A stretch of DNA of 38,184 nt from a virus. Its lineage: Duplodnaviria; Caudoviricetes. The translations under genes and the position numbers were made by a program. The first letter of the stretch is position 1; every line of letters starts with the position of its first letter. The notes under the pieces are model-generated. The model saw only the letters and a list, made by a program, of their open reading frames with translations, ran no database searches and was not told where the DNA came from. Location: the IMG/VR virus record IMGVR_UViG_3300009111_000010, positions 1-38,184 of that record; one strand, written 5' to 3'. Shown in pieces: positions 1 to 38,184 of this stretch.

Positions 1-1249
1 GATTGAAGATCGCATTGATCTCCATCTGCAACGGCCCCAAGATGTCGCACACGGAACGGCCGTAGTAGCGGCCTGCAATCGGGATGTACTGGATACGGGC
101 GACGGGGCGCTGCCCGTGGGGGAACTCCTCGTCCAGATAGGCCCACCGGCACAGGACACCAGTGTTCTCGACCACCGAGTAGATCATGTGCTCATCGCGG
201 TAGTCGTCGTCTATGTCATCGTAGCAATAGCACTCAAGGATGCGGAACATCCCGTCCTTGAATCCTGTCGTCGCAGACACCCCGGCCTGTTCATCCTGCG
301 TCTGCTTGCGGGAATCAGGGTCTGGGTCCGAGGTCCCTCGGAGGTCTATGAGTTGCTGCCACTCTTCAGCCGTAAACTTATAGATACCTTGGTCACGACG
401 CTGGGCCAGCGTATCCAAGGGTAGGAAGACTTCGTGAATCAGATAGAGAGATTCGTACGGATCTTCCGCCGTGTATGGCACCTTCAAGTCAATGTTATTG
501 CAAAGCTGGACAACAGGCTTGGCCGAAACGATGGTGTCCTTCGTGATATAGACATCGACATGCTCATCGTCTTCATCGTCTGGCCGGTCTATCTCGACCT
601 TCGCCCGGACCCACTTGTGCCCCTCGCGGACGTAACACTCGAACACCCCGTCACCCAGGGACTTGAGTTCCCGCTTAGGGTCAGGCCGCAGTAGGTGGTC
701 GATGTAGTCGGTGTCGGAGAGTTCTACAGGTTCGCTGCCCTCCGGCACCTTCACACCAGCCCACGTCTCTCCCGCACGTGCGTACTTGGGCATAAGATGC
801 TTGGTGCGGGTCTGCCGCCACGTCTCCTCCCACGTGGTCTTCACAGAAGCATCCGAGTCGATCAGCATCGTCCGCAGCCACGATAGCACCGTGGGCTTGA
901 AGTTGGCGATGTCGTTCGTCAGCGCCCACTGGAGGAACTGCTCTACATCATCCGTCTCCTCAAGGTCGTTCGGCTCTACCGCTTTGCAATTCGCAATAGG
1001 CTCGGTGCCGAAGAGAGCCTGACCCAAGCGAGGAACGACATTCTCCACGACCTTCTCAATGTAAGGGATGTGGACGTTAGACGCATCTGGCCAGGGCTCT
1101 GCAATACGGGTCGTGTCGCCAGTGTAGAGTCGCCAGTTAACGTCACGCTGTTCCTCCCAGTCGGCACGCTCGTCTTGCGCTTGGTGCCACCACTTGAGCA
1201 CCTTCTGCGCTTTTTCGTCCCTATACTCTTTGCGCTTAAACTTCTTCAT
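1..1249 (-). CDS. Portal (head-tail connector) protein, P22-like; runs off the left edge of the window
   Basis: Absent from the ORF track because it has no stop in the window. Manual translation from ATG 1249 (overlapping the upstream TAA) gives MKKFKRKEYRDEKAQKVLKWWHQAQDERADWEEQRDVNWRLYTG...PWPDASNVHIPYIEKVVENVVPRL... and, at the edge, ...RPVARIQYIPIAGRYYGRSVCDILGPLQMEINAIFN. These segments resemble podoviral portals, and the gene lies just downstream of TerL. Confidence 0.85.
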   Translation of the reverse strand, partial: MKKFKRKEYRDEKAQKVLKWWHQAQDERADWEEQRDVNWRLYTGDTTRIAEPWPDASNVHIPYIEKVVENVVPRLGQALFGTEPIANCKAVEPNDLEETDDVEQFLQWALTNDIANFKPTVLSWLRTMLIDSDASVKTTWEETWRQTRTKHLMPKYARAGETWAGVKVPEGSEPVELSDTDYIDHLLRPDPKRELKSLGDGVFECYVREGHKWVRAKVEIDRPDDEDDEHVDVYITKDTIVSAKPVVQLCNNIDLKVPYTAEDPYESLYLIHEVFLPLDTLAQRRDQGIYKFTAEEWQQLIDLRGTSDPDPDSRKQTQDEQAGVSATTGFKDGMFRILECYCYDDIDDDYRDEHMIYSVVENTGVLCRWAYLDEEFPHGQRPVARIQYIPIAGRYYGRSVCDILGPLQMEINAIFN

Positions 1250-1620
1250 TACCCGCAGATCCAGTACTCGACAGTCGAGGAGAGGACAGTGTTCGCGTTC
1301 TTTACCCTAAACCCAGTGAACCCAGACCCCAACCCCAGCACCGTGAATCCATCGTCATCCAGCCCTACGGAGTTACTGGCTGTCGCTGCTGTAGTCCGTG
1401 TTGAGATCAGCACCCGACCCGTAGAAGCGCGGGCGAACAGCATCTTGGGTGTGCCGATGCTGCCGATGCCAATGCTGCTTGCTGCGCTGCTGGCCAGCTG
1501 CACCACACCTTGCACGCTCTCGGTGAAGGTTACGTTGCCTGTGTCGGCTGTCGCGTCTACAAACTGGATACCACCGTCCAGCCATTGCAGACTGGTCCTA
1601 AGCCGGTACTTGCGCGCCAT
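1249..1620 (-). CDS. Small beta-rich protein, possibly virion-associated
   Basis: 123 aa, S/T/G/A-rich, coupled to the portal start (TAATG overlap). Confidence 0.65.
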   Translation of the reverse strand: MARKYRLRTSLQWLDGGIQFVDATADTGNVTFTESVQGVVQLASSAASSIGIGSIGTPKMLFARASTGRVLISTRTTAATASNSVGLDDDGFTVLGLGSGFTGFRVKNANTVLSSTVEYWICG

Positions 1621-1798
1621 CTTCTATCCTTTGTGAACACCCGCATCGTTGGTGTCGCCACTTGGCCAAGGCCGCACGGGCAAGCTGGTTAATCTCATGC
1701 GGCTCTTTGGCACTAGCACACTGGCGCATCGCCAGCTTATAACCCATGATGAAACCCATCTCTTCCTTGTACCGCATTTCCTCGGCTACGCTAGGCAT
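1598..1798 (-). CDS. Hypothetical protein (66 aa)
   Basis: ATG 1798 (MPSVAEEMRYKEE...) overlaps the TerL stop and the ORF fills the gap. Confidence 0.55.
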   Translation of the reverse strand: MPSVAEEMRYKEEMGFIMGYKLAMRQCASAKEPHEINQLARAALAKWRHQRCGCSQRIEDGAQVPA

Positions 1799-3345
1799 TA
1801 CACCCCCGTCCACATACCAGCGCGGACTTGCTCGCGCCGTAGATTCACCCGCCACGGCTTCCTGGAAAGCGCCTCCATGGGCGCACTAACCGCGCCCGTG
1901 CGGTCGCCATGCCGCTGGTAGAAGTACCGAAGGCAGGCTATCATGTCGTCGTCCCGTGTCACCACGTCCTGCTTCGTGTCCTTGTACGCTCCCTGCGAAT
2001 TGCGCCAGTCGTCCCACACGTGCTTGAGAAAGTTCGCCGCGAGCGTGGGACAGTCCGTCGTGACTTGTAAGGAAGGAATCTCTGTCCGGGGGGACACTTT
2101 GAGCGCCCCATGGATCTGATTGTACCCTGCCCACTTGTTCCTCTTGAATGCCTTGGTAAAGTTGAGCCCATGCCCTGCAAACATCTTGAGGATCGAAGCC
2201 CCTGTGCCGCGTTCCATCTCCTCTGCGGAGTCGTCTATGATGCGCCCGGTGATCTTTACACTGGTGCGCTCGCTGTACTCGCCGTAAAGTTCCCGGTGCC
2301 GCGCCTCTTTCTGGAGAATCGCATGCGCGACATCCTCAATCGTTATCAGCTTCTTGTCAAAGAGTTCGTCATACGCTACTGCGTACTCGCCCTCGGGGTC
2401 GGTGGCGATCCACAATACCGCAACCGGCTTCCGTGGGTGCGGGTCCACCATGCAGTACCTCTGCCAGAAGGGCGGGATTCTACCGGGCTTGACGTAGAAG
2501 GGGGGCTCCGGCCGCCATTCAGAAAAGACACGACCCACAAGATACTTGGGATTGCCCAGGATACGTGCTTCGAATTCAGCAGGGTCCAGGTCAGCGATGA
2601 ACTCATCAATCGCCTCTTTCGTCATCGGGCCAAAAGGCGGGCCGTTGTTGTAGATCGAATACTGGAAATGCTCCAGACGCTTGCCCGGCCCGCACTGTGG
2701 CAGCAAGATGTCCCAGATCCATGGCTCTGAAAGCGGTGTCAACGCCATCCAGAAGATACCGTGGTAGTCCATCAGTCCCCTGCGCGCCGAGATGAAAAGA
2801 TCATACGGGGGTGGCTCGTCAAACGACACCCAATGGCCCTTCGTACCTTCTTGTACCTCCGTGTCCTGCTTGTATGCGCGCAGGTATATTACCGAGCCGT
2901 TGTCCATGTCGATGCGCTCTGGGTAGCCCCTATAGCCCTTCTTGATCTTGTACGTCCCCAGTGGCGCCCATCTCTTGAACTCCGGCACTAGGACTTCTTC
3001 GATGTTCTTCATCTCATGGGCGAACATCCTGCCTACGTTCGGCACAGGCATCGGGCGTCCAGAGCCCAAATACACTATGCGCCTGGGGTCGGTTTCCTCA
3101 AGCCATGGCCGATAGCCCAGCGCACAAGAGATCGCCTCGGTGATCTCGCCTGCGGTCTTGCCGCTGCGGTTACTACCCGTGCACACCCTACCCGAAGCCC
3201 TGGAGTAGTGGAATGGTTCCTGGTTAGGGTTGGGTATGTAATGGGCGATGGGGTTTGCTTCGTGGGCGTTCTCCAGCCTTTGCAAAGCCTCTTCGAGTTG
3301 TAGTAACTCCTCGTAGATCGCCTGTCGGGCTGGATTACGCGCCAC
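1798..3345 (-). CDS. terL: Terminase large subunit
   Basis: PNQEPFH Q-motif, Walker A GSNRSGKT, Walker B WVSFDEPP, coupling motif ALTP, nuclease acidic motifs MVDPHP and DDDMIACLRY; adjacent to portal. Confidence 0.95.
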   Translation of the reverse strand: MARNPARQAIYEELLQLEEALQRLENAHEANPIAHYIPNPNQEPFHYSRASGRVCTGSNRSGKTAGEITEAISCALGYRPWLEETDPRRIVYLGSGRPMPVPNVGRMFAHEMKNIEEVLVPEFKRWAPLGTYKIKKGYRGYPERIDMDNGSVIYLRAYKQDTEVQEGTKGHWVSFDEPPPYDLFISARRGLMDYHGIFWMALTPLSEPWIWDILLPQCGPGKRLEHFQYSIYNNGPPFGPMTKEAIDEFIADLDPAEFEARILGNPKYLVGRVFSEWRPEPPFYVKPGRIPPFWQRYCMVDPHPRKPVAVLWIATDPEGEYAVAYDELFDKKLITIEDVAHAILQKEARHRELYGEYSERTSVKITGRIIDDSAEEMERGTGASILKMFAGHGLNFTKAFKRNKWAGYNQIHGALKVSPRTEIPSLQVTTDCPTLAANFLKHVWDDWRNSQGAYKDTKQDVVTRDDDMIACLRYFYQRHGDRTGAVSAPMEALSRKPWRVNLRREQVRAGMWTGV

Positions 3346-3622
3346 GGTTGTTTAGCCCCGCCTTGTAGCCACGATCCCACGCCTTACGGAGTTCGCGGTC
3401 AAAAGTGCGGAAATGCCGTATGCGTCCCCACCACTTGTACCGCACAACATACCAAGCGTAGAAGATAAGGTTCAGGGGCCACACTGCGTACAGCCGAGTA
3501 TCTGTGTCAAAGTCATAGTAGACGATGCCCAGATACCATGGCGTACGCGCCCCTGCCGCATATGGAAACGTGCTCTTGAGCAGCACCGTCTCCAGACATA
3601 CCCGCCGCAACCACCACGCCAT
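3335..3622 (-). CDS. Hypothetical protein, possibly membrane-associated
   Basis: 95 aa with an aromatic/hydrophobic stretch (LYAVWPLNLIFYAWYVV); overlaps the terL start. Confidence 0.55.
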   Translation of the reverse strand: MAWWLRRVCLETVLLKSTFPYAAGARTPWYLGIVYYDFDTDTRLYAVWPLNLIFYAWYVVRYKWWGRIRHFRTFDRELRKAWDRGYKAGLNNRGA

Positions 3623-3746
3623 CCCTTACTCCTCTGCCTTCTTGGGTTGCTCTTGTGGAGTAGGCCCGATTGTGCGTGCTTCTGCGTTAGGAATGCGACT
3701 GCCCCCTAGTGCTTTAGGGGACTTGGGCTTCAGCGCCTTTTTCATC

Positions 3747-4022
3747 TTACGTGGACCGGGCACGCTTTACAGATAGCGACAAGACCTGACGAACCACAGC
3801 TTTAGGGAACTGCTGTGGTCCGCCAAGACACGCTACCTCCTCCTTCATGTCGTAGTCCGTAGCCAGTATCACATAGTCGCCTGTATCGTCTAGCAGCCAC
3901 CCCGGTGTATACCGCAGACATGGCTTGATGCTGCGAAGTACCTCCTCCTTGGTGCCCTGCACCGCCCCGTCTGAGAAGATGTCCTCCCACACCACCAAGA
4001 CTAAGGGGTACTGAAAGTGCAT
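3747..4022 (-). CDS. Conserved-type phage hypothetical protein
   Basis: 91 aa; LVLVVWED...T.GWLL...YVILATD...FPKAVV pattern often seen in small phage proteins near terminase; SD GGAGGG upstream. Confidence 0.7.
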   Translation of the reverse strand: MHFQYPLVLVVWEDIFSDGAVQGTKEEVLRSIKPCLRYTPGWLLDDTGDYVILATDYDMKEEVACLGGPQQFPKAVVRQVLSLSVKRARST

Positions 4023-4030
4023 CTACCCTC

Positions 4031-4198
4031 CTAGACGCGGGGCTTCACCATGTGCTGTGGCTTACGCTTGCCGCCACTTTCCTTCTGCATCCACGCCTTG
4101 ACAGACGTGTTGCCTTGCTTCATCTTGGCGACACCGATCTCTGCAATCGGATTCGAGTCTGCGGAGTTGAATTTGCCTGTGCATTTAGGAAGTGCCAT
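4031..4198 (-). CDS. Small basic hypothetical protein (55 aa)
   Basis: Manual translation MALPKCTGKFNSADSNPIAEIGVAKMKQG...VKPRV*; SD AGGAG upstream; below the ORF-track cutoff. Confidence 0.6.
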   Translation of the reverse strand: MALPKCTGKFNSADSNPIAEIGVAKMKQGNTSVKAWMQKESGGKRKPQHMVKPRV

Positions 4199-5066
4199 CT
4201 GTCTCCTCGCTAAAAGAAGTCCCCGCCGCCGAGACGCCCTTTTCTTCTGCGGCGCTCTCTATTTCAGTATAAGCGGCGGGGCTCTCTATGAGTGGACTTG
4301 CCCCATGGCCGTCCGATTCCCCGACTGCGGGAACGAATGTAGCCCTGCCAAGGGCACCGCCGTCCCCGCCTTCGGAGACATCATCACAATCTTCTGGTCG
4401 TTCTTCTGCTTCTTGCCCTGTGCGGTCGGCGTGCCCGTCACTGGACCTGCGGGCGGGTGCCCGCCGCCGTGCCCCGGCGGGGGTGCCTGCGATACATGAA
4501 TTCCCATCCTTTACCTCCAGTACTTGCGCTTCAACAGACTTGAGCTTATCAAGCATGCCTGACGGCATATCTACTTGCAAAAACGTAAGGCGCTCTACAC
4601 GCCCCTTGATCGACTCCATCAACGTCTCGATGTTCGTCCGAGACGCTACCTTGCCCCCGCGAGCCGCCGAGTCGTCCACCCATGTTTCTAGGTCTTGCGC
4701 ACGGTCGCCCATCACCTTGGCCTTGTCTACGAGAATACCCGCTAAGACGCCGCGCTGCTGTACAGACGACTGCTTAAGCGCGGTAGTGTCTATCGTCTCC
4801 AGGACGCAGATCGCCTTTTGTGCCAGATACTCAGAGTACGCCCGGGCGCGTTGCGCGCGTGAGGACATCAAGGCGTGACGCATGTTGGCGTCACCGGACT
4901 GCAGCGAAGCCAGATATTTCCGTACCGTCTCGACGTGCAGGCCGATCTCCCGGGCGATTTCCTTCGGCCGCTTGCCCAGGCCAGTCATGGTCCATATGGC
5001 CTCGACCTGCTCCGGCCTCAGGGCGGAAGGCTGGAAGGTCTGTGCGAGGACAGGAGGAGCTGCCAT
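4185..5066 (-). CDS. HTH DNA-binding protein, probable terminase small subunit
   Basis: N-terminal HTH (GKRPKEIAREIGLHVETVRKYL), helical segment QRGVLAGILVDKAKVM, position upstream of terL; SD AGGAG. Confidence 0.6.
   Translation of the reverse strand: MAAPPVLAQTFQPSALRPEQVEAIWTMTGLGKRPKEIAREIGLHVETVRKYLASLQSGDANMRHALMSSRAQRARAYSEYLAQKAICVLETIDTTALKQSSVQQRGVLAGILVDKAKVMGDRAQDLETWVDDSAARGGKVASRTNIETLMESIKGRVERLTFLQVDMPSGMLDKLKSVEAQVLEVKDGNSCIAGTPAGARRRAPARRSSDGHADRTGQEAEERPEDCDDVSEGGDGGALGRATFVPAVGESDGHGASPLIESPAAYTEIESAAEEKGVSAAGTSFSEETDGTS
4286..4507 (-). CDS. Small Pro/Gly-rich protein nested out of frame in the 3' part of the TerS-like ORF
   Basis: Strong SD GGAGGT just upstream of ATG 4507; 73 aa. 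Confidence 0.45.
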   Translation of the reverse strand: MGIHVSQAPPPGHGGGHPPAGPVTGTPTAQGKKQKNDQKIVMMSPKAGTAVPLAGLHSFPQSGNRTAMGQVHS

Positions 5067-5082
5067 ACTTGGAAGTAGTCTC

Positions 5083-5394
5083 CTAGCGAATGTAGATCGT
5101 GCAAGTCAGGGTGGCTGCGCTGACACCAAAAAGCGCCCGACGCTTGATCCACAGGCCGTTCTTGAGCGGGCCTGTACCCCCTAGCGGAAACGTCTGCGCA
5201 GCGTACGTCTTCAGGTACGTTTCCAAAATAACACTGCCGGAAGCGTCATACGCAATGAATGTAGTATTGCCCGTTGTAGACTTATTGCGGACAGAAATCG
5301 CAGTAGGATATACAGACTTGCCTGCTGCTACTTGCGGGGTAGTGTTATTCCCCGTGTCGAAATACCAAGGATTACGTGTCAGTCTATCAGCCAT
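5083..5394 (-). CDS. Small beta-rich protein, possibly virion decoration
   Basis: Start re-called at ATG 5394 (MADRLTRNPWYFD...), SD GAGGA; 103 aa. Confidence 0.65.
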   Translation of the reverse strand: MADRLTRNPWYFDTGNNTTPQVAAGKSVYPTAISVRNKSTTGNTTFIAYDASGSVILETYLKTYAAQTFPLGGTGPLKNGLWIKRRALFGVSAATLTCTIYIR

Positions 5395-5395
5395 T

Positions 5396-5992
5396 TCAGT
5401 TCCTCGAAGCCGTAAACCACGGGCTGTCCGCCCGCCCAGCAACTGCACTATCTACGCTAAGCCACGTGTCTGTGGCTAAACTCACAACAACACGCGGGGT
5501 AACGGTTGCTGTAACTTGTACGCCGTTCACATAAATATAAAAGTCTAGCGTGTCACCGTGCGCTACGCCTGCAGACACAATCTGCAAACTGCACTCAACC
5601 TCTGTACACGCACCTGCGCCTAGAGAAATTGTACCTGACCCGGCTGTAGCGGCTTCGGTTTGCCCGTCGTTGTCGGCTAAAAACGCACCCGTGCCTCCGG
5701 TAAGCCGCTGCGTACAGTCGGCGTCTTCTGTAAGTACCGAAGCCACTGGTATAACTACTGGCTGCCCAACAGCCACCAAAGTCTTCACGCCAGCGTTTAA
5801 GGACCGGTAAAGCTGTACAATGAACGGGGGACCAGACGCCTGTTCTGTATCCAGATTCTGGATGTTGAAGCGCAGCAAGAATGTGGTGTCCGGCGCATAG
5901 ACTATGTTTTGATTCTGCGGAGCAATCCACCCATGTGTGGCCTCGTTGCCACTGTTTTGCCCAAACCTAAACTGTGTCTGTGCTAAAGCCAT
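5396..5992 (-). CDS. Hypothetical beta-sandwich-like protein, possibly structural
   Basis: 198 aa, T/G/A/V-rich, tightly packed in the operon. Confidence 0.65.
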   Translation of the reverse strand: MALAQTQFRFGQNSGNEATHGWIAPQNQNIVYAPDTTFLLRFNIQNLDTEQASGPPFIVQLYRSLNAGVKTLVAVGQPVVIPVASVLTEDADCTQRLTGGTGAFLADNDGQTEAATAGSGTISLGAGACTEVECSLQIVSAGVAHGDTLDFYIYVNGVQVTATVTPRVVVSLATDTWLSVDSAVAGRADSPWFTASRN

Positions 5993-7222
5993 CTAGGCCC
6001 CTACCAGCAAAGGCGCATGCACGCGCGGTGGATTAGGTGTGATGAGGGTTGTATCGGGCCACTTGGCCTGTATCTCCGTCAAGAAGTTCCACGCAAAGAC
6101 CAGCATCGTGGCCTCCCGGCCCAGCGTGTGGGTATCGAATTCTTTACGGGAGATGATGGGTATCCCGGTCCCCGCTTGGTACAAACCCTGCTTGCTGGAA
6201 GTGTCGTCTACGATACAGCAGACTTGGTGCGGCGTCAACCCGCACACATTCGCCATCACCGTGCCCTTCGCGGCTGCACCAATCGCCCCGTCTACAGGGA
6301 ATTCGGCCAGGAGCGACACCAAACGAGCCGGGGTGTACTGGGCAGCGGATAGAAAAGCGTCATACCGTAACCGAGACTCCCTTTCTCGATACGGGGCCAG
6401 TGCGTCGGATGCTGTATCCCGATTGCACCACACGCGCAACGACCCTCCGTGTATGGGGAGTTCTTCCACTTCGTCCACGTAGAAGCCATGTCGGTCCAAA
6501 ACACGGGACAAAGGCCCGGCGAGGATATAGGACAAGTGCTCGTGGTAGATTTGGTCGAATTCCCCAAGCCTAAACGTGTCATAAGCCCATGGAAACTCCA
6601 AAACGAGCAGGCCATGGTGCGCTAAGATGCGCGTACAGGCTTCAAAGAAAGCGTCCCAGTCGTCTGTGTGGGCTAGAACGTTCTGCGCGGTAACGATCTG
6701 GGCCTTTACACCGGATTCCCGGAGCTTCTTGGCCAAATCTGGCGTCCAGAGCGCCTGGATTCCGGTATGCCCGGCTCCTTCGAGCCGCTGTACCTGCGGC
6801 GAAGGGTCTACACCGACGCCATTGAAGCTGCCGATGTCGCAATGGGCCGCGTTGAACAGCGTACCGTCGTTGCAACCGATGTCCAACCACGTAGTAGCCC
6901 CAGAAATGCGCCCCCGGGGCACGCTGCGGAGCCGGGCCTCCACTTTGCGGGCTAGTGTCTGGCACGAACCCCAGAAAGTTTGGGAAACACCCGACTCGTA
7001 AGGGTAGTTTGCGTACAAAAGAGACGGGGAAACGGTGTGAGACAGCTGGATTTGGCCGCAATACGTGCATTCCATGAGGCCCAAGGGGTATCGCGGCGCG
7101 GCAATGGCCCCGGCACGTGAGGAAAACAGCGCGTTTGCCAGCGGTAAGTCCCCAAATCCGGTCAGGACTGCGAGATTGTGCCCCCCACACGCCCTGCAGG
7201 TACGTCTCTCTACACAATCCAC
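5993..7222 (-). CDS. SAM-dependent NDP-hexose C-methyltransferase (TcaB9/TylCIII-like, with N-terminal Zn-binding domain)
   Basis: CRACG...PLAN...YPL..MECTYCGQIQL Zn domain, SAM motif LDIGCNDGTL, NVLAHTDD, FDQIYHEHLSY, HGGSLR, C-terminal GAAAKG, KQGLY..GTGIPI and FAWNF..EI. Confidence 0.9.
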   Translation of the reverse strand: MDCVERRTCRACGGHNLAVLTGFGDLPLANALFSSRAGAIAAPRYPLGLMECTYCGQIQLSHTVSPSLLYANYPYESGVSQTFWGSCQTLARKVEARLRSVPRGRISGATTWLDIGCNDGTLFNAAHCDIGSFNGVGVDPSPQVQRLEGAGHTGIQALWTPDLAKKLRESGVKAQIVTAQNVLAHTDDWDAFFEACTRILAHHGLLVLEFPWAYDTFRLGEFDQIYHEHLSYILAGPLSRVLDRHGFYVDEVEELPIHGGSLRVWCNRDTASDALAPYRERESRLRYDAFLSAAQYTPARLVSLLAEFPVDGAIGAAAKGTVMANVCGLTPHQVCCIVDDTSSKQGLYQAGTGIPIISRKEFDTHTLGREATMLVFAWNFLTEIQAKWPDTTLITPNPPRVHAPLLVGA

Positions 7223-7225
7223 GCC

Positions 7226-7438
7226 CTATTCCTCCTCTTTCTGCACCCGCCGCCCCAGGTAAAAACCAATTTGTGGCTTGCTGCGCTTGCGCCGAGACTG
7301 TCCACGCTTGTCCGGCCACCCCTCTAACCACTTATCCGTCATTCTGTCGCTGTCCCACAGTGGGTTATCGAAGTCTATACGGTGTGTTTCAGCCCCTTCC
7401 TGCGGGCCAAGGTACGGTAGAACACGAATCTTGGGCAC
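7226..7438 (-). CDS. Hypothetical protein (70 aa), first gene of the late operon
   Basis: GTG start with GGGGGA SD; abuts the methyltransferase gene. Confidence 0.55.
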   Translation of the reverse strand: MPKIRVLPYLGPQEGAETHRIDFDNPLWDSDRMTDKWLEGWPDKRGQSRRKRSKPQIGFYLGRRVQKEEE

Positions 7439-7519
7439 TTGTCCCCCAAAAGCGAGGTTGTCATAGGCGAGGAGTTCGATACAGGGGGTGTCCTCTCCCC
7501 CCTCTACCTATTTCGATAG

Positions 7520-7572
7520 CTGGAAATGGGGTGAGATTCACAAGAGTTGCAATTATTTTACTTTTTTGTTTT
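7520..7572 (-). promoter_or_regulatory. Candidate late-operon promoter
   Basis: On the minus strand an A-tract (AAAACAAAAAAGTAAAATAA) is followed by TTGCAA (7547-7552); there is no convincing -10. Confidence 0.3.
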
Positions 7573-7695
7573 CCGGGATATTGTCCAGCCTACCCTCTGT
7601 CGTCGGTTCGGGCGCGCGCGTGCCCCCGATACCCCCACCCCTGGCACAACACAAACGAGTTGTCCCACCCCTTGTGGTATCGTGCGGCCCCGCGA

Positions 7696-7723
7696 GCTTG
7701 ACATAATGCTAATTATGCGCCAT
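7696..7723 (-). other. dif-like XerC/XerD recombination site (28 bp)
   Basis: Minus strand ATGGCGCATAA-TTAGCA-TTATGTCAAGC vs E. coli dif GGTGCGCATAA-TGTATA-TTATGTTAAAT: 11-6-11 architecture, 8/11 match in each arm; intergenic. Confidence 0.75.
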
Positions 7724-7848
7724 TCGTACGCGAGGGTTGTAGCGTAATGCGTTGCGCTGCAATGGGTTAGTGCAATCGAGGCATCGGCGCGTGCTGTGCG
7801 CGCGCATTTTATCCGCTTATTGACACGGCGGCGTGGCCCTGGACCATT

Positions 7849-7867
7849 TACTTGTATCATACAAGTA
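7849..7867. promoter_or_regulatory. Perfect 9-1-9 palindrome, candidate operator
   Basis: TACTTGTAT-C-ATACAAGTA, intergenic, downstream of a TTGACA at 7820-7825. Confidence 0.5.
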
Positions 7868-7906
7868 TCTCATGCGACCCCTTGAAACAGGCCCCCAGAG
7901 TGTAGG

Positions 7907-7945
7907 CAAGCAAACGGCCCCTGCTAGTTTCCCAGCAAGGGGCCG
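7907..7945 (-). terminator. Intrinsic terminator of the AAA/VWA operon
   Basis: Minus strand CGGCCCCTTGCTGG-GAAA-CTAGCAGGGGCCG followed by TTTGCTTG; GNRA loop; just after the last gene of the operon. Confidence 0.75.
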
Positions 7946-7969
7946 CAGACTAGCCTATGGAAACGTGCG

Positions 7970-8080
7970 CTATGGACTAGCGCGGTAGCCTAGCAGGAAC
8001 AGGACAACAGGAACCAGCAGCAATGCCGCAAGGCCAACGGTCAACAGGCCCCAAACTACCAAGCGGGCTAGGCTATGCAT
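7970..8080 (-). CDS. Small membrane protein (36 aa)
   Basis: MHSLARLVVWGLLTVGLAALLLVPVVLFLLGYRASP*; SD AAGGAG; one hydrophobic helix. Confidence 0.6.
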   Translation of the reverse strand: MHSLARLVVWGLLTVGLAALLLVPVVLFLLGYRASP

Positions 8081-14646: not shown

Positions 14647-16843
14647 TCTGGCCCGCACCTGCCGTCACGTGTGTATCCCCGCGCGGGTGGGATCGGGACC
14701 AGACCCTTGTGCTAGGCGGATACTGCTGATCGGTGAGGCTCCTGGGCAACAGGAAGACCAGATGGGCAGGGTCTTTATCGGCCAGGCCGGGGCTAAACTG
14801 GCAGAGCTAGCCCATCATGCACAGCTGCCTCTCGGGGATTGTGTCATCACCAACGCCGTTAAGTGCCGCCCGCCTTCTAACCGTACGCCCCTTATAAGCG
14901 AGATCCGTGCCTGCCGTCCCTACTTGGAAGCGGAGTCCGTCGCCTATGGGCCTGAACTCGTCATCTGCCTTGGCCTAGTCGCAGTCAAGGCAGTAACAGG
15001 AAAGGGGGATATTAAGCTGGGGGATGTCTTGGGCGGGCTGGTGCCCCAGGATATGTTCCAGTGTCCGGTCTATGCTACCTACCACCCTGCGGCGGTGCTC
15101 TGCTTCCCCCACCTTGGCCAAGACTGGGTGGAGCATGTGTCCCGCGCCTTGTCGGGCGCGGCACCCACGCCCCACCCCACTGTACTCGGGCCGCTTACTG
15201 TAACCACGCCCCCCGGGGAGTTTGTGTCACTCGACTTGGAGACATACCCGGGGCTGGACCCATTCCACCCTGATGCTAGGATACGGATGGCGGGGCAGTC
15301 TACCCAGCCGGGGTATGCTAGCGTTATCATGGATGATAAGGTCTACGTCCCCGACGACACGTGGATTTGTGGGTCCAATATCAAGTACGACATCAAGTGG
15401 ATGATGGCACACTGGCAGTTTATTCCTGACTGTTACATGTGGTGGGATACTGCTATTGCAGAACGGCTACTCTACCCACAGTCCCAAGAGCGCGGCCTGA
15501 AGTCGCTAGCGATGAAGTACGCGCCAGAGATGGGGGCGTATTCGGCACCCATCGCTGCCTTGAGGGCGGCGCGTAAGGGGTGGGCCGGGATACGGGACGA
15601 GGAGTTGGTCGAGTACTGTGGCAACGACGCCGACGCCTCCCTCCGTGTGGCCCTGGCCCAGCACGCCCGGATGCGCCCCGAGGACGTACGGATCATGCGC
15701 TTCATGTCGGAGGCGATAGTCCATTTCGCCAAGGTTGAACTCCGTGGAGTGAAGGTTGATCTGGCATATAACTCCGTCCTGGCCGCCGAGATGGGTGCAG
15801 ACGTGGATAGAGAGCGTGCGGTCTGCGCCGACCTTCTGGGTGGTGGCAACCCGGCATCATCCCCTGCCATGTGCCGTCACTTTGGGCTCAAGTCGTGCGA
15901 CGAGAAGGCGCTCCGGGGGCTCGTCCGTAGGGATCGCACCCGCAGACAAGAAGTGGACGCCCTCCTGGCGTACCGCAAGAAGGCCAAGCTGCTGTCTACC
16001 TATGTTACTGGCGTCGCCCTACGAGTTGACGCCCGTGGAGTGCTTCACACCACGTATAGACTGGACGGTACAGAGACGGGTCGTGCGTCGTGTGCAGACC
16101 CTAATCTACAGAACATCGCACGTAACCCCAAGATTAAGCGACAGTTTGTACCACATACCGGCTATTGGTGGGAGGGGGACTACTCGCAGGCTGAACTCCG
16201 TCTCGGTGCGCAGATGTCCGGGGACACGCGTATGGCCCGCCTGCTGGAGAGTGACTTTCACCTGGACATGGCTAAGGTGGTATTCAGTACCCAAACCCCT
16301 ACCGATGCCCAAAGAACCATAGCGAAGACCACGACGTTTAGGATCATGTACGGTGGCGGGGCCGAGGGCTTAGCCGGGGCACTACGTATCTCTCTATGGC
16401 AGGCCCAGCGGCTGATAGCCGCCTGGTACAGAGCCGTACCCACCTTTGCAGCTTGGCAGGAGTCGCAGGTCCGCCAAGCGCAGGAGAAGGGTTACGTTGA
16501 GACGGCTTTTGGGAGACGCTACACCTTCCCGGCAGGGCTGGATTGGGACTCGCCGCTAGGGCAGCACTATAGGCGTGTGGCGGTCAATGCTCCCATCCAA
16601 GGGACGGTAGGACAAATATGCGAGATGGCGCAGATTGCGCTTGACAAGCAGGGTCTAGATGTGTTACTACAGGTCCATGATTCAGTGGATGGGCAGGCTA
16701 CCGCACCCTACCAAGACGTGCTGCCTGAAGTGCAGCGGATCATGCAGGGTGTGGACACTTGGGAACGAGGCATGACTGTCCCGCTGGTCGTGGACGTAAA
16801 GCACGGGCCGACGTGGGGGGACTTAGCGAAATGGTCCGCATAG
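14555..16843 (+). CDS. Family A DNA polymerase with N-terminal family-4 uracil-DNA-glycosylase-like domain and 3'-5' exonuclease
   Basis: UDG: CQQCNL, IGEAPGQQED..G.VFIG.AG, TNAVKCRPP.NRTP...EI.AC, YHPA. Exo: LDLET, NIKYD, YCGND. Pol: TETGRASC..PNLQNI, motif A DYSQAELR, motif B RTIAKTTTFRIMYG, motif C QVHDS. Confidence 0.95.
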   Translation: MSQTLPLLGQSESTSISASSSIYNPKCQQCNLARTCRHVCIPARVGSGPDPCARRILLIGEAPGQQEDQMGRVFIGQAGAKLAELAHHAQLPLGDCVITNAVKCRPPSNRTPLISEIRACRPYLEAESVAYGPELVICLGLVAVKAVTGKGDIKLGDVLGGLVPQDMFQCPVYATYHPAAVLCFPHLGQDWVEHVSRALSGAAPTPHPTVLGPLTVTTPPGEFVSLDLETYPGLDPFHPDARIRMAGQSTQPGYASVIMDDKVYVPDDTWICGSNIKYDIKWMMAHWQFIPDCYMWWDTAIAERLLYPQSQERGLKSLAMKYAPEMGAYSAPIAALRAARKGWAGIRDEELVEYCGNDADASLRVALAQHARMRPEDVRIMRFMSEAIVHFAKVELRGVKVDLAYNSVLAAEMGADVDRERAVCADLLGGGNPASSPAMCRHFGLKSCDEKALRGLVRRDRTRRQEVDALLAYRKKAKLLSTYVTGVALRVDARGVLHTTYRLDGTETGRASCADPNLQNIARNPKIKRQFVPHTGYWWEGDYSQAELRLGAQMSGDTRMARLLESDFHLDMAKVVFSTQTPTDAQRTIAKTTTFRIMYGGGAEGLAGALRISLWQAQRLIAAWYRAVPTFAAWQESQVRQAQEKGYVETAFGRRYTFPAGLDWDSPLGQHYRRVAVNAPIQGTVGQICEMAQIALDKQGLDVLLQVHDSVDGQATAPYQDVLPEVQRIMQGVDTWERGMTVPLVVDVKHGPTWGDLAKWSA

Positions 16844-16944
16844 ACTGGGCCAAGGTGACGGCGTTTTTCGGCGGGGCGATCTTCTGCTGCATCTTCTGGT
16901 ACATGGTGTTTCGGATCTTGGACCTGGCAGTGTGGAGGCGGTGA
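16831..16944 (+). CDS. Small membrane protein (37 aa)
   Basis: MVRIDWAKVTAFFGGAIFCCIFWYMVFRILDLAVWRR*. Confidence 0.5.
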   Translation: MVRIDWAKVTAFFGGAIFCCIFWYMVFRILDLAVWRR

Positions 16945-17075
16945 TGTTCTACCTGGTGCTGGGGTGTCTGCTGCTGGTGGCGATGGTGGTGTGCTATAAA
17001 GCACCATTCTGGGTGCAGGTGGTGCTGTTGGTGGCGGGGATCGCGGCCTGCTTGGTTACAGTACTGGAGGGTTAG
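16944..17075 (+). CDS. Small membrane protein (43 aa)
   Basis: MFYLVLGCLLLVAMVVCYKAPFWVQVVLLVAGIAACLVTVLEG*; SD GGAGG; TGATG coupling. Confidence 0.55.
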   Translation: MFYLVLGCLLLVAMVVCYKAPFWVQVVLLVAGIAACLVTVLEG

Positions 17076-17330
17076 ATGCCTAAGTCTTTTGAGGATGTCG
17101 TGCTGGGTAAGGTGGTGTCTGCGGCGATTACAGACTCTGACGTAAGCAAGCTAGCAGGTAAGCTGCGTCCTCAGATCCTCGCCTATCTTGAGAAAGAGGT
17201 CATGGCGGCCATCAAGAATGAAGATTGGTGCGATACACCCCAGATGGACAACCTGCTTGGCGACATTGCTGACGCCATGGTTGCGGAGATGCGGGCGAAG
17301 CTGGGCATCGTGAAGAAGGGGAAGAAGTAA
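17076..17330 (+). CDS. Hypothetical protein
   Basis: 84 aa; SD GGAGG. Confidence 0.7.
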   Translation: MPKSFEDVVLGKVVSAAITDSDVSKLAGKLRPQILAYLEKEVMAAIKNEDWCDTPQMDNLLGDIADAMVAEMRAKLGIVKKGKK

Positions 17331-18025
17331 TGGACTGGGTGGAACCTAATACCGACGCAATGGAAGCCCAAGTAGGCGGTGGCCTGTTCTTCCGCCCCAA
17401 GGTGGGTACGTACCGGGTGCGCTTTGCCCCGCCGTGGTCCAAGGCTGGTACTTTGTACAAGCTGGAGGCCCTGCACTACGGATTCAAGGACCACATGGGG
17501 AACCGTGTCACGCTACCCTGCCGGGAGTTGCATAGCCCTACCCGCGACTGCCCGGTGTGCCTGTACATCCAGAAGCTGGGCAAGGGGGACGCCACCAAGT
17601 CTCTCCGGCAGGAGATCCGACAGACGCTGCGCTACAACTTGAATCTGGCCCTCCGCACGGAGGCCGGGGACATGGGCTGGCAAGTATGGGCGGCGGGGAT
17701 GACGGTGGCTAAGGCGCTCAACGCCACGGCTAAGATGTTCAAGGATCTGAAGCGCCCCCACTTTGCGCACCCTGACAAGGGCGTGGACTTTACCCTGCAG
17801 GTGGTGGGCGAGAAGTTCGAGCGGCGGTACACGCTCCTGCCGGACGGGCCGAAGGAGGTCTGCCCCGTGGGGGTGGCACAGACGCCGCATGACCTGGACG
17901 CCTTGATCTCCCCCGTGCCGCTGGAGTACGATGAGATGGTGGACCTTATCAAGCGGAACTACGGCCATCAGTATCCCTGGCAGGGGGAGACGAAGCCCGG
18001 CGTGGCGGCGGAAGTGGTGGAATGA
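17330..18025 (+). CDS. Single-stranded DNA-binding protein, T4 gp32-like
   Basis: YRVRFAPPW, LHYGF, LPC...DCPVC Zn site, HPDKGVDFTL; replication context. Confidence 0.7.
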   Translation: MDWVEPNTDAMEAQVGGGLFFRPKVGTYRVRFAPPWSKAGTLYKLEALHYGFKDHMGNRVTLPCRELHSPTRDCPVCLYIQKLGKGDATKSLRQEIRQTLRYNLNLALRTEAGDMGWQVWAAGMTVAKALNATAKMFKDLKRPHFAHPDKGVDFTLQVVGEKFERRYTLLPDGPKEVCPVGVAQTPHDLDALISPVPLEYDEMVDLIKRNYGHQYPWQGETKPGVAAEVVE

Positions 18026-18600
18026 TGTCTGCGGAAAGGGATCTCGCCATCGCCCGCGCGGTGGCTGCGGCAGACGTGCGCGAAGGGCTCAAGGTGCCGC
18101 CAGACGACGACGAACTGCGCGCGATCATCGCGGACGTGGACAAGCAGTTTGCGGGGGGCGCGTATCCGCCCGACGAGCAGCCAGCCGGTTCCCTGGACGC
18201 CCCGGGGCGGACTGCATACCGGCCATGCACTGCCGACACGGTATCACGCGCAACACTTTCTCCCCGCGCGGCGCTGATCGCCGCCGTGCGCGCGGGATAC
18301 GAGGCGGCCTTCGCGGAGATGGGAAAGATCGAGCCCTACGCCGATGAGGACCGCTTCCTCGCCCTGGTCCCCGAGGCGGCGCGCCGCGTGCTGCTGGACT
18401 CATTCCGCCAAGGCTATGACACTGCACGCCGAGAGATAGCGGAAGATCCCTGTATGGACCCACGCCTTGGTAGGGAGTACTTCCAGGGCAAGGCCGAAGC
18501 CTATGCCAAGGCGGCGGCCATCGCGCGCCAATACTACCTTGGCGAAGAAATGGCACAGGAGATCGAGGCCGCCGCGCGGGAGGACAAGGGCGATGAATGA
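18022..18600 (+). CDS. Hypothetical protein
   Basis: 192 aa; ATGA coupling. Confidence 0.65.
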   Translation: MMSAERDLAIARAVAAADVREGLKVPPDDDELRAIIADVDKQFAGGAYPPDEQPAGSLDAPGRTAYRPCTADTVSRATLSPRAALIAAVRAGYEAAFAEMGKIEPYADEDRFLALVPEAARRVLLDSFRQGYDTARREIAEDPCMDPRLGREYFQGKAEAYAKAAAIARQYYLGEEMAQEIEAAAREDKGDE

Positions 18601-18772
18601 AGCCGAGCGGTTCGAGTCGTATCGAGCGATGGACGAGGCATACGAACACGGCAAGCGCGACGAGCACGCGCGCGCGGTGGAGATCATCAAGGCGCTGCTC
18701 AACACCAACAGCGAGAACACATGGGATAACGCAGCGGCAGCCGCCCGCGCCTACGTTTCGGAGGAAGCATGA
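18593..18772 (+). CDS. Hypothetical protein (59 aa)
   Basis: Start re-called at ATG 18593 (MNEAERFESY...), SD GGAGG. Confidence 0.6.
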   Translation: MNEAERFESYRAMDEAYEHGKRDEHARAVEIIKALLNTNSENTWDNAAAAARAYVSEEA

Positions 18773-18999
18773 CCACCGACCCCGAGCGCGCCCGATTCGT
18801 GGAGTGGTTCAGAGGGCTTTGGTTTGACGGGAAAATAGGCTACGCAAACGCCGCCGCCGACGCCATCGAGCGCGCCGTGCGGCATCTGAACCGCGAGGTT
18901 GATGAGCCGTACCCGGTGCGACTCTCCGGTGGCGATATTGATTGGGAGAGTAACTGGCCGATCCCCTGGCGCGCCGCGATGCAGGAGGACGAGGGATGA
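18769..18999 (+). CDS. Hypothetical protein
   Basis: 76 aa; SD GGAGG; ATGA coupling. Confidence 0.6.
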   Translation: MTTDPERARFVEWFRGLWFDGKIGYANAAADAIERAVRHLNREVDEPYPVRLSGGDIDWESNWPIPWRAAMQEDEG

Positions 19000-19232
19000 C
19001 CACGCTTAAGCAGTTCATCGAGGCGAATATGCTTGATGGACAACCGCTGAACGATTGCGGTGGGGCTATGGTCGCTGCAACCGAAGTCTACGAAGTGATG
19101 CGCGATTACATCGTCGCCGCCCGCCTCGACGCCGCGCGGAAGATGTTTCGTTGGTGTCAGGATATGTTCGCAATGCCACAAAGCGAACCGGACGACGCCT
19201 CGCTGGCGAAGATCGTGGACCCCTATGCCTGA
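18996..19232 (+). CDS. Hypothetical protein
   Basis: 78 aa; SD GGAGG; ATGA coupling. Confidence 0.6.
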   Translation: MTTLKQFIEANMLDGQPLNDCGGAMVAATEVYEVMRDYIVAARLDAARKMFRWCQDMFAMPQSEPDDASLAKIVDPYA

Positions 19233-19641
19233 GCCCTGGTGGACGTGGCTGATCGCGCCCGAGGCGCTCCGCGCGACTGCGATCCTTGGTCTAATCTTCT
19301 TCGTGGTGTGGGCTGTTAGGAGATGGCGTATGCAATTTAGTCGTCGGCCTCCGGGGCACCCGCGTTTTCACCATAGCTTGGTGCGTGGGCCTTGGCCTTA
19401 CCATGCTTGCATTGGCTCTTTGTCTTTAGACATAGGGGATGCCAGGGAAAAACTGCGTATAAGACAGTACACCGTGGTGTCTCGGGCGGTAGAAGATGGG
19501 GTAGCCATGGGGTGGCGGCACGCGACCAAGCATCAAGACCTGGACGAGACGCTACAAGACACGCTGCACGACTTGGTGGTTGACCATATCCCGCGCGATG
19601 TAATGCTCGCGCTTGAAGAGGTAATTGACTTTGACGTATGA
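19225..19641 (+). CDS. Hypothetical protein with N-terminal TM helix
   Basis: 138 aa; ATAILGLIFFVVWAV; C-terminal RAVEDGVAMGWRHA.KH domain of a type seen in phages. Confidence 0.6.
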   Translation: MPEPWWTWLIAPEALRATAILGLIFFVVWAVRRWRMQFSRRPPGHPRFHHSLVRGPWPYHACIGSLSLDIGDAREKLRIRQYTVVSRAVEDGVAMGWRHATKHQDLDETLQDTLHDLVVDHIPRDVMLALEEVIDFDV

Positions 19642-20470
19642 CCTAGTACGCCAGGTGCTTGATGGGGTAGACGCCGACTGCAAGGCCCGGGCTACACCCT
19701 ACAAGCGTGACTACTTCCGCGCCTCTGAGGCGGGTAAGTGCGGTAGACAGATCCTGCATGGGATGTTCGGCTCGACGCCGCTCCCCTTCGCGGTGCAGGG
19801 GAAGCTGGTGGTTGAGTCGGGCGACCTGCACCACTCCGCGACCCGCGCCCGCCTGCGCAAGTTTGGTATCCAGGTGGAGGGTGAAGAAGAGGATTACATC
19901 TGGTCCAGAGAGCTGGACGGCAAGGAGGCGTACAAGATCAAGGCCCGTATTGACGGGCGTGTTAGACTGCGGGCCAGCGGTAAGGGTGTGTTGAAGGACA
20001 AGACCCATGCGCTGTTGGAGGTCAAGTCCTTCTCCGTCTACTTCGAGAAGGGCTTCGCGAAGGCGGTTGCGGCTGAGGCCGAGGAGGATGCCGATGGATA
20101 CCTGTGGCCTCGCTCGGAGTGGTCGGCCCAGGTCATCTGGCCTGACTACATGGCACAGACTCAGATCAGCCTGGAAATCTGTGGTCTGGACGTGGCCTAT
20201 TTTATTCCTGTATTCCGTGACAGTGGTTGGCTGGGTCTTAGCGGGCGTGGACTCGTTATCCCACGCTCTCAAGACTATATCAATCGTATACTGTCTCGTC
20301 TGGATAACCTGTATCGCTATTATATGGCGGAGGAGTTGGTCGAGCCCGAGTACCAACCCAACTCCCGGGAGTGCGGATTCTGCAGCTACTGGGGGGACTG
20401 TTGGGGGGAGCGACTTGGGATACCCCAAAAGAGGATGGGGGGTGATAAATACGCCGAGTTATCCGGTTAG
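19625..20470 (+). CDS. Cas4-like PD-(D/E)xK exonuclease
   Basis: RASEAGKCGRQ, G...H, ARIDG, LLEVKS, Q..I, C-terminal ECGFCSYWGDC (1+3 Cys Fe-S pattern). Confidence 0.85.
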   Translation: MTLTYDLVRQVLDGVDADCKARATPYKRDYFRASEAGKCGRQILHGMFGSTPLPFAVQGKLVVESGDLHHSATRARLRKFGIQVEGEEEDYIWSRELDGKEAYKIKARIDGRVRLRASGKGVLKDKTHALLEVKSFSVYFEKGFAKAVAAEAEEDADGYLWPRSEWSAQVIWPDYMAQTQISLEICGLDVAYFIPVFRDSGWLGLSGRGLVIPRSQDYINRILSRLDNLYRYYMAEELVEPEYQPNSRECGFCSYWGDCWGERLGIPQKRMGGDKYAELSG

Positions 20471-20918
20471 CTACTGTGTTATGTGTCACTACCCTACGTG
20501 GGAGTGCCAGTGTAATCGTGGATTGCCCGACTCCGGCAAGCGCCGTCACTTCCCTACCGGCTCCCAGCGCGACACACGTGAAGGCAAGGGGCGCTTCGAC
20601 CTCCTCCCACCGCTGTTTCTCATCCTCTTGGCCAAGCACTTTGAGAGGGGAGGGGCCAAGTATGAGGACAGGAACTGGGAGAAGGGCCAGCCGATGTCCA
20701 CATACCTCGACTCGGCCTTAAGGCATCTCGTCAAGTACACCTGGTACGGGGCAGACAACGAGGACCATCTGGTGGCGGCGGCGTGGAATCTCGCAGCCAT
20801 GGTGGAGACACGCGAGCGCGCCAAGCTGGGGGTGCTGCCCAAGGAACTCGCGGACGTCCCTATCCCCAGAGGCGGGGGTGTTCTGAAGCATGACGTCTTT
20901 GAGGAGGGTGGGCTTTGA
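20442..20918 (+). CDS. dATP/dGTP diphosphohydrolase domain protein (DUF5664-like)
   Basis: F.TGSQRD...GKGRFDLLPP...LAKHFERGGAKY.DRNWEKG.P...YLDSALRHL...EDHL.AAAWN; start re-called at GTG 20442. Confidence 0.85.
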   Translation: MINTPSYPVSYCVMCHYPTWECQCNRGLPDSGKRRHFPTGSQRDTREGKGRFDLLPPLFLILLAKHFERGGAKYEDRNWEKGQPMSTYLDSALRHLVKYTWYGADNEDHLVAAAWNLAAMVETRERAKLGVLPKELADVPIPRGGGVLKHDVFEEGGL

Positions 20919-21052
20919 CACTAGTTGAGGGCTTCATTCTGCTGTTTGTTGGCTTGAAACTGGCAGGGGTGATAGACTGGGCGTGGTGGCTAGTACTGAT
21001 CCCCGCATACGTGAAAGTGCTGCTGTACATCATTGGAACAATGGACAGCTAA
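20915..21052 (+). CDS. Small membrane protein (45 aa)
   Basis: MTLVEGFILLFVGLKLAGVIDWAWWLVLIPAY...; the LKL.GVIDW.WW.VL.P motif is common in small phage TM proteins; SD GAGGAGG. Confidence 0.7.
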   Translation: MTLVEGFILLFVGLKLAGVIDWAWWLVLIPAYVKVLLYIIGTMDS

Positions 21053-21516
21053 TGCAGCGTATCGAGGAGCGGTTTTGGGCTAAGGTGGATAAGCGTGGAG
21101 AGGATGAGTGCTGGCTGTGGACTGCAAGCTGCTTCTACCGTGGATACGGGCAGATCAAAGTCAAGAGGGAGAACTTGCTAGCTCACCGAGTGGCGTGGGA
21201 ATTGAGCGTTGGTGCTGTGCCAGATGGTATGTGTGTGCTGCATCACTGTGACAATCCTAAATGCGTTAATCCCAGCCATCTATTCTTGGGCACAAATGCA
21301 GACAACTCGGCTGATATGGTTGCTAAGCATAGGCAGCGATGCGCATATGGTACGCGCCACTACTTGGCTAAGCTAACGGAGGATGATGTTGCGGAGATTA
21401 GACGCCGCGTAGCAGCGGGAGAGAAGCAGCATGTAGTAGCTAGTGCGTATGGGATAAGCCAGCCTAATGTGTGCTTGATCGTTGGGCGTAAGACGTGGTG
21501 CCATGTTAAGAACTGA
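21052..21516 (+). CDS. HNH homing endonuclease
   Basis: ERFWAKVDK...CWLW...GYG, AHRVAW, VLHHCDNPKCVNPSHLFLGT..DN..DM, C-terminal AKLTEDDV HTH. Confidence 0.92.
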   Translation: MQRIEERFWAKVDKRGEDECWLWTASCFYRGYGQIKVKRENLLAHRVAWELSVGAVPDGMCVLHHCDNPKCVNPSHLFLGTNADNSADMVAKHRQRCAYGTRHYLAKLTEDDVAEIRRRVAAGEKQHVVASAYGISQPNVCLIVGRKTWCHVKN

Positions 21517-22786
21517 ACATCTAGTCCTGCGCGCTTTGATGGACCCCAAGGAGTACGCTACGTACAAGGGGATGTTGAAGCCTGAGTACTGGTCCTCCCC
21601 GGTCACTCGGAATATCTACAAGACAATCTGTAAGTTGCAGGATACAAGTAGTGGCGGCGATGGCGAGATCAGCTTTGATGTACTAACTGCTGCATTGGAA
21701 CAGGCGGGGCACAGCGGTAACGACTACAGCTATATCATGGAGATCATCGGCGGGCAGACTCCGCACAATGCGGGCCTGCGGGGTGTGGTGACGCGGCATG
21801 TGCAGACCCAAATGCTTCTCACCTGTGGGGAGGAGATTGGCAGGTATGCATCCGGGGCCGCTGTTGATCTCCATGATCTTGCTGCTAAGGTGGCAGAGGC
21901 TGCTGACTTCGATCTGGTACAGGGGGTGGTGGTTGACTACGGCACACATGCTGGAGTATATGATGACGGGGCTCTGGCCGAGGGTGCCGTGCCACTCGGG
22001 TTTGCCTTGGTGGTGGATGAATACTTTAAGGGTGGGATCGCGCCCGGCGAACTTCTGTCCTTTTTGTCATGGCCCGGTGGTGGTAAAACGACTTTTTTGG
22101 TCAACGCCGGGGCAGGGGCCTTCCTCGCCCACAAGCGAGTCCTCCACGTCACCACAGAAATCCACGCCCCTCGGGTAGCCAGTAGGTACGATTCCTGTAT
22201 CGCACCCTTCTGCGCCCCCGGGGAGGAGTTTAAGGATTTCGTCAAGTCCCTGGTGGCGGCAGGTAGTAGGCTGTGGATCAAGGACGTGTCTGATACCGCA
22301 GTAACGGCGGCGGCGCTGGAGTCTTTCATCCGGCGTGAACTCCCCGACCGACCACACGTGCTTGTGGTGGACTACGCGGACGAACTCCTGTCCAGCCGCA
22401 AGTACGAGGAGAAGAGGCATGAGCTGGCCCTTGTCTACAAGGAACTGCGACAGCTTGCTGCAAGACTTGGCATTCCGATCTTTACTGCCACGCAGGCTAC
22501 ACGTGAGGCTCTTAAGAAGCGTAGTGCGGAGCTGGAAGACGTGGCCGAATCCTTCGGCATTGCACGAGTGGCGGACCATCTCTTGGCCATTAACCCACAG
22601 GAGAATGTAGGCGAGGTAATTCTCAAAGTAATCAAGTCGCGGCGCAGGTCGTCTAGGCCGCCGTGGTTGTTGGCGGTGGACTATGATGCGTGTAGAGTAA
22701 CCGATGCCCTCGCCGGGGGTACGGTGGATGCTGGTGTGTGGGGTGGACCCAGGCCTCGGAATGACGGGGGCGGTGGTACTGGATGA
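21503..22786 (+). CDS. DnaB-like (SF4) replicative helicase
   Basis: GGIAPGEL, Walker A PGGGKT, VLHVTTE, VVDYAD, LRQLA..LGIPIFTATQ..R, AESFG..RVAD, KSR. Confidence 0.92.
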   Translation: MLRTEHLVLRALMDPKEYATYKGMLKPEYWSSPVTRNIYKTICKLQDTSSGGDGEISFDVLTAALEQAGHSGNDYSYIMEIIGGQTPHNAGLRGVVTRHVQTQMLLTCGEEIGRYASGAAVDLHDLAAKVAEAADFDLVQGVVVDYGTHAGVYDDGALAEGAVPLGFALVVDEYFKGGIAPGELLSFLSWPGGGKTTFLVNAGAGAFLAHKRVLHVTTEIHAPRVASRYDSCIAPFCAPGEEFKDFVKSLVAAGSRLWIKDVSDTAVTAAALESFIRRELPDRPHVLVVDYADELLSSRKYEEKRHELALVYKELRQLAARLGIPIFTATQATREALKKRSAELEDVAESFGIARVADHLLAINPQENVGEVILKVIKSRRRSSRPPWLLAVDYDACRVTDALAGGTVDAGVWGGPRPRNDGGGGTG

Positions 22787-23258
22787 GGACTCGAATCTCA
22801 AGGCATGGCAGGTGTGGACTTCCAAACCGTTGGGCCATATACTACCACGATGTTTAGGGATGGGGTACGATGTCACGCTCTGGATAGCTGAGGTCTGCGG
22901 GACAGGCCCGCTGCAGCTGGTCATCGAGCACCCCATCTTCTCGAAGAATGCGCTCGGCTTCGCCAAGCAGGTGCGACTGATGCACACGCTGGAGGAGTTC
23001 TTGGTGGAGCAAGGGATAGAAGACGGCATGTGGTCTGGAGGAAGGATCATTGAGGTCCTTCCCCACGGGCCGCGCAAATCATTAGGGCTCAAGGCATCGG
23101 CCCCGAAGTCCCTCATCACGGACCTCTTCCGCACAGACTACGGGGCTGTAGTGGGGGACTTGCCCAGGGTGCAGATGGAAGCGTTAGGGGATGCGTGGGC
23201 TATTGCGTCGTGTGTGTCGAAGCCGGACCTCTGGCATCAAGTACTGGAGTTTGAGTGA
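22728..23258 (+). CDS. RuvC-like Holliday junction resolvase
   Basis: MLVCGVDPGLGMTGAVVL, LVIEHP, C-terminal ALGDAWAIA. Confidence 0.8.
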   Translation: MLVCGVDPGLGMTGAVVLDEDSNLKAWQVWTSKPLGHILPRCLGMGYDVTLWIAEVCGTGPLQLVIEHPIFSKNALGFAKQVRLMHTLEEFLVEQGIEDGMWSGGRIIEVLPHGPRKSLGLKASAPKSLITDLFRTDYGAVVGDLPRVQMEALGDAWAIASCVSKPDLWHQVLEFE

Positions 23259-23331
23259 TGTGCTGGTGTGTTGGACTGCTGGTGTTTGCGGCTGTCTGTG
23301 CCTTGGTGTACATGACGTGGGGGAGTAAGGT

Positions 23332-24033
23332 ATGAGCTACCACATTTACATCCTAGGCTACAAGCAGCCGGGTGCCTTGCAGGCGTGCGAGTCGGCGGTA
23401 CGGGCTAGCTTGGTGCCGGGGACATTCTGTGTAGAAGTCGTGGACAACACCGCCGAGAACGTGAACATCCACAAGCGGTGGAATGACTCTTGGAAAGTGT
23501 CCGGGGCAGAGTGGATGGTGTATCTGACTGCGGATACATTACCCCAGGGAGGATGGTTGCATGAGATCCACGCCGCGCGGGAAGTCTGCGGCCCACAGTA
23601 CGCGGCGTTCGGTCCTTCTACTAATTCCTGCTATAATGAACAGGCAGGACGGGAGCCCGCTATCGTGGCCCAAGCCCCCGCTGGGTCCGTTGTCCCAGGT
23701 ATATTACTCCCAGGGTTTTGTATGGCAGTACGACGGGACGCACTGGTGGCGCTCGGAGGATTCCGTGAAGACTTTACCTTCTACGGCGGGGACGTGGACT
23801 TCATGTACCGTCTCCGCATGGCAGGATACGAAACAGGGTGGGTGGTGCGCTCCTTCGTATACCACGAATGGGGTGGATCAGCCAAGAAGCAGGGGAAAGA
23901 GTGGTATGAAAAAGCCCGTGAAGAAGGCAACTCCCGTCTCCAAGCCGCCGTCCAAGCGTACGAAGCCGATCCCGGCCTCTGGTATTGGACTGGTACGGGA
24001 TGTGTACGCAAAGCTGATGGTGGTCAGGGCTGA
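23332..24033 (+). CDS. Glycosyltransferase family 2
   Basis: VEVVDN, N...WN, YLTADT (DxD-like), GFCMAVRRDALVALGGFREDF.FYGGDVDF.YRLRMAGY, VYHEWGGS. Confidence 0.85.
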   Translation: MSYHIYILGYKQPGALQACESAVRASLVPGTFCVEVVDNTAENVNIHKRWNDSWKVSGAEWMVYLTADTLPQGGWLHEIHAAREVCGPQYAAFGPSTNSCYNEQAGREPAIVAQAPAGSVVPGILLPGFCMAVRRDALVALGGFREDFTFYGGDVDFMYRLRMAGYETGWVVRSFVYHEWGGSAKKQGKEWYEKAREEGNSRLQAAVQAYEADPGLWYWTGTGCVRKADGGQG

Positions 24034-24069
24034 GCTTGACGAAGCCTTGGACATGATGGAGGATCTGCA

Positions 24070-24849
24070 ATGATTCATCGTCCGTTGCATGGTGATGACA
24101 TCACCCGGTTGCCTCAGTATCTGGGGTGTGACGCCTACGGGGTTACGAGGTCGTCTATTACGGAGGCGCAGCTCCAGGCCGTGCAGGATACCGGGGCTGA
24201 GGTCTGGTTCTACATGAACGTGCTCAACCACCCCTGCCCGGAGTGGCGGGGGGCTTTCATGGACTGGGTGCGGGGGAACATGCCCATCCTCAAGGCGGGA
24301 GACGAATATGCCTTCTTCCCGTGGTTTGGGTGCAATGATGCCCGGCGTACCCTCATTGACTGGAGGTACGTGCCGACCGAACGCCTCGTCCAGTTCGCGG
24401 GCGTGGTGAAGGCGGAAGCCGCAGGCGGCGTGCCCATGTTCGATCAGTACTGGCTGGTGGCGCATGAGTGGATGTTCTCTACGGAGGTTGGGGCACAGTA
24501 CACCGACTTCCCGGTGGAGAAGTGGCGCTACTGGTACAAGCGGATTCGGCGCATGGTGGAGTTGGTCCAGCAGCGTACCGGGGTGCGGCCCATCCTGAAC
24601 GGGGACTGGGGCTCTAGTGCCTTGGGCGGGCGGCTGTACCTGGAGCATGCCGAACGCAACTGGATGTATGCCCTGTCCTTGTGGTACAACGACAATATCC
24701 TGTCCGTCAATCCCAGTGACCCTACCGCCGTGTCGGAACTCATCGACGCGGCTATGGACCACCCCGAGAAGTGGGTGTCCTTTGCCGGTGGGACGCAGGC
24801 GGATACGGACGCGGCGTACGTGAAGCTGCTGGATGCGATGGGGAGGTAG
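24070..24849 (+). CDS. Hypothetical protein, possibly a glycoside-hydrolase-like TIM barrel
   Basis: 259 aa; AEVWFYMN, LIDW, PMFDQYW, PILNG and LYLEH loosely resemble GH-like barrels. Function is speculative. Confidence 0.5.
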   Translation: MIHRPLHGDDITRLPQYLGCDAYGVTRSSITEAQLQAVQDTGAEVWFYMNVLNHPCPEWRGAFMDWVRGNMPILKAGDEYAFFPWFGCNDARRTLIDWRYVPTERLVQFAGVVKAEAAGGVPMFDQYWLVAHEWMFSTEVGAQYTDFPVEKWRYWYKRIRRMVELVQQRTGVRPILNGDWGSSALGGRLYLEHAERNWMYALSLWYNDNILSVNPSDPTAVSELIDAAMDHPEKWVSFAGGTQADTDAAYVKLLDAMGR

Positions 24850-24851
24850 CG

Positions 24852-25091
24852 GTGGGGAAGATCCTGACGCCTCGGGACGGCTTTAAAAAGCCGCCTCTAG
24901 AAGTCCGTGTAGAACGGCTGGAGACGGTGATCTCTATGCTGCTGGGGGTGCAGGCGGTGGGGTATCGCGCCTTCGCGCAGGCGTTTGGGGGATCGCAGCC
25001 CAATGAAAAGCCCGCCGCGCCTGGGGCAGAGGCCGCTGACGAGCAGCGGGGGGAGGACCAGACGGGCGGGCTTGTAGAGGAGACTACTTAG
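24852..25091 (+). CDS. Hypothetical protein, last plus-strand gene
   Basis: GTG start after SD GGAGGT (VGKILTPRDG...); converges on the lysis cassette. Confidence 0.5.
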   Translation: MGKILTPRDGFKKPPLEVRVERLETVISMLLGVQAVGYRAFAQAFGGSQPNEKPAAPGAEAADEQRGEDQTGGLVEETT

Positions 25092-25398
25092 ACTGCTGGG
25101 ATAGCTTTACCGCCGCGGGGAGCTTAGCCGTGGCCAAAGCCGCCGTAGCGACACGATTCACTACCTTGGAGGGCAGCGACGGGAACTGGGCGGCCAGCTG
25201 TTCGATGATCTGCTGGATCAGCTTGGCCTCGTCCCACGTGGGGTACATGGCGTAGACGCTGCCAGCGATGTCTGACGCGATGAGGGCGATTCTCCTGGCG
25301 AGGTCGCCCTTCTTGCGTTCTATCAGCCACCTGACAAGGAAGGGAAAGACAAGCACGGTCAGCACCGTACGGATCAGCTCTTGGATATCTAAAGTCAT
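25084..25398 (-). CDS. Holin-like membrane protein
   Basis: One N-terminal TM helix, coupled to the endolysin. Confidence 0.55.
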   Translation of the reverse strand: MTLDIQELIRTVLTVLVFPFLVRWLIERKKGDLARRIALIASDIAGSVYAMYPTWDEAKLIQQIIEQLAAQFPSLPSKVVNRVATAALATAKLPAAVKLSQQSK

Positions 25399-25838
25399 CA
25401 GAACTCCTTGGCCATCTCGGCCTGTACTATACTTCTGAGTAGGGTCACGTCCAGCACACCCGGACAGTCCGTGGGTCGGACCTGCTTATGCGGAATGATA
25501 CGCTCGACAGGTAGGTTGTAGGTCTTACACCACGGGGCTAAGACCCTGTGCGCTGCTTCTACCAGCATCTTGTCGTCAGGCGGGGTGTCTGTGTAGTCCC
25601 CTACAAAACAAAACCCCAGCGACTTCTGGTTCATGGTAGGGCAGTGCGCTCCTTGGTACGTGGCGGGGCGGCCGTACCAACATACATAGGCATCCCCAAC
25701 TTTCTCCACTCCTGCATGGTAGCCAATGTCCACCCACGCCCGATCTTCTATGTGAAAGCGGCGTATGGCGGTGTACTGCAGCGTGGTGGTATCCGGCGCT
25801 GCTGCGTGGTGGATTACTATGTAGCGTGGCTTGTTCAT
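25398..25838 (-). CDS. Endolysin, N-acetylmuramoyl-L-alanine amidase (Amidase_2)
   Basis: YIVIHHAA, WVDIGYH, GAHC, SLGFCFVGDY, PHKQVRPTDCPG; start re-called at ATG 25838. Confidence 0.92.
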   Translation of the reverse strand: MNKPRYIVIHHAAAPDTTTLQYTAIRRFHIEDRAWVDIGYHAGVEKVGDAYVCWYGRPATYQGAHCPTMNQKSLGFCFVGDYTDTPPDDKMLVEAAHRVLAPWCKTYNLPVERIIPHKQVRPTDCPGVLDVTLLRSIVQAEMAKEF

Positions 25839-26134
25839 TTGACTAAGAAGTGCATGCCAAGGGGTAGAGCGAAGGAGAGAAACGCCACGATGGCCGCCAG
25901 CCCCCACATGATCTTTTCCATGACGACAATCCGGCCCGTGAGTTCCCGATGCCCGAACTCATAACCCGTCTTGTCGATGTACTTGGTCTGCATCTCCAGG
26001 AGCTGCGCGTGGGAGTGGTTGAGATCATCCAGCCTGCGGGATAACTCCTTGGCGGCTAGTTCCAGCGCTCGGTTCTGTTCTGCTAGCCGCATGTCTACGT
26101 AGTCTCGCATGCGGATAACATCATGGTTGTTCAT
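25835..26134 (-). CDS. Coiled-coil plus C-terminal TM protein (holin/XhlA-like)
   Basis: MNNHDVIRM...; C-terminal IMWGLAAIVAFLSFAL; directly upstream of the endolysin. Confidence 0.6.
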   Translation of the reverse strand: MNNHDVIRMRDYVDMRLAEQNRALELAAKELSRRLDDLNHSHAQLLEMQTKYIDKTGYEFGHRELTGRIVVMEKIMWGLAAIVAFLSFALPLGMHFLVK

Positions 26135-26138
26135 GCCA

Positions 26139-26425
26139 TTACTTGGTTGGGGGCACGTTGAGTTTGGCAACTACATCCTCAGTTGTAGGTAGATGTCGGT
26201 CGCGCTTACTCCACTTGAGTGCTTTAACTTCTTTTGCTATCTGTATACGACGTTCCTTGTACTTTCTAACTTTACCGCCAAATAGTTCCGCAAACTTTAA
26301 GCACATTCGTGGGTCGGTATTAGTTACAGACATCTTACAACCAGAACTACAGTCTGGGTTGACATACACACCAATGCTGCCTTCTCCATCAAGTGCTCCT
26401 GCAGCCCATGCGTAGCTAGCTAGAC
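26139..26425 (-). pseudogene. Truncated LAGLIDADG homing endonuclease remnant
   Basis: YAWAAGALDGEGSIGV...SVTNTD...FAELFGGKV; the central part is missing and there is no clear start codon. Confidence 0.75.
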
Positions 26426-26772
26426 GGTGGGACGATAAGTTTCGCAAAAGCGTCCTCCTCAGTAATTAGAAAGTAAAGTTCGTATGCGCTCTCATCGTCA
26501 GGCGCGTCAGGACGCTCAAGTAGTCGCATGGAGACGGAGTTCCACCGGCCCAAGATAATCCAATCTCCCGGCTTGTAATGCTCTACTGCAGGACCAACTG
26601 CTCCAACGTATGCTACATAGTCTAATCCCTGCGCGACATCAGGAATAATAATTCCGCCTTTAGTACGGTCTTTTGGCTTCCGTCTGCGCACTAGCATTCT
26701 ATTGCCATGCGGAATGATATTTGATAACGATACCGGAATGTCTACACTGTCCCAGCCTTCTTGAAGTGCCAT
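26416..26772 (-). CDS. groES: Co-chaperonin GroES-like protein
   Basis: IIPHGNRMLVRR...RTKGGIIIPD mobile loop, VGAVGPAV...KPGDWII, LITEEDAFAKL. Confidence 0.85.
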   Translation of the reverse strand: MALQEGWDSVDIPVSLSNIIPHGNRMLVRRRKPKDRTKGGIIIPDVAQGLDYVAYVGAVGPAVEHYKPGDWIILGRWNSVSMRLLERPDAPDDESAYELYFLITEEDAFAKLIVPPSS

Positions 26773-29700
26773 TATTCCTCCCCGAAATCTTCTGCGAAGT
26801 AGACACGTGGTTTCCAGAGGTCCGGGTTCTGCGCCAGACGTGCCCCTAGCGCACCAGACCGTGCCAGTGACTGCTTATTCCGCTTAAACATACGGGCGAT
26901 AGGCTCGTACATCTCTGCAAACATCAGGGTTTTGATGCTGTCGTTGATGTTATCGGGGCCAAAGCCGGTTGTCGCAAATGCCTCGCCGTACTTGCGCACG
27001 GTAGCCGCGTCCCCCGCCTCCAGGGCCTTGAGCATTCTGGGTAGGAGTTCTTCGCGGGTGGCGGCTTCGCGCTGCTGCTGCACACGGGCCATGCGCTCGG
27101 CGTACCGGCGCTGGGTAGCGGAGTATAGCGGCAGCCCCAGCACTAGGCCGGGGTAGTCTTTCTCGTCTACCTGCTGGATCAACTGTCCGGTGCCACTGAC
27201 TTCCAGGCCCTGCTTCTGCAAAGCGTTGACGGCCTTCCACGTCTTCTGCCCCTGGAGGTAGAAGGGGATGATGGCCGACCCTAGGAGTTGGGAGAAGTTG
27301 TCCACGTGGGTCTTGACTTCGTTGGGGTTGCGGTTGCCCAGCATGCCGTAGGCCGCAAGCAGGAAGGAGATCGGCGGAGACGCCAAGGGCGGCTGCCCCC
27401 ACCTAATGGAAGGGTATGTAGACCCAACACCAGCAAAGGACGTAGCGTCAATCCCCATCTCTGACGCTGCCAGCCTTTGCGCCATCCCCGTGTACAGCAA
27501 CCAGTCCAGTGCGAAGCCGAAGTCCTTGGTCGAGTGCTTCAGGACGAAGGACGCCTGCTTCATGTAGTAGGACTGGAACATCGTCGCTATGCGCGACATC
27601 TCCCCGCCGAAGAAGGCCGGTAGCACCGGATTGCGCCCCGTTACTCCATACACAAACTGGGTGGCTTCCGATACGCGCAGGCCGTGCTCTAGCGCCTTCG
27701 TCGCCTGGATCGGGTCCCGCATGATGGCTTCGATGGGGAGCTTGACCTTGGCGGCATAATCGGACACACCCGTAGCAAGGGAGAGGGAACGTGCAATAGT
27801 GTCACCAAAGCCAGCGACGTTTGAGAGGAGATCCCCCACACGGTAGAACGATCCGTCCTCGCGCTTGCGGAGGGCGATGCGGTAGGGCTTGGGGAGATTG
27901 TCGAGGACATCCACACCGATCTGGGCTTCGCGGAGTCTGGCAAACTCTTCTCCTAGGTTCAGAGTCTTAGCCCAAGCCCGTCCTTCCTTGGAAGTGGCGA
28001 GCCACCCTAACCCCTTGAGCACATGTAGGGGAGACGTAACGGCTGCGGCGTTGATGACCTGGAACATCTGCTTGGCCAAGAAGCCGACATTCCCCGCCAG
28101 CATGCCGAAGTTCATCATCGTGGTTAGAGCAACCGCCTGTTGTGCAGGACGGCGCGTCCACTTGAGCTGGGTCTGGAGCTGGTCCATTACGGGGTCGAGG
28201 GCCTTCTCCACCAATCCCGGCTTCCCCGCGACTTCGTTGATGAAGAGATCCCCGTAGCGCCCCTTGACGGACGGCATGCCGGCGTTGATCTCCTTCATCA
28301 CGTCCAAAGCAGGCTGGATCGTCAACTTCCGCGCGTAGCCGGTGAGGTAACTATCCAAGGCCATGTCTATAGACTCGATGTTCCCCTTGACTCCTAAGCG
28401 TTTGAGCAAGTGGGTGAACATCACATTGCCTGCTACCTGCAGGCCCATGAACTGCTGCGGGATGCTGCCAGCGAACAAGTCCTTAGGGAAGATGTGGGGG
28501 GCATACCCCTGGAGATACGCCTTGGTGTCTGCGATCCCTAGCTTATCCGCCGCGTCTTCGAAGAACTTGTCTACTGCGTCCGCAACGTCCTTCTCCTTCT
28601 GCGTAAGATTGGCGTAGAACTTCTTTCTTTCAGGACTGGGATTGTATTGCACAACACGCTTGCGGGTGTTGATGTCATACGAGACGATGCGTTCCCTTTT
28701 GGCGTCGAGGTAGCGGAATATCTTTTGGTCGGATTCAGACCCGCGCTCGATGCCGTTGGCGGTGAATAGTTTGTTCTTCCACGTTTTGAGTTCATGCAGC
28801 ATGGCATAGTTCATGTGCCGTGCTCTATCCCCGACATGGTAGAGTTCTGGTATCACGTCCTTTGGCTCGGCTATTGCAAACCACAGCCACGATATGTCCT
28901 TCTGCGCTCGGGAGTATACATCGGTGATCTCCCCTGCTGCAGTAGCGATCTTGGCCAGCTGCACCGCGTCCTTGCCATACACCTTCTTAATGTTCTGGAA
29001 GTCGCCCCGCATAGCGACCTCATGCACCAAGCCCTTACGCCGGGTCCGCTCAGTAGTCGAGAGCGACTTCCACCACGTATTGTAGACCTTCTTGAGTGCC
29101 GCCGTGCGCCCGCTAAAGTCCGTCAGCATCGTAGGGAGCAGCTTGTCGGGGTCAGTGTTAGCAATCCCCCTCAAGGCAGGGGCCAGCTGCGCAGACATGG
29201 CAATACGCGGATCGTGGCGGAGTTCAGCCGAGAAATTGCCCTGCTTGATAAGTCTACCGATGTTTCGCGCCGCCTGCATGTCAGGCGTGTCAAGTTCTTT
29301 GAGCATCACCAGGGACAGTTTGGAGATGTCCTCAGCTACTGCGCTACCCGATGCCACCCGCTTCTCTAGGGCTGTCAACTCTTCAGCCGCCTTGACGAGC
29401 TTCGCCGCCTTGCTTACCTTGGCTAGCTTAGACAACCCGCCGCCCACGATGACATCGGGCGACACGAACACCGACCCCAGTAACTCAACAGCCCCCTCCA
29501 TCACTCCCGTAGGGATAGCCCCCATGTTCTCCACCCGCTCCTTGTGCTGCTTGGCACGGATGGCGGCGCGCTTAACAGGGTCCTTCTCTCCTGTGAGGAG
29601 GTCTAGGAAGTCAATCGGCGGCTTCTCAGTAGGACGGAAGATAGACGGGATGGGAGACGACCACGCCTCCTTGCCTTGGAACTTCCACTGAATAGACTTG

Positions 29701-30080
29701 ATGGCTCTGGATAGACCGGATTCCCCCGAGAACTCATCCTTTTCCATCTCCGGCCAGACAAGGTACTTGGCCCAGTCCTCGTCCCCCAGCATGTAGGCCC
29801 ACATACCTTGTTGGGCACGATTCAGCCCTTCCACAATGGCTAGCGGAGTCTGCCCCACCACACCAAGGGCAGACTGTGCCGCTGTTAGCCCCGCCCGTAC
29901 TGTGTCGGACACCGCCCACTTGGCGTGGTCGGCGTACAACTTTCGTGTAGTGTCGCGCTGGATCTGTGCCGCAGGGGACTGGCGCTGGGCTAGGATGGTG
30001 GGTAGTTCTGGTACTTGGGGTAGAGGAGGCAGTTTACCCGACCGCACGAACTCCCGTGCTATGGTGTAGTTGTCAGGCAT
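26772..30080 (-). CDS. Large internal virion/DNA ejection protein
   Basis: 1102 aa, predicted helical; TQFVYG...P...MFQSY segment like large podoviral ejection proteins; last gene of the ejection cluster. Confidence 0.65.
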   Translation of the reverse strand: MPDNYTIAREFVRSGKLPPLPQVPELPTILAQRQSPAAQIQRDTTRKLYADHAKWAVSDTVRAGLTAAQSALGVVGQTPLAIVEGLNRAQQGMWAYMLGDEDWAKYLVWPEMEKDEFSGESGLSRAIKSIQWKFQGKEAWSSPIPSIFRPTEKPPIDFLDLLTGEKDPVKRAAIRAKQHKERVENMGAIPTGVMEGAVELLGSVFVSPDVIVGGGLSKLAKVSKAAKLVKAAEELTALEKRVASGSAVAEDISKLSLVMLKELDTPDMQAARNIGRLIKQGNFSAELRHDPRIAMSAQLAPALRGIANTDPDKLLPTMLTDFSGRTAALKKVYNTWWKSLSTTERTRRKGLVHEVAMRGDFQNIKKVYGKDAVQLAKIATAAGEITDVYSRAQKDISWLWFAIAEPKDVIPELYHVGDRARHMNYAMLHELKTWKNKLFTANGIERGSESDQKIFRYLDAKRERIVSYDINTRKRVVQYNPSPERKKFYANLTQKEKDVADAVDKFFEDAADKLGIADTKAYLQGYAPHIFPKDLFAGSIPQQFMGLQVAGNVMFTHLLKRLGVKGNIESIDMALDSYLTGYARKLTIQPALDVMKEINAGMPSVKGRYGDLFINEVAGKPGLVEKALDPVMDQLQTQLKWTRRPAQQAVALTTMMNFGMLAGNVGFLAKQMFQVINAAAVTSPLHVLKGLGWLATSKEGRAWAKTLNLGEEFARLREAQIGVDVLDNLPKPYRIALRKREDGSFYRVGDLLSNVAGFGDTIARSLSLATGVSDYAAKVKLPIEAIMRDPIQATKALEHGLRVSEATQFVYGVTGRNPVLPAFFGGEMSRIATMFQSYYMKQASFVLKHSTKDFGFALDWLLYTGMAQRLAASEMGIDATSFAGVGSTYPSIRWGQPPLASPPISFLLAAYGMLGNRNPNEVKTHVDNFSQLLGSAIIPFYLQGQKTWKAVNALQKQGLEVSGTGQLIQQVDEKDYPGLVLGLPLYSATQRRYAERMARVQQQREAATREELLPRMLKALEAGDAATVRKYGEAFATTGFGPDNINDSIKTLMFAEMYEPIARMFKRNKQSLARSGALGARLAQNPDLWKPRVYFAEDFGEE

Positions 30081-31774
30081 TACCGCTTCTTCTTCTTCTT
30101 CTTCTGGGCTTCGATGTAGTCAGGGGTCCACTCGCCAGGAGTCGGTGCCTTGACGGGGATGGTATCCATCACCAAACCCTTCTCCTGCTTCTTCTGCTTG
30201 GCGTGTGCAGCCGCGCGCCCGAGAAGAGTGTTGGGCTTAGGATTGGCAAGATCGTTGGCCGCGCCAAGCATCTCTGTCACAGGCGCAGCCACCGTGCCCA
30301 GCGTGCGCCCAAGCTGTGCGCGGTTAGCCTCGGTTTCCTTCTTCTTGGTATCCAGGTACTCTTTGTACGTGGTGGGCTGCGGTGCGGTGTCCTTGGGTAC
30401 AAGGCTGTCCGCTGCCGGGGCCGATGGATAGAGCGCCTGGTACGTGGGGTTCGTGGCCTTCAACTTCTCAAACGCGGCCTCTGGCGTCATACCAGGATTG
30501 GCGTTCAGCACCCCTTCGAGGTCTTTGGCCAGCTGCTCGTCAAACTGCGCCTTCGCCCGCGCCTCGTCGGCTAGCATCTCGTTTATCGAGTACACCGGCA
30601 GTAGCTCGCGGATACCTAGTATGATCTCCCGTTGTGCGGCTTCTTTCTCCTCTGGCGTCTTAGCCTGTGCCAGTTTCTGTGTAAGCATGAAGCCTTCAGT
30701 GGAGTTCATGAAGAAGTCCGTGGCCTTTTCCACAGCCCGTCCACCCCGGTCGCTGTTGCCGTTAGTGAACATCCCCGCGTACTTCTGGTACGTTACGTCG
30801 AATACGGGAGATTCCTTCCTAGCCCTCTCGATGATCTGCGCGGTGGGCACACCAGGATACTTACGCATGTATTCTATGATAGTGGATGTGACGATGTTCT
30901 CGTCATCGAGCATTGGCCCGGTCATATTGCGATCTTCGCGCAGCATCTGCCGCCACTGGAGATTCAGCGGTGTAGCGTCGGCAACGTACTTGGCGGTGGC
31001 TAGTAACGGCTCCAGCACTTCAGGCGGCAGGTCGGGGTAGGCTTCCATCACGCCTGCCTGTAGGCCCTCGAAGATCCGTTTGCGCTCGGCTGCTGATCCT
31101 CCCGATAGGGATATACTCTCTGCCATGACTGGGATGAAGACCCCCTTGATCTCACCCTCAGCCTTGGAGAAATCCTGCTTGAAGACATCGCCTTCGGGGG
31201 CTTGGCCAGTCAAACCTCCAATACTCTGGCCTAGCAGACGGTTGACTGTCTTATTGTCTGCCCCTTCCTTCCGCAAGTCTAGGGCAAACTCGCCTAGTTG
31301 CCGATCCGCTACCTGCTTGTCGTGCTGCTTGTTGTAGTCAAGCTGGCGGCGGTTCTGCTCCAGGTTGCCCAGATTGACGTTGGCGTTGAGCAGTGTCGAG
31401 ATTTGGTCCTGCTTCTGGGCGGCTTGCTGCTCGCGCGTAGCCATCGTCCCGGCGAGCGACCCGATACCTTCCCCTATTTGACCAATGCCCGCAATGGTGT
31501 ACGCCGGGCCGCGCTGCTTACCTGCTGACAGCGAAGCAATCCCCGCCCCCATCTGCACCAGGCCGCTGATACTCTGGAAGACAGAGGGCCACGGGTTGAC
31601 GCCCGACGCCTGCGCTTCCGCCAGCATCTGTTGGATCTGCGCCCTCTGGGCCTCGATGTCAGAGTACGGTTGGGGCTGGAAGGTCTGCAGCTGTCCCCCC
31701 GGCGTCGGCATCAACCCACCCGGTACGTTGGTGGTGTTGTTCCTTGGTAGAAGGCCCATGAGTCCAGGGAACAT
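30080..31774 (-). CDS. Internal virion/ejection protein
   Basis: 564 aa; Gly/Ala/Gln-rich N-terminus, coiled-coil; TAATG coupling. Confidence 0.6.
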   Translation of the reverse strand: MFPGLMGLLPRNNTTNVPGGLMPTPGGQLQTFQPQPYSDIEAQRAQIQQMLAEAQASGVNPWPSVFQSISGLVQMGAGIASLSAGKQRGPAYTIAGIGQIGEGIGSLAGTMATREQQAAQKQDQISTLLNANVNLGNLEQNRRQLDYNKQHDKQVADRQLGEFALDLRKEGADNKTVNRLLGQSIGGLTGQAPEGDVFKQDFSKAEGEIKGVFIPVMAESISLSGGSAAERKRIFEGLQAGVMEAYPDLPPEVLEPLLATAKYVADATPLNLQWRQMLREDRNMTGPMLDDENIVTSTIIEYMRKYPGVPTAQIIERARKESPVFDVTYQKYAGMFTNGNSDRGGRAVEKATDFFMNSTEGFMLTQKLAQAKTPEEKEAAQREIILGIRELLPVYSINEMLADEARAKAQFDEQLAKDLEGVLNANPGMTPEAAFEKLKATNPTYQALYPSAPAADSLVPKDTAPQPTTYKEYLDTKKKETEANRAQLGRTLGTVAAPVTEMLGAANDLANPKPNTLLGRAAAHAKQKKQEKGLVMDTIPVKAPTPGEWTPDYIEAQKKKKKKR

Positions 31775-32256
31775 CAGAACATCCTTCCTTGGCTACGCTG
31801 ACGGAGTTGCTGTAGCATTCTAAGCGCCGCCATGGGGTCTTGGGCTGGGGCCGTGATGTTCGGGCGGGGGAGTGATGCCTGTGGGATTTCAGCCTGTATC
31901 ATAGGCTGCTGTGGGCGTCCCTCCAATGCTTGCTGCGCCATCCCCAACCCTTGCTTTGCGTACTGGGCACCTTGCTGGATACCAGCAGCTAGTGTAGTGC
32001 CTTGGCCAGAGTTCCACAGCGCCCCCGGCAGGAAAGCATCGCCAGCTTGCGCCGCCGCGCTATTGGCGGCTGCTGCGCCTGTGGACGCCCCTGCGCCTGC
32101 GTTGATGCCCATGGTGCCTAGCAACGCCGGGGCACCTGCCGATAACCCACCACCTGCCGCCCCTATGAGAGCCCCCTTCCACCCGCCCTTGATGCCCCCG
32201 AGCGCAGCCCCGATGCCTGCCATGATGAGAGGCAGAAAGAAGAATTGAACTTCCAT
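31774..32256 (-). CDS. Small ejection protein (P22 gp7-like composition)
   Basis: FFLPLIMAGIGAALGG...GALIGAAGGG Gly/Ala-rich hydrophobic N-terminus; SD AAGGA. Confidence 0.6.
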   Translation of the reverse strand: MEVQFFFLPLIMAGIGAALGGIKGGWKGALIGAAGGGLSAGAPALLGTMGINAGAGASTGAAAANSAAAQAGDAFLPGALWNSGQGTTLAAGIQQGAQYAKQGLGMAQQALEGRPQQPMIQAEIPQASLPRPNITAPAQDPMAALRMLQQLRQRSQGRMF

Positions 32257-32259
32257 GGC

Positions 32260-38184: not shown

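Follow-up and report, generated by a model that had tools for sequence, protein, structure and literature searches.

Site-specific recombination between loxP sites circularises the DNA of phage P1 or resolves its dimers, and the recombinase, Cre, is encoded by the phage itself. The cer site of ColE1 and the psi site of pSC101 are recombined by the XerC and XerD proteins of the host and depend on an accessory region of ~200 bp, with an ArgR or ArcA box, next to the XerC arm. Published users of Xer recombination include inoviruses, double jelly-roll phages, satellites, islands and plasmids. The IMEXs CTXphi, VGJphi and TLCphi (PMC5357621) and the dif-type double jelly-roll prophages (PMC12715192) have no integrase and integrate through a dif-like site, while plasmid prophages with XerCD-like recombinases of their own are described in PMC8026635. 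Large replicons such as R27 carry one 28-bp 11-6-11 site (xrs) without accessory sequence, and six-base-spacer sites of this kind require FtsK on large plasmids (PMC11724359). In a search of mainly open-access literature, including 10.1101/633727, we found no report of a tailed phage that relies on host XerCD at a site adjacent to its terminase genes, in agreement with the initial annotation of the DNA studied here, which had called Xer use poorly described for tailed phages.

The stretch analysed, referred to below as the window, is 38,184 nucleotides of tailed-phage DNA that is present in runs of freshwater and wetland metagenomes. On its minus strand it carries a 28-bp dif-like site at 7696..7723, composed of a predicted XerC-binding arm (7713..7723), a non-canonical 6-bp central region, TTAGCA (7707..7712), and a predicted XerD-binding arm (7696..7706). 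Identity to canonical dif, for which we used the site in locus L004 (the same as the E. coli K12 row in Table 1 of PMC2731167), is 8/11 in the XerC arm, 2/6 in the spacer and 8/11 in the XerD arm. The initial annotation had described an intergenic minus-strand 28-mer with 11-6-11 architecture, each arm matching E. coli dif at 8/11 positions, and this description holds. As in the rules given for XerCD recombination sites (xrs/dif-like) in PMC11724359, two 11-bp arms enclose a 6-bp centre and the inner 5 bp are palindromic. The 28-mer was read as intergenic, within the 850 bp of non-coding sequence that precede the first gene of the late operon, and terL is 4.4 kb downstream of it; the one long ORF examined over the site (7558-7860) had no PHROG or Pfam family match. 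No sigma-70 promoter was called at the site; on the plus strand a perfect -35 hexamer falls within the XerD arm.

It is both the only match to the core pattern and the sole 4-6-4 palindromic core in the window. The 12-base core by itself is weak proof, since with one mismatch allowed it was matched by 14 of 100 shuffles and is not significant alone. Scored with an arm matrix, the 28-mer reached 25.5 bits, compared with 10.3 bits for the runner-up in the window, and none of 1000 sequences from an order-2 Markov null attained this score. Because the matrix was trained on matches to a pattern drawn from the 28-mer, this test is partly circular, and we placed the weight on conservation. Support independent of the matrix comes from conservation in a relative, locus L122, and from the positions of the matches that the pattern left unconstrained. 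The inner nine bases of the XerD arm occur 90 times in the predicted-dif table in supplement 2 of PMC3025954. Judged by its architecture and conservation, the 28-mer is a genuine Xer-type site under selection, whose mode of action is probably that of a plasmid xrs.

The likeness to plasmid xrs lies in the single 11-6-11 site per replicon, the palindromic inner 5 bp, the free central region and the prospect of host XerCD acting on the element's own DNA. Unlike the R27-type sites, this one is in a tailed phage of ~46-51 kb that has its own polymerase and in which no partition genes were found; it sits at the head of the packaging operon, and the KOPS motifs of the window do not converge on it (4 toward the site and 10 away, p 0.18). 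It has the length of chromosomal dif of beta- and gamma-proteobacteria (PMC2731167), 8/11 identity to E. coli in each arm and a single intergenic copy, but its spacer matches E. coli at 2/6, it has phage genes on both sides rather than a chromosome terminus, and it lacks KOPS convergence. The IMEXs and the dif-type double jelly-roll prophages resemble it in being phages that carry a dif-like site, with no integrase in the part of this phage that was sequenced; those elements are non-tailed and integrating, whereas here the phage is tailed, has one site and no integrated copy was seen. CTX has two inverted attP sites ~90 nt apart that fold back, and here the site is single. In TLC the XerD arm is degenerate, the centre resembles dif and XafT is present, while this site has near-canonical arms and a divergent centre, and DUF3653 was not found in the window. 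The VGJ type agrees with host dif in the XerC-side part of its centre (PMC5357621); the XerC-side centre bases here match E. coli at 1/3 and Dechloromonas at 2/3 (PMC2731167). The site has neither the CTX nor the TLC arrangement. Like cer and psi, it would be served by host XerCD on an extrachromosomal element, but the 60 bp by its XerC arm are not conserved with L122. P1 and the plasmid prophages encode their recombinase and here the enzyme would be the host's, the role in circularisation or dimer resolution being alike.

Relatives were collected by terL alignment, which gave 80 viral and 80 metagenome loci; 112 of the 160 were scanned, and 48 duplicate-looking or short metagenome loci were left out. 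Besides the window's own record (L202), only L122 (terL identity 64%) had a site above 20 bits. The L122 site (1769-1796) has 24 of its 28 bases in common with the window, the entire spacer included, while the flanks are identical at the random level of 14/60 and 14/60. When the two upstream non-coding regions were compared by blastn, the site was the top match (E 3e-4). In L122, too, it occupies the gap that precedes the terS-like gene, but with other neighbours (the genes behind the L122 portal are by inspection methyltransferase-like or unassigned) and with its orientation relative to terL flipped. No reading frame common to both phages runs across the site, and Phage_integrase had no match in the 15 kb of L122. 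A kept site between random flanks in flipped orientation argues against promoter or coding constraint; selection apart from flanks and coding is observed in one relative.

The initial annotation had looked to conservation of the 28-mer amid diverging flanks, and this was found in L122 and not in more distant relatives. There was no convincing site in 31 other terL-relative loci (mostly ~40% identity, partly redundant, each with at least 4.4 kb upstream) or in six near-complete genomes scanned whole. As most relatives are without the site and 6 of 7 near-complete family records are without an integrase, the family can do without the site. By sequence comparison, then, the site is a selected yet lineage-restricted addition. 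Locus L001 (terL 66%) stops 1153 bases upstream of terL, which is too little flank to inform. No cultured phage was a DNA relative of positions 5000-12000, searches for close relatives by the polymerase and by a 412-aa protein of the window returned nothing, and the close-clade terL alignment gave no further close relative. The site is also absent from the cultured phages Jasmine, phiM5, MEP301 and HTVC010P (first 3 kb). Five candidates in distant relatives were rejected: L166 reads as a sigma-70 promoter, and L162, L265, L274 and G010 scored 13-18 bits, about or under the 99th percentile of the null (16.5), and lack the core.

The window opens inside the portal gene and has no terminal overlap. 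Near-complete family members measure 48-54 kb and an identical terS-like protein occurs on a 45,896-base contig, which together indicate that ~8-13 kb are missing from the window; the record's own completeness figure of 30% implies a larger missing part. The statement in the initial annotation that the window has no recombinase gene is correct for these 38 kb, in which a six-frame search gave no Phage_integrase and no Resolvase match; given the start in the portal, the lack of terminal overlap and the 45,896-base contig, the absence of an integrase holds for this length only. No match to FtsK-gamma or to DUF3653, which we take to be XafT, was found in the window.

The phage is probably a podovirus, as there was no tape-measure match and the nearest cultured terminase is that of podovirus Jasmine (27%). 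PHROG and Pfam assign terL (1798..3345, minus strand; phrog_2, E 1e-15), a C-methyltransferase, a MoxR-type ATPase, DNA polymerase, SSB, a Cas4-like nuclease, DnaB, a weak resolvase, an amidase and beta-helix proteins. The putative terminase small subunit (4185..5066, minus strand) has an N-terminal HTH and 39% identity to L122 2577-3257, and its name is from position only. The C-methyltransferase (5993..7222, minus strand), which in L122 lies behind the portal, is the first late-operon gene here. On the other side the gap is bordered by the MoxR-type AAA ATPase (9314-10087, minus strand) and its 412-aa partner, the pair covering 8073..10087; it is not found at the corresponding place in L122. 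A Holliday-junction-resolvase-like gene (22704..23258, plus strand) has weak PHROG matches (E 6e-4) and homologues in 4 of 6 distant relatives. By its gene content the phage looks lytic, with replication genes of lytic type, and no partition gene was found in the window by PHROG or Pfam; these give no support to the plasmid-like or carrier state raised by the initial annotation.

Several other genes were recorded. The 412-aa partner, directly beside the gap, has a DxSxS motif and no Pfam family. A dATP/dGTP diphosphohydrolase domain (20007-20918), a glycosyltransferase (23332-24033) and the sugar-type C-methyltransferase (5993-7222) could form a DNA or virion modification pathway. A GroES-like co-chaperonin gene (26416-26772) lies in the structural/lysis arm. 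The 336-aa ORF 11289-12299 sits in a low-GC island (44%), contains an XRE-like stretch recognised by eye, has no family match and is possibly a recent acquisition. Five exact 18-bp tandem repeats at 11101-11196, which follow a ribosome-binding-like sequence in frame and lie close to the cumulative GC-skew minimum, may be a coding repeat or origin iterons.

Among bacterial and archaeal species genomes, 185,579 in total, the exact string of arms and spacer occurred once, in a search that is blind to hosts with other arm letters. The occurrence is on contig C10 of the Xanthobacteraceae genome G005, a conjugative-plasmid contig with TrwC, TrwB and VirB genes, and the chromosomal-type dif of the same genome has a spacer that differs from TTAGCA. 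The arm pattern was present in 190 of 401 genomes of the phylum of G005 as compared with 4 control matches, a contrast by which the pattern marks real dif sites. Among the 150 listed of the 216 arm-pattern matches, contig C10 alone had the TTAGCA spacer. A relaxed 15-mer gave 3 matches in the 401 genomes and 5 control matches, with a clear chromosomal dif in none; the spacer matches in G200 and G319 were rejected as chance, lying ~100 kb off the skew switch or having poor arms in a genome that has a canonical dif. Spacers one base from TTAGCA are listed for Dechloromonas aromatica dif (PMC2731167, Table 1) and for a Burkholderia third chromosome (PMC2731167, supplement). Comparison of the site with phage and plasmid sequences by short blastn yielded nothing above chance level. 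The initial annotation had suggested host prediction from the arms, and this failed because the XerD arm is common to several phyla. Many of the sampled genomes contain inverted dif-like pairs ~60-110 bp apart, often combining a chromosomal-type spacer with a different one (G123, G195, G187, G251, G135, G159, G095, G219, G127, G083, G115, G071, G239 and G223).

The gap that contains the site (7223..8072) heads the late, packaging operon and may hold the genome end or packaging start. In Jasmine, the phage with the closest cultured terminase, a 1330-bp terminal repeat stops just before the late operon and terL is 4.7 kb from the end (PMC5513430). One contig of run X6 over 7589-7980 has a depth of 11.1, versus 3.0-5.5 in seven other listed X6 pieces, or two to three times that of its neighbours, a hint from a single low-depth run in which contig depth is unfit to rank genome parts. 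Of the contig ends, 11/57 upstream and 1/62 downstream fell within non-coding sequence at least 300 bp long, a test confounded by the large gap being on the upstream side only. A site within the terminal redundancy, as for circularisation of the P1 type, is hinted at by the analogy with Jasmine and, weakly, by depth and contig ends; Jasmine and phiM5 are themselves terminally repeated phages that lack such a site. Between the site and the late operon, a GC-rich stretch at 7594..7619 (minus strand; alignment columns 480-510) is co-linear with L122 and is a candidate packaging signal. On the far side of the site, an 11-mer at 7822..7832 (plus strand) is common to L122 (1711-1721) in the same orientation relative to terL. 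Further exact copies lie at 10416-10426 and 10438-10448, all three in non-coding or early regions, and with one mismatch allowed there are 6 matches versus 1.4 expected. The 11-mer is possibly a phage regulatory motif.

We regard it as slightly more probable than not that XerC and XerD of the host bind the site to recombine one copy of the phage DNA with another, and not to integrate the phage. The spacer is non-canonical, the exact string in the genomes searched is found on a plasmid contig only, sites of this kind are internal to viral contigs instead of bordering them, and the contigs showed no phage-host junction; recombination among phage copies fits these observations better. Of the two uses of host XerCD advanced in the initial annotation, the resolution of genome dimers therefore fits, and integration at chromosomal dif is less favoured. 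Host XerC and XerD would bind both arms, and strand exchange between two phage copies would go to completion, as both carry one spacer; since the spacers of phage copies are always equal, full exchange would be possible between phages and would be blocked at a host dif of other spacer, following the spacer-matching rules in section 11 of PMC5357621. If the gap holds the genome end and the site is part of a terminal repeat, the entering genome would be closed into a circle by a crossover between the two end copies, and multimers of that circle would be reduced to monomers at the one site that remains. If instead the site is outside the terminal repeat, it would serve for multimer resolution, like plasmid xrs. 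The weakest step is activation, in which host FtsK would act without KOPS guidance: FtsK is needed at such sites, yet the KOPS are unconverged and no activator gene was found. Alternatively, a Holliday junction made by XerC might be completed by replication or by a phage resolvase, a task that the Holliday-junction-resolvase-like gene could perform; for CTX, PMC5357621 describes a XerC-made junction that is finished through replication. Against self-recombination, the spacer is conserved 6/6 when self-use alone should permit drift, and the conservation evidence is from one relative.

The kept spacer amid saturated flanks is what would be expected if the site were an IMEX-type attP, at which XerCD integrates the phage at a host chromosomal dif with TTAGCA or nearly so as its spacer, and the flipped orientation could then reflect two independent captures from one host site. 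Chromosomal spacers one base off do exist, as in Dechloromonas and Burkholderia, the window has no integrase, and the XRE-like stretch in ORF 11289-12299 could also be read in this direction. We nevertheless consider integration unlikely. The exact string has no chromosomal match in the genomes searched (one with other arm letters would be missed), the relaxed 15-mer did no better than its control, there is neither a second inverted site nor DUF3653, and the replication genes are of lytic type. The joining of phage and host at this site, which the initial annotation had offered as a check, was also not seen: contigs of three covering runs (X1, X6 and X3) span the site and none of the joints or loose ends listed falls there, though the window may itself stem from X1 and X3, and a junction present in few molecules would be lost from contigs. 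Runs X5, X8 and X9 had no contig over 7200-8200, which speaks neither for nor against a junction.

It is also conceivable, at a lower probability, that XerC and XerD bind the site without recombining it, as an end cap, an FtsK stop or an aid to packaging or localisation. Non-recombining roles of XerD at dif-like sites are described for Bacillus and Staphylococcus (PMC9226527), and placement at the head of the packaging operon, with neither an activator nor KOPS convergence, would suit such a role; but the two arms and their 6-bp separation are retained, and 73 of 77 unique viral sites end their spacer in A, as for a cleavable site. We give little credence to an operator or promoter of another protein with incidental resemblance to dif. 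The palindromic core, the -35 hexamer in the XerD arm and the HTH proteins of the phage speak for it, and are opposed by the uncalled sigma-70 promoter, the flip in L122, the single copy and outer arms that are asymmetric as in dif. The string also recurs on a plasmid and in viral groups without protein match to the window. Least probable is a chance match or unused relic: shuffled sequence does match the core and most of the family is without the site, but the retention of 24/28 bases between random flanks, and the failure of any of the null sequences to reach the score, are difficult to reconcile with chance.

Self-recombination, if it is the function of the site, may extend to other tailed phages. 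The arm pattern was found in ~350 viral stretches; the 120 of these that were examined gave 121 sites with 57 spacers, the spacer being canonical at 28 sites. Canonical-spacer sites lay within 200 bp of a contig end in 11 of 28 cases (1.1 expected), like prophage borders, while for the other spacers the count was 6 of 93 (3.6 expected). In the 37 annotated loci, taken from 80 flanked loci, mostly picked for non-canonical spacers and partly redundant, a terminase gene was at most 3 kb from the site in 25 (23 terL and 2 terS). All but one of the 23 terL-linked sites were 25-2455 bp upstream of terL, and relative to terL 6 of the 23 had the same and 17 the opposite orientation. Phage_integrase was absent from 20 of 26 longer site-bearing records, and from 12 of the 16 that were at least 90% complete. 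The TTAGCA spacer occurs in 18 viral contigs of seven groups, L122 included; in two of these groups the outer arms are poor and the matches could be due to chance.

Our reading of this survey is tentative: many unrelated tailed phages without a recombinase may have, within the terminal repeat, an Xer site with a private spacer, at which host XerC and XerD circularise the incoming genome. If true, this would be a host-enzyme version of P1 Cre/loxP in which the private spacer bars chromosome entry, and terminally repeated phages would have a route to circularise or monomerise without a recombinase. Host XerCD would then be a lytic-cycle host factor for tailed phages, Xer hijacking would reach beyond filamentous, small, tailless phages and plasmids, and a dif-like site in a phage would alone be no proof of integration. 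Three further observations were made on these contigs. Two of them (L007, site at 3001-3023, and L024) have their own integrase plus a non-canonical dif-like site at one terL end, which suggests a role other than integration. The cultured phage MEP301 (L350; PMC8024684), with terL 67% to the site-bearing L008 group, has no site and a resolvase-domain gene of its own, a possible swap of borrowed and own recombinase. The same TTAGCA spacer occurs in a family of viral contigs (L285, L288, L289, L291, L295, L296 and L297) that are 28-118 kb long with 66% GC; Phage_integrase matched 0 of 5 records tested, and the three contigs scanned with Pfam have large polyvalent-protein genes.
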